From Actinomycetota bacterium (GTDB lineage Bacteria > Actinomycetota > CADDZG01 > WHSQ01): a stretch of 64,000 nucleotides of DNA. The notes beneath the pieces were generated by a model. The model worked only from the letters and a program-made list of their open reading frames with translations. It was not told the DNA's origin and did not search any database. Positions 1 through 64,000 of this stretch are shown here, piece by piece. Each line of letters starts with the position of its first letter. Position 1 is the stretch's first letter. The DNA lies in NCBI GenBank assembly GCA_046566065.1, contig JBKHXK010000010.1:4392-68391 (forward strand), in the 5' to 3' direction. The position numbers and the translations under genes were made by a program.

Positions 1-58
1 GGCGAACCCCAAGGAAGCGCTGGTCTTTGCCTTCGAGAACCTCGCCAACAGCGAGGGG

Positions 59-1030
59 ATGGAGATCGTTCTCTCCCTCGACGCGACCGCCGAGTCCCTA
101 ACCGGATTGGCCGGCGAAGGCGGCGAGTCGATGGACGAAGCCACCGTGGAGAAGATCCTCGACTCCAGCTTGCGGATGGTGACCAGGGGCAAGGGTGAAG
201 AGGCTCAGTTCGAGATGGTGGCCACGATCGCCGGCGAGGAAGACCTCGAGATCAAGTTCGTCGACAAGGTCTTCTACTTCAGGGCAGACGCGGCAGGTCT
301 GGCCGAGACGTTCGGAGGAGACCCCTCCGACCTCGACGTCATGGCCCAGGAAGCCGCCGCCGCGGGGCTGTCCTTCGTGGAACCCGCTTTGAACGGTGAG
401 TGGATCGCGGTCACCGGCATCGAGCAGCTGGCTCAGCAGTTCGGTGGAACCATGGATGCGCAGGGGATGGCGGAGAACCAACAGAAGGTCATCGACGACA
501 TCAGCGCGGCCATCGAGGAGAGCGCCACCGTGACCAGCGAGGGCAGTGATGACGTCGGCGATCACCTGAGGGTGGCGATCCCGATCCGCGAGCTGTACAC
601 GAAGCTCATGACCAGCTTCCAGGGGATACCGGGGTTCCCAGGCGGGCAGATGCCGCCGAACAGCGAAGTCCCCGACGAGGACGTCGCTCTAGACGTCTGG
701 GTCGACGACGACCGCGTCACGCAGGTGTCGCTCGACTTCGTCCAATTCATGAAGATGGGGGGCGGAGCCACCAGCACCGAAGGTCCGGTTGCCTTGCTCA
801 TGGCCTTCGAGGAGTTCGACGACGAGATCGAGGTCCCCGGAGATGCCGTCGAGGTGCCCGCCGAACAGCTGATGCAGATCTTCATGGGAGCGGCCGGCGG
901 CATGGGCGGTGCGACCGGGGGCGGGATGTCCGGAGGAGGAGCGCCGCCCGCCGACTTCGATTGCGACCAGCTGAAGGGTGCACCACCGGCGATCAAGCAG
1001 CAGTTCGCCGACATGTGTCCCGACCTCTAG
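59..1030 (+). CDS. hypothetical acidic protein with a Gly/Met-rich C-terminal segment and two Cys. The frame stays open to the left window edge, so the true start may lie upstream.
   Basis: Long ORF with GC-rich third codon positions. No family motif recognised. A hairpin terminator follows directly. Confidence 0.5.
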   Translation: MEIVLSLDATAESLTGLAGEGGESMDEATVEKILDSSLRMVTRGKGEEAQFEMVATIAGEEDLEIKFVDKVFYFRADAAGLAETFGGDPSDLDVMAQEAAAAGLSFVEPALNGEWIAVTGIEQLAQQFGGTMDAQGMAENQQKVIDDISAAIEESATVTSEGSDDVGDHLRVAIPIRELYTKLMTSFQGIPGFPGGQMPPNSEVPDEDVALDVWVDDDRVTQVSLDFVQFMKMGGGATSTEGPVALLMAFEEFDDEIEVPGDAVEVPAEQLMQIFMGAAGGMGGATGGGMSGGGAPPADFDCDQLKGAPPAIKQQFADMCPDL

Positions 1031-1052
1031 GCCAAGAACGGACCAGACATGG

Positions 1053-1080
1053 GGGGCGTCTTCGGGCGCCCCTCTTACCT
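1053..1080 (+). terminator. intrinsic terminator candidate downstream of the first ORF
   Basis: ggggcgtc-ttcg-ggcgcccc forms an 8-bp stem (one GU pair) with a UUCG tetraloop, followed by tcttacct. It starts 23 nt after the stop at 1030. Confidence 0.55.
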
Positions 1081-1136
1081 GTAGGACACCTCGCCTCACG
1101 GGGCCGCCCAGAAGGACCGGCTCGTAGGATGGGGCC

Positions 1137-3904
<2,768 letters not shown>

Positions 3905-3908
<4 letters not shown>

Positions 3909-4294
3909 GTCTTCGCATCGAGCAGGTCCTGATCGATGCGCATGACCCGGAGCGCCTGGCGAGGTTCTGGGCCGAGGTCCTCGACTACCGGGTCGAGTAC
4001 GACTCGAAGAACGACCCTGGGAACGACGGCAGCGAGCGCGCGATCGAACTGACGCCCAAGGAGGGATCCGCCACGAACCTCCTCTTCGTCGAGGTGCACG
4101 ACGAGAAGACGGTGAAGAACCGCATCCACCTCGACCTACGACCGGACGACCAGGCCGCCGAGGTAGCTCGGGTGGAGGCCCTAGGAGCCCGGAAGATCGA
4201 CATCGGGCAGGGTGAGCAGACCTGGGTCGTCATGGCCGATCCCGAGGGCAACGAGTTCTGCATCCTGAGCGCTCGCTCCCCCGAGAACGACTAG
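3905..4294 (+). CDS. VOC/glyoxalase-family protein
   Basis: 129 aa. Pattern FWAEVLDY...IHLDL...VVMADPEGNEFCI is typical of glyoxalase/bleomycin-resistance fold proteins. There is a 4-nt overlap with the acnA stop. Confidence 0.8.
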
Positions 4295-4321
4295 CTCCTG
4301 ATCCGGGAACGGAAGGTCTAG

Positions 4322-5107
4322 GTGCTCGGATCCCTCGATCCGCTGAGAGCGGCCGTCCGGGCCACCTCCTCCCGGCTGGTCGCCCTGCTCTCGACCGTTG
4401 CGAGACCGGCGCTCCCGGCGGTCGGCTCCTGGACGATCGCCGACCTCGCTATCCACCTCACCGAGGCGTTCGAGCGCTATCCCCTCTACCTGCGCGGCGA
4501 GGCCACCCTGTTCGACGACCCTCTCGACGTAACGCGACACAACGAGCAGGTGGTCGCATCTGGTCGGGGCCTCTCGCTGACCGAGGCGACGCGGCGGATC
4601 GCGGCCACGATCGACGAGACAGACTCCCTCCTCGCTTCGCGTGCCCCGGACGAGCCCGTGGCCTGGCATGGAGGCGCACTGCTATCCCCCGCCTCGTTCG
4701 CTGCGGTGGTCGGAAGCGAGGGCATCGTGCATGGCTACGACTTAGCTGCTGCCGAAAACAGGTACGTCCCGATCGACGTGGGTCATGCCGGTCTCATCAT
4801 GGCGAACTCACTGCACCTGTTGCCTCTTTATCTCGACAGCAACGCGGCCGGCGGGCTGCAGGCGACCTTCGACGTGCGTTTCAAAGGCGGCGAGCGCCGC
4901 TTCCTCAGCCTGCGGGATGGTCGCCTAACGGTGCAGCTCGACGGCGAGCGCGCCGACTGCGTCATCCTGGGCGATCCCGAAATCTTCCTGCTCGTGGGCT
5001 ACAACCGGATAGGTCAGTGGAAGCCGGCGTTCACGGGAAAGATGGTCACGTGGGGGCGCAAGCCGTGGCTGGCGCTCAAACTGCCGCAGCTACTCGCTCA
5101 GATCTGA
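4322..5107 (+). CDS. DinB-like / maleylpyruvate-isomerase N-terminal domain protein (TIGR03083-like) with an SCP2-like C-terminus
   Basis: GTG start. The N-terminal WTIADLAIHLTEAF pattern and C-terminal GKMVTWGRKPWLALKL resemble actinobacterial mycothiol-type DinB proteins. Assigned by recall only. Confidence 0.55.
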   Translation: MLGSLDPLRAAVRATSSRLVALLSTVARPALPAVGSWTIADLAIHLTEAFERYPLYLRGEATLFDDPLDVTRHNEQVVASGRGLSLTEATRRIAATIDETDSLLASRAPDEPVAWHGGALLSPASFAAVVGSEGIVHGYDLAAAENRYVPIDVGHAGLIMANSLHLLPLYLDSNAAGGLQATFDVRFKGGERRFLSLRDGRLTVQLDGERADCVILGDPEIFLLVGYNRIGQWKPAFTGKMVTWGRKPWLALKLPQLLAQI

Positions 5108-5578
5108 GGGGCTCGTCCCGACAGCAGGCCGAGACATCTCCAGGAAGTCGTACGGGGTGCCGTAGAAGTCGTGCCCGTAACGGCGATCGATGGCGAACCC
5201 GGCTCGCTCGTAGAGCGTGATCGCTCGCACGTTGAACTCCGCCACCCGCAGCCTGAAGCGCTCCGGCGCGAACCTCTCCCGAGCGAAAGACAGCCCCTCT
5301 CTCAGGAAGCTCTCCCCGAGGCCCCTACCGGTGAGGTCGGGCCGCAGACCTAGGCCGACCTCGACGACGTCTCCGTCGACCTCGAACTCGAAGAAGCCGA
5401 TCAGCTCCGAGTTCTTCAGCGCCGAGAAGTACTTCTCCTCCCGCACGTGGGCCGCCCGAAGCTCGGCCATGTCCTCCACGTCCCGCTCCATGTCATAGAA
5501 GGCGTACTCCCCCGGATATCGCCAGGAGATGACCTCCTCGGCCTGTTCCTCGCTCATCGTCCGTATCTCCAACTCCAC
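5090..5578 (-). CDS. GNAT-family N-acetyltransferase
   Basis: 162 aa. The GLGLRPDLTGRGLGESFL...A.NVRAITLYERAGF acetyl-CoA binding pattern is present. It converges on the previous gene with an 18-nt overlap. Confidence 0.75.
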   Translation of the reverse strand: MELEIRTMSEEQAEEVISWRYPGEYAFYDMERDVEDMAELRAAHVREEKYFSALKNSELIGFFEFEVDGDVVEVGLGLRPDLTGRGLGESFLREGLSFARERFAPERFRLRVAEFNVRAITLYERAGFAIDRRYGHDFYGTPYDFLEMSRPAVGTSPSDLSE

Positions 5579-5781
5579 GCCAGAAGCCTACGAACGACTG
5601 CGGGAAGCGTGGGCGGGGGCTGTGTGCGGGTGCGGCGGGCCGTGTGGAGGCGCACGCCGTCACTAGCCGAAGAGTCCTGCCGGCGTGCGCCGGAACCGAG
5701 TGAGGAGCGGCGCCGTTCAGGCGCCCCCCGAACGTGTCCGCCGGGCCCGCACTGCCCCCGCCGGAGCGTCGCGGAGCGGTG

Positions 5782-5816
5782 AAAAGAGAAAGGCCCCGGC
5801 TTGGAGCCGAGGCCTT
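5782..5816 (-). terminator. intrinsic terminator of the rplM-rpsI operon
   Basis: Minus-strand RNA reads AAGGCCUCGG-CUCCAAG-CCGGGGCCUU, a 10-bp stem with one GU pair, followed by UCUCUUUUC. It begins 7 nt after the rpsI stop. Confidence 0.65.
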
Positions 5817-5822
5817 AGAGCT

Positions 5823-6215
5823 TTAGCGCTTGGAGTACTGAGGCGCCTTGCGGGCCTTCTTGAGACCGTACTTGCGACGCTCTTTCTCGCGAGCGTCACG
5901 GGTGATGAAGCCGGCCTTCTTGAGGATCGGGCGCAGCTCGGGGTCCATGTCGATCAGGGCCTTGGTGATCGCGTGGCGAAGGGCGCCCGCCTGGCCGGAT
6001 GTCCCACCACCCTCGATCTTGGCGATGATGTCGTAGCGACCCTCGGTCTCCGTAAGACGAAGTGGCTCCGCGATGATCATGCGGTGCGTGGCGCTCGGGA
6101 AGTAATCCTCGAGCGGTCTTCCGTTGATCTCCCAACGACCGGTGCCGGTCAGGAGCCGGGCGCGACACACGGCCTCTTTGCGACGGCCGGTGGCGCGAGC
6201 AAGCATGTCCGCCAT
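5823..6215 (-). CDS. rpsI: 30S ribosomal protein S9
   Basis: 130 aa. ...[12 protein letters not shown]...[19 protein letters not shown]...[12 protein letters not shown]. Confidence 0.97.
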
Positions 6216-6701
6216 CTAAAGCACTTCCTCCACTGTGTGAGCCTGATCTGGGTTGTGCGGGGCCGCTACGTCCCTGAGGTCGAGCGGCTTGGGGTTCTGT
6301 GGGTCATGAGGATGCTCCGGGCCCGCGTAGACCTTGAGCTTCTTCAGCATCGCCCGTCCGAGACGGTTGCTCGGCAGCATGCCCTTGACGGCTTTCTCGA
6401 CCGCCATCTCCGGACGCTCGGCCATGATCTTGGAATAAGGCACGGCGCGGAGGCCACCCGGGTAACCCGAGTGGCGATACATCTGCTTCTGGGTCAGCTT
6501 GTTGCCCGTGAGAACGATCTTGGACGCGTTGACGACGATCACGTGGTCACCGGTGTCCAGGTGAGGGGCGAAGTTCGCCTTGTGCTTCCCGCGCAGGCGC
6601 TTCGCGACCTCAGAGGCCAGTCGGCCGAGGACTACTCCCTCAGCGTCGACCAACCACCAGTCGCGCGTTATCTCACTAGGCTTCGTTGAGTGGGTGTTCA
6701 T
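6216..6701 (-). CDS. rplM: 50S ribosomal protein L13
   Basis: Contains [30 protein letters not shown]. Start is set at ATG 6701 (MNTHSTKP), which has GAAGGA 5 nt upstream. The ORF track extends to 6725. Confidence 0.94.
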
Positions 6702-6820
6702 TCCCATCCTTCGATCCGGGCCCACGAGGGCCCTGGTTTCTGCAAACAGGCAGGATAACGCATCGTTCTCAGGCTCCTCAAATGTCGCCCTCGGTCACTT
6801 GGTGGGTCATATCGCCCATC

Positions 6821-7594
6821 TCACGCGCTGAGATCCCCAGGAGGGACCTTCCAGGCGGAGTCGTACTCCACTGATACCAGGCAGAGCCCGTGCGCAGGGG
6901 CGACCGGGCCGGCCGCAGAACGGTCCCTGGCCGCGAGCACCGCGGGAACCTCCTCCGGGCGCATACGCCCCTCTCCGACATGGAGAAGGGTTCCCACGAG
7001 CGAGCGGACCATCTGTTGGATGAAAGCGTTGGCACGAGCCCGGATCCTGATGAGCTCGCCATCTCGGGTGCAGCGGAGCTCGAACAGGACACGCTCGGCG
7101 CTGGCCTCCTGATCGGGCACCCTCCCGAAGGAAGAGAAGTCGTGGGGGCCGGTCAGGTGACCAGCGGCTTCGTTCATCGCCGCGACATCCAAAGGCTCGC
7201 GGTGGTACAGGGTCGTGTTGGCAAGGAACGGATCCGGGACTTCGGACTGGAGGATCGCGTAGATGTACGTCCGAGACCTCGCGCTGAACCGGGCGTGGAA
7301 ATCGTCGGGTACCTGAGTCAAACCCCAGATCGAGATGCTGGGCTGCAGCATCACATTCAGCGTGTCTCGCAGCTTCACGGTGTCGATGTCGTCAGGCACG
7401 CCGGGGATGCTCATGACCTGCCCGACCGCGTGAACGCCCGCGTCGGTTCTGCCGGCCACGTACGTTTGAGGTTCCGCGCCGAGCACCTTGCCAAGCGCGG
7501 CTTCGATGTCTCCTTGCACAGTCCGGACATCAGGCTGGCGCGCGAAGCCGCGGAAAGGACGGCCGTCGTATGCGAGATCGAGCCGGATGTTCAT
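6821..7594 (-). CDS. truA: tRNA pseudouridine(38-40) synthase TruA
   Basis: 257 aa. N-terminus is LAYDGRPFRGFARQP, with catalytic GRTDAGVHA. It occupies the conserved position after rplQ. Confidence 0.93.
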   Translation of the reverse strand: MNIRLDLAYDGRPFRGFARQPDVRTVQGDIEAALGKVLGAEPQTYVAGRTDAGVHAVGQVMSIPGVPDDIDTVKLRDTLNVMLQPSISIWGLTQVPDDFHARFSARSRTYIYAILQSEVPDPFLANTTLYHREPLDVAAMNEAAGHLTGPHDFSSFGRVPDQEASAERVLFELRCTRDGELIRIRARANAFIQQMVRSLVGTLLHVGEGRMRPEEVPAVLAARDRSAAGPVAPAHGLCLVSVEYDSAWKVPPGDLSA

Positions 7595-7619
7595 GAGGTA
7601 CTACAGATCGACCGGGCTG

Positions 7620-8309
7620 CTACTTGTTGTCGGTCTTGTTCCCCTCGGGAACACCGCCGGCGCTGGCGTCATGAGGCACGTTGCCCTCGTCTGCCTGCTC
7701 GGCCTCGTCCGTAGCTGCCTCCGCCGATGCGTCTTCGGCAGCAACTTCGGCCTCGCCCTCTTCGGAGATGACCTCTTGGGGAGGTCCGACGTCGGCGCCC
7801 CCGGTGCTGCCCTCGGCCGCAGCCTGAGCGGCCTGCGAACGGGCCGGCTTGTCCTGGGGCAGACCTTCGGCCCCCCGACGACGGCGCGGCGCACGGAGCC
7901 GGCGCTTCTTGCCGGCGTCGCCTTCGCTCTCACCTGTGACCACGGTGGCGGTGCCTTCGTCGACCAGCTCCATGAGCACCATCGGCGCGGCATCGCCGTT
8001 GCGCGGCCCGAGTTTCAGGATGCGCGTGTAGCCGCCGTTGCGCTCCTCGAAGCGAGGACCGATGTCGGAGAACAGCTTGTGGACTATCTCTCGATCTTCG
8101 ATAACCGAAAGGACCTGACGCCGGTCGTGCACGGTGCCCTTCTTCGCCTTCGTGATCAGCTTCTCGGCGAACGGCCGCAGCATCTTGGCCTTGGCCTCGG
8201 TCGTCTTGATGCGCTCGTGCTCGAACAGCGACAGGGCGAGGTTCGACAGCATCTGACGCTGATGGGATGGACCCGAGCCGAGGCGCGGGCCTTTCTTGGG
8301 TGTAGGCAC
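7620..8309 (-). CDS. rplQ: 50S ribosomal protein L17 with a roughly 100-aa Ala/Glu/Gly-rich C-terminal tail
   Basis: GTG start. The N-terminal 120 aa ([24 protein letters not shown]...[20 protein letters not shown]) is canonical L17. The remainder is low complexity. Confidence 0.95.
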
Positions 8310-9247
8310 TAGAACTCCTTGGTCCTCAAGCCCAAGCCCATCTCTTCCAGCTTGGCCTTCACCTCGTCGATCGACTTCTGACCGAAGTTGCGGATCTCGA
8401 GCAGGTCGTCTTCCGACTTCTGCACGAGCTCTCCGAGGGTGGTGACGCCCTCACGCTTCAGGCAGTTGTACGACCGCACGGTCAGGTCCATGTCCTCGAT
8501 CGGCTTCGCCAGTACGCCGGAGACCTCGTCCTCACCGGGCTCTGGGCCCAGATCCAGGCCGGGGCCTGCGCCGACATCGGCGAACAGCGTGAAGAGGTTC
8601 ACAAGGGTGGAGCCTGCAGCGGAAAGCGCATCCGAGGGAGAGATCGAACCGTCGGTCTCGACATCGAGGATCAGGCGGTCGTAGTTCGTCATCTGCTCGA
8701 CGCGGGTGGGCTCCACCTGGTACGTCACGCGCTTGACCGGAGAGAAGATCGCGTCGATGGGGATCGCGCCGATCGATTCTTTCGGAGCGGTCTGCGCTGC
8801 GACGTAACCGCGACCCTGCTCGACACGCAGCTCCATCGAAAGGGTCGCGTTCTTGTTCAGTGTGGCGATGTGGTGCTCGGGGTTCAAGATCTCGACCCCT
8901 GCAGGCAGCTCGATGTCGCCCGCGGTCACGTCGGCGGGGCCGCTCACACGCAGGTGGATCGTGCTGGGCTCCTCGTTGTCGCTGCGGAGCACCAGGCTCT
9001 TCAGGTTCAAAACGATGTCGGTAACGTCCTCCGTCACGCCTTCGACGGTGGAGAACTCGTGCAGGACGCCATCGATCTTGACCTGGGTGACTGCCGCACC
9101 TGGGATCGAGGAGAGAAGCGTGCGACGCAGCGAGTTACCAAGCGTGTAGCCGAAACCGGGCTCCAGCGGCTCGATAGTGAACTTCCGACGAACGTCCGAG
9201 ATCTCCTCGTCTGAGATCTGTGGACGCTGGACGATAAGCAGATCCAT
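8309..9247 (-). CDS. rpoA: DNA-directed RNA polymerase subunit alpha
   Basis: Start is set at ATG 9247 ([10 protein letters not shown]...). The C-terminal domain motif [22 protein letters not shown] is present. The ORF-track N-terminal extension overlaps rpsD and was discarded. Confidence 0.96.
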
Positions 9248-9276
9248 AAAGCTCCTCTCCTCTCCCCGAGCGGGGG

Positions 9277-9903
9277 TTACTTCGAGTAGTACTCGACGAT
9301 GAGCTGCTCTTGCACGGGGACATCGATCTGTGTCCGTTCCGGCAAGGCGCGCACTTCGACAGCCATCTGTTTCAGGTTCGAACCGAGCCAATCCGGGATC
9401 TCCCGGCCCTCGGCGTATGAGGTGTTTTCGATGATGCGGCCCATCTTCTTGGACCGCTCTTTGACCGTGACCACGTCACCTGGCTTCACCCGGTACGAGG
9501 GGATGTTGACCTTGCGGCCGTTCACCTCGAAGTGCCCGTGCGACACGAACTGGCGCGCCATCGGGCGGTTCATCGCGAAGCCGGCGCGGTACACGACGTT
9601 GTCCAAGCGGGTCTCGCAGATCCGCAGGAGCTCCTCACCGGTGATGCCCTTCGACTTGGCAGCCTCGGTGTAGTAGCTGCGGAACTGCTTCTCCAGGATC
9701 CCGTAGAAGCGCTTGGCCTTCTGCTTCTCACGCAGCTGGAGCAGGTACTCGCTCTCACGAACGCGGCCACGCCCGTGCATACCGGGAGGGGGACGTCCCT
9801 TCTCGATCGGGCACTTGGGGCTTTCGCAGCGCGTTCCCTTGAGGAACAGCTTGGTCTTCTCGCGCCTGCACAGCCGGCAAACCGGGCCGGTATACCTAGC
9901 CAT
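9277..9903 (-). CDS. rpsD: 30S ribosomal protein S4
   Basis: [23 protein letters not shown]..., 208 aa. Confidence 0.97.
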
Positions 9904-10299
9904 CTAGACACGCCTCCTCTTGCGAGGGCGGCACCCGTTGTGCGGAACCGGGGTGACGTCTTTGATACCGATGATCTCGAGACCGGAAGCCTGCAGGGAG
10001 CGGATCGCGGTCTCGCGGCCCGAGCCGGGTCCCTTCACCTCGACGTCGACGCGACGAACACCGTGCTCCTGCGCCTTACGAGAGGCGGCCTCCGCGGCGA
10101 GCTGGGCCGCGAAGGGAGTGGACTTCCGGGAGCCTTTGAATCCGACGTTGCCCGCGGACGCCCAAGAGAGCACGTTGCCGTCCATGTCCGAGATCGAGAT
10201 GATCGTGTTGTTGAACGTGGACTTGATATGAGCCACACCGTGGACGACGTTCTTCTTTTCCCTCCGGCGGGCCTTCGTCTTCTTCTTGGGAGATGCCAA
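9904..10299 (-). CDS. rpsK: 30S ribosomal protein S11
   Basis: [30 protein letters not shown]...[13 protein letters not shown]. Confidence 0.97.
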
Positions 10300-10313
10300 C
10301 TAGATCCTTTCCT

Positions 10314-10697
10314 CTACTTCTTCCCGGTGGCTTTCTTCTTGCCTGCCACCGTCTTCTTCGGTCCCTTGCGGGTGCGTGCGTTGGTGTGGGTGCGCTGACC
10401 GTGGACCGGGAGACCACGGCGGTGCCTCAGGCCCTGGTAGCTGCCGATCTCGACCTTGCGCTTGATGTGCTGGTTGACCTCGCGGCGAAGGTCACCCTCG
10501 ACGCGGTAGTTGGCGCCGATCCACTCGCGGATGCGAACGACCTCGTCGTCTGTGAGATCGCGGACACGCGTGGCAGGGCTGACCCGCGACGCGATACACG
10601 TCTCCATCGACTTGGTGCGGCCGATCCCATAGATATAGGTCAGCGCGACGTCGAGGCGCTTCTCGCGAGGTAGGTCGACTCCGGCGATTCTTGCCAT
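10314..10697 (-). CDS. rpsM: 30S ribosomal protein S13
   Basis: [28 protein letters not shown]... Confidence 0.97.
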
Positions 10698-10712
10698 CTA
10701 GCGCTTCTCCTT

Positions 10713-10826
10713 TTAGCCCTGGCGCTGCTTGTGACGGGGGTTAGAACAGATCACCATCACGCGCCCATGGCGACGGATGACCTTGCACTTGTCGCAGATC
10801 TTCTTCACGCTGGGGCGCACCTTCAT
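10713..10826 (-). CDS. rpmJ: 50S ribosomal protein L36 (zinc-binding form)
   Basis: Absent from the ORF track because it is under 60 aa. Manual translation gives [37 protein letters not shown], with ATG at 10826 and TAA at 10713-10715. Confidence 0.95.
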
Positions 10827-10837
10827 GTTGGCGACTC

Positions 10838-11104
10838 CTACTTGTAGCGGTAGACCACACGACCCCTGGTGAGGTCGTAGGGAGACAACTCGATCAAGAC
10901 ACGGTCCCCGGGCAGGATCCGGATGTAGTGCATCCGCATCTTTCCCGAGATGTGGGCGAGCACCTGGTGCCCGTTGTCCAGCTCGACCTTGAACATGGCG
11001 TTCGGCAGAGGCTCGAGGACGGTGCCCTCGACCTGGATCCCCTCTTCCTTGCCGGAAGAAGAGGCCTTGTCCTTGTTCTTGGCCTTAGCTTTTGCCACGC
11101 GCAA
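10838..11104 (-). CDS. infA: translation initiation factor IF-1 with a short Lys/Ala-rich N-terminal extension
   Basis: Contains the S1-like core [47 protein letters not shown]. The start is ambiguous between TTG 11104 and GTG 11098. Confidence 0.92.
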
Positions 11105-11196
11105 CGTCCCCGATATCTAGACCGATCTGACGAGGCCCTCCCAAGACAAGCGCCCCCTCGAGGGGCGCGCAGAACCGGGGGACGGGCCGACGGATG

Positions 11197-11225
11197 AGGA
11201 TAGCAGATAAGGCCGGTTCGGTCGA
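11197..11225 (-). promoter_or_regulatory. candidate sigma-A type promoter for infA-rpmJ-rpsMKD-rpoA-rplQ
   Basis: The minus strand reads TCGACC-N17-TATCCT. The same -10 hexamer occurs in the rpsL promoter candidate. The -35 element is weak. Confidence 0.3.
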
Positions 11226-11269
11226 ACCGGAGAGAACACGTTTGCCCTGGTCGCGCCCCGTAAAAGCCG

Positions 11270-12025
11270 TCATCGGGGGCCCCTCTGGGTGAGAACCTCA
11301 TGGCCGTCGGAGGTGATCGCCACGGTGTGCTCGAAATGGGCGGACAGCGAGCCATCCGCGGTCACGACCGTCCAGCCGTCGGACAGCGCCTTGGTGGCCG
11401 CTCCCCCGGCGTTGACCATGGGCTCGATGGCGAGCGTCATGCCCGGCGCCAGGATCTCCCTGCGGCCCGGCGGCCCGTAGTTGGGGATCTGAGGGTCCTC
11501 GTGCAGGGCCCGGCCGACGCCGTGGCCCACGTACTCCCGAACGATGGAGAACCCTGCGGCCTCGGCCGTCTGCTCGACGGCGAAGCCGACATCTCCCAGG
11601 CGATTGCCGGGTCTGCACTGAGCGATGGCGGCATCCAGGGAGGCCTCCGTGACCTTCAGGAGCTCGGCTGCCTCAGGCGTGACGCTGCCGACCGCGAAGG
11701 TCCAGGCGGAATCCACATGGAAGCCCTCGAAGTAGACGCCGACATCGATCGAGATGATGTCGCCGTCCTCCAGGGCCAGCTGACCCGGGATGCCGTGGAC
11801 GATCACCTCGTTGGGCGAGGCGCAGATCGAGCCGGTGAAGCCGCGGTAGCCCAGGAAAGACGGGGTCGCGTTCCTGGCCTCCATCGTCTCGCGGGCGAGT
11901 TTGTCGAGCTCTCCCGTCGTGACCCCGGGACGCAGCGCCTCCTCGAGACGGTTCATCGTCTCGGCATGGATCGCGCCCCCACGCCGCATGATCTCGATCT
12001 CTTCTGGGGACTTCTTGTAGATCAC
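11270..12025 (-). CDS. map: type I methionine aminopeptidase
   Basis: 251 aa with a GTG start. Metal-ligand context is VIVHGIPG...DIISIDVG...GHGVG...LAIEPM...HFEHTV. Confidence 0.95.
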   Translation of the reverse strand: MIYKKSPEEIEIMRRGGAIHAETMNRLEEALRPGVTTGELDKLARETMEARNATPSFLGYRGFTGSICASPNEVIVHGIPGQLALEDGDIISIDVGVYFEGFHVDSAWTFAVGSVTPEAAELLKVTEASLDAAIAQCRPGNRLGDVGFAVEQTAEAAGFSIVREYVGHGVGRALHEDPQIPNYGPPGRREILAPGMTLAIEPMVNAGGAATKALSDGWTVVTADGSLSAHFEHTVAITSDGHEVLTQRGPR

Positions 12026-12036
12026 CGCAGCGTCCG

Positions 12037-12675
12037 CTAGATCGACGAGACGATCCGGGAGAAGACCTCGTCGGGCGAGCCGACTCCATCGATCTCCCTG
12101 AGGAGGTTCCTCTCTGCGTAATAGGCCTTCAGCGGCTCGGTCTGCTGGTGGTAGAGACGGAGCCGGTTGGTGACGGTCTCTTCCTCGTTATCGTCGGTTC
12201 GGGCGATCACCTCGCCCCCGCAGGTGTCACAGATCCAGTCGTTCTCGGGCGGGGAGTCGACCGAGTAGTTACGTCCGCAGTTGGCGCACACGCGGCGACC
12301 TAAGAGCCGACGGAGCGAGACCTCCTCGGGGACCTCGATCACGATGGCGCCGTCCAACGAGGCCCCGGAGTCTTCCAGCAAGACGTCGAGCGCCTTGGCC
12401 TGGCCCACGTTGCGAGGGAACCCGTCGAGCAGGAACCCGTCCTTGCAATCCTCCGCGGTGAGCCGGTCTGTGACCACCTCGATGGTCAACTCGTCGGGGA
12501 CCAAGCTCCCGGCGTCTACGTACTCCAAGACCTTCAAGCCCAACGCGGTTCTGCCTTTGATCGCCCAGCGGAAGATCTCGCCGGTCGAGATGCTGGGGAT
12601 CCCGTACTTCTCGGAGATCCTTGCGCTCTGCGTGCCCTTACCGGCCCCTTGCGGGCCGAAGATGACGAGTCTCAT
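12037..12675 (-). CDS. adk: adenylate kinase (zinc-lid type)
   Basis: P-loop GPQGAGKGTQ. The lid carries CANCGRNY...CDTCGG. Confidence 0.96.
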   Translation of the reverse strand: MRLVIFGPQGAGKGTQSARISEKYGIPSISTGEIFRWAIKGRTALGLKVLEYVDAGSLVPDELTIEVVTDRLTAEDCKDGFLLDGFPRNVGQAKALDVLLEDSGASLDGAIVIEVPEEVSLRRLLGRRVCANCGRNYSVDSPPENDWICDTCGGEVIARTDDNEEETVTNRLRLYHQQTEPLKAYYAERNLLREIDGVGSPDEVFSRIVSSI

Positions 12676-12678
12676 GGG

Positions 12679-13974
12679 CTACTTCAGGAACCCTTCGTAG
12701 TGGCGCATCATCAGCTGCGACTCGATCTGCTTCATGGTCTCGAGGGTCACACCGACGGTGATGAGGATCGAGGTGCCGCCGAAGGGCAACGCCTGCACGT
12801 TCGCCGTGGCCAGAGCGATAGACGGCAACAAGGCGATGAATGCGATGAAGAGGGCGCCCGGGAGGGTGATCCTGGTCAGGATGCGGTCCAGGTAGTCCGC
12901 GGTCTGGCGGCCGGGCCGGATGCCTGGGATGAAACCCCCGTACTTCTTCATGTTGTCCGCAACGTCGACCGGGTTGAAAGAGATCGCCGTGTAGAAGTAC
13001 GCGAAGAAGACCACCATGATCCCGTAGAGCACCATGTAGGTGGCGCTTCGGGAATTCACCAGATGGTTGGAGATGAAGTTCTGGATCGTCTGGTTCTGCA
13101 CGACGTTCTGCAAGAGGCTGGGGATGTAGAGAACGCTCGAAGCGAAGATGATCGGGATGATCCCCGCCTGGTTCACCTTGAGTGGGATGTAGGTCGAGCT
13201 TCCTCCGTACATCCTTCGCCCGACCACCCGCTTGGCGTACTGAACGGGGATCCTCCTCTGGCCCTGCTCCATGATCACGATCGCAACGATCACGGCCAGA
13301 GCCATCGCGCAGATGACGAGGAAGAACGGCAAACCCTTCTGGTCGAGGATCGCCTTGCCCTCGGAAGGCAGCGTGGAGATGATCGAGGCGAAGATCAGGA
13401 TCGACATCCCGTTCCCGATCCCGCGCTGAGTGATCAGCTCGCCCAGCCACATGATCAGTGCGGTACCGGCGGTGAGCGAGATCACGACGATCATGACGCG
13501 GAAGGGTGTGAAGTTCGGGATCAGGTCGACGGGCTGTCCACTCGCCGTCTGGATCTGGCCTCTGTGGAACAGGAACGCCAGACCCGTTGACTGCAGGATG
13601 GCCAGAACGACCGTTAGGTAGCGGGTCCACTGGGTGATCTTCTTCGTGCCCTGCTCGCCCTCTTTCGACCACGCCTCGAGCTTCGGGATCACAACGGTGA
13701 GCAGCTGCATGATGATCGACGAGGTGATGTACGGCATGATCCCCAGCGCGAACACGGCCAGTTGCGTCAACGCTCCACCGGAGAAGAGGTTGATGAACTG
13801 GAAAACACCGCTCTGGGCGCCGGCAGCGAACTCCTGAGCGCGTTGGATGTCGATGCCCGGCGTGGGAACGTGAGCCCCGAACCGGTACACGGCGATGATC
13901 AACAGCGTGAAGAGGATCTTCTTGCGGAGATCCGGAACCTTGAACGCGTTGACGAACGCCTTCAGGAGATTCAC
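12679..13974 (-). CDS. secY: preprotein translocase subunit SecY
   Basis: 431 aa and polytopic. Contains GIMPYITSSIIMQLL, and sits in the canonical position between rplO and adk. Confidence 0.97.
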   Translation of the reverse strand: MNLLKAFVNAFKVPDLRKKILFTLLIIAVYRFGAHVPTPGIDIQRAQEFAAGAQSGVFQFINLFSGGALTQLAVFALGIMPYITSSIIMQLLTVVIPKLEAWSKEGEQGTKKITQWTRYLTVVLAILQSTGLAFLFHRGQIQTASGQPVDLIPNFTPFRVMIVVISLTAGTALIMWLGELITQRGIGNGMSILIFASIISTLPSEGKAILDQKGLPFFLVICAMALAVIVAIVIMEQGQRRIPVQYAKRVVGRRMYGGSSTYIPLKVNQAGIIPIIFASSVLYIPSLLQNVVQNQTIQNFISNHLVNSRSATYMVLYGIMVVFFAYFYTAISFNPVDVADNMKKYGGFIPGIRPGRQTADYLDRILTRITLPGALFIAFIALLPSIALATANVQALPFGGTSILITVGVTLETMKQIESQLMMRHYEGFLK

Positions 13975-14453
13975 TTAGACGCCTGCTTCTTCGGCTTCTT
14001 CTTCTTGTTCGTGGGGATCTCTATGAGCTCGGCCGTGCCGCCGGCGCCCTCGATCTTGGCGCGAGCGGTCTCCGAGAAAGCGTGGGCCCGCACGGTCACC
14101 TTGCGGCTGATGTCCCCGCTTCCCAGGATCTTGATGTACTTGTCACGCTTGTGGACCAGGCCGGCCCCCCGCAGCTCATCGGGACCGAGCTCGGAGCCCT
14201 CGAGCGTGTCCAGCTCGGCCACGTTGACCGCGCCGTACTCGCGGCGGTTGGGTGGGGTGAACCCCTTCAGCTTGGGGATGCGGCGCGCCAGAGGCATCTG
14301 CCCACCCTCGAAGAAGATGTGCACCTCGCCGCGCGCTTTCGTGCCCTTGGTCCCGCGACCCGCCGTCTTGCCCTTGCCGGAGCCGTCCCCTCGTCCGACG
14401 CGCTTGCGACGCTTATGGGACCCGGGGGCGGGCTGCAACTCGTGTGGCTTCAT
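13971..14453 (-). CDS. rplO: 50S ribosomal protein L15
   Basis: [32 protein letters not shown]... Confidence 0.96.
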
Positions 14454-14635
14454 TCGTCTGTCTCCTCGACCACTAGCAGGTGCTCGACCGCTCGGATCAT
14501 CCCTCTGATCTCGGGCTTGTCCTCATGCACCACGGTGTGCCCGAGGCGCTTGAGACCCAGTGCCCGGATCGTCCCGCGCTGCTTCGCGCCGCGCGACGTA
14601 GCGGACCTGACCTGGGTGACCTTCAGCTTTGCCAT
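14450..14635 (-). CDS. rpmD: 50S ribosomal protein L30
   Basis: [36 protein letters not shown]... Confidence 0.93.
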
Positions 14636-14655
14636 ATCTCCTCAGTCCTTCTCGA

Positions 14656-15219
14656 CTACTCGTTCGCCGACGCGTCGTGGGCGCCGACGAGCAGGTAGGG
14701 CGGGGCGACCTCTTCCGCGGTCTTGCCCCGACGCTTCGCCACGCGGTCCGCCGTCTGGAGACCTTTCAGCGCTTTCACTGTGGCGTGGATGATGTTGATC
14801 GGATTGTCCGAGCCCAGAGACTTCGACAGGATGTCGTGGATGCCGGCACACTCGAGGACCGCACGAACGGGGCCCCCGGCGATGACACCGGTACCAGGCG
14901 AAGCGGGCTTCAGGAGCACGACGCCACCTGAATCCTCACCGATGATCTCGTGCGGGATCGTCTTCTGGATCATGGGGACGCTGAAGAAGTTGCGCTTCGC
15001 TTCCTCTACGCCCTTCTGGATCGCGGCCGGGACCTCTCGCGCCTTGCCGTACCCGACCCCGACCTGACCGGCTGTGTCACCGACGACGACGAGAGCCGTG
15101 AACGAGAACCTCCGTCCACCCTTGACCACCTTGGCGACGCGGTTGATAGACACGACCCGCTCCTCGTACTGCGAACGGTCGTCATCGCGGCCTCTTCCGG
15201 GCCCTCCTCCTCGTGCCAT
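14656..15219 (-). CDS. rpsE: 30S ribosomal protein S5
   Basis: [24 protein letters not shown]...[15 protein letters not shown]. Confidence 0.96.
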
Positions 15220-15244
15220 CAGTCACACACCTCTCTATGGATCA

Positions 15245-15598
15245 TCAGAACTCGAGCCCGCCCTCGCGAGCGCCTTCCGCTACTGCCTGAACGCGACCGT
15301 GGTAGCGGAACCCTCCCCGGTCGAACGTCACCTGGGTGACGCCGGCGGCCTTGGCCTTGCTAGCAAGATCGAGACCCACCTTCTTGGCGCGCTCCTTGGG
15401 AGCTCCGTCACCGTTGCCGGCGGTCGTCGAAGACGCCGCCAGGGTCCGCCCGGCGAAGTCGTCGATCACCTGCGCGTAGATGTGCTTGTTGGACCGGTAC
15501 ACGGCCAGGCGAGGACGCTCTGCCGTGCCGACGACCTTCTTGCGCACGCGGCGATGGCGCCTGTCCAGCGACCGGAACCGCTCGTTCGTGTTAGCCAT
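15245..15598 (-). CDS. rplR: 50S ribosomal protein L18
   Basis: Start is set at ATG 15598 ([21 protein letters not shown]), just after the rplF stop at 15603. The ORF-track extension overlaps rplF. Confidence 0.94.
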
Positions 15599-15602
15599 GT
15601 TC

Positions 15603-16148
15603 CTAAGCTCCTGCCTTCGCGGCCTTGCCGCCCTTGCGTCTGATGTATTCACCCTCGTAGCGGATGCCCTTGGCCTTGTAGGGCTCGGGCTTCTTGATCG
15701 CTCGGATCTCGGCCGCTACCTGCCCCACCAGCTCCTTGTCGATCCCGCGGATCGTCAGCCTGGTCGGCGTGGGTACCTCGAACTCGATGCCCTTGGGGGC
15801 GGGTTTCTTCACTGTGTGCGAGAAACCGACCGAGAACTCGAGGTCGCTCCCCTGCTTGGCCACCCTGTAACCGACGCCATGGATCTCGAGACGCTTCTCG
15901 TAGCCTTCGGTGACGCCTTGCACCATGTTCGCCACCAGGCTTCGCACCAACCCGTGCAATGCGCGCGTCTCCCTGGCTTCGTTGTCACGCGTGACGCGCA
16001 ACTCGCCATCAACCTGCTCGATCGTCACGCCCGCGGGGATGGACCGCTGGAGCTCGCCCTTGGGACCGTTCACGGTGATCGTTTGACCGACAACGCTCAC
16101 GGTCACCGAAGCGGGAACCGTTATGGGTGCCTGTCCTACTCGAGACAT
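15603..16148 (-). CDS. rplF: 50S ribosomal protein L6
   Basis: [19 protein letters not shown]...GPKGEL...[12 protein letters not shown]. Confidence 0.96.
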
Positions 16149-16159
16149 CTAGTTCTCCT

Positions 16160-16558
16160 CTACCAAACGTACGCGAGGACTTCGCCGCCGACCTTGGCGC
16201 GCCGAGCCTGCTTGTCGGTCATGACCCCTTGTGAGGTCGAGATGATCGCTACGCCCAGGCCACCCAGGACCCGTGGCAGCTCCTGTGCGCCTCGGTACAC
16301 GCGGCGACCGGGCTTCGAGATCCTGCGGATCCCGGAGATGGCGCGCTCGCGGTCCTCCGAGTAGCGAAGGTTGATCTTGATCACGGGATGCGGGCCCTCT
16401 TCGAGCACCTCGAGCCCGTTCACGTAGCCCTCGTCCAGGAGGATCCGGGCGATGTTCTCTTTGATCTTGGAAGCCGGGATCGTCACGTCATCGTGCATCG
16501 CGGTGGATGCATTCCTGATGCGCGACAGCATGTCCGAGATCGGATCTGTCATCGTCAT
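16160..16558 (-). CDS. rpsH: 30S ribosomal protein S8
   Basis: Start is set at ATG 16558 ([17 protein letters not shown]) with an upstream GGAGGTGGAG. The ORF-track extension overlaps rpsZ. Confidence 0.95.
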
Positions 16559-16577
16559 AGTTAGCTCTCCACCTCCT

Positions 16578-16763
16578 CTACCAACTCGATTTCGTGATGC
16601 CCGGGATCTCGCCGTTGTGCGCCATCTCGCGGAAGCACAACCGACATAGCCCGAAACGCTTGAAGACGGCTCTCGGACGCCCGCACCGCGCACAGCGCGT
16701 GTACTGGCGAACCTTGTACTTCGGCTTCGCCTTTGCCTTGTTGATCAGTGCTTTCTTAGCCAT
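16578..16763 (-). CDS. rpsZ: 30S ribosomal protein S14 type Z (zinc-binding)
   Basis: 61 aa, with [10 protein letters not shown]...CRLCFR. Confidence 0.95.
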
Positions 16764-16775
16764 CTACCCTCGCTC

Positions 16776-17348
16776 CTAAGACCTGTCGCCCTGCTGCTTG
16801 AAGGGGAAACCCAGCGCCGTGAGGAGAGCGCGCCCCTGCTCGTCGTCCTTTGCCGTCGTAACGATCGTGATGTCCATCCCGCGGGTCTGATCGATGTCGT
16901 CGTAGTCGATCTCGGGGAACACCAGTTGTTCCGTGAGTCCGAAGTTGTAGTTGCCGCTGCCGTCGAACGACTTGGGGCTGAGCCCTCGAAAGTCCCGGAT
17001 GCGGGGCAGCACGATCGAGGTCAAGCGGTCGAGGAAGTCCCACATGCGGTCGCCTCTCATCGTCACGCTGGCGCCCACCGGCATGCCCTCGCGGATCTTG
17101 AACGTGGCGATCGACTTCCGAGCCCTGCGCAGCGCGGGCTTCTGGCCCGTGATGCTGGTCAGGTCCTTCATCGCGCCGTCCATGAGCTTGGCGTCCTTGG
17201 CCGCATCGCCGACACCCATGTTCACGACCACCTTGAGGGGCTTGGGTACCTGCATCACGTTGGTCAGACCCAGGTCGCTCTGCAGGCGCGCCTGCAGCTC
17301 GCTCCGGTACTGCTCTTTCAGTCTCGGGGTGTAGGTCGCTTGTGCCAT
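16776..17348 (-). CDS. rplE: 50S ribosomal protein L5
   Basis: Start is set at ATG 17348 ([14 protein letters not shown]), which forms an ATGA overlap with the rplX stop. Confidence 0.95.
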
Positions 17349-17671
17349 CACAGCTCCGTTCCGCACTTCTTACAGATGCGTGTCTTCGTGCCGCCCGCCT
17401 CGATGCGGTAGCCCACGCGGGCCACCTTGTCGTTCGGGCACGCCAGAGCGACGTTGGAGATGTCGACCGAGGCTTCCTTGTGCTCGATGCCGCCCTCTTG
17501 GCCGCCACGGCGGGACATGCGGATCTTCTCGTGTCGAGTGACCCGGTTGACGCCCTCGACGATCACGCGCTTCTTCTTGGGGAGCACCTGGAGCACCCGG
17601 CCATCGGCGCCCTTGTCCTTGCCACCGATGATCACGACGTTGTCACCCTTGCGGATCTTCAAACCCGGCAT
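17348..17671 (-). CDS. rplX: 50S ribosomal protein L24
   Basis: [25 protein letters not shown] (KOW motif). Confidence 0.95.
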
Positions 17672-18040
17672 CTACAACACCTCCGGGGCGAGAGAGATGA
17701 TCTTCATGAAGCGCTTGTCGCGCAGCTCTCGAGCGACGGGCCCAAAGATGCGGGTGCCTCGCGGCTGCATCTGCCCGTCGACGATCACGACGGCGTTGTC
17801 GTCGAACTTGATGTACGAACCGTCACCGCGCCGGCGTTCCTTGGCGGTTCGCACGACCACGGCCTTCACCACATCCGACTTCTTGACCGCACCGCCGGGG
17901 ATAGCGTCCTTGACGGTACAAACCACTAGATCCCCAACGCCGGCGTAACGCCGCCTGGAGCCGCCCAGCACTTTGATCACGAGAACCTCACGAGCTCCCG
18001 TGTTGTCTGCAACCCTGCACCTGCTCTCTTGTTGGATCAC
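17672..18040 (-). CDS. rplN: 50S ribosomal protein L14
   Basis: [27 protein letters not shown]... Confidence 0.97.
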
Positions 18041-18309
18041 TTCGCTCTTTCCACTACCTCGACTACACGCCAGCGCTTCGTCTTCGAAAGGGGCCGCGTC
18101 TCGGCGATGCGAACCGTGTCACCCAGATGGGCGTCGTTCGCCTCGTCGTGTGCTTTCAGCCGCTTGTTGCGACGGACGATCTTCTTGTACGTCGAGTGAG
18201 AAGCGGCATCGCGCACCTCGACCACGACCGTCTTGTCCATCGCCTCGGACACGACGCGGCCGACCTCGTACTTCCGCTTCCCACGTTCCGTCGTCTCGCT
18301 CATACTCAT
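18037..18309 (-). CDS. rpsQ: 30S ribosomal protein S17
   Basis: [16 protein letters not shown]...[27 protein letters not shown]. Confidence 0.95.
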
Positions 18310-18530
18310 GTCAGTTCCTTATCTCCACTCAGCTCACGCTCTCTGACGATCGTCTTGATCCGAGCGATGTCCTTGCGCAGCTCACCCAGGCGCTTGTAGT
18401 TGTCCAGCTGTCCGGTCGCGTTCTGGAACCGCAGGTTGAACAACTCCTCCTTGGTCTCGGCAAGCTTCGTGTTGAGCTCGTCGATCGTGAGGTCACGCAT
18501 GTCCGAGGTCTTCGTCCGCTTCGCCATCAC
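18306..18530 (-). CDS. rpmC: 50S ribosomal protein L29
   Basis: [25 protein letters not shown]. Confidence 0.93.
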
Positions 18531-18952
18531 TGCACCTCCAGCGGAGCTTCACGGGAGACGAAGCGGCACTTGATCGGCAGCTTGTGCGCCGCCAGCCGGA
18601 TCGCTTCTCTCGCCAGAGGTTCGGGGATACCGGCGATCTCGAACATGACGCGCCCGGGCTTGATCACCGCGACCCAGCCTTCGGGGTTCCCCTTACCGGA
18701 GCCCTGACGGGTCTCTGCGGGCTTCTTCGTGTAGGGCTTGTCGGGAAAGACGTTGATCCATACCTTCCCTCCACGACGGATGTGGCGGGTCATCGCGATA
18801 CGAGCCGCCTCGATCTGCCGGTTGGTGATCCAGCCCGGCTCGAGGGCCATGAGGCCGTAGTCACCGAAGTTCACGGTGGTGCCGCCCTTGGCCTGGCCAC
18901 GCATACGCCCGCGCTGCTGCTTGCGGTGTTTGACCTTCTTCGGCTGCAGCAC
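18527..18952 (-). CDS. rplP: 50S ribosomal protein L16
   Basis: [24 protein letters not shown]... Confidence 0.97.
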
Positions 18953-19968
18953 TACTTCTCACCACCTTCGGGGTCGGTTCCTCCGGGAGCGGTGGGGTCG
19001 GCGGTGGCGCTGGTTTGGCCGGCCTGGTCTGCGCTGGGGGCGTCGACCGCTTCGGTCTTCGCGGTCCCCTTCTCGCGCTCGTCGCCGGTCTTTCCCTCCA
19101 CGGTCGCCTCGCCGGTGGACACAGACCCGGACTCAGCCCCTGCCTTGGTCGCCTCCGCTTTCTGGCCGGGCGACGGCGATGCCGCCTTGCCGGCGGTGGA
19201 CGTGGCTCCAGCTTTGGTGGAACGAGCCTTGCGAGCACGATCATCCGCCCCGCGGCCCACGGTCTCGCCGGCGGCCAGTGCAGCTTCACGTCGAAGGCGA
19301 GCGGTGTCGCGGGCGGACGCGTAGATGTCCTGGAAGGGACCCTTGTAGATCCACACCTTCACACCGATGCGTCCGAACGTCGTCTTCGCCTCGGAGAAGC
19401 CGTAGTCGATGTCCGCACGCAGGGTGTGCAGAGGCATCTGACCCTCGATGTACCACTCGGTGCGGCTCATCTCGGCGCCGCCGAGACGGCCCCCGCACTG
19501 AACGCGAACGCCCTTAGCGCCGTGGCGCATGGCCGTGCCGACGGCCTTCTTCATCGCACGACGGAACGAAACACGGCTTGCCAATTGCTCGGCCACACCC
19601 TGAGCGATCAACTGAGCATCCAGCTCCGGCTGCTTGACCTCGATGATGTTCAAGCGAACATCCGTCGGCTTGCCGTAGATCTTCGACTCCATCTCCTCGA
19701 GCTTCGAGCGAAGACGCTCGGCCTCGGAGCCACGGCGACCGATAACGATGCCCGGACGAGCCGTGTGCGCGTCGATCCGAACCCGCTCGCGGGTGCGCTC
19801 GATGTCGATGCGGCTGATCCCGGCGTGCGGCAGCTGCCCCAGCAGGTACTCGCGGATGCGGAGGTCTGCCTCGAGGTAGTCGCGGTACTGCTTCTCTGTG
19901 AACCAGCGCGACTTCCAGTCGGTGTGGATACCGAGGCGGAAGCCGTAAGGGTGAACCTTCTGGCCCAT
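18952..19968 (-). CDS. rpsC: 30S ribosomal protein S3 with a roughly 110-aa low-complexity C-terminal tail
   Basis: The [23 protein letters not shown]... core is canonical. The tail after about residue 225 is rich in Ala, Gly, Thr, Glu and Lys. Confidence 0.96.
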
Positions 19969-20552
19969 TACTTGCCCTCCTCGGTCTTCTTCTTGGTCGT
20001 TTTCTTGGCTGTGGTCTTCTTCGCCGTCGTCTTCTTGGCGGTCGGCTTCTTCTTGGTGGTCTTGGCGGGGGTTGCTTCCGTGGCCTCGCTGCTCTTCGTA
20101 GCGGAGGAGCGCGGGGCCGGTTTGCCGGCGGTGTCCTTGCGGACACGGCGAACGGTCTGGTTGGTCGCAGGCCGCTCAGGCAGTTGGACCTCGTCCGGAC
20201 GACCGACGACCACCGAGATGTGACAGGTCCGCTTGCGGATCCGGGTCGCACGACCCTGGGCACGCGGGCGGAACCTCTTCAGCGTGGGGCCTTCGTCGAC
20301 CCAGGCGCGGGCCACGACGAGTTCGTCGCCCGGCAGACCACGGTTGTGCTCGGCGTTGGCTATCGCCGACTCGAGCACCTTGCCGACCACCGGCGAGGCG
20401 CTGCGAGGCACGAACTTCAGAACCCGTCGAGCGTCGTCCACGTGGCGGCCACGGATCAGGTCGACAACCTGGCGAGCTTTCGTGGGAGACATCCGTATGA
20501 ACCTCGCCGTGGCGATGGCCTCTTGTACGTCCGGTGCGATCTTCCGTGCCAT
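19968..20552 (-). CDS. rplV: 50S ribosomal protein L22 with a Lys/Thr-rich C-terminal tail
   Basis: Core is [22 protein letters not shown]. The tail ends [28 protein letters not shown]. Confidence 0.95.
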
Positions 20553-20836
20553 TACTTAGCCCTCGTGGTTCTCTCAGCCGATCCGCCGTGTGTGCGGAAG
20601 GCGCGTGTCGGCGCGAACTCGCCGAGCTTGTGCCCGACCATCGACTCCGTCACGTAAACGGGAACGTGCTTACGGCCGTCGTGCACGGCGATCGTGTGCC
20701 CGACCATGTCGGGGATCACCGTGGAGCGGCGCGACCACGTCTTGATGACGCGCTTCTCGTTGCGCTTGTTCATCTCCGCCACCTTGATGAGCAGGTGGTC
20801 GTCGACGAACGGGCCCTTCTTGAGCGAACGCGGCAT
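20552..20836 (-). CDS. rpsS: 30S ribosomal protein S19
   Basis: [16 protein letters not shown]...[17 protein letters not shown]. Confidence 0.97.
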
Positions 20837-20839
20837 CTT

Positions 20840-21670
20840 CTATCTACCTCTCTTCTTGCGGCGCCGGCGGACGATCATCTGGTCCGACGACTTCTTCTTG
20901 CGCGTGCGGCCCTCCGGCTGACCCCAGGGAGACACGGGGTGACGTCCACCGGACGACTTGCCCTCTCCACCACCGAGCGGATGGTCCACCGGGTTCATGG
21001 CGACGCCTCGCACGGAGGGACGCTTGTTCTTCCAGCGGGCCCGGCCCGCCTTGCCGACGGAGATCAGCTCGGCCTCGGCGTTCCCGACCTCTCCGACCGT
21101 TGCCCGGCACTCGCTCTGCACCATGCGCATCTCGCCTGAGGGCAGACGGAGCGTTGCCCGAGTGCCTTCCTTGGCGATCAGCTGCACCGAGGAACCTGCG
21201 GAGCGAGCCATCTTGCCGCCCGCACCAGGCTTCAACTCGACGTTGTGCACGACGGTACCGACTGGGATGTTGCGCAGCGGAAGCGCGTTGCCCGGACGGA
21301 TGTCTGCGCTCGGACCAGACTGGATCACGTCGCCGACCTTCACGCGGTTTGGCATGAGGATGTAGCGCTTCTCGCCGTCCTTGTAGTGGAGCAGAGCGAT
21401 ACGTGCGTTGCGGTTGGGGTCGTACTCGACGTGCGCCACCTTCGCGGGCACGCCGTCCTTGTTCCGCTTGAAGTCGATCACCCGGTAGCGGTTCTTGTTT
21501 CCGCCGCCTTGGTGACGCGTCGTCACACGCCCGTAGTTGTTGCGACCGGCCTTCTTCGGCTTGGGCTCGACGAGCGACTTCTCCGGCTCGTTCCGCGTGA
21601 GCTCGGAGTAGGTGGACGTCGACTGGAACCGGCGACCTGGTGATGTTGGTTTCGCTTTGCGTATGGCCAT
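20840..21670 (-). CDS. rplB: 50S ribosomal protein L2
   Basis: 276 aa. ...[16 protein letters not shown]...[19 protein letters not shown]. Confidence 0.97.
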
Positions 21671-21679
21671 CTAAAGCTC

Positions 21680-21979
21680 CTAAGCCTGCTGCTCGAAGAT
21701 CTCGATCTTGTGGCCCTCGGCGAGCTTGACTACGGCTCGCTTCGTGTCGGGGCGCTTGCCCATCGTGTAGCGGAAGCGCTTCGACTTGCCCTTGCGGTTC
21801 ACGGTGTTGACGTTCACGACCTTGACGTCCCAGATCGCCTCGACCGCTTGCCGGATCTCGGTCTTGTTCGCCTCGGGATGCACGACGAAGGTGTAGGCGT
21901 TCTGGTCGAGAAGCGAGTAGGACTTCTCGCTGACCACGGGGGCCAGGATCACGTCGCGGGGGTCGCTCTTGGTGCTCAC
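21680..21979 (-). CDS. rplW: 50S ribosomal protein L23
   Basis: [32 protein letters not shown]. Confidence 0.95.
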
Positions 21980-22623
21980 GCGTCCACCTCCTCTTTCTTC
22001 GGAGAGGTGTAGCGGTCGAACGCTCCCGATGTGAAGACCAGGGCGTCGGCCACCAGTACGTCGTACGTGCCCAGTGAACCGACCAGTGAGAACGCCGCCT
22101 TGCCCAGATTGCGGAAGGCCTTGTCCACCGTTGCCGATCCTTCGTCCTGAGGGTCGAGCACGATGAGCACGCGGCCGTCGATCCCCGCTGCCTTGAGCGC
22201 TGCGGCTGCAGCTTTGGTCTTGCTCTCCGTGAAACCGTCGAGCACCCAGACCTGACCGGACTGCGCCTTGTCGGCGAGCGCGCTGCGTAGAGCGGCTGCT
22301 CGCATCTTCTTGTTCACCTTGACCGAGTAGCTACGTGGCTTGGGCCCGAACACCACACCACCGCCGGTCCAGATAGGGCTGCGGGACGAACCGTGCCGCG
22401 CACGGCCGGTTCCCTTCTGACGCCACGGCTTGGCGCCACCACCACGGACCTCGGAACGGGTCTTGGTAGAGGCGGTACCCGAGCGGGCTTCCGCAAGCTG
22501 CGCGGTGACGACCTGGTGCATCAGCGGAGCGTTCACTTCGCCGCCGAAGATCTCCTCCGGGAGTGCACGGTCACCGGTCGTCTTGCCGGTGCCATCGATG
22601 ACTTTCGCTTTGAGGGATGCCAT
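21976..22623 (-). CDS. rplD: 50S ribosomal protein L4
   Basis: [29 protein letters not shown]. Confidence 0.95.
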
Positions 22624-23282
22624 CAGCTGGCCTTCCTACTGGTCTGGCGCAAGCGAACCGCGGACCGCACCATCACGAGAGCGCCCCGGGGGCCGGGGAC
22701 CGCTCCGCGGATCAGGAGCAGGTTGCGCTCGGCGTCGGCCTTGATGATCTTGAGGTTCAGCGTGGTTACCCTGCGGTGACCCATATGACCTGCCATCCGG
22801 GTCCCTTTGAAGACCCTGCCGGGCGTGGCGCAGGCACCGATCGAACCAGGCGAACGATGCTTCGCCTGCGTCCCGTGCGTGGCGGACTGACCCCGGAAGT
22901 TGTGCCGCTTCATGCCGCCGGCGAAACCCTTTCCCTTGGTCACACCGATCACGTCGACGCTCTCACCGGCCTCGAACACGTCGGCCTTGATCTCGGTCCC
23001 GAGCTCGTAGCCGGCCATGTCGTCCATGCGGAGCTCCACGAGATGCCGGGCCGCGTCGATGCCGGCCTTGGAGAGGTGCCCCGCCTGGGGCTTGTTGGTC
23101 CGCTTGGCTTCACCGAACGCCAGTTGGATCGCCGAATAGCCGTCCGTCTCGGGACGCTTGATCTGTGCGACGCGACAGGGCCCGGCCTCGATGACCGTCA
23201 CGGGAACCGCTCTCCCCTGGTCGTCGAACACCTGGGTCATACCGATCTTGCGACCGAGTATCCCTTTCGTCTCTGTTGCCAT
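22623..23282 (-). CDS. rplC: 50S ribosomal protein L3
   Basis: [13 protein letters not shown]...[21 protein letters not shown]. Confidence 0.96.
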
Positions 23283-23299
23283 CTAAGTAGTTGCCTCTC

Positions 23300-23614
23300 C
23301 TAGAGCTTGAGCTCGATGTCGACGCCGGCCGGCAGATCGAGCCGCTGGAGCGAGTCGACCGTCTTGGGCGTCGGATTGACGATGTCTAGCAACCTCTTGT
23401 GCGTACGCATCTCGAAGTGCTCGCGCGAGTCCTTGTCCTTGTGTGGCGAACGGATGACCGTGTAGACCGATCGCTCCGTAGGCAACGGGATCGGGCCGTT
23501 GACGCTCGCGCCGGTGCGCGTGACCGTCTCGACGATCTTCTTCGCCGACTGGTCGATGACCTCATGGTCATAGGCCTTCAGCCTGATCCTGATCTTCATG
23601 CCGTTGTTCGCCAC
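23300..23614 (-). CDS. rpsJ: 30S ribosomal protein S10
   Basis: [25 protein letters not shown]... Confidence 0.97.
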
Positions 23615-23645
23615 TTAGGTCTGTTCCTTCTCTCTTTGGCTCGAG

Positions 23646-24836
23646 CTACTCGATGATCTTGGTGACGCGGCCGGCGCCGACGGTGCGGCCACCCTCACGG
23701 ATGGCGAAGCGCAGACCCTCGTCCATGGCGATCGGCTGAATCAGCTGCACTTCCATCTCGGTGTTGTCGCCGGGCATGACCATCTCGGTGCCGTCGGGCA
23801 GCTTGATGGAGCCGGTGACGTCCGTGGTGCGGAAGTAGAACTGGGGCCGGTAGTTGTTGAAGAACGGCGTGTGGCGACCACCCTCGTCCTTGCTCAGGAT
23901 GTAGACCTGAGAGTTGAACTTGGTGTGCGGGGTCACCGAGCCGGGCTTCGCGAGGACCTGGCCGCGCTGGACCTCGTCCTTCTTGGTTCCACGAAGCAGG
24001 ATGCCTGCGTTGTCGCCGGCCTGCGCCTCGTCGAGCATCTTGCGGAACATCTCGATACCGGTGACGACGGTCTTCGTCGTCTTCTCTTCGATACCGACGA
24101 TCTCGATCTCCTCACCGACCTTCAGCTGGCCCTGCTCGACACGACCGGTGACGACCGTTCCACGACCGGTGATCGTGAAGACGTCCTCGATCGGCATCAG
24201 GAAGGGCTTCTCGGTGTCGCGCTCGGGCTCGGGGATGTACTCGTCGACGGTCTTCATGAGCTCGAGGATCCCGGTGGCGGCGTCAGCGTCGCCTTCGAGG
24301 GCCTTGAGGGCCGAGACCCGCGTGACAGGGGTGTCGTCGCCGGGGTACTCGTACTCGGTCAGCAGCTCACGGACCTCGAGCTCGACGAGGTCGAGCAGCT
24401 CCTCGTCGTCCACCATGTCGGCCTTGTTCAGGGCGACCACGATGTAAGGCACGTTGACCTGACGAGCCAGAAGCACGTGCTCACGCGTCTGGGGCATAGG
24501 GCCGTCGGCAGCGGACACGACCAGGATGGCGCCGTCGATCTGAGCGGCACCGGTGATCATGTTCTTGATGTAGTCGGCGTGACCCGGCATGTCGACGTGG
24601 GCGTAGTGACGGTTCTCCGTCTCGTACTCCACGTGAGCGATGGCGATCGTGATGCCTCGCTCCTTCTCCTCCGGAGCCTTGTCGATCTGATCGAACGCCA
24701 TGGCCTGCACGTTCGGGTTGTTGTCGGCCAGAACCTTGGTGATGGCCGCGGTCAGGGTCGTCTTTCCGTGGTCGATGTGACCCATCGTCCCGATGTTTAC
24801 GTGCGGCTTGGTGCGCTCGAACTTCTGCTTAGACAT
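23646..24836 (-). CDS. tuf: elongation factor Tu
   Basis: 396 aa, with [22 protein letters not shown] and NKADM. Confidence 0.98.
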
Positions 24837-24848
24837 GGCCTTCTCCTC

Positions 24849-27014
24849 CTACTTTCCTGCCGGTTCGCCACGGACCTGAGCTACGACCTGTTCAGCGATT
24901 GACTGAGGTACTTCTTGGTACGAGTTGAACTGCATGGACGAGCTAGCGCGACCCTGCGTGCGCGAGCGGAGCTCGGTCACGTACCCGAACATCTCCGAGA
25001 GCGGGACCTGAGCCTTGACGATGCGATCGGAGCCACGCTGATCCATGGCTTCGACGCGGCCACGTCGGCTCGAGATGTCGCCGATGACGTCACCCATGAA
25101 GTCTTCGGGGGTGACGACCTCGATGTCGAACACCGGCTCGAGCAACACGGGCTTCGCCTTCTTGGCGGCTTCCTTGAACACCATCGAGCCGCAGATCTTG
25201 AATGCCATCTCGGACGAGTCGACGTCGTGGTACGAGCCGTCGATCAGGGTGACGCGCACGTCGACGACGGGGTAGCCGGCCATGACGCCGGAGGCCATCG
25301 CTTCCTGGACGCCCTGGTCGACCGCGGGGATGTACTCCTGCGGGATGCGGCCACCGGTGATCTTGTTGACGAACTCGTAACCGCCGCCGGGGCCGGTGGG
25401 CTCGATCGCGATCACGCAGTCGGCGTACTGACCCTTACCACCGGTCTGCTTCTGGTATTTGACCTGCACCTTGTCGACGGGTTGCTTGATCGTCTCGCGA
25501 TACGCGACCTGAGGCTTACCGACGTTGGCGCCGACCTTGAACTCGCGGATCAGACGATCGACGAGGACGTCGAGGTGCAACTCGCCCATGCCCGAGATGA
25601 TCGTCTGGCCCGTCTCCTCGTCCGTGTGGACGCGGAAGGTGGGGTCCTCCTCGGCGAGACGCTGCAGGGCGTTGCCGAGCTTGTCGGAGTCCGGCTTGGA
25701 CTTCGGCTCGATGGCAACGTCGATGACCGGAGTCGGGAACGTCATCTCCTCGAGCAGCACCTGGTCCTTGGGGTCGCAAAGGGTGTCACCGGTAAGCGTC
25801 TGCTTGAGCCCCACGACCGCGACGATGTCGCCCGCGAACACGGCGTCCTTGTCCTCGCGGTGGTTGGCGTGCATCTGAAGGATGCGACCGATCCGCTCCT
25901 TCTTGTCACGGGTGGCGTTCGCGATGCTCTCGCCGCTCTTCAGCGTCCCCGAGTACACACGCAGATAGGTCAAGCGACCGACGAAGGGGTCGCTCATGAT
26001 CTTGAAGGCCAGGGCCGAGAAGGGCTCCATATCGTCGGCCTTGCGCTCCACCGTCTCGCCGGTGCCCGGACGGGTAGCCACCATCGGCGGCAGGTCCAGG
26101 GGGCTCGGCAGGTACCAAGTGATCGCGTCGAGCAGCGGCTGGACGCCCTTGTTCTTGAAAGCCGTCCCGCACAGGACCGGAGTGATCTCGCCCGAAACCG
26201 TCGCTCGGCGGATCGCCTTGCGAAGCTGTTCGACGGTGGGCTCCTCCTCCGCGACGTAGAGCTCCATGAGCTCCTCGTCGTGGTCGGCAAGAGCCTCGAT
26301 CAGGTCGTGTCTGTACTTGTCGGCGTCGGCCTTCATGTCGTCGGCGATCGGGCGGTCCTCCCATTGCTCGCCGTGACCCTCAGAGGGCCAGTAGTGAGCG
26401 ACCATCGTCACGAGATCGACGACGCCGTGGAAGTTCTCCTCGGAGCCGATCGGCAGCTGGATCACTACGGGGGTGCCGTTCAGACGATCCTCGATCATAG
26501 AGACGGTCCTGTAGAAATCCGCGCCGGTGCGATCCATCTTGTTCACGAAACAGATACGCGGGACGTTGTAACGGTCGGCCTGTCGCCACACGGTCTCGGA
26601 CTGTGGCTCTACGCCGGCGACCGCGTCGAACACGGCCACGGCCCCGTCGAGCACGCGCAGAGAACGCTCGACCTCGACCGTGAAGTCGACGTGGCCGGGC
26701 GTGTCGATGATGTTGATCCAGTAGCCCTTCCAGTGAGCCGTAGTGGCGGCCGACGTGATCGTGATGCCGCGTTCTTGCTCCTGGACCATCCAGTCCATGA
26801 CCGCCGCGCCTTCGTGGACCTCACCGATCTTGTAGGTCTTGCCGGTGTAGTAGAGGATCCGCTCGGTCGTGGTGGTCTTGCCCGCGTCGATGTGGGCCAT
26901 GATCCCGATGTTGCGGGTATGGCTCAGCGGGTACTCGCGGATGGTCGTCGCCGCTCCCTTGACCTCGCGGAGCTGCGGAGACTTGTCCTGTTGCTTCTGG
27001 GCTGCTTCAGCCAT
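24849..27014 (-). CDS. fusA: elongation factor G
   Basis: 721 aa, with [23 protein letters not shown] and NKMDR. Confidence 0.98.
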
Positions 27015-27033
27015 GTTCTCTGTTATCCCTGCC

Positions 27034-27504
27034 TTACCAACGGTAGTGAGCGAACGCCTTGTTCGCCTCGGCCATCTTGTGCATGTCCTCCCGGCGCTTC
27101 ACCGCGGAACCTGCTCCGCCCGAAGCGTCGAGGATCTCGCCGGCCAACCGGTCCGCCATGCTGCGTTCGCGACGCTTGCGCGAGAACGTGACCAACCAAC
27201 GGATGGCGAGCGTGGTTCCGCGTCGAGAGTCGACCTCGACCGGGACCTGATAGGTCGCCCCACCGACTCGGCGGGACTTGACCTCGAGCAGCGGCTTGAT
27301 GTTGTCCACTGCCTTCTTCAGCATCGGAAGCGGGTCCTTGCCGGTCTTGTCTGCGACCTTCTTCAATGCGTCGTAGACGATCGCCTCGGCCAGGGTGCGC
27401 TTGCCGCGCGTCATCAGACGGTTCTGGATCTGAGTGACGAGCAACGACTGGTAGATGGGGTCGGGAAGAAGCTCCCGGCGAGGTGCTGGGCCTTTGCGCG
27501 GCAT
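27034..27504 (-). CDS. rpsG: 30S ribosomal protein S7
   Basis: Start is set at ATG 27504 ([18 protein letters not shown]...HYRW, 156 aa), which forms an ATGA overlap with the rpsL stop. The 311-aa ORF-track version is a frame run-on across rpsL. Confidence 0.97.
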
Positions 27505-27881
27505 CAGGCACCCCCCGCCTTCTTGGCGCCGTAGCGGGAGCGGGACTGGACCCGGTCGCGCACGCCGGCGGTGTCGAGGGAGCCGCGGATGATCTTGTAA
27601 CGGACACCAGGGAGGTCCTTCACTCGGCCCCCACGCACGAGCACGATCGAGTGCTCCTGGAGGTTGTGGCCGATGCCTGGGATGTAGGCGGTGACTTCGA
27701 TGCCAGAGGTGAGGCGTACACGGGCGACCTTGCGCAGTGCGGAGTTCGGCTTCTTGGGCGTAGTCGTGTAGACGCGGGTGCAGACCCCGCGACGCTGCGG
27801 CGACCCCTTGAGGGCCGGCGACTTCGACTTGTCTTTCTTGGACTGACGTCCCTGGCGGACCAGCTGCTGGATGGTCGGCAC
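27504..27881 (-). CDS. rpsL: 30S ribosomal protein S12
   Basis: GTG start at 27881 ([12 protein letters not shown]...) with AAGGAG 8 nt upstream. Contains [18 protein letters not shown]. Confidence 0.97.
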
Positions 27882-28176
27882 TAACGAAGCTCCTTTTCTC
27901 CTCCGGGCACACGCCCGGCCATGTTGCGTCCGCCCGAGGGCGGACATACCTCACCTCTATGCACGCCAAAGCGGCGCTTTTTACGGTCTAGCCCGGAGAT
28001 AGGGGCCGGCGTGGGCCGGTTTGTCCTCCAGGCGACTCGTCGCTCAGCGATCTACCCCGACCCCGACGGTTCCCGGGGCAACCGGGCCTGTCGGAGCTCA
28101 CCGAGCTCGGGCTGTTACTAGGGTTCCGCACAGGTCCATCAGCGCGGATGGCGCCCCCTGAGGGGCGCGACGGGCA

Positions 28177-28205
28177 AGGATAAACGTGCAGGTCGTCCCG
28201 GTCAA
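28177..28205 (-). promoter_or_regulatory. candidate sigma-A promoter of the rpsL-rpsG-fusA-tuf (str) operon
   Basis: The minus strand reads TTGACC (28205-28200), N17, TATCCT (28182-28177). This implies a 5' UTR of roughly 290 nt. A GC hairpin (28151-28168) sits essentially at the predicted 5' end. Confidence 0.45.
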
Positions 28206-28282
28206 ACCGGTGAACCACTTGCCCTCTACGACGCTTGCGTCCAACATCATAGGCGCCCCGTCGCTCCCGCCAGGAGGTTCAG

Positions 28283-28705
28283 ATGCCCACCGATCTGAGG
28301 ATCGTGCTCCCCGACCGGCCCGGCACCGGGACCCAGGTGTGCGAGGCGCTCGCCCGGGCCGGGATCAACCTCGAGGGCATCTGTGGCGACCTCAGACCGG
28401 GTGAGGGCTGGGGCTATTTCCATGTGGCGATCAGCGACGAGAACGCCGAAGAAGCGATCCGAGCCGTCGAGTCGACCGGCTGCCAGGTCCTGGATGTCCA
28501 CGCGATAGACCTGATCCAGGCGGAGAACCGTCCCGGAGAGCTGGTGTCGCTGCTCGCTCAGTACCGGGACCGGGGCGAGAACATCGAGGTCCTCTACATC
28601 GCCTCCAACAACCGGATCGTGATCGGCACCGAGGCGATGCGCAAGCCCCGTCACGGCGTGCGGATGGACGAGGCCCAGTACTCGGAGCGCCCCCCGGGCC
28701 TCTAA
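28283..28705 (+). CDS. ACT-domain protein (two ACT-like repeats)
   Basis: 140 aa. The pattern LRIVLPDRPGTGTQVCEALARAGINLEGI occurs in the first half, and a similar pattern (ENRPGELVSLL...NIEVLY) occurs in the second half. AGGAGG lies 5 nt upstream of the ATG. Confidence 0.7.
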   Translation: MPTDLRIVLPDRPGTGTQVCEALARAGINLEGICGDLRPGEGWGYFHVAISDENAEEAIRAVESTGCQVLDVHAIDLIQAENRPGELVSLLAQYRDRGENIEVLYIASNNRIVIGTEAMRKPRHGVRMDEAQYSERPPGL

Positions 28706-28833
28706 GCCCCCGCCGAAGGCCCGCCATCCTTTCTTTGCGCTGTGATGACCGCTGGTGACACATCAGGTCGCAAAGAAGGAGCTACCGGCGCCCGGCCGAC
28801 CTCTTTCCGTGGGGCGTGCGGAAAGAACGAGGC

Positions 28834-29442
28834 CTAGCGGGCCGTTCGCTCCAATGCCGAATGGAAGACGGCTAGGTCGGCAAGGGGGGCCGGCCCCGCG
28901 TCGTCCCAGGTAGCTACCTCGGCTGCAGAGCGCTCTGCCCAATCGGCTACCAACTCTGCGTGACGGAACACGAAGTCGAACATGAGGGCGGAAAACTGGC
29001 TACGTTGCGGATCTGCCGGCCCGTCAACGATCGAGCCCGCTATCGCACGCCCTTCCTCCAGCACTCCCTCCGCCCATCGCTGGGTCTGGGTCAGCGTGTC
29101 GAGGATCTGGCCCTTGGTTGCGAGCTGCCCCAGACTCACCTTGAGGATCGCTTCCGATTCGAATGCCGGCGGCGCCGAGGGGCGTTCCATCCATTCCGCC
29201 AGAGCGGCTCGTCCGGCCGCAGTGACCCGGTAGACCGTCCTCTTGCGTTTGCCCGACCACCTCTCCTCGGGCTCGACGAGGCCCTGGGCCGCCAGCCGTT
29301 TCGGTTCGTCGAAGAGACGGCGTTCTGAGCGAGGCCAGAAATGAGCCAACTCGAGCCGCACCCTTTTCACGAGGTCGTAGGCGCTTCCCGGCTCCGATGC
29401 CAGCAGGCCGAGCAGGGCGTATGAAGTCGCGCTCAAAGCCAT
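28834..29442 (-). CDS. PadR-family transcriptional regulator
   Basis: The N-terminal winged helix YALLGLLASEPGSAYDLVKRV...LEPEERWSGKRKRTVYRVTAAGRAAL is typical of PadR. Confidence 0.85.
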   Translation of the reverse strand: MALSATSYALLGLLASEPGSAYDLVKRVRLELAHFWPRSERRLFDEPKRLAAQGLVEPEERWSGKRKRTVYRVTAAGRAALAEWMERPSAPPAFESEAILKVSLGQLATKGQILDTLTQTQRWAEGVLEEGRAIAGSIVDGPADPQRSQFSALMFDFVFRHAELVADWAERSAAEVATWDDAGPAPLADLAVFHSALERTAR

Positions 29443-29458
29443 CGGTTCCCTCCCCTGA

Positions 29459-29515
29459 TTGACACGAGCATCTGCAGGATGATACTGCTACAAGCATCAT
29501 GTCATTGTCAGTATC
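29459..29515 (+). promoter_or_regulatory. candidate divergent promoter/operator between the PadR and cupin genes
   Basis: TTGACA (29459-29464), N16, GATACT (29481-29486). An inverted repeat GATACTG-N21-CAGTATC (29481-29515) overlaps the -10 element. Confidence 0.3.
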
Positions 29516-29528
29516 GAGGGAGACGAAG

Positions 29529-30014
29529 ATGCAGACTCGGATCAACCCTTTCGCGGTGACCCCCGAACAGCGTCAGGAGGTCGCCACCTTGGGCTCGCTG
29601 GCTTCCATAGTGGCGGCCGCCGACGAGACGGGCGGCTCCCTCGGAGCCATCATCCAGAAGGTCACGAAGGCGTCGAACCCGCCGCTCCACGTACACGCCA
29701 ATGAAGACGAAGCGTGGCTGGTGATCGATGGCGAGATCGACTTCCACCTGGGCGACGATGTCGTGAGGGCGACGCCCGGCACGTTCGTGTTCGCCCCGCG
29801 AGGACTCCCTCATAGCTTCGATGTCGTCACGCCCGAGGCCCAGCTCTTGATCCTGGTCACCCCCGGCGGATTCGAAGGCATGTTCCGGGAACTGGGTGCC
29901 CCCCTCGGTGCGGCCGAGGGCGCTCCCCCGATCGACCCGGCCAGGGTCGAGGAAGTCGCAGGGCGATACGGCTTGGAGATCGTGGGTCCCCCGCCCCGGT
30001 CTGGGGGGATGTGA
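29529..30014 (+). CDS. cupin-domain protein
   Basis: Contains HVHANEDEAWLVIDGEIDF...GTFVFAPRGLPHSF. Start is set at ATG 29529, which has GAGGGAG 6 nt upstream. The ORF track starts at 29499. Confidence 0.75.
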   Translation: MQTRINPFAVTPEQRQEVATLGSLASIVAAADETGGSLGAIIQKVTKASNPPLHVHANEDEAWLVIDGEIDFHLGDDVVRATPGTFVFAPRGLPHSFDVVTPEAQLLILVTPGGFEGMFRELGAPLGAAEGAPPIDPARVEEVAGRYGLEIVGPPPRSGGM

Positions 30015-30079
30015 GGAAAGAACGGAGAGACTAAAGAGGCCCCCGGGGTTACCGGGGGCCTCTCTCGTGAAGCTTGGAT

Positions 30080-33000
30080 CTACTCGGCGGCGGAGGTGGC
30101 CTCCTCGGCCACGTTGACCTCGCCGTCGCTCTCTGCGTCCTCCGAGGGAACGGCCGTGAGGCCGATGAAGGAGGCGACGTCTTCGTCGGTCTCCTCCCGA
30201 GGCGGCAGGCCGAACATGGCCCTGGCCTCGTCGTCGGACATCGCCGCATCGCCGGTCGTGACGACCCGGATCGAACGGTACCGGCTCATGCCGGTTCCGG
30301 CGGGGATCAGCTTGCCGATGATCACGTTCTCTTTGAGGCCCAACAGCGGGTCGGACTTGCCGTTGATCGCGGCCTCGGTGAGAACCCTCGTCGTCTCCTG
30401 GAACGACGCTGCCGACAGCCACGACTCGGTGGCCAGCGACGCCTTGGTGATACCCATCAGGATCGGTCGAGCCGTGGCGGCCTCGCCGCCACTCGAGACC
30501 ACGGCCTCGTTGGCGTCGGCGAAGGTCTTGGCATCCACGAGCTGGCCGGGGAGGAACTCGGTGTCGCCCGGCTCGATCACGTTCACCTTGCGCAGCATCT
30601 GGCGAACGATCAGCTCGATGTGCTTGTCGTGGATCGGCACACCCTGGTTGCGGTAGACCCTCTGGACCTCGTCGACGAGATAGAGCTGCACCTCGCGGGT
30701 ACCCATGACCTCGAGCACCTCGTCGGGGTCGCGTGAACCCTCGGTCAGCGAGTCGCCCACCTGGACGGTCTGACCGTCCTTCACGAGGACGTCGTCGTAA
30801 CGACCGATCTTGTAAGTGATCGGCTCGCTGCCGTCGTCGGGGATCAGCTCGATCGAACGGGTCTTCTCGTCTTCGTGCATCTCGATGCGACCGGTCGCCT
30901 TGGCGATCTCGGTCTTCACCTTCGGGGTACGAGCCTCGAAGAGCTCGACCACCCTCGGCAGACCGCTCGTGATGTCGGAACCACCACGGAACCGCACACC
31001 ACCGGTGTGGAACGTACGCATCGTCAGCTGGGTGCCCGGCTCACCGATCGACTGGGCGGCCACGATACCGACGGCCTCTCCCATCTCGACCAGACGACCC
31101 GTCGCCAGCGAGGTCCCGTAGCACTTCTGGCAAACCCCGTACTTCGCCTCGCAGGTGAGCACCGACCGGATGACCAGCTTGCCTACGCCCGCTTCGGCGA
31201 TCTGCTCGGCCATCGCGGCGTCGACCTCGCTGCCGGCCTCGGCGATGACCTTGCCGTCGACCTCTGCATCCTCGAGCAGCACGCGGTGGATCAGCTTCTG
31301 CTTGAGGTGGCTGCGCTCGGCCTGCACGTCGAGGGTGATGCCACGGTCGGTGCCGCAGTCGTCGCTTCGAACGATGACCTCTTGCGAGACATCGACCAGG
31401 CGGCGGGTCAGGTAACCGGAGTCCGCCGTACGGAGAGCCGTGTCGGCCAGACCCTTACGAGCACCGTGAGTGGAGATGAAGTACTCGAGCACCGTGAGGC
31501 CCTCGCGGAAGTTCGAGCGGATAGGCCTCGGGATGATCTCACCCCGTGGGTTCGCAACGAGACCACGCATACCCGCGATCTGCCGGATCTGCATGATGTT
31601 TCCTCGAGCACCCGAGTGGGCCATCATCCAGATCGGGTTGAGGACGTCGGACTCGAAGGACTTCTCCATCTCGTCCTTCACCTGCTCCGAAGCCTCGGTC
31701 CAGATCTCGATGAGCTCCTGGCGACGCTCGTCGTCGGTGATCACGCCCTTGCGGTACTGACTCTCGATCTTGTCCGCCTGCTTCTCGTGACTGGCGATGA
31801 TCTCGCCCTTCTTGGCAGGCGTCGTCACGTCCTCCAGACCGACGGTGACGCCGGCCTTGGTCGCGTACTTGAAGCCGGTGTCCTTCAGAGCATCGAGCGT
31901 CTCGGACAGCTCCTTCTTGTCGTAGGTGCGCGCGATGCGATCGATCAGCCCGGACAGCTCCTTCTTGCGGAACGGAGCGTTCTGGTAGGGGAAGTCCTTC
32001 GGGAAGGCCTCGTTGAAGATGACCCGTCCAACGGTGGTCTCCTTCAGACGCTTGGGGTTCGCCTCGAACTCCTCGGCCGTCTCGTCCTCGAAACGCTTGA
32101 GGCCGCGGACCTTCACTTTGGAATGGATCCCGACCACCCCGGCGTCGTAAGCCTTCAGCACCTCGTCGGCATCCGAGAAGGCCTTGCCCTCGCCGGGCTC
32201 GCCGTCACGGTCCACCGTCAGGTAGTAGACGCCCAGGATGATGTCCTGCGTCGGCGCCACGATCGGGTCACCGTTAGCCGGAGAGAGCACGTTGTGTGCC
32301 GACAGCATCAGCAGACGAGCCTCGGCCTGCGCCTCTGAAGACAGCGGCACGTGAACGGCCATCTGGTCACCGTCGAAGTCGGCGTTGAACGCGACACAGA
32401 CCAGCGGGTGGATCTGGATCGCCTTGCCCTCAACCAGCACGGGCTCGAAGGCCTGGATACCGAGACGGTGAAGGGTCGGTGCACGGTTCAGTAGCACGGG
32501 GTGCTCGTGGATGATCTCCTCGAGGACATCCCATACGTGCGCACGCGAACGCTCGACCATGCGCTTGGCGCTCTTGATGTTCTGCGCATGGCCCAGGTCG
32601 ACCAGCCGCTTCATGACGAACGGCTTGAAGAGCTCGAGGGCCATCTGCTTGGGAAGCCCGCACTGATGCAGCTTGAGGGTCGGTCCCGAAACGATGACCG
32701 AACGACCGGAGTAGTCGACGCGCTTACCGAGCAGGTTCTGACGGAAGCGGCCCTGCTTGCCCTTCAGCATGTCCGACAGCGACTTCAGGGGGCGGTTGCC
32801 CGGTCCGGTGACCGGACGACCGCGGCGACCGTTGTCGAACAGTGCGTCCACGGCCTCCTGGAGCATGCGCTTCTCGTTGTTGACGATGATCTCCGGAGCG
32901 CCCAGGTCCAACAGCCTCTTCAGACGGTTGTTGCGGTTGATCACACGGCGGTACAGATCGTTCAGGTCGGAGGTCGCGAAACGACCACCGTCCAGCTGCA

Positions 33001-33988
33001 CCATCGGACGAAGATCCGGTGGGATGACGGGAACGCAGTCGAGGACCATGCCCATCGGCGAGTTCTTCTTGGTCCCGTCGGTAAAGGGAGCCACGACCTT
33101 CAGACGCTTGATCGCACGCTGACGCTTCTGGCCTTTGCCGGTCTTGATCAGGTCGCGCAGCTCCTCGGCCTCGTTCTCGAGGTCGAGCGAGGCGAGGAGG
33201 TCCTTGATCGACTCGGCTCCCATGCCGCCCTTGAAGTAGTCGCCGAAACGATCCTTCAGCTCACGCCAGAGGACCTCGTCCTCGACGATCTCCTTGGGCT
33301 GCAGGTCCCGGAACTTGTCCAGCGTGGCCTGCACCAGACCGATGTTGCGGTCGGCGCGGTCGCGCACCTCTTTCTGCTGACGCTCCGACTGGTTCTTCGC
33401 CGCGTTCTTCTCGGAGGAACGGGCTTTGCGCTCCTCCATCTCCTCGAGGCGGGTTTCGGTCTCCTTGAGGATCTCCTCGAGGCGCAGGTCGCGCTGCTCT
33501 TCGATCTTGGCGATCTCCTTGGAGACCTCTTCTTCGAGACGAGGCAGGTCCTTGTGACGCTTGTCCTCGTTGACCTCGGTGACGATCGAGGCGGCGAAGT
33601 AGATGACCTTCTCGAGCTCCTTCGGAGCGATGTCGAGGAGGTAGCCCAAGCGGGACGGGACACCCTTGAAGTACCAGATGTGGGTAACGGGGGCGGCGAG
33701 TTCGATGTGACCCATGCGCTCACGACGCACCTTGGCGCGGGTGACCTCAACACCGCAACGCTCGCAGATGATGCCCTTGAAGCGAACGCGCTTGTACTTA
33801 CCGCAGTAGCACTCCCAGTCCTTGGTCGGCCCGAAGATCTTCTCGCAGAAAAGACCGTCCTTCTCGGGCTTCAGGGTCCGGTAGTTGATGGTCTCCGGCT
33901 TCTTGACCTCGCCGTTCGACCACGCGCGGATCTGGTCCCCGGTGGCGAGACCGATCCGTAGCTCGTCGAAGTAATTGACGTCTAGCAA
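30080..33988 (-). CDS. rpoC: DNA-directed RNA polymerase subunit beta'
   Basis: 1302 aa with a TTG start ([14 protein letters not shown]). Carries the zinc motif [20 protein letters not shown] and catalytic [12 protein letters not shown]. Confidence 0.98.
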
Positions 33989-37366
<3,378 letters not shown>

Positions 37367-37646
37367 ACGTGCCTCCTGTAGTTGCCTCAGTGGGGACACA
37401 GACCCGGGTCAAGAAGGGGCCCCGTCTTTCCCTTCACGACCTGCCCCAACCGGCTCGCGATGGGCGGTTCTTAGCCGCGCGACAAGGCGAATCGAACGAT
37501 CGGGGGCGGACACAGCAAAGAAGCAGTATAGGGGCACGCCCATACGGCGTCAACCACGGCCCGGGGGCCGTGGGACGAGCTATTCAGCTGTGTTGCGGAC
37601 GTTATCCCCCGGGGTGCGCGATTTCAAGCCTCAGAACCCCGAACGC

Positions 37647-37676
37647 GAGAAAGGCGCCCTGCCGGACGCCCTTCTC
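37647..37676 (-). terminator. hairpin between rplL and rpoB (possible partial terminator/attenuator)
   Basis: Minus-strand RNA reads GAGAAGGGCG-UCCGGCAGGG-CGCCUUUCUC, a 10-bp stem with one GU pair, starting 22 nt after the rplL stop. There is no clean U-tract. Confidence 0.35.
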
Positions 37677-37698
37677 GACCACGCTAGCTCTGTGAGGA

Positions 37699-38091
37699 CT
37701 ACTTCAGTTCGACGGTCGCTCCTGCACCCTCGAGCTTGGCCTTGGCCTCTTCGGCCTGCTCCTTGGCCACCTTCTCGAGCACCGGCTTCGGGGCCGAGTC
37801 CACGAGGTCCTTGGCCTCCTTGAGGCCGAGGCTCGTGAGGGCCCGCACCTCCTTGATGACCTGGATCTTCTTGTCGCCGGCCGCCGCGAGGACGACATCG
37901 AACTCGTCCTTCTCCTCGGCTGCGCCTGCGCCGTCACCACCGGCTCCGCCGCCGGCACCGGGGGCTGCGACGGCCACGGGGGCCGCTGCGGTCACACCGA
38001 ACTTCTCCTCGAACGCCTTAACGAACTCGGACAGCTCGAGGACGGTCCAACCGGCTACCGCCTCTAGAACGTCTTCCTGCGTGATCGCCAT
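37699..38091 (-). CDS. rplL: 50S ribosomal protein L7/L12
   Basis: 130 aa. ...[17 protein letters not shown]...[23 protein letters not shown]. Confidence 0.97.
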
Positions 38092-38093
38092 CT

Positions 38094-38891
38094 CTATTCC
38101 TCCTTCTCGTCGCCGCTTGTGGCGGCGGTGTCTTCCTCATCCGTATCTGCGTCGGTCGTATCTGAAGAGGCCTCTACGGAGCTGGCGGCCTCGTCCGAGC
38201 TCTCGGACTCGGTCTCGGCGACCGCATCCGCCACCTCGGCCTCGCCGCGATCCCCGGTTTCCTCCGGAGCTGCGTCGCCTGCCGGCTCGTCCGATGCCTC
38301 GGCTTCGGGAGCAGCCTCGGCTTCGGGAGCAGCCTCGGCGGGTGGTGCTCCTGCATCCCCGGCGGGGAGCTCTCCCGATTCCTTCTTGGCCAGCACCTGA
38401 GCGAGCATCGAACCCAGGTCCCGCAGTGCCGCAGCGAACACGTTGACCGTCTGCTGCAACGGGGTATTCATCAGCATCGCGATCTTGGCCAGCTGCACCT
38501 CTCGGGGCTCCAAGCTCGCCAGCGCCTTGGTCTGACCGGCGTCGATGATCTTGCCGCGCAGCACGCCACCCTTGATCACCAGCACCGGGAACTTCTTCGC
38601 GGCATCGTCCAGGGCCTTGGCCGCGGCCACCGCGTCACCGCGGCAGAAGGCGATCGCCGTGGGTCCCTCGAGCATGTCGGCCAGCTCGTCGAGCCCGACC
38701 TCGCGGACGGCGATCCGGGCCAGGGTGTTCTTCAACACCTTGTAGTCGGCGTCGGCCTCGCGGAGGGCGCTGCGAAGCTCGGCGATCTCGCCAACCGATA
38801 GCCCGCGGTACTCCGTCAACAGGGCGGCGTTCGACTCCTGGAAGCGGCCGGTGATCTCCTCGACGGCCTGCGTCTTCTCGGGTCTTGCCAT
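38094..38891 (-). CDS. rplJ: 50S ribosomal protein L10 with a roughly 90-aa acidic Ala/Glu/Pro/Asp-rich C-terminal tail
   Basis: The N-terminal 175 aa is canonical L10 ([13 protein letters not shown]...[10 protein letters not shown]). The tail contains the tandem [12 protein letters not shown]. Confidence 0.95.
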
Positions 38892-39042
38892 ATGGGTCCT
38901 TTCTCGGGCACAAAAAAAGCGGTCACCCCAGACTCCGAGTGACCGCGCACAAGCGCATGTCGTTCGCCTGCGTCGGTCCCGTGAGGGCTTAAGGGGCTTC
39001 CGTCCCGCCGACGGTCTGGGGCTTCAGCGAGCGAGATTACCA
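38892..39042 (-). promoter_or_regulatory. candidate rplJ leader (L10-leader-like attenuator region) with an extended -10 promoter candidate
   Basis: The minus strand has TGG-TAATCT (39042-39034), an extended -10 with no clear -35. A structured leader of roughly 135 nt follows and ends in the terminator at 38912-38946. GAAGCCCC occurs twice in the leader. Confidence 0.35.
38912..38946 (-). terminator. intrinsic terminator 20 nt upstream of the rplJ ATG (leader attenuator and/or terminator of the M50 protease gene)
   Basis: Minus-strand RNA reads GCGGUCAC-(12-nt loop)-GUGACCGC followed by UUUUUUU. This is the only clean U7-tailed terminator I found in the window. Confidence 0.6.
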
Positions 39043-39061
39043 GGGTGTACGCCCCGAGGCG

Positions 39062-40939
39062 CTAGACCGTCGGGGTGGCCTCGGGCGTCGGCTCGGTCGC
39101 CTCGGGCGTCGGCTCGACCTCTTCGGGTTCCTCCTCATCGAGGGCCGGATCATCGGTGGTGTCCTCCCCGGCCGGATCGTCGGTCGGTCCCGGGGCGGGC
39201 TCGAAGGGCTCGGTTCCACCGTCCTCGCTGACGAAGCCGGACCCCTCGAAGGCTTCTTCACTCTCCTCGGGAAGGCTCGGTCGCCCGGTCGTGAGCTGCG
39301 AGGCAGCCTCGATCCCGTCGGAGAACGTCCAGTCCTCGTTGGGTTGGATCGGCTTGTATTCGCCGTTCGGGATCAGGACGTAGGCGCCGATCGCGACGGC
39401 GGTCGCACCGACCAGGACCACGGCCCCTCGGGCGAGCGGTCGCTCCTTGGTCACGTTCAGGGCTCCCACCGCGATCCGCTTGGACGTCCGAGCGAGGGTG
39501 ACCCCCATCCCCGTTATCGGCAGCACCAGCATGCCCATGCGCAGCCCGTTGACCGTGGCCTGTGCGGTCTGGCCTCCGTCCAACGCCTCCTGGAGCTTGT
39601 TCCACTGAACGAAGAAGGAGTCGTAGCCGGTCGCCAGGATCCGAGGAGCGCTCAGGATCATCATCCCGAAGAGATAGAGAAGGACGGGGATGACGGTCAG
39701 GACCCAGATCGTCACGACGGCTCGAGCCCACGGCTTCAGCTCCGTCACCTTGGGGGATGTCTCCTGACCCGGCACCATGCTCTTCAAGGTCGGCTTGATG
39801 CGCCCGAACAGATCCGGGATGCCGGTGAGATCGCTGACCACGTGATAGCCGTCGAGCCTCAAGAACGGCATGAATTGGTAGAGCATCAGCATGTGCTGGA
39901 TAACGATCAGGACGAGGATCGGCTCGAAGCCGGTGAGCGCGTAAGCGCCCCCCACCGCTAGGGCGAATATGGCGTTGAAGTAGACGCCGCCGAGATCGGT
40001 GCGGACCCGGCCCCCCTTCCCCAGTTTCAGGGCGTCCGTGACGTCGGTGTAGAAGGCGGGCCAGACGACGTAGATGCCGAACCCGATCTTGCCGGGCCGG
40101 GCCCCCCCGTACCTGCAGGCGGTCGCGTGACCGAGCTCGTGCCAGCCCACCGACAGGATGAGCAACCCGTAGATCATCAGCACTACCAGCGGCTGATACA
40201 GGAGGTCCCGCAATCCCCCACCGATGCCGTGGATGCCGAAGTACCAGACGTCCAAGGCGATGAGGCCGACAAGGACCGCCACGATCACCGGAGGCCAGAA
40301 CAGGGGCCGCAACAATCCTGCGATGAAGTTCACGGCCCCTTCCGGGACCAGCGTGGTCTTCAGCTTCAATGCCAGCAACGGGTCCGGCTTCACGAGCTCC
40401 GGAGTGCTGCCGTCGGCTCCGACCACCACCCCGTCGGGCCGCAGGTTGTTCTCCAGAAGTGTTGCCACGTTGTCGGCCGAGACGGTTCGGCCGTAGCCCT
40501 CGCTGACCCTTTCGGCGATCTCTTGAAGAGAGCGCTTCCCGTCGATCGACTCGGCGACCAGGTGCAGGAGATGGGTCAGCTGGATGATCTGACCGTCCGA
40601 GCGCCGGACCAGATAACGATCCTCCTTGAAGCCCGAACCCTCGTACTCGCCGAGGAACTCCACGCCTTCCGCCAGCCGGGGGACCTGATCCCCGCCGGCG
40701 CCGACCGGTGGAGGCGCGTCGTCGGCGATGAGGTTCTCGGTCGGCTGACCGGCCGACGTGCCCGGCACGGCCGGAGGGCTCGACCCGGCGTCCTCCGCAA
40801 ACACCGCGGGAGGGGTCGACTCGACCGATGACTCTTCCTCGACCTCAGCAGGCGGCGGCGAATCCGGATCTACCTTGGGGATCTTCTGCAGGTGTTTGGC
40901 TTCCTCGGGGACCCCGTCATCCGACGGCACGGAACCCAT
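39062..40939 (-). CDS. polytopic M50-family (site-2-protease-like) zinc metalloprotease with an N-terminal PqqD/RRE-like domain and low-complexity termini
   Basis: 625 aa.
- HELGH at residues 267-271 (nt 40127-40141) lies in a hydrophobic segment.
- The second M50 motif, FMPFLRLDGYHV, is at residues 356-367.
- At least six hydrophobic spans are visible.
- Residues about 86-172 (PRLAEGVEF...YLVRRSDGQIIQLTHLLHLVAESIDGKRSLQEIAERVSEGYGRTVSADNVATLLENNL) match the PqqD pattern L.....G.I.L.......DG.R(S/T)L.EI.......G......V..LL.
- The C-terminal tail carries the tandem EPTPEAT. Confidence 0.8.
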   Translation of the reverse strand: MGSVPSDDGVPEEAKHLQKIPKVDPDSPPPAEVEEESSVESTPPAVFAEDAGSSPPAVPGTSAGQPTENLIADDAPPPVGAGGDQVPRLAEGVEFLGEYEGSGFKEDRYLVRRSDGQIIQLTHLLHLVAESIDGKRSLQEIAERVSEGYGRTVSADNVATLLENNLRPDGVVVGADGSTPELVKPDPLLALKLKTTLVPEGAVNFIAGLLRPLFWPPVIVAVLVGLIALDVWYFGIHGIGGGLRDLLYQPLVVLMIYGLLILSVGWHELGHATACRYGGARPGKIGFGIYVVWPAFYTDVTDALKLGKGGRVRTDLGGVYFNAIFALAVGGAYALTGFEPILVLIVIQHMLMLYQFMPFLRLDGYHVVSDLTGIPDLFGRIKPTLKSMVPGQETSPKVTELKPWARAVVTIWVLTVIPVLLYLFGMMILSAPRILATGYDSFFVQWNKLQEALDGGQTAQATVNGLRMGMLVLPITGMGVTLARTSKRIAVGALNVTKERPLARGAVVLVGATAVAIGAYVLIPNGEYKPIQPNEDWTFSDGIEAASQLTTGRPSLPEESEEAFEGSGFVSEDGGTEPFEPAPGPTDDPAGEDTTDDPALDEEEPEEVEPTPEATEPTPEATPTV

Positions 40940-41020
40940 CTGCGTTGTCTCGGTTTCTTCAGGCGGCGGCCCGGAACCTCGGTCGATCTCAGTCTCCTGG
41001 TTCGATGATGACGGGGAAAG

Positions 41021-41050
41021 TAAGAAGCGGCCCCGGAGGGCCGCTTCTTA
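41021..41050 (-). terminator. strong stem-loop between the last small-peptide gene and the M50 protease gene (attenuator or mRNA-stabilising hairpin)
   Basis: taagaagcggccc-cgga-gggccgcttctta is a perfect 13-bp stem with a 4-nt loop. It lies 21 nt after the peptide C stop. Only CUUU follows, so it is probably a partial terminator. Confidence 0.55.
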
Positions 41051-41071
41051 GTAACACGTTGTTTCCTTGAA

Positions 41072-41266
41072 CTAGTTGCTCTGGTCGATGTCTACATCCT
41101 GCTCGGCGTTCGCGTAAGCGACCGAGTTGTCCGAGAGCACGTTCGCCGCGACGGCTGCGTTCACCGGCGCTGCGAGGTTCGCGTTGATCAGCGACATCTC
41201 TTCGCGGTCCTCGAGCTGCTCCGAACCCTGCTGCTCCAGCTCTTCCTTGTTCAGTCCGTCAGTCAT
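41072..41266 (-). CDS. small acidic leader-peptide-family protein, paralog C (64 aa)
   Basis: MTDGLNKEELEQQGSEQLEDREEMSLINANLAAPVNAAVAANVLSDNSVAYANAEQDVDIDQSN. AAGGAGG lies 6 nt upstream of the ATG. Third-position GC is high. It is a paralog of the two upstream ORFs. Confidence 0.75.
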   Translation of the reverse strand: MTDGLNKEELEQQGSEQLEDREEMSLINANLAAPVNAAVAANVLSDNSVAYANAEQDVDIDQSN

Positions 41267-41299
41267 GTCAGCCTCCTTCGGCTATCCGATCCCTCTTAC

Positions 41300-41515
41300 T
41301 TACTGGCTCTGGTCGATGTAGGCGTCCTGCGTGGCGTCGGCGTAGGCAACGGCGTCGTCCGAGAGAACGTTGGCTGCGACGGCGGCGTTCACGGGGACTG
41401 CGATGTTGGCGTTGACCAGCGACATCTCTTCGCGGTCCTCGAGCTGCTCCGAACCCTGTTGCTCCAGCTCTTCGCTCGAAAGACCCTCCGGCTGGGTGGT
41501 GTTTTCCTCGGGCAT
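41300..41515 (-). CDS. small acidic leader-peptide-family protein, paralog B (71 aa)
   Basis: MPEENTTQPEGLSSEELEQQGSEQLEDREEMSLVNANIAVPVNAAVAANVLSDDAVAYADATQDAYIDQSQ. Start is set at ATG 41515, with GGAGGTGA 5 nt upstream. The longer ORF-track version overlaps paralog A. Confidence 0.75.
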   Translation of the reverse strand: MPEENTTQPEGLSSEELEQQGSEQLEDREEMSLVNANIAVPVNAAVAANVLSDDAVAYADATQDAYIDQSQ

Positions 41516-41531
41516 GGGTTTCACCTCCCCC

Positions 41532-41738
41532 CTAGTTGCTCTGGTCGATGTCTGCGTCTTGCTCTGCGTTCGCGTATGCAACCGATCCGTCTGAGAGCAC
41601 GTTCAACCCGACTGCCGCGTTGACGGGGGCCGCCAGGTTCGTGTTGATCAAAGACATCTCTTCGCGGTCCTCGAGCTGCTCCGAACCCTGTTGCTCCAGC
41701 TCTTCGGAGCTCAGTCCTTGCGCGTTCTGCTCGGCCAT
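41532..41738 (-). CDS. small acidic leader-peptide-family protein, paralog A (68 aa)
   Basis: MAEQNAQGLSSEELEQQGSEQLEDREEMSLINTNLAAPVNAAVGLNVLSDGSVAYANAEQDADIDQSN. ATG 41738 has AAGGAG 5 nt upstream. The GTG at 41741 is too close to that Shine-Dalgarno sequence. Confidence 0.75.
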   Translation of the reverse strand: MAEQNAQGLSSEELEQQGSEQLEDREEMSLINTNLAAPVNAAVGLNVLSDGSVAYANAEQDADIDQSN

Positions 41739-41827
41739 CACTGCTCCTTCCGCTCGGTCGATACGCCAGTTATGCCCCCGCCCACACGCCGTAAACCGGG
41801 CACTACGGAGCGGAGCGGCTTGTTCCC

Positions 41828-42127
41828 CTAGGACTCGGCCTGGGCGCTGTCGGACTGACTGAACGACTGCGACACGTCGTCCTCTGAATGCGAGACAGGC
41901 TCGCTGGAGGAGCCTTCTGCGTCGCTGCCGGCGTAGCCGGAGGCCTCGTCGGCCGTCAGCGTGGGATCGGTCGCGCTCGCGGAAGCCGCATCGGCGGCGC
42001 CTACGCCTTCGGTGGTCGGCGGCACGAGTGAGGTCGTGGATCCGGAGAGGACTGACAGCATCTCTCGGTCTCCGAGTGACTCGCTGCTCTGGGAATCGAG
42101 GTCTACGTCAGGCTTCTCGGTCGTCAT
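41828..42127 (-). CDS. acidic Ser/Thr/Ala-rich small protein (99 aa) with the shared leader-like motif
   Basis: MTTEKPDVDLDSQSSESLGDREMLSVLSG... Compare SEQLEDREEMSLINAN in paralogs A-C. A GGGGGAAGG Shine-Dalgarno-like sequence lies upstream of the ATG. It overlaps the upstream ORF by 20 nt. Confidence 0.55.
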   Translation of the reverse strand: MTTEKPDVDLDSQSSESLGDREMLSVLSGSTTSLVPPTTEGVGAADAASASATDPTLTADEASGYAGSDAEGSSSEPVSHSEDDVSQSFSQSDSAQAES

Positions 42128-42335
42128 CGCCTTCCCCCTTTGACTCGGACGTGGTCTCGTGCACTTCGGTGTGGCCGCCTCGCTGGGCGACCTTGATCTT
42201 CTGTTTGCGCGAGACGCGCGTCCGGCTTCCCGGTTCGTTGACGTTGGCCGCGATCACGGCATTGACGGCGCCTGCGATCGAGGTGCCCTCCTCCGAGGTG
42301 GCGACTTTCTCGTCGATCACCTTGCGGTATCTCAT
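42108..42335 (-). CDS. small protein (75 aa) with a core-like Asn/Ala/Val segment followed by a basic then acidic tail
   Basis: MRYRKVIDEKVATSEEGTSIAGAVNAVIAANVNEPGSRTRVSRKQKIKVAQRGG... The segment AVNAVIAANV parallels PVNAAVAANV of paralogs B and C. About 80 percent GC3 by eye. The start is uncertain: ATG 42335, or the TTG at 42368 used by the ORF track. Confidence 0.5.
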   Translation of the reverse strand: MRYRKVIDEKVATSEEGTSIAGAVNAVIAANVNEPGSRTRVSRKQKIKVAQRGGHTEVHETTSESKGEGDDDREA

Positions 42336-42380
42336 CCCCGGTCTCTTCCCCGCTGGGGGTCGGGGCAAACGATGACGCGC

Positions 42381-42408
42381 GAAGGCCCGCCCCTGGGGGC
42401 GGGCCTTC
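42381..42408 (-). terminator. GC-rich stem-loop directly after rplA (I-shaped terminator candidate without a U-tract)
   Basis: gaaggcccgccc-ctgg-gggcgggccttc is a perfect 12-bp stem, 19 nt after the rplA stop. Confidence 0.5.
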
Positions 42409-42426
42409 GCGTCTGGGCCTTGTTCT

Positions 42427-43155
42427 CTAAGCGGTGGCCGCCTCGGCCTCCTCGTCGACGAGGTCCTTCGACTTCTGAGGGTCGATCCGGATGCCCGGAC
42501 CCATCGTCGTAGCCAGGGAGATGCTCTTCAGGTAACGACCCTTGGAGGCGGCCGGCTTCGCCCGGATGACCTCGTCCAGGATTGCGGCGTAGTTGTCGAT
42601 CAGGTCCGCCTCGGGGAACGACTTCTTGCCGACGATCATGTGGAGGTTGCCGTGCTTGTCGGTGCGGTACTCGATGCGTCCGCCCTTGATGTCACCTACG
42701 GCGCGGGCGACGTCATCGGTCACCGTGCCCGACTTCGGGTTGGGCATGAGCCCGCGGGGGCCGAGCACACGTCCGAGCTTTCCGACCGCGGGCATCATGT
42801 CCGGGGTCGCAACGATCGCGTCGAACTCGAGCCAGCCTCCGCCGATCTTCTCGGCGAGGTCGTCATCGCCCACGATGTCCGCCCCGGCCTCGGTGGCTTG
42901 TTTCGCCTTCTCACCCTTGGCGAAGGCGGCAACGCGCATGGTTTTCCCGGTGCCTTTGGGAAGCGAGACCGCGCCACGAACCATCTGGTCGGCCTTGCGG
43001 GGATCGACGCCCAGTCGGATGCTGATCTCGACCGTCTCGTCGAACTTCGAGTCGGGGAACTGCTTCAGGATCTTTACCGCCTCACGCGGCGAGTAGAGCT
43101 TGTCGCGATCGACCAGGGCAAGAGCCTCTTTGAAGCGCTTTCCGTGCTTCGGCAT
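42427..43155 (-). CDS. rplA: 50S ribosomal protein L1
   Basis: [12 protein letters not shown]...[24 protein letters not shown]... Confidence 0.97.
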
Positions 43156-43221
43156 GCGATGCCTCCTTCGTGGTCAACGGAGAGCGCGGGGCTCCCCTCC
43201 CACTGGGTTAAGGGGATGTTG

Positions 43222-43656
43222 CTACTGAACCTTGATTCCCATGCTACGTGCGGTGCCTTCGACGATCTTCATGGCCGCCTCGATGTCGTTCGCGTTGAGG
43301 TCGGGCATCTTCGTCTCGGCGATCTCGCGCACCTGGTCCTTGGTCACCGTTCCGACCTTGGTCTTGTGCGGCTCGCCAGAGCCCTTGTCGACACCGGCCT
43401 TCTGGCGCAAGAGCACGGCTGCCGGGGGCGTCTTGGTGACGAAGCTGAAGGAACGATCCTCGTAGACCGTGATCTCGACCGGCACGATCGTCCCGGTGTT
43501 CTGCTGGGTCGCGGCGTTGTACTGCTTGCAGAAATCCATGATGTTGATGCCGGCCTGACCGAGGGCGGGACCGACGGGAGGCGCGGGCGTGGCCTGCCCC
43601 GCTGCGATCTGGAGCTTCAGTACCTGTGCGACCTTTTTGCGGCGTCCGCCACCCAT
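43222..43656 (-). CDS. rplK: 50S ribosomal protein L11
   Basis: [35 protein letters not shown]. Confidence 0.97.
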
Positions 43657-43678
43657 CTCTTTCTCCTATTCCCTGTTG

Positions 43679-44545
43679 CTAGAGCTTGGCGACCTGGTCG
43701 AAACCGAGCTCGACCGGGGTCTCTCGACCGAAGATATTGACCAACACTTTGAGCTTCGACTGGTCGACGTTGATCTCGGAGATCGAACCAGTGAAGTTCG
43801 CGAACGGCCCCGAGGTGACCCGCACGCTCTCCTGCTCCTCGAACTCGAGGCGAGGCTTGAGCTTCTTCTGGTCCGCCTTGACCTGAAGGATGCGGTCGAC
43901 CTCTCTGTCGGACAACGGGGTCGGCTTGGCCCCCGAGCCCACGAAGCCGGTGACTCCCGGGGTGTTGCGCACCACGTACCACGAGTCGTCGTCCAGGTAC
44001 ATCCGGCAGAGCAGGTAGCCCGGAAACACCTTCTTCTGGACGACCTGCTTCTTGCCCTGCTTTATCTCCATGACGTCTTCCATGGGGATAACGACCTCGA
44101 ACACCGAGTCCTCGACATTCATGGACTGGATGCGTGATTTGAGGTTGGCCTTGACCTTGTTCTCGTAGCCCGCGTAGGTGTGGATCACGTACCAGTCCCC
44201 CGGTCGCTCGTTCGGAGGGATGCGCTGGTCGTCCTCGTAGAACTCGGCGGGCTGGTCCTCGTCGAGCTCGGCTACCTCTTCGTCATCGACCCCGCCCTCG
44301 GACGCGTCCGCCTCGACCTGGTCCAGCTTGGTCTCGGGCAGGGCGGCCTCGGCGTCCGTACCAGCATCGACGGGTGCAGCGGTGAGCGGGCCATCATCTT
44401 TGGGGATGTCCGCGTCGGAGGGGATGTCATCGGCTCCGGTCTCCGCAGCGGCGGCTTCCGGGGTCACGTCGGTGCCATCGGACGCAGAAGCCTCCGTCTC
44501 TTCCTCGTTCTTCTCGAGCACTTCGTCCGTGTGGGTTTCTGTCAT
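43679..44545 (-). CDS. nusG: transcription termination/antitermination factor NusG with a roughly 110-aa acidic N-terminal extension
   Basis: The C-terminal 180 aa is canonical ([14 protein letters not shown]...KOW: [18 protein letters not shown]). Start is set at ATG 44545, which forms an ATGA overlap with the secE stop. Confidence 0.93.
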
Positions 44546-44835
44546 ATCTCCACTCCATACAGAGCCAGGATCGCCTTGGTGAAGACGAAGTCCATCGCGA
44601 AGATCACCGCGGCTACGACGATCGAGGCCACCAGGACCACGGTCGAATATGCGACTACTTCCTGTCGGGTCGGCCACGCCACCTTCTTGAGCTCGGCGAC
44701 GACCTCCTTGAAGAACTGCGAGGGCTTGGTGCGCTCCTTCTTGGTGGCCGCCGTCGGCGGCTTGACCGCCGGACGCGGGGCAGCCTTCTTGCGCTCCTCT
44801 TCCTTCTTCATCATGCGCTTGTACTGCCTGTTCAC
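44542..44835 (-). CDS. secE: preprotein translocase subunit SecE
   Basis: 97 aa. Basic N-terminus, then [20 protein letters not shown] and a single C-terminal transmembrane segment. It lies immediately upstream of nusG. GTG start, position uncertain. Confidence 0.85.
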
Positions 44836-44942
44836 AGCCAGACCCTTTCTCGGTACGCCGCCCCGGACGCGCTAGATAAAGGTCCGAGCGGGGGGAGAGA
44901 AGGCAAAGATTAGCACGCTCGTGAACCGCCCACTGAGGCCGC

Positions 44943-52574: not shown

Positions 52575-52970
52575 GTGGAGGAGGGCAGCGATACGCTGGG
52601 GCCCATGATCGATTCTCGGATCCCCCGCTTCTCTCAGGGCGTGCAGGCCGTGGTTCTTGCCGTGGCCTTCCTCCTCGACTGGATCTGGGCCGTACCGATC
52701 CTGGCCGCGATCCTGTTCGCCTCGGTGCTCGGCGGGCCCCGGTGGAACCTGCTCGCTCTGCTCTACAAGGCCCTGCCGATCGGACCCGGCGAGATGGAGC
52801 CGGCGGCGCCCCCACGCTTCGCCCAGACGCTTGGAACCGTCTTCCTCACGATCGGCTCGGTCACGCTGGTGGCCGCGGAGAAGGGCACGACCACCTGGTG
52901 GGCGCTCGGCTGGGGACCGGCGCTCGCCGTCGCCGTGCTCTCGGCATTGGCCGCCACGACCTCCTTCTGA
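52575..52970 (+). CDS. DUF4395-like membrane protein
   Basis: Contains IPRFSQGVQAVVLAVAFLL...PPRFAQTLGTVFL, and about four hydrophobic spans are visible. The start is uncertain: GTG 52575 or ATG 52605. Confidence 0.55.
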   Translation: MEEGSDTLGPMIDSRIPRFSQGVQAVVLAVAFLLDWIWAVPILAAILFASVLGGPRWNLLALLYKALPIGPGEMEPAAPPRFAQTLGTVFLTIGSVTLVAAEKGTTTWWALGWGPALAVAVLSALAATTSF

Positions 52971-53020
52971 CTGGGCTGCGAGATCTACCTGCTGGTCCAG
53001 CGGGCAAGGCGCCAAACGGG

Positions 53021-53425
53021 GTGAACCGCCTCGCTGTGCTCGCGCTCGCCTTCGCGCTGGGCGGTGTCTTCTTGTTGGCCTACAACCGTTATCGCTCCGG
53101 CTGGACCCCCTGGCCCGAGAGGTTGTCCATCGATGATCTCGGTCTGGAGCTCATGACCGGGTGCTGCGCGTTCGTGGTGTTCACCACGCCCGCCTGTCGC
53201 CCCTGCAAGGCGGCCCTTCGCGTTGTGGAAGCGGCGGTTCGTCAGGCGCCGGGCGTCACGGAGATCAAGGAGATCGACGCCATGGAGCGGCACGACCTGG
53301 CGGCGAGATACGAGGTACGCACGATCCCGACGGTGTTCCTGATCACCGCCAGCGGCCACGTGATCCGTCGGTGGAGAGAGGTACCGGAGCCCGAGGACGT
53401 TCGCGTCGCTCTCAGCGCGGTCTAG
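53021..53425 (+). CDS. membrane-anchored thioredoxin-like protein
   Basis: GTG start with an N-terminal transmembrane segment. Contains CxxC in FTTPACRPCK and cis-Pro context RTIPTVFL. The longer ORF-track version overlaps the DUF4395 gene. Confidence 0.7.
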   Translation: MNRLAVLALAFALGGVFLLAYNRYRSGWTPWPERLSIDDLGLELMTGCCAFVVFTTPACRPCKAALRVVEAAVRQAPGVTEIKEIDAMERHDLAARYEVRTIPTVFLITASGHVIRRWREVPEPEDVRVALSAV

Positions 53426-53429
53426 CCGG

Positions 53430-54377
53430 TTGGAGGCGGACCCACGCGTCTATCGGACGCTTCTAAGCGCCGCCGAGCTGCAGCAACTCAAAGCCGAAAC
53501 CGGTATGAGCGTCAGCGTCTGCCTTCCCGCGTTGAACGAAGAGCGAACGATCGGCGAGATCTGCCGAGCGATCCGATCGCTCATGCCCGCACTCGTCGAC
53601 GAACTGATCGTGGTCGATTCGGGATCGGTGGACGACACGATGGCGCTCGCCGCGCAAGCGGGGGCCGTGGTCTACCCGGTGGCGTCGATCCTGCCCCACA
53701 TAGAGGTGGAGCGCGGCGGCAAGGGTGAAGTGCTGTGGCGGTCGCTGGCCGTCGCCCGCGGTGACATCGTGGTGTGGCTGGATTCGGACACCAGGAACTT
53801 CGACACGTCCTTCGTCCTCGACCTGATCGAGCCGCTGCTCGTTGATCCGGAACTCCGCATGACCAAGGCCTTCTACGACCGACCCTTGCAAAACTCCGAA
53901 GGGGCATTGACGACGGGCGGAGCGCGCGTGACAGAGCTGCTCGTGCGTCCCCTTGCTCACATCTTGTTCCCGGAACTGCTCGGCTTCATCCAACCTCTGT
54001 CCGGAGAGTACGCGGCCCACCGCGACGTGCTCCGATCCCTTCCCTTGTTCACGGGTTACGGGGTTGAGATCGGGCTGCTGATCGACGTGGCGCAAGAGGT
54101 GGGACTCGACCGGGTCGTGCAGGTCGACCTCGGATCTCGCATCCATCGCAACCAAGAGATCCTGGCCCTTGGTCGGATGGCATTCCAGGTCGCGCGCACG
54201 ATGACGACACGAGCCGAGGAACTCGGGCGCTTGAAGTTGGCCAACGACTGGCCCGAGTTGATGCGTCAGTTCAGGAGCGACGGAGAAGGCCCGATCGCGG
54301 AGGAGCACCCCCTGCAGGTGGTGGAGCTTCCTCCTATGGAGAGCGTTTCCGGAAGCGAGCCAACCACGATCCAGTGA
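53430..54377 (+). CDS. gpgS: glucosyl-3-phosphoglycerate synthase (GT81)
   Basis: Contains SVCLPALNEE...LIVVDSGSVDDT...GKGEVLWRSL...WLDSD...GGARVTELLVRPL...QPLSGEYA...GYGVEIGLLIDV...HRNQ. This closely parallels mycobacterial GpgS as I recall it. The TTG start is uncertain. Confidence 0.85.
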   Translation: MEADPRVYRTLLSAAELQQLKAETGMSVSVCLPALNEERTIGEICRAIRSLMPALVDELIVVDSGSVDDTMALAAQAGAVVYPVASILPHIEVERGGKGEVLWRSLAVARGDIVVWLDSDTRNFDTSFVLDLIEPLLVDPELRMTKAFYDRPLQNSEGALTTGGARVTELLVRPLAHILFPELLGFIQPLSGEYAAHRDVLRSLPLFTGYGVEIGLLIDVAQEVGLDRVVQVDLGSRIHRNQEILALGRMAFQVARTMTTRAEELGRLKLANDWPELMRQFRSDGEGPIAEEHPLQVVELPPMESVSGSEPTTIQ

Positions 54378-55623
54378 CGCGGGACCCGTCAGGTGGGGAA
54401 GGCTCCGATGGTCCTCCGTCGGGCGGCTCGTCGGGAACGATCGAAGGCGGAACCACTCCGACCTCCGCCGCGGGGCTGGGCTCCACTCCGAGGACCCGCG
54501 TCGACCAGAGGTGGCTCAACAGCAGCTTGGCCACCGCCACAGCGGGGACCCCGAGCAGGACGCCCCAGAAACCTGCGATCGTTCCTCCGGCAAGTATCGA
54601 CAACATCACCGTCACCGGGTGGAGCTTCACCGTTCTCTTCATGACGTTCGGACTGATGACGTGGTTGTCGATCTGCTGAACGACCAAAGCAACGAGCGCC
54701 GCCTTCAGACCCAGCCCGATCCCGTCGGTGACCGAGCCGATCACCAGACCGAGGCCCCCACCGATGAAAGGTCCGACCAGCGGGATCAGGTTGGTGAATC
54801 CTGCGATCGCCCCGATCACCAGCCAGAACGGGAGACCGATCAGGGCGAACCCGACGGCCGACATCACGCCTACGAGCAGCGCGACGAGGAACTGACCGCG
54901 GAAGAAGCCTCCGACCGTTCTTCCGACCTTGCCGCCAAGGTCCGCTACCTCCTCCCGGTGCGTCTCGGGCACCAGGTTCAGCAGATCGCGCTGCAGTTGA
55001 GGCAGGTCGATCAAGAGGTAGAGCGCGAGCAGGGGGCCGAGGATGAAGATGAGCAGCACCTCGATCACAGAAGACCCAAGCTCGGTGATGCGGTCCGCTG
55101 AAGCGGTGAGTCTCTCTCGGAACTCGGTCGTCACCTCATCGCAACGTTCGTGTGAGGGGGCGTCGGCGCCGGCCGTGTCGTCCGCGTCCAGCAGGCAGGT
55201 AACCGTCGCGGTGTCCACCCGGACACCGAAGCGATCCTCGAGATGCTCGCCACCGCGAACGATCGAGTTTGCCAACTCGACCTTGAACTCGGGCCATTGG
55301 TCGCGGAACGTCTCGACCTGATTCGAGACGAACGGGGTTATCGCGATGATCGCGAGAGTGAGTCCCCCGAGCACCACGACATAGGAAAGCGCGGTCCCCA
55401 GGGGACGGCTCACTCCCCGTTCCTCGGCGCGGCTGACCAAGGGATTCAAGAGGTAGATGATCAAGATCGCCAGGACCAGCGGCGGGAAGATGATGCGGAT
55501 CCTGAACAGGACCCAGATCAGGATCGCGCCGAGGATCAGCAGCCCGATGATCGACCAGGCGGCTACCCCTGCGCGCCGGAGCCGCTCGCCTGCGGGAAGC
55601 CGCGGCAACGTGGGCGTCGACAT
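54334..55623 (-). CDS. AI-2E family (PerM/UPF0118) transporter
   Basis: 429 aa and polytopic, with the typical ...FIPLVGPFIGG... segment (NLIPLVGPFIGGGL). It converges on gpgS with a 44-nt overlap. Confidence 0.8.
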   Translation of the reverse strand: MSTPTLPRLPAGERLRRAGVAAWSIIGLLILGAILIWVLFRIRIIFPPLVLAILIIYLLNPLVSRAEERGVSRPLGTALSYVVVLGGLTLAIIAITPFVSNQVETFRDQWPEFKVELANSIVRGGEHLEDRFGVRVDTATVTCLLDADDTAGADAPSHERCDEVTTEFRERLTASADRITELGSSVIEVLLIFILGPLLALYLLIDLPQLQRDLLNLVPETHREEVADLGGKVGRTVGGFFRGQFLVALLVGVMSAVGFALIGLPFWLVIGAIAGFTNLIPLVGPFIGGGLGLVIGSVTDGIGLGLKAALVALVVQQIDNHVISPNVMKRTVKLHPVTVMLSILAGGTIAGFWGVLLGVPAVAVAKLLLSHLWSTRVLGVEPSPAAEVGVVPPSIVPDEPPDGGPSEPSPPDGSRVTGSWLARFRKRSP

Positions 55624-55661
55624 GCGAGCAGTATCCCCCGCCGGGCACCGGGGAATCCCGA

Positions 55662-56744
55662 TCAGAAAGGTTGTCTGCGGACCAGTGCCTCTGTGGCTGA
55701 CGTCAGGAGCTCGCCCGGATCGGCCGGCTTTCCGTCCATCTCGACACCGCGGAGGTCGAGCACGTCACTGAACCCCGCGTTGAGGGCCATCCGCTCGCTG
55801 ACCGACAGGTGACCGAACAACCCGAGACACGGCACCCCGTGCTCGTGTGCCATCGCCGCAACCCCGGCGGGCACCTTGCCTCTCAAGCTCTGTTCGTCGA
55901 AGCGCCCTTCACCCGTGATGACCGCGTCCGCCATACCGATCAGGTCCGCGAGGTGAACGGCGTCGGCGATATAGCTGAAGCCAGAGCGCAGTTCGGCCCC
56001 CACGAACGCCACGAGACCTGCGCCGATCCCCCCACCCGCTCCGCCGAAGGGCAGCGACGAGAGGTCGATGTCCAACGTGCCGCGCACGATGTCCGCCAGA
56101 TTCACGAGGCCCCGGGTCAGCAACTCCACCTGGTCCGGCGACGCGCCCTTCTGGGGGCCGAACATCTCGGCGCTCATCTCAAGCGGGATGTCCACATCGC
56201 AGAGACCGATCACGGTGACGTCGAGGGGCTCGGAGGGCCGATCTATGTAGCGAAGCTCTGCCAGCGAGCCGCCGCCCGCCGGCAAAGGCCTGCCGCCCTC
56301 GTCGAAGAAACCCCAGCCGAGCGCACGGGCCAGGCCGACTCCCCCATCGGTCGACATGGTGCCTCCGACGCCTACGAGGACGGTCCCTCCGGCGCCGCAC
56401 ATCTCGGCCGCGGCCTTGATCAGCGTCCCGATCCCCTCGGAATCCGCCCGGAGTGGATCGCCGCTCGATGAGGCCGCGGTCTCGATACAGGCGACGTTGC
56501 TGTTGAGCAGCGCGATCGGCGCTCTCCGCTTGGCCCCCCAGGGATCCACCGTGTCCGCGAAGCGCTTCACACCCCCGACCGCATCGAGCAACACCTCCAG
56601 CGTGCCCGCTCCTCCATCCGCCAAAGGCGTGGCGGATACCCAGGCCTCGGGACGGACGTTGCGCACGCCATGCGTCATCGCCAGAGCTGCACCGGATCCC
56701 GTGAGGGTTCCCTTGAACTTGTCCGGAGCGATGAGGATGCGCAC
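55662..56744 (-). CDS. glxK: glycerate kinase
   Basis: GTG start. Contains MRILIAPDKFKGTLTG..., and the C-terminal part has ITGEGRFDEQSLRGKVP. Confidence 0.9.
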   Translation of the reverse strand: MRILIAPDKFKGTLTGSGAALAMTHGVRNVRPEAWVSATPLADGGAGTLEVLLDAVGGVKRFADTVDPWGAKRRAPIALLNSNVACIETAASSSGDPLRADSEGIGTLIKAAAEMCGAGGTVLVGVGGTMSTDGGVGLARALGWGFFDEGGRPLPAGGGSLAELRYIDRPSEPLDVTVIGLCDVDIPLEMSAEMFGPQKGASPDQVELLTRGLVNLADIVRGTLDIDLSSLPFGGAGGGIGAGLVAFVGAELRSGFSYIADAVHLADLIGMADAVITGEGRFDEQSLRGKVPAGVAAMAHEHGVPCLGLFGHLSVSERMALNAGFSDVLDLRGVEMDGKPADPGELLTSATEALVRRQPF

Positions 56745-56764
56745 GGGCCCTACGATACGTACAG

Positions 56765-58246
56765 ATGAGGGGTGAGATAAAGGTCACTCTCGTGTCGAAC
56801 CGAGGACCGGTGACCTTCGTCCGCTCGGGACACGGGTTCGAGACCAAGAGAGGAGCCGGTGGCCTGGCCGGCGCACTCGATCCCGTGGCTCGTCGTCTAG
56901 GAGACGGCGCCATCTGGATCGCGGCTGCGACGTCCGAAAGCGATCGCCACGCGAAGCATGAGGGTCGGGTTGGATCGCTGCGATCTCTGCTCGGCTACGA
57001 GGTCGAGCTGCTGGACATCGAGCCGGGGACCTACCAGGACTACTACGACGTCGTCTCCAACCGGATGCTTTGGTTCGCCAACCACTGCCTGTGGAAGGAG
57101 GTCGGCCTCGGCGGCTTCGGGGCCCGTGAGGTGGAGGCCTGGCACCGGGCCTACGTCCCCGTGAACGAGATCTTCGCTCGTGCCGCCGTCGAGCGCTCAG
57201 ACCGCGACACCTTGATCCTGATCCAGGACTACCACCTGTCGGTCGCCCCGCGCCTGATCCGGGAACGGGCGCCCGACCGCACGATCGGGCACTTCACCCA
57301 TTCGTCCTTCTGCGGCAAACCCGGCCTCCAAGTCCTCCCCGAGCCGATCCCGAAGAGCGTGATCGACGGCATGTTGGGGGCCGATCTGCTCGGCTTCCAC
57401 GTCGCGGACTGGGCGAACGGCTTCATGGATTGCTGCGAGTGGGTGGGCGCCGATGTCGACCGCAGCTCGGGACGGGTGACGCATCGAGGCAGGACGAGCT
57501 GGGTGCGGACGTATCCGATCCCTATCGATGCGGCGGCGCTGCGCGATCGAGCATCTAGGGCCGAGCCGGCGGCATGGGAGGCCCGCTTCGAAGCCGGATG
57601 GACGCACGGTCCGCCCGGCCCGGGGCATCTGGTCGTGAGGGCCGACCGCAGCGAGCCCTCCAAGAACATCGTGCGAGGGTTCGAGGCCTTCGGATCGCTG
57701 CTGGATCGCCGCCCCGACCTGCGACAGACGGCTCGCTTCCTCGCGTGCGTCTACCCATCCAGACAGTCGATGCCGGAGTACCGGGCGTATTCGGAGCGGA
57801 TCCTCGCCTCGGTCGAGGAGGTGAACGCGCGCCACCCCGGATCGATCCGATTGCAACTCGATGACGAGTTCGATCGCACCCTCGCCGCTCTTCGCATCTA
57901 CGACGTCTTGTTGGTCAACCCGATCATGGACGGGATGAACCTCGTCTCCAAGGAAGGGCCGTCGATCAATCGAAGGGGCGGGAGCCTGGTTCTGTCTCGG
58001 GGGGCCGGATCGTTCGCCGAACTGGGAGAGCACGCGGTCGCGATCGAAGATGCCCTCGACGTCGAAGCAACGGCAAGTGCTCTCGAGAGCGCCTTGGACA
58101 TGGATGCGAAAGAACGGGCGAGGCGGGCCACCGCCTTGCGTCGCGTGGCCGAATCCCGCAGACCGGAGGATTGGATCGAGGCGCAGTTGGCGGATCTCGG
58201 CGCGATCCATGAGGGGGCCGAACCGATCACTCCTCCGCCGAGCTAG
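56765..58246 (+). CDS. otsA: alpha,alpha-trehalose-phosphate synthase (GT20)
   Basis: Contains VSNRGPV...GAGGLAGAL...IQDYHL...VNPIMDGMNLVSKE. Confidence 0.9.
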   Translation: MRGEIKVTLVSNRGPVTFVRSGHGFETKRGAGGLAGALDPVARRLGDGAIWIAAATSESDRHAKHEGRVGSLRSLLGYEVELLDIEPGTYQDYYDVVSNRMLWFANHCLWKEVGLGGFGAREVEAWHRAYVPVNEIFARAAVERSDRDTLILIQDYHLSVAPRLIRERAPDRTIGHFTHSSFCGKPGLQVLPEPIPKSVIDGMLGADLLGFHVADWANGFMDCCEWVGADVDRSSGRVTHRGRTSWVRTYPIPIDAAALRDRASRAEPAAWEARFEAGWTHGPPGPGHLVVRADRSEPSKNIVRGFEAFGSLLDRRPDLRQTARFLACVYPSRQSMPEYRAYSERILASVEEVNARHPGSIRLQLDDEFDRTLAALRIYDVLLVNPIMDGMNLVSKEGPSINRRGGSLVLSRGAGSFAELGEHAVAIEDALDVEATASALESALDMDAKERARRATALRRVAESRRPEDWIEAQLADLGAIHEGAEPITPPPS

Positions 58247-59028
58247 TCGTCCTCCGCCAGCGATCTCAGCAGTTCCAACATCCCCTGGGGGCCCTCCACG
58301 ATCACATCTCCCCGCTGCAACAACTCGGGTGGAGCCTCACCGGACGAGACCGCGACCCGGACCGTGTCGATCCCCTGCCTTGATAACCGATCCAGAGCGT
58401 CGAAACCCGGGAGATCGACCACGTCATCTCCCGCGAACAGGACCGGATCGAGCGAGGAGTCGGCGGCGACCTCTAGAACGACGTCGGCCTTCGATAGTTG
58501 GATCGGAGGACGAAGCTCGAACGCCCGCTTGCCCTCTGCGTGCCATAGCCCGAAGCGCTCTGCGAGATCTGATGTGAGAACCCGAAGATGGTGCGACGCC
58601 GAGTCGTGATCGTCCGCGGCACGGTAGTGCAAGCCGACCATCACGCCCTTGTCCTCGACCAAGACCCCGGGTATCGCGAGCTGGCGGATCCGCTTCTCGG
58701 CCTCGTCGTACACCTCTCGCATCAGCCCTAGATACGGAGCCGCCAGGTCAGACACGACCACCTCTCCCGCGATCGCTCTCTCCGCGCCATGGACCCCCCA
58801 GATATCGAGGGAGGGGCCGAGCCATCCGAGGAGCTCACGAGCCGACCGACCGGAGATGATGCTCAGGGCCCGGTATCGCTCGGACAGATCGTGCAGGACC
58901 TCCACCACCCCCTCTGCGGGACGCGCGTCCGAGGGCAGCGGAACCAACTCGGACAAAGTCCCGTCGAAGTCGAGGAGGATGCCGGCGGTGGCCGCGCGCG
59001 TGCGGAAACGATCGAGGATCGATTGCAT
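58243..59028 (-). CDS. otsB: trehalose-phosphatase (HAD superfamily)
   Basis: Contains LLDFDGTLSELV...SGRS...GDDVVD. It converges on otsA with a 4-nt overlap. Confidence 0.87.
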   Translation of the reverse strand: MQSILDRFRTRAATAGILLDFDGTLSELVPLPSDARPAEGVVEVLHDLSERYRALSIISGRSARELLGWLGPSLDIWGVHGAERAIAGEVVVSDLAAPYLGLMREVYDEAEKRIRQLAIPGVLVEDKGVMVGLHYRAADDHDSASHHLRVLTSDLAERFGLWHAEGKRAFELRPPIQLSKADVVLEVAADSSLDPVLFAGDDVVDLPGFDALDRLSRQGIDTVRVAVSSGEAPPELLQRGDVIVEGPQGMLELLRSLAEDD

Positions 59029-59076
59029 CCTCGGAGCGTAGACGGTGGCCGCAGCGAGCCTTCTAGACTGCTCGCG

Positions 59077-59874
59077 ATGAAAGCCCGGCAGCTCTTAGCC
59101 GGCGCGCTCCTACTGCTGACGATGGTGGCGTGCCGCCCAGACACGGTCGACCTCGGTTATCGATATCCCGAAGGATCGTTGAGGTACAGGATGCGCGCCG
59201 AGGCCGGAGCGGAGTGGGACATCGGCGGTCCGGGGAAAGGCTCGTACGTCGTTACCTTCGAGGTGACCGAAACGGTTCAGTCTTCCGACGAGCAAGGAGC
59301 CGTCGTCACGGTCGAGATGGTCCCCGAGTCTGTCGAAGAGAACGGGTTGCCTTCTCCCGGGAGCGAAGAACGATCCTTCGCCTTGAGGATCGGACCGAAC
59401 GGCGAAGTCCTCGAGGTTCTCGAGGTCGACGGCATCGAAGCTGACGCTCTCGATCCAGACGAGCTGATCTTCATCGGCACCTACCGTCCACCGTTGCCGC
59501 AGGAGCGGGTCCGGCTTGGTGACGCATGGGAGGCCGAGCAGGAGGTGCGCCTCGCATCGGTCTTCCAGCAGTTCGTGACCACCGGGACGCTGGAGTCGTT
59601 GGACCGTGACGCGCAGGGCCGCTTGGCACGGCTTCGCTACGAAGGAGACGGCCCTCTAGTTTGGAGCACGGTGCTTCCGCAGGGCGACGCCGAGCTGACC
59701 GGCTTCGCAGACACGGCCAGCGAAGCCGAACTCGATATCGACGGAGGATTCTTACGGCGAGCGAGCTCCTCGACGAGCGGGCGGTTCGAGGTACGCGTCG
59801 ACCCCGGGGGCCAGCAGGCACCGATCACCGGGACCCTGGAGCTCGACCTCCGCCTGGACCTGGAGAAGCTCTAG
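59077..59874 (+). CDS. lipoprotein, function unknown
   Basis: Start is set at ATG 59077 (MKARQLLAGALLLLTMVAC, lipobox). The upstream part of the 361-aa ORF is antisense to otsB. Confidence 0.55.
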   Translation: MKARQLLAGALLLLTMVACRPDTVDLGYRYPEGSLRYRMRAEAGAEWDIGGPGKGSYVVTFEVTETVQSSDEQGAVVTVEMVPESVEENGLPSPGSEERSFALRIGPNGEVLEVLEVDGIEADALDPDELIFIGTYRPPLPQERVRLGDAWEAEQEVRLASVFQQFVTTGTLESLDRDAQGRLARLRYEGDGPLVWSTVLPQGDAELTGFADTASEAELDIDGGFLRRASSSTSGRFEVRVDPGGQQAPITGTLELDLRLDLEKL

Positions 59875-59875
59875 A

Positions 59876-60442
59876 TCAGACCTCGTCGTTGCCGACCACG
59901 ACGTGGAGCGCGACCGTGTCGGACAGGTTGGCTGGTTTCGGCTCCGCGACCCAACCGAAACGGGCAGCAAGTCGCTCCGCGGCCTCCCGCGCCTCGGGAT
60001 AGGACCAGAAGACGGTCGTCCTCGGATAGGTCCGCGACGCGCTCTCCAGGTTCTCGATCCGGAAGCCCAGCGCCGATAGTCGGTCGGCGAGAGCGTCGTC
60101 CGCCGAGGTGTCCGAGGTCGAGTTGAGGATCTGGATGTTGATCCCTTCGACGATCAGCTCCTCCTCCGCGCCGTCCGTCTGGGACGGCTTGGGCTGAGGC
60201 GATGTCTCGGGCGTCTCGGTTGGACTCGCCACGACCAGGCTTTCCGACACCTCGGGGGTGGGGGTCGGAGATTGCTTCTCCGTCTCCTGTGCAACGGGCA
60301 CCGTCGGCTCGTCCCCGCCCAGGTTGCCTACGAGGAACCAGACCGCGATACCGACCACGGCTGCGAACAGGAGCCAGGGCAGCATCCAGCCCACCAAGGA
60401 CCTATAGAAAGGCCCCTGTCTGCCTGCTGAGTGGCGGCCCAC
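59876..60442 (-). CDS. LytR_C-domain membrane protein
   Basis: N-terminal transmembrane segment and a Pro/Thr/Glu linker. The C-terminal INIQILNSTSDTSADDALADRLSALGF...VFWSYP is typical of LytR cell-envelope-related C-terminal domains. Confidence 0.7.
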   Translation of the reverse strand: MGRHSAGRQGPFYRSLVGWMLPWLLFAAVVGIAVWFLVGNLGGDEPTVPVAQETEKQSPTPTPEVSESLVVASPTETPETSPQPKPSQTDGAEEELIVEGINIQILNSTSDTSADDALADRLSALGFRIENLESASRTYPRTTVFWSYPEAREAAERLAARFGWVAEPKPANLSDTVALHVVVGNDEV

Positions 60443-60451
60443 CGAGGGGGT

Positions 60452-60721
60452 CTAGCGCTTGCTGGGTGAGTATTCCGCGCCGAGGAGGCGGGCCACCCGC
60501 TGACGCTGGCGATAAACGCGGAGCCTCTTCAAGCGCTTGACCAGGATGGGGTCGTAGGCGAGCGCCGCCGGCTTCTCCAGCAGCTCGTTGAGTAGTTGGT
60601 AGTAGCGGGTCGCAGACATGTCGAAACGCTCTTTGATCGCCTGCTCTTTGACGCCGGCGTGCTTCCACCAGGACCGCTCGAAATCGAGTACGGCTTTCTC
60701 TCGTGCCTCTAGCTCTTCCAT
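60452..60721 (-). CDS. DUF3263-family protein
   Basis: ILDFERSWWKHAGVKEQAIKERFDMSATRYYQLLNELL. This is an actinobacterial family, assigned by recall. Confidence 0.75.
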   Translation of the reverse strand: MEELEAREKAVLDFERSWWKHAGVKEQAIKERFDMSATRYYQLLNELLEKPAALAYDPILVKRLKRLRVYRQRQRVARLLGAEYSPSKR

Positions 60722-60762
60722 GCCGCCAGACTATGCCGCCGCCCGAGAAGGGGGGTGGATTT

Positions 60763-62049
60763 CTAGGGAAAGAGGCCTCGTGTGAGGTGGGCTTCTGCGA
60801 CCCTGCCGACTCCGATCCAGTGGGCCGCCTGGCGCATCGAGAGGCCCTTGGACGTGGCCAGATCGTAGACCTCGTCGAAAGCCCGCTCCATGATCAGCCG
60901 GAGCCGATCGTTGACCTCCTCTTCGTCCCAGAAGTAGGCCTGGATGTCCTGGACCCATTCGAAGTACGAGACGGTGACCCCTCCGGAGTTGGCGAGGATG
61001 TCTGGCACCACGAAGACGCCCTTGTCGTGGAGGACCTTGTCGCCCTCGAAAGTGATCGGACCGTTGGCGGCCTCGCAAACCACCTTCGCTTTGATGGCAT
61101 CGGCGTTCTTCACGGTGATGACGCCTTCGATCGCCGCAGGCACAAGGACGTCGCACTCGATCTCGAGCAGATCCGCATTCGATATCGGCTCGGCCCCCGA
61201 ATAGCCGGACACGGTGCCCGCTTCGTTGCTATGTCTGATGATCGCCTCCGGATCGAGGCCCTTCTCTCTGTAGAGGCCTCCGATCGCGTCGGATACGGCC
61301 ACCACACGGCACCCCGCATCGTGCAGGAGCTGAGCCGCGTGACCACCGACCTTCCCGTAACCCTGGATGGCCACGCTCACCTCGTCGATGCCGATGCCGA
61401 GAGATTTGAGCGTCTTGAAGATCATGTACATGACGCCGCGCGACGTCGCTCCGCCGCGCCCCTTCGATCCTCCGATCGAGACGGGCTTTCCGGTGACCAC
61501 ACCGGGAACGGAGTACCCAGAGTTCATGGAGTACGTATCCATGATCCAGCTCATGATCTCTTCGTTGGTGTTCATGTCGGGGGCCGGGATGTCTTTCTCC
61601 GGACCGATGAAGGGCAGGATCTCCGAGGCGTAGCGTCTCGTCATCCGCTCAAGCTCCGAGCGCGACAGCTCCTTGGGGTCGACCGAGACGCCGCCCTTGG
61701 CGCCCCCGAAGGGGATCCCCGCGATCGCGCACTTCCAGGTCATCCACATCGCCAGAGCCTTGACCTCGTCCAAACCGACGTCCGGGTGATAGCGGATCCC
61801 GCCTTTGGCGGGGCCGCGGGTGACGTTGTGGTGGACGCGATAGCCCTGGTACACGCGCGTGGAGCCATCGTCCATCCGGAACGGCACCGAAACGCTCAAC
61901 GAGCGCTTCGGGCTGCGGAGGATCTGATGGACACCGGGGGCGAGGCCCATGAGCTCGGCGACCTCGTCAAGCTGCGCGAGCGCGGTCTCCCACGCGGTGT
62001 CGTGCGAGGTGTCCTCGCTGGGCGGACCTACCACTGGCTCTGTCGTCAC
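60763..62049 (-). CDS. gdhA: Glu/Leu/Phe/Val-family glutamate dehydrogenase
   Basis: Contains GPAKGGIRYHP...FGGAKGG...GYGKVGG...NSGGVTVSYFEWVQ. The GTG start at 62049 abuts tRNA-Thr, so the true start may be a few codons downstream. Confidence 0.92.
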   Translation of the reverse strand: MTTEPVVGPPSEDTSHDTAWETALAQLDEVAELMGLAPGVHQILRSPKRSLSVSVPFRMDDGSTRVYQGYRVHHNVTRGPAKGGIRYHPDVGLDEVKALAMWMTWKCAIAGIPFGGAKGGVSVDPKELSRSELERMTRRYASEILPFIGPEKDIPAPDMNTNEEIMSWIMDTYSMNSGYSVPGVVTGKPVSIGGSKGRGGATSRGVMYMIFKTLKSLGIGIDEVSVAIQGYGKVGGHAAQLLHDAGCRVVAVSDAIGGLYREKGLDPEAIIRHSNEAGTVSGYSGAEPISNADLLEIECDVLVPAAIEGVITVKNADAIKAKVVCEAANGPITFEGDKVLHDKGVFVVPDILANSGGVTVSYFEWVQDIQAYFWDEEEVNDRLRLIMERAFDEVYDLATSKGLSMRQAAHWIGVGRVAEAHLTRGLFP

Positions 62050-62050
62050 G

Positions 62051-62124
62051 AGCCGGGTGTCGGATTCGAACCGACGGCCTACTCCTTACAAGGGAGCCGC
62101 TCTGACCACCTGAGCTAACCCGGC
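62051..62124 (-). tRNA. trnT: tRNA-Thr (anticodon UGU)
   Basis: Hand-folded cloverleaf:
- acceptor GCCGGGT/ACCCGGC
- anticodon arm GCTCC-CTTGTAA-GGAGT
- T arm GTCGG-TTCGAAT-CCGAC
- discriminator U. Confidence 0.92.
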
Positions 62125-62244
62125 GATTTCAATTCGTAGTCTTGAGCCCAGCGTACCTTCTGACGAAGGCCGAGCAGGGGGATCCAGACACGCTTCTGAT
62201 GTAACTAGAGCACGGCCAGACGTGCTCCAGTTAACCCAGAACGG

Positions 62245-62874
62245 TTAGACGGCTTCTACGTCTCTCGTTGCTAGGTGTTGTTCGAGTTTGCGCTTGATGC
62301 GTTGGAGAGCGTTGTCGATCGACTTGACGTGACGGCCGAGCATGTCGGCGATCTGCTGGTAGGACTTGCCGTCCATGTAGAGCTGAAGGACCTCGGTCTC
62401 GAGGGTGGAGAGCACCTTGCCCATCGAGTCCTTGATGCTCGAGATCTCCTCGGCTGAGATGACCAGGTCGGCCGGATCGATCGCGCGATGTACCAGCGCT
62501 TCTTCCAGAGGACGGTCGTCGTCACCCGCTGCAGGCTTGTTGAGAGAGACGTACGAGTTCAGGGGGATGTGCTTCTGACGGGTGGCCGTCTTGATCGCCG
62601 TGATGATCTGCCGTGTGATGCAGAGCTCGGCGAACGCCCGGAAGGCGGTGTTCTTGTCCGCTTGGAAGTCACGGATCGCCTTGAAGAGGCCGATCATGCC
62701 CTCTTGCACGATGTCTTCCTTGTCGGCCCCGGCTAGGAAATAGGTCCGCGCCTTCGCCCGAGCGTAATGACGATAACGATGCAGAAGCTCCTCGATGGCC
62801 TTGTCATCGCCCGCGCGCGCCAGTTCGACGAGTTCGTCGTCTTCTGTTTCTCGGAACGCGATGCTTCCCGCCAA
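62245..62874 (-). CDS. sigH: SigH (Spo0H)-type sigma-70 family sigma factor
   Basis: Contains RAKARTYFLAGADKEDIVQEGMIGLFKAIRDF...FAELCITRQIITAIKTATRQKHIPLNSY...HVKSIDNALQRIKRKLEQHL, which is near-identical over long runs to Bacillus subtilis SigH as I recall it. Start is set at TTG 62874 after AGGGGGG. The 307-aa ORF-track version overlaps rlmB. Confidence 0.85.
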   Translation of the reverse strand: MAGSIAFRETEDDELVELARAGDDKAIEELLHRYRHYARAKARTYFLAGADKEDIVQEGMIGLFKAIRDFQADKNTAFRAFAELCITRQIITAIKTATRQKHIPLNSYVSLNKPAAGDDDRPLEEALVHRAIDPADLVISAEEISSIKDSMGKVLSTLETEVLQLYMDGKSYQQIADMLGRHVKSIDNALQRIKRKLEQHLATRDVEAV

Positions 62875-62932
62875 GTTCCCCCCTGCGTGTGGCCCGCAGC
62901 CCTGCCCGAAAGAGCGGCCGGAGCGAGATGCC

Positions 62933-63697
62933 TCAAAGACTAGCGGACGAAGAGCTTCGGCGAGCGATCTCGAACATCGCGATCGCGCCCGCCACTCCCA
63001 CGTTAAGCGAACCGATCCGGCCTTTCTGCGGGATCCGAACCAGACCGTCGCAGTGCTCACGCACGCTGCGCGAGAGCCCACGGTCTTCCGCTCCCAGCAC
63101 GAGACCGATGGGAGGCTCCACGAGGTCGGAAGACCAGATGTCATCGGGCGCCTCGCCGTCCAAGCCAACTATCCACAGCCCCGCTTCCTTCGCTTGCTCG
63201 AGGCTGCGTCCCAGGTTCGGCACGCGCGCAACGCGCACGATCTCGGCCGCGCCGGCAGATATGCGCCTGACAGTGCCATTAACTCCAGCGGAACGATGAG
63301 CGGGGACGACGACACCGTCGAAGCCACAACACTCGACGGTCCTCAACAGGGAGCCGAGGTTGTGGGGATCGGTCACCCCGTCGAGGAAAACGACCTTGGC
63401 CGCGTCGGAGAACAACTCTTCCAGAGGTGTGTAGCGGTAGCGGCCGGTGAGGGCGACGACGCCTTGATGGTTCTCACCCTCCGCCAGCCGATCGACCTCG
63501 GCACGAGGGACGACGCGGACCGGGATGGCTGCCTCGTCGGCTCGTTTCCGGATCTCGGTCAGCACCGATGACGAAGACATCCCGCTGGCGATGAATATCT
63601 TCTCGGCCCCCCTGCGAGCGCGGAGAAGCTCTACGACCGGACGTCGACCCGCCAGTACGGTCGACGCAGCGTCTCGATCCCGGCGGTTAGTCGGCAC
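62933..63697 (-). CDS. rlmB: 23S rRNA (guanosine-2'-O)-methyltransferase RlmB (SpoU/TrmH family)
   Basis: Contains HQGVVAL...FLDGVTDPHNLGSLLRT...LVLGAEDRGLS...IPQKGRIGSLNVGVAGAIAMFE. Confidence 0.88.
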   Translation of the reverse strand: MPTNRRDRDAASTVLAGRRPVVELLRARRGAEKIFIASGMSSSSVLTEIRKRADEAAIPVRVVPRAEVDRLAEGENHQGVVALTGRYRYTPLEELFSDAAKVVFLDGVTDPHNLGSLLRTVECCGFDGVVVPAHRSAGVNGTVRRISAGAAEIVRVARVPNLGRSLEQAKEAGLWIVGLDGEAPDDIWSSDLVEPPIGLVLGAEDRGLSRSVREHCDGLVRIPQKGRIGSLNVGVAGAIAMFEIARRSSSSASL

Positions 63698-64000
63698 CGA
63701 GTCGCCACCGAGCCCCGCTCGGCGTGTCCTCGATCAGGACCCCCAACTCGGTCAGTTTCGCTCTGATCTCATCGGCCTCTTCGAAGTCCTTGCGCTGCCG
63801 CGCTCTCTCACGGCGCTCGATCAGGTAGTCGAGCAGGCCGCCTACGAGCGCGGAGTCGATCGGCTCTTGCTCGAAGGTGAAGCCGAACACCCCGGTCAAC
63901 TCGACGAAGGTGGCGGCGATCTCTGCAAGTTCCTCGCGCGCAGAAGCTTGCTCGTCGAGCTCGGACAGGAGCCGGTTCCCGTGTCGCACGAGCTCGTGGA
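63687..64000 (-). CDS. cysS: cysteine--tRNA ligase, C-terminal part (the gene continues beyond the right window edge)
   Basis: The C-terminal ...RERARQRKDFEEADEIRAKLTELGVLIEDTPSGARWR is the typical CysRS tail. It overlaps the rlmB start by 11 nt. Confidence 0.85.
   Translation of the reverse strand, partial: HELVRHGNRLLSELDEQASAREELAEIAATFVELTGVFGFTFEQEPIDSALVGGLLDYLIERRERARQRKDFEEADEIRAKLTELGVLIEDTPSGARWRLGAD

Follow-up and report, generated by a model that had tools for sequence, protein, structure and literature searches.

The locus centres on a minus-strand gene, hereafter P (39062–40939), in the window, by which we mean the whole 64,000-nucleotide stretch of DNA that was analysed. Its 625-residue product, an RRE-M50 intramembrane metalloprotease, shares 100% identity with a MAG protein that NCBI labels ‘M50 family metallopeptidase’ and bears the JGI label of the YydH KEGG orthologue. 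Upstream of it on the same strand lie three genes for small acidic peptides (A1, A2 and A3), a divergent leader-like open reading frame and the gene of a small charged protein (X); X, the A genes and P belong, together with the genes of a secreted protein (S) and a lipoprotein (L), also on the minus strand, to an operon whose conserved order is X-A(x3)-P-S-L. The genomic setting is chromosomal and housekeeping: ribosomal and secE/nusG genes neighbour P in the window, where secE-nusG-rplK-rplA stand between S and P, and a terminator-like hairpin (a 10-bp stem followed by T7; 38919–38946, minus strand) separates the P stop from the rplJ start. All of the peptide genes in the window have strong SD sites and the start ATG of P (residue 1) a weak one, while a scan for sigma-70 promoters found none and Rfam at gathering thresholds gave no match between 36500 and 47000, the L10 leader included.

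P opens with a Pro/Glu/Ser-rich extension (residues 1–85; 40685–40939, minus strand) that matches the lead-in of about 85 residues described in an earlier note on this DNA. It is unconserved in relatives and has low pLDDT (40–56, elsewhere recorded as <55), and the matches of nearly all of the top 150 representatives begin at about residues 77–90 of the query. The segment that follows (residues 86–172; 40424–40684, minus strand) had been read from the letters alone as PqqD/RRE-like, and its predicted fold bears this out. In the full-length AF2 model (pLDDT 80.8, pTM 0.76) this block reaches a pLDDT of 87–97 and is built of three strands (94–99, 108–112 and 118–121) and three helices (123–131, 138–149 and 155–166), the same strand-strand-strand-helix-helix-helix arrangement that is obtained when residues 81–200 are modelled alone. 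When the isolated domain was compared with the PDB by Foldseek, PqqD ranked first (5sxy; E 8e-3, probability 1.00, TM 0.62, 89 of 94 residues), followed by the lasso RREs TbiB1 (5v1u) and 6jx3_B, both of them structures with a bound leader peptide, and the RiPP-maturation enzymes TruD, SkfB and MibB appeared further down the list.

The sequence matches to PqqD and RRE families are concordant with this fold, although all of them lie below the family thresholds. The domain alone gives E 0.001 and 18.9 bits with the PqqD model TIGR03859 (short of the cut-off of 46), E 0.00095 with the ApyI RRE, and a score of 13.2 with PF05402 (short of the cut-off of 23.4). Among 82 orthologous domains the PqqD and RRE families are the commonest NCBIfam matches (PqqD in 34, ApyI in 24, the daptide protease in 7), and 24 match Pfam PqqD below threshold. 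A profile of the family aligned with PqqD 3g2b (E 0.028) exactly on the DG-x-x-S-L-x-x-I-A motif, in agreement with the DG-x-R-(S/T)-L-x-E-I spacing that had been likened to PqqD; the nucleotide range given for the segment in the earlier note does correspond to codons 86–172, but the 86-letter string quoted with it spans residues 87–172 and is thus off by one. On these models, residues 86–172 are a genuine PqqD/RRE-type domain, cytoplasmic by predicted topology.

RREs are themselves winged helices, and the PKMT winged-helix Pfam family is weakly matched by 25 of the 82 domains. P might then be a regulatory site-2 protease, cleaving for instance an anti-sigma factor, whose generic winged helix serves regulation or DNA binding and whose neighbouring small reading frames are incidental; one locus (L002) does have an ECF sigma gene some 5 kb upstream. 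However, the three best structural matches all come from RREs, with leader peptide bound in two of the structures, PqqD and RRE families dominate the NCBIfam matches, the A genes are linked to P in 74 of 76 loci, and no conserved anti-sigma/sigma pair was found nearby, and we consider a regulatory protease of this kind very improbable.

Between the RRE and the membrane, the alignment shows a conserved linker, K-x-D-P-L-L-A-L-K-L-K-x-T-L-V-P-E (residues 184–200; 40340–40390, minus strand), in which L189 and L191 are invariant, K184, D186, P187, L197 and P199 are near-invariant, and a strand is predicted at 192–198 just ahead of TM1. The first hydrophobic span covers residues 216–237 and not the vicinity of residue 205 where the first transmembrane segment had been placed. 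As delimited by alignment, AF2 and hydropathy, the M50 catalytic core (39842–40294, minus strand) consists of TM1–TM4 and a predicted ß-hairpin at 285–298. It contains HELGH at residues 267–271 (40127–40141, minus strand), precisely where it had been reported, and R-L-D-G-Y at residues 361–365 (39845–39859, minus strand; LDG at 362–364), and across 100 homologues H267, E268, G270, H271, R361, D363, G364 and Y365 are invariant. By the predicted helices, HELGH is placed where TM2 reaches the cytoplasm, and Asp363 follows shortly after TM4. A family-specific membrane extension (residues 403–523; 39371–39733, minus strand), recognised from AF2 and hydropathy, adds three long helices (TM5–TM7), for a total of seven in the AF2 model, and leads into an extracytoplasmic tail (residues 524–625; 39065–39370, minus strand) with the motifs P-N-G-E-Y-x-P-I-Q-P-x-E-x-W-T and T-G-R-P-S-L and an acidic, Pro/Thr-rich end. 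P524, N525, G526, Y528, P530, E535 and G552 are invariant in this tail, which holds 2 K/R against 30 D/E.

The K/R-rich loops of P lie on the same side as HELGH and LDG, and in about 33 of 149 representatives (~22%) P ends in a fused S domain that lacks the S signal peptide. Since free-standing S carries a signal peptide, yet is fused without one to the C-terminus of P, this end of the protease would lie outside and the RRE inside. The loops, the acidic tail and the fusions all agree with the cytoplasmic location that had been suggested for the domain, and the alignment and the AF2 model confirm that an HExxH/LDG intramembrane metalloprotease carries the RRE as an N-terminal fusion.

The motifs, together with significant matches to two M50-type models, assign P at the sequence level to the M50 family. 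Its best NCBIfam match is daptide_HExxH (NF041824; E 1.7e-27), with 96.6 bits over residues 106–391, far below the equivalog cut-off of 300 bits; the match begins inside the RRE and ends at position 303 of the 379 in the model, so that TM5–TM7 fall outside the aligned stretch. The YydH/LiaK model (NF058609) covers only the catalytic core (residues 251–370; E 3.7e-11) with 43.2 bits, short of its equivalog cut-off of 225, and Pfam M50 (PF02163) gives 11.6 bits and E 0.18, short of the gathering score of 27.2. A sequence search of the PDB with full-length P returned no match, and Foldseek with the full-length model produced weak PDB matches through the RRE region only, with no site-2 protease structure among them, which is uninformative for the membrane part. 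P has in common with RseP, SpoIVFB and SREBP S2P an HExxH within a membrane helix, an LDG third ligand and an active site near the cytoplasmic face. Unlike classical site-2 proteases, it has no PDZ or CBS domain and apparently chooses its substrate through the cytoplasmic RRE.

This combination of RRE and M50 protease, presented in the earlier note as an unusual logic, is in fact already known and was the handle used for daptide discovery. According to the available text of Ren et al. 2023 (bioRxiv 10.1101/2023.03.08.531785), daptide biosynthesis came to light through site-2 proteases with an RRE fused at the N-terminus, this fusion adjoins 2.3 precursors per cluster on average, the products are synergistic hemolysins, and the protease MpaP, termed an ‘RRE-dependent intramembrane peptidase’, is assigned leader removal by the authors as a role that is stated, not demonstrated. 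NF041824 is the model that covers this protease. P is architecturally a paralogue of MpaP/DapP: both consist of an N-terminal RRE and an intramembrane HExxH site-2-type protease, both adjoin several paralogous precursors with an acidic conserved leader motif, both occur in Actinomycetota, and their similarity is significant over the RRE, TM1–TM4 and a short stretch beyond. P differs in an extra C-terminal part of 230 residues, which comprises the three additional membrane helices and the conserved external tail. Apart from a review on proteases, the daptide paper was all that our literature searches for an RRE combined with an M50 or site-2 protease found.

Other peptide-maturing systems resemble P in part. 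Like the lasso B1/E proteins, it carries an RRE, TbiB1 and 6jx3_B being among the best structural matches of its domain; unlike lasso B2/B, a soluble transglutaminase-like cysteine protease that works alongside a cyclase, P is a polytopic zinc metalloprotease with no cyclase. Epipeptide clusters encode a radical-SAM epimerase, whereas no radical-SAM gene recurs near P. With YydH/EpeP/LiaK, P shares the character of an M50 intramembrane protease apparently dedicated to the maturation of a small ribosomal peptide. A review (PMC10885120) describes no RRE for YydH/EpeP and mentions RREs only for lasso proteases, and it gives EpeP a presumed dual role in cleaving and exporting its peptide, a precedent for the missing transporter in the operon of P.

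The putative substrates are encoded next to the protease on the minus strand. A1 (subtype b; 41072–41266) is a 64-residue precursor with the leader ...EQLEDREEMSL, the core INANLAAPVNAAVAANVLSDNSVAYANAEQDVDIDQSN and the SD site GAAGGAGG; A2 (subtype a; 41300–41515), identified as an ORF and by profile search, has 71 residues when counted from an internal ATG; and A3 (subtype g; 41532–41738) has 68 residues, and NCBI annotates a protein of that length (P0169) at this place. We located A, X, S and L in related loci by HMM searches on stop-to-stop ORFs. A-type genes are present in 78 of 83 sources (the window and 82 fetched loci), mostly in three copies, and all three subtypes co-occur in most loci. 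They lie directly upstream of P and on the same strand in 70 of the 76 loci in which linkage was scored, and the association outlasts rearrangement, since A is found downstream of P in L047, L055 and L067, and L034 and L079 have it on the other strand.

The A peptides are acidic, 64–71 residues long, and share the leader motif L-[ST]-x-E-E-L ... [LV]-[PGE]-[DE]-R-E-[AE]-M-S-L; 11 positions are invariant among 222 of them. The core is 38 residues long in 174 of 217 peptides, with Asn31, Asn37 and Asn43 invariant at a six-residue spacing, and its composition is distinctive (27% Ala, 15% Asn, no Cys; anionic, with K/R in 1 of 212). Its first 19 residues, which include Asn and Pro, are moderately hydrophobic (mean hydropathy 1.2–1.5) and precede a tail of only about 20 residues, a layout that we take to resemble the substrates that S2Ps accept without site-1 trimming. 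Median identity amounts to 82% for the core, 57% for the leader and 52% for the protease, and the core is conserved above the protease in 67 of 67 loci. In most RiPP and bacteriocin systems the core is less conserved than the leader; the A peptides show the reverse, and their ‘core’ could therefore be something other than simply a released product.

These peptides also bear on whether the locus is a cryptic daptide-like RiPP cluster in which P is the DapP orthologue and the tailoring enzymes are encoded elsewhere in the genome. Several precursors occur in both systems, daptide_HExxH is the best NCBIfam match, and Thr, the invariant last residue of daptides, ends 38 of the 222 A peptides. Yet the commonest C-terminal residue is Asn (109, with Gln in 15), the peptides of the window end in N, Q and N, the R-E-[AE]-M-S-L end of the leader is unlike the daptide ELExMEAP, and branched-chain aliphatic residues do not abound in the core, which is polar and acidic. 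Moreover, when ORFs within 8 kb were clustered across 80 loci, the only recurring genes were A, X, S and L: none of the tailoring enzymes of daptide clusters (the DUF-RRE protein DapB, the oxidoreductase DapC, an alcohol dehydrogenase, the aminotransferase DapD and the methyltransferase DapM) and no ABC transporter recurs. Given also the 96.6 bits of P against a cut-off of 300, we regard an orthologous daptide pathway as highly unlikely; identity as a daptide cluster was rejected on four defining features. Conserved S and L partners and the P-S fusions are further differences from daptide clusters. Since the operon has no tailoring enzymes and its peptide family is a different one, the A products are probably unmodified or matured by proteolysis alone.

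Five N-terminal regions had originally been proposed for leader binding. Three of them belong to the bona fide paralogous precursors A1–A3, whereas the fourth is a divergent reading frame of this genome only and the fifth, X, has no leader motif. The divergent frame (41828–42127, minus strand; 99 residues) begins with ESLGDREMLSVL, continues into a Ser/Asp/Ala-rich acidic tail, and is judged from its sequence to be a possible fourth substrate or decayed paralogue; the 82 related loci yielded no homologue of it, and its other frames conceal no A core. X (42108–42335, minus strand; 75 residues from the ATG), encoded within 3 kb in 50 of 76 loci, carries one copy (N-A-x-I-A-A-N-V...T-x-V-S-x-x-Q-x-I) of a unit of roughly 25 residues that is common to X, A and S, for which hhalign gave probabilities of 91% (E 1e-6) for X-A, 52% (E 1.5e-4) for X-S and 29% (E 6e-4) for A-S.

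S (45774–46508, minus strand; 244 residues) has a signal peptide and one N-terminal unit, together with two N-x-A-x-A-x-x-x-C-x-x-C-x-T-x-A-x-A-x-Q units, a helical region and a tail rich in Pro and Thr. Its gene directly follows P in 49 of 68 loci, and the usual gene after it is that of L (33 of 63 loci), in the window a 276-residue lipoprotein with the lipobox LTGC (44943–45773, minus strand). Scans of A1–A3, the divergent frame, X, S and L against Pfam and NCBIfam gave no meaningful family, and PDB profile searches with S and L yielded coiled-coil noise only. Assignment of L to the SCO4651-family lipoproteins was dropped (2 of 14 members match, best E 0.012), as was a defence-system reading of the locus, PADLOC being without matches. 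We found no counterpart of A, X, S or L in Pfam, NCBIfam, the PDB, PADLOC or the literature, and the X-A-P-S-L family appears to be undescribed; the earlier note had not recognised the peptides and their partners as a separate, uncharacterised family.

We conclude that P, an M50 zinc metalloprotease of the site-2 type with seven helices and a PqqD-type RRE at its cytoplasmic N-terminus, is most likely the leader peptidase for A1, A2 and A3, and possibly for the product of the divergent frame. Because genes for leader-bearing small peptides lie directly upstream of P, leader binding is the best reading of its substrate choice; A genes with a conserved leader accompany P in 74 of 76 loci. The RRE would bind the conserved A leader in the cytoplasm and thereby hold the peptide at the active site, where P would cut the leader off the fixed 38-residue, Ala/Asn/Val-rich anionic core. 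The core would then pass to the outer side of the membrane, and there S, L and the external tail of P may act on it.

A dedicated protease beside several paralogous leader peptides is also what one sees with daptides and with the epipeptide protease EpeP, and the A peptides might accordingly be a multi-peptide unmodified bacteriocin or toxin, antimicrobial or signalling once the leader is removed, with the extracytoplasmic S and L as immunity proteins or sensors. Arms-race peptides usually diversify, however, whereas the A core is near-invariant over classes and phyla (82% identity against 52% for the protease, with 11 invariant positions among 222 peptides). An anionic core with K/R in 1 of 212, the lack of an ABC transporter and of PADLOC matches, and the frequent fusion of S to P, odd for an immunity protein, further lower our expectation, and we think a bacteriocin quite unlikely. 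Conservation of the core above that of the enzyme, together with fusion of the partner to the protease in many lineages, favours a conserved physiological product over a variable antibiotic.

One such product would be a surface assembly, in which an extracellular ß-rich fibre or envelope layer is built from the three A subtypes, which P matures and delivers, while L assists and S nucleates or anchors the structure, the last role being proposed because S is built from the same sequence unit as A. This extends the leader-peptidase explanation and does not contradict it. The common unit of X, A and S, the P-S fusions in about 22% of the top representatives, the adjacency of S to P and of L to S, the joint presence of three A subtypes in most loci, the fixed 38-residue core with its Asn31/Asn37/Asn43 spacing and Ala/Asn-rich composition, its conservation above the protease in all 67 loci and the chromosomal, housekeeping surroundings are all in keeping with it. 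On the other hand, the resemblance of A to S spans a short stretch, suffers from compositional bias and is of modest significance, and no amyloid or fibre is reported for these uncultured lineages; the assembly is a reading worth entertaining, though an unlikely one. TapA-SipW-TasA and the curli proteins CsgA/CsgB/CsgG are fibre systems with dedicated peptidases, and the P operon likewise joins small subunits, a secreted partner made of the same unit, a lipoprotein and a processing peptidase. The parallel is one of analogy only, since there is no sequence or demonstrated structural relationship.

In its fullest form, which is speculative and rather doubtful, X-A-P-S-L would be an undescribed envelope system, widespread among Actinomycetota, Chloroflexota and Dormibacterota of soil, in which the RRE-guided protease matures three co-conserved, tail-anchored-like peptides and passes their 38-residue cores over the membrane without a transporter to the scaffold S, where a hetero-oligomeric ß-structure (a fibre, coat or wall-associated complex) forms. 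If this were true, RiPP-style leader recognition would have found a new use, for a conserved structural product instead of an antibiotic, and a site-2 protease would skip site-1 cleavage by design. The leader-peptidase reading already makes the family a case of RiPP-style leader recognition without tailoring chemistry, and a tractable one for studying the selection, and perhaps the export, of a soluble-looking substrate by a site-2-type protease. To RiPP genome mining, the family adds a large class of RRE matches that should not be taken as marking biosynthetic clusters for modified natural products. No fewer than 585 species-level genomes carry relatives of the system, and the 80 best among them are all uncultured Actinomycetota, Chloroflexota and Dormibacterota. 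Clustered at 90% identity, the P family forms at least 4,948 protein clusters, with 952 representatives at 50% identity and E <1e-30, alongside at least 7,979 clusters of A peptides.

The gene of interest (P, 39062-40939, minus strand) encodes a 625-residue protein and lies between rplA and rplJ, within the conserved secE-nusG-rplK-rplA ... rplJ-rplL-rpoB region. Window positions 40424-40684 are its codons 86-172, and the segment compared with PqqD in the earlier note is indeed present in P at these coordinates, although the string quoted there covers residues 87-172 rather than 86-172. The preceding residues 1-85 are, as described, a Pro/Glu/Ser-rich stretch (pLDDT 40-56); they are unconserved, and nearly all of the top 150 relatives start matching at query residues 77-90. 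An AlphaFold2 model of residues 81-200, calculated with 100 homologues as input, consists of three strands followed by three helices, while in the full-length model (pLDDT 80.8, pTM 0.76) the domain block reaches pLDDT values of 87-97. When the PDB was searched with Foldseek, the top match was the PqqD domain 5sxy (E 8e-3, probability 1.00, target TM 0.62, 89 columns), followed by the lasso-peptide RiPP recognition elements (RREs) TbiB1 (5v1u) and 6jx3_B, both structures with bound leader peptide, and, further down the list, by TruD, SkfB and MibB, other RiPP-maturation enzymes. The computation thus shows an RRE fold. At the sequence level, the isolated domain matches TIGR03859 PqqD (E 0.001) and the ApyI RRE (E 0.00095), and among 82 orthologous domains the three commonest families were PqqD (34/82), ApyI (24/82) and the daptide protease (7/82), with Pfam PqqD matching 24/82. 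All RRE/PqqD sequence scores fall under the curated thresholds, and this line of evidence appears weak for any single protein and consistent across the family. The family profile of P additionally aligned to PqqD 3g2b (E 0.028) on a DG-x-x-S-L-x-x-I-A motif, the same one as the DG-x-R-(S/T)-L-x-E-I spacing that had been proposed as common to both. With fold, structural matches and sub-threshold profiles in agreement, the PqqD/RRE-like reading was borne out and the assignment of the domain as an RRE is well supported.

The remainder of P carries the motifs of an M50 intramembrane metalloprotease, as computation shows. The Pfam M50 match is marginal (E 0.18); NCBIfam daptide_HExxH matches residues 106-391 (E 1.7e-27), beginning inside the RRE, and YydH/LiaK matches the catalytic core (E 3.7e-11). 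Residues H267, E268, G270, H271, R361, D363, G364 and Y365 are invariant in 100 homologues. HELGH had been placed correctly at 267-271; the first hydrophobic span is found at about 216-237 instead of around residue 205. The model predicts seven membrane helices, with HELGH marking the end of helix 2 and LDG following closely on helix 4. The loops on the HELGH/LDG side are rich in K/R, and the 102-residue C-terminal tail contains 2 K/R versus 30 D/E. S, the secreted partner protein, supplies an independent argument on topology. It has its own signal peptide when separate, and of the 149 best representatives at 50% identity about 33 carry it, without that peptide, as a fusion to the C-terminus of P, with a Pro/Thr-rich linker in between (S-profile E 1e-28 to 1e-65). 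Because a separate S has a signal peptide and a fused S lacks it, the C-terminus of P lies outside, and seven helices then place the RRE inside; the domain is therefore not extracytoplasmic. The cytoplasmic location anticipated in the earlier note thus agrees with the K/R-rich loops, the acidic tail, the fusions and the predicted helices, which computationally establish an N-in/C-out topology, and the fusions also show P to be physically coupled to S. These natural P-S fusions (P0374, P0380, P0398, P0400, P0481 and about 28 more) are 740-990 aa long and make up about a fifth of the best representatives at 50% identity.

Recognition of a leader by an M50 enzyme had been considered an unusual logic for this family, a view that is not supported: the daptide protease MpaP/DapP has the same architecture and logic as P, and a passage of Ren et al. 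2023 (bioRxiv 10.1101/2023.03.08.531785) terms MpaP an 'RRE-dependent intramembrane peptidase'. Given this precedent and a curated model, the RRE-M50 logic is already published and the design flagged is a known one. Membership of P in the daptide family was considered and rejected, since every defining feature tested fails: P scores 96.6 bits against the daptide model, whose cut-off is 300; DapB/C/D/M are absent at the loci examined; and the precursor peptides encoded upstream of P (A) differ from daptides in their leader motif and do not keep the invariant C-terminal Thr. P resembles the epipeptide proteases YydH/EpeP in the catalytic core alone; EpeP, as reviewed in PMC10885120, is a precedent for one M50 enzyme thought to both cleave and export. 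P belongs to a separate, uncharacterised family of very large size, which has peptide substrates of its own, extracytoplasmic partners dedicated to it and a family-specific extension at the C-terminus with membrane and external parts. At 90% identity it falls into at least 4,948 clusters, and 7,755, 3,496 and 952 of the 50%-identity representatives score E <=1e-3, <=1e-10 and <=1e-30, respectively. Relatives occur in at least 585 species-representative genomes, the best 80 of which are all MAGs, from Thermoleophilia (Gaiellales, Solirubrobacterales), Acidimicrobiia, Rubrobacteraceae, Egibacteraceae, Frankiaceae/Mycobacteriales, Chloroflexota and Dormibacterota.

Upstream of P, the window encodes three clear A paralogues of 64-71 aa (41072-41266, 41300-41515 and 41532-41738), each with a strong Shine-Dalgarno sequence. 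An HMM built from them was run over 83 sources (82 fetched loci, one a duplicate, plus the window) and matched in 78, giving 76 distinct related loci with A peptides, usually three copies in each. The peptides lie directly upstream of P on the same strand in 70/76 loci; in a few they are downstream or on the opposite strand, so the association survives rearrangement, and computation shows P to be tightly linked to leader-bearing peptides. Over 222 peptides the leader reads L-[ST]-x-E-E-L ... G-E-E-L-P-[ED]-R-[EA]-A-M-S-L, with the variant [LV]-[GE]-[DE]-R-E-E-M-S-L in the clade of the window, and eleven positions are invariant (N31, P35, N37, A39, N43, S46, D47, A51, A55, Q57 and Q63). The core, the part after the leader, is fixed in length (38 residues in 174/217). 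The cores contain 27% Ala, 15% Asn and no Cys, with K/R in 1/212 and a net charge of 0 to -7 (-1 or lower in all except one). Three subtypes (a, b and g) recur, one of each in most loci, in the order g-a-b in the window. Clustered at 90% identity, the peptide family numbers at least 7,979 clusters, and the source names among the matches listed are all 'hypothetical protein'. Relative to the window, P has a median identity of 52%, the leader 57% and the core 82%; the core is more conserved than P in 67/67 loci. Cores that outdo both leader and enzyme in conservation, and appear to share a sequence unit with secreted S, are an unusual trait, and for this reason the sequences argue against an antibiotic and in favour of a conserved product with a structural or physiological role.

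In the cores (e.g., window 41072-41185), invariant Asn residues stand six apart (N31, N37, N43), with a second series at 48, 54 and 60 and with small or aliphatic residues alternating along the whole core, a pattern reminiscent of hexapeptide or beta-solenoid repeats. Thr, the residue modified by daptide enzymes, ends 38/222 A-family peptides; no daptide tailoring genes recur near the loci of related A peptides. A fourth ORF (99 aa, 41828-42127, minus strand) has a good Shine-Dalgarno site and a leader-like ESLGDREMLSVL, followed by an unrelated, acidic tail rich in Ser/Asp/Ala; its overlap with the end of X, a small charged protein, is 20 nt, and the related loci contain no homologue of it. 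P has no recognisable Shine-Dalgarno sequence (window 40940-40961), and strong GGAGG-type ones precede A1-A3, the fourth ORF and rplA. This fits A substrates outnumbering the P enzyme, or a real P start downstream of the unconserved 85-residue extension.

Clustering and HMM searches over 80 genome loci, L001, L002 and the window defined a module X-A(2-5)-P-S-L, in which no tailoring enzyme or transporter recurs at these same loci. S (about 240-280 aa) comprises a signal peptide, N-x-A-x-A-x-x-x-C-x-x-C-x-T-x-A-x-A-x-Q repeat units, a helical region and a Pro/Thr-rich tail, and directly follows P in 49/68 loci, often with a 4-bp overlap. The lipoprotein L (about 260-280 aa) comes next after S in 33/63 loci, and X (about 70 aa) lies within 3 kb in 50/76. 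The window has S at 45774-46508 and L at 44943-45773, both on the minus strand upstream of secE and split from X-A-P (39062-42335) by secE-nusG-rplK-rplA, an order identical in locus L006, while L002, L007 and L014 contain a contiguous X-A-P-S-L-secE. Within the ribosomal-protein region, a swap of adjacent blocks seems to have divided the operon of this clade, which would account for the odd position between rplA and rplJ. Profile comparison revealed a unit of about 25 residues common to X, A and S ([P/G]-x-N-A-A-[VI]-A-A-N-V-(turn)-T-x-A-x-A-x-Q-x-V; X versus A, probability 91%, E 1e-6; X versus S, 52%, E 1.5e-4); the match of A to S (29%, E 6e-4) is modest and composition biased, and this likeness is suggestive only.

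We propose that the acidic A leader would be docked by the RRE in the cytoplasm, that P would cut at or near the M-S-L / [IV]-N-A-N junction, and that the core would get outside the cell. The core begins with 19 residues of moderate hydrophobicity (mean hydropathy 1.2-1.5), Asn and Pro among them, and no more than about 20 acidic residues come after these. Site-2 proteases dispense with site-1 trimming for type-II segments that contain helix breakers and leave only a very short stub outside; speculatively, the hydrophobic start of the core and its short acidic stub might be accepted as such a substrate, allowing transporter-free export.

L has a putative link to SCO4651, which lies between rplA and rplJ in Streptomyces coelicolor. 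The NCBIfam 'SCO4651 family lipoprotein' model weakly matches 2/14 L lipoproteins (best E 0.012). SCO4651 is listed in the sigma-E envelope-stress regulon of S. coelicolor (PMC6767563). JGI names stand-alone S a 'putative peptide zinc metalloprotease', probably a consequence of the P-S fusions. Just upstream of S, a 368-aa ORF (46572-47678, minus strand) shows weak beta-propeller-type matches (LVIVD, cytochrome D1). In the P-rplJ spacer, which has no match to the Rfam L10-leader, a strong terminator-like hairpin (38919-38946, minus strand; 10-bp stem with 7 G-C pairs, then T7) stands 116 nt past the P stop and 28 nt ahead of the rplJ start. A tRNA-Trp gene, whose usual place is directly ahead of secE, lies about 5.5 kb upstream of it (50375-50450, minus strand).
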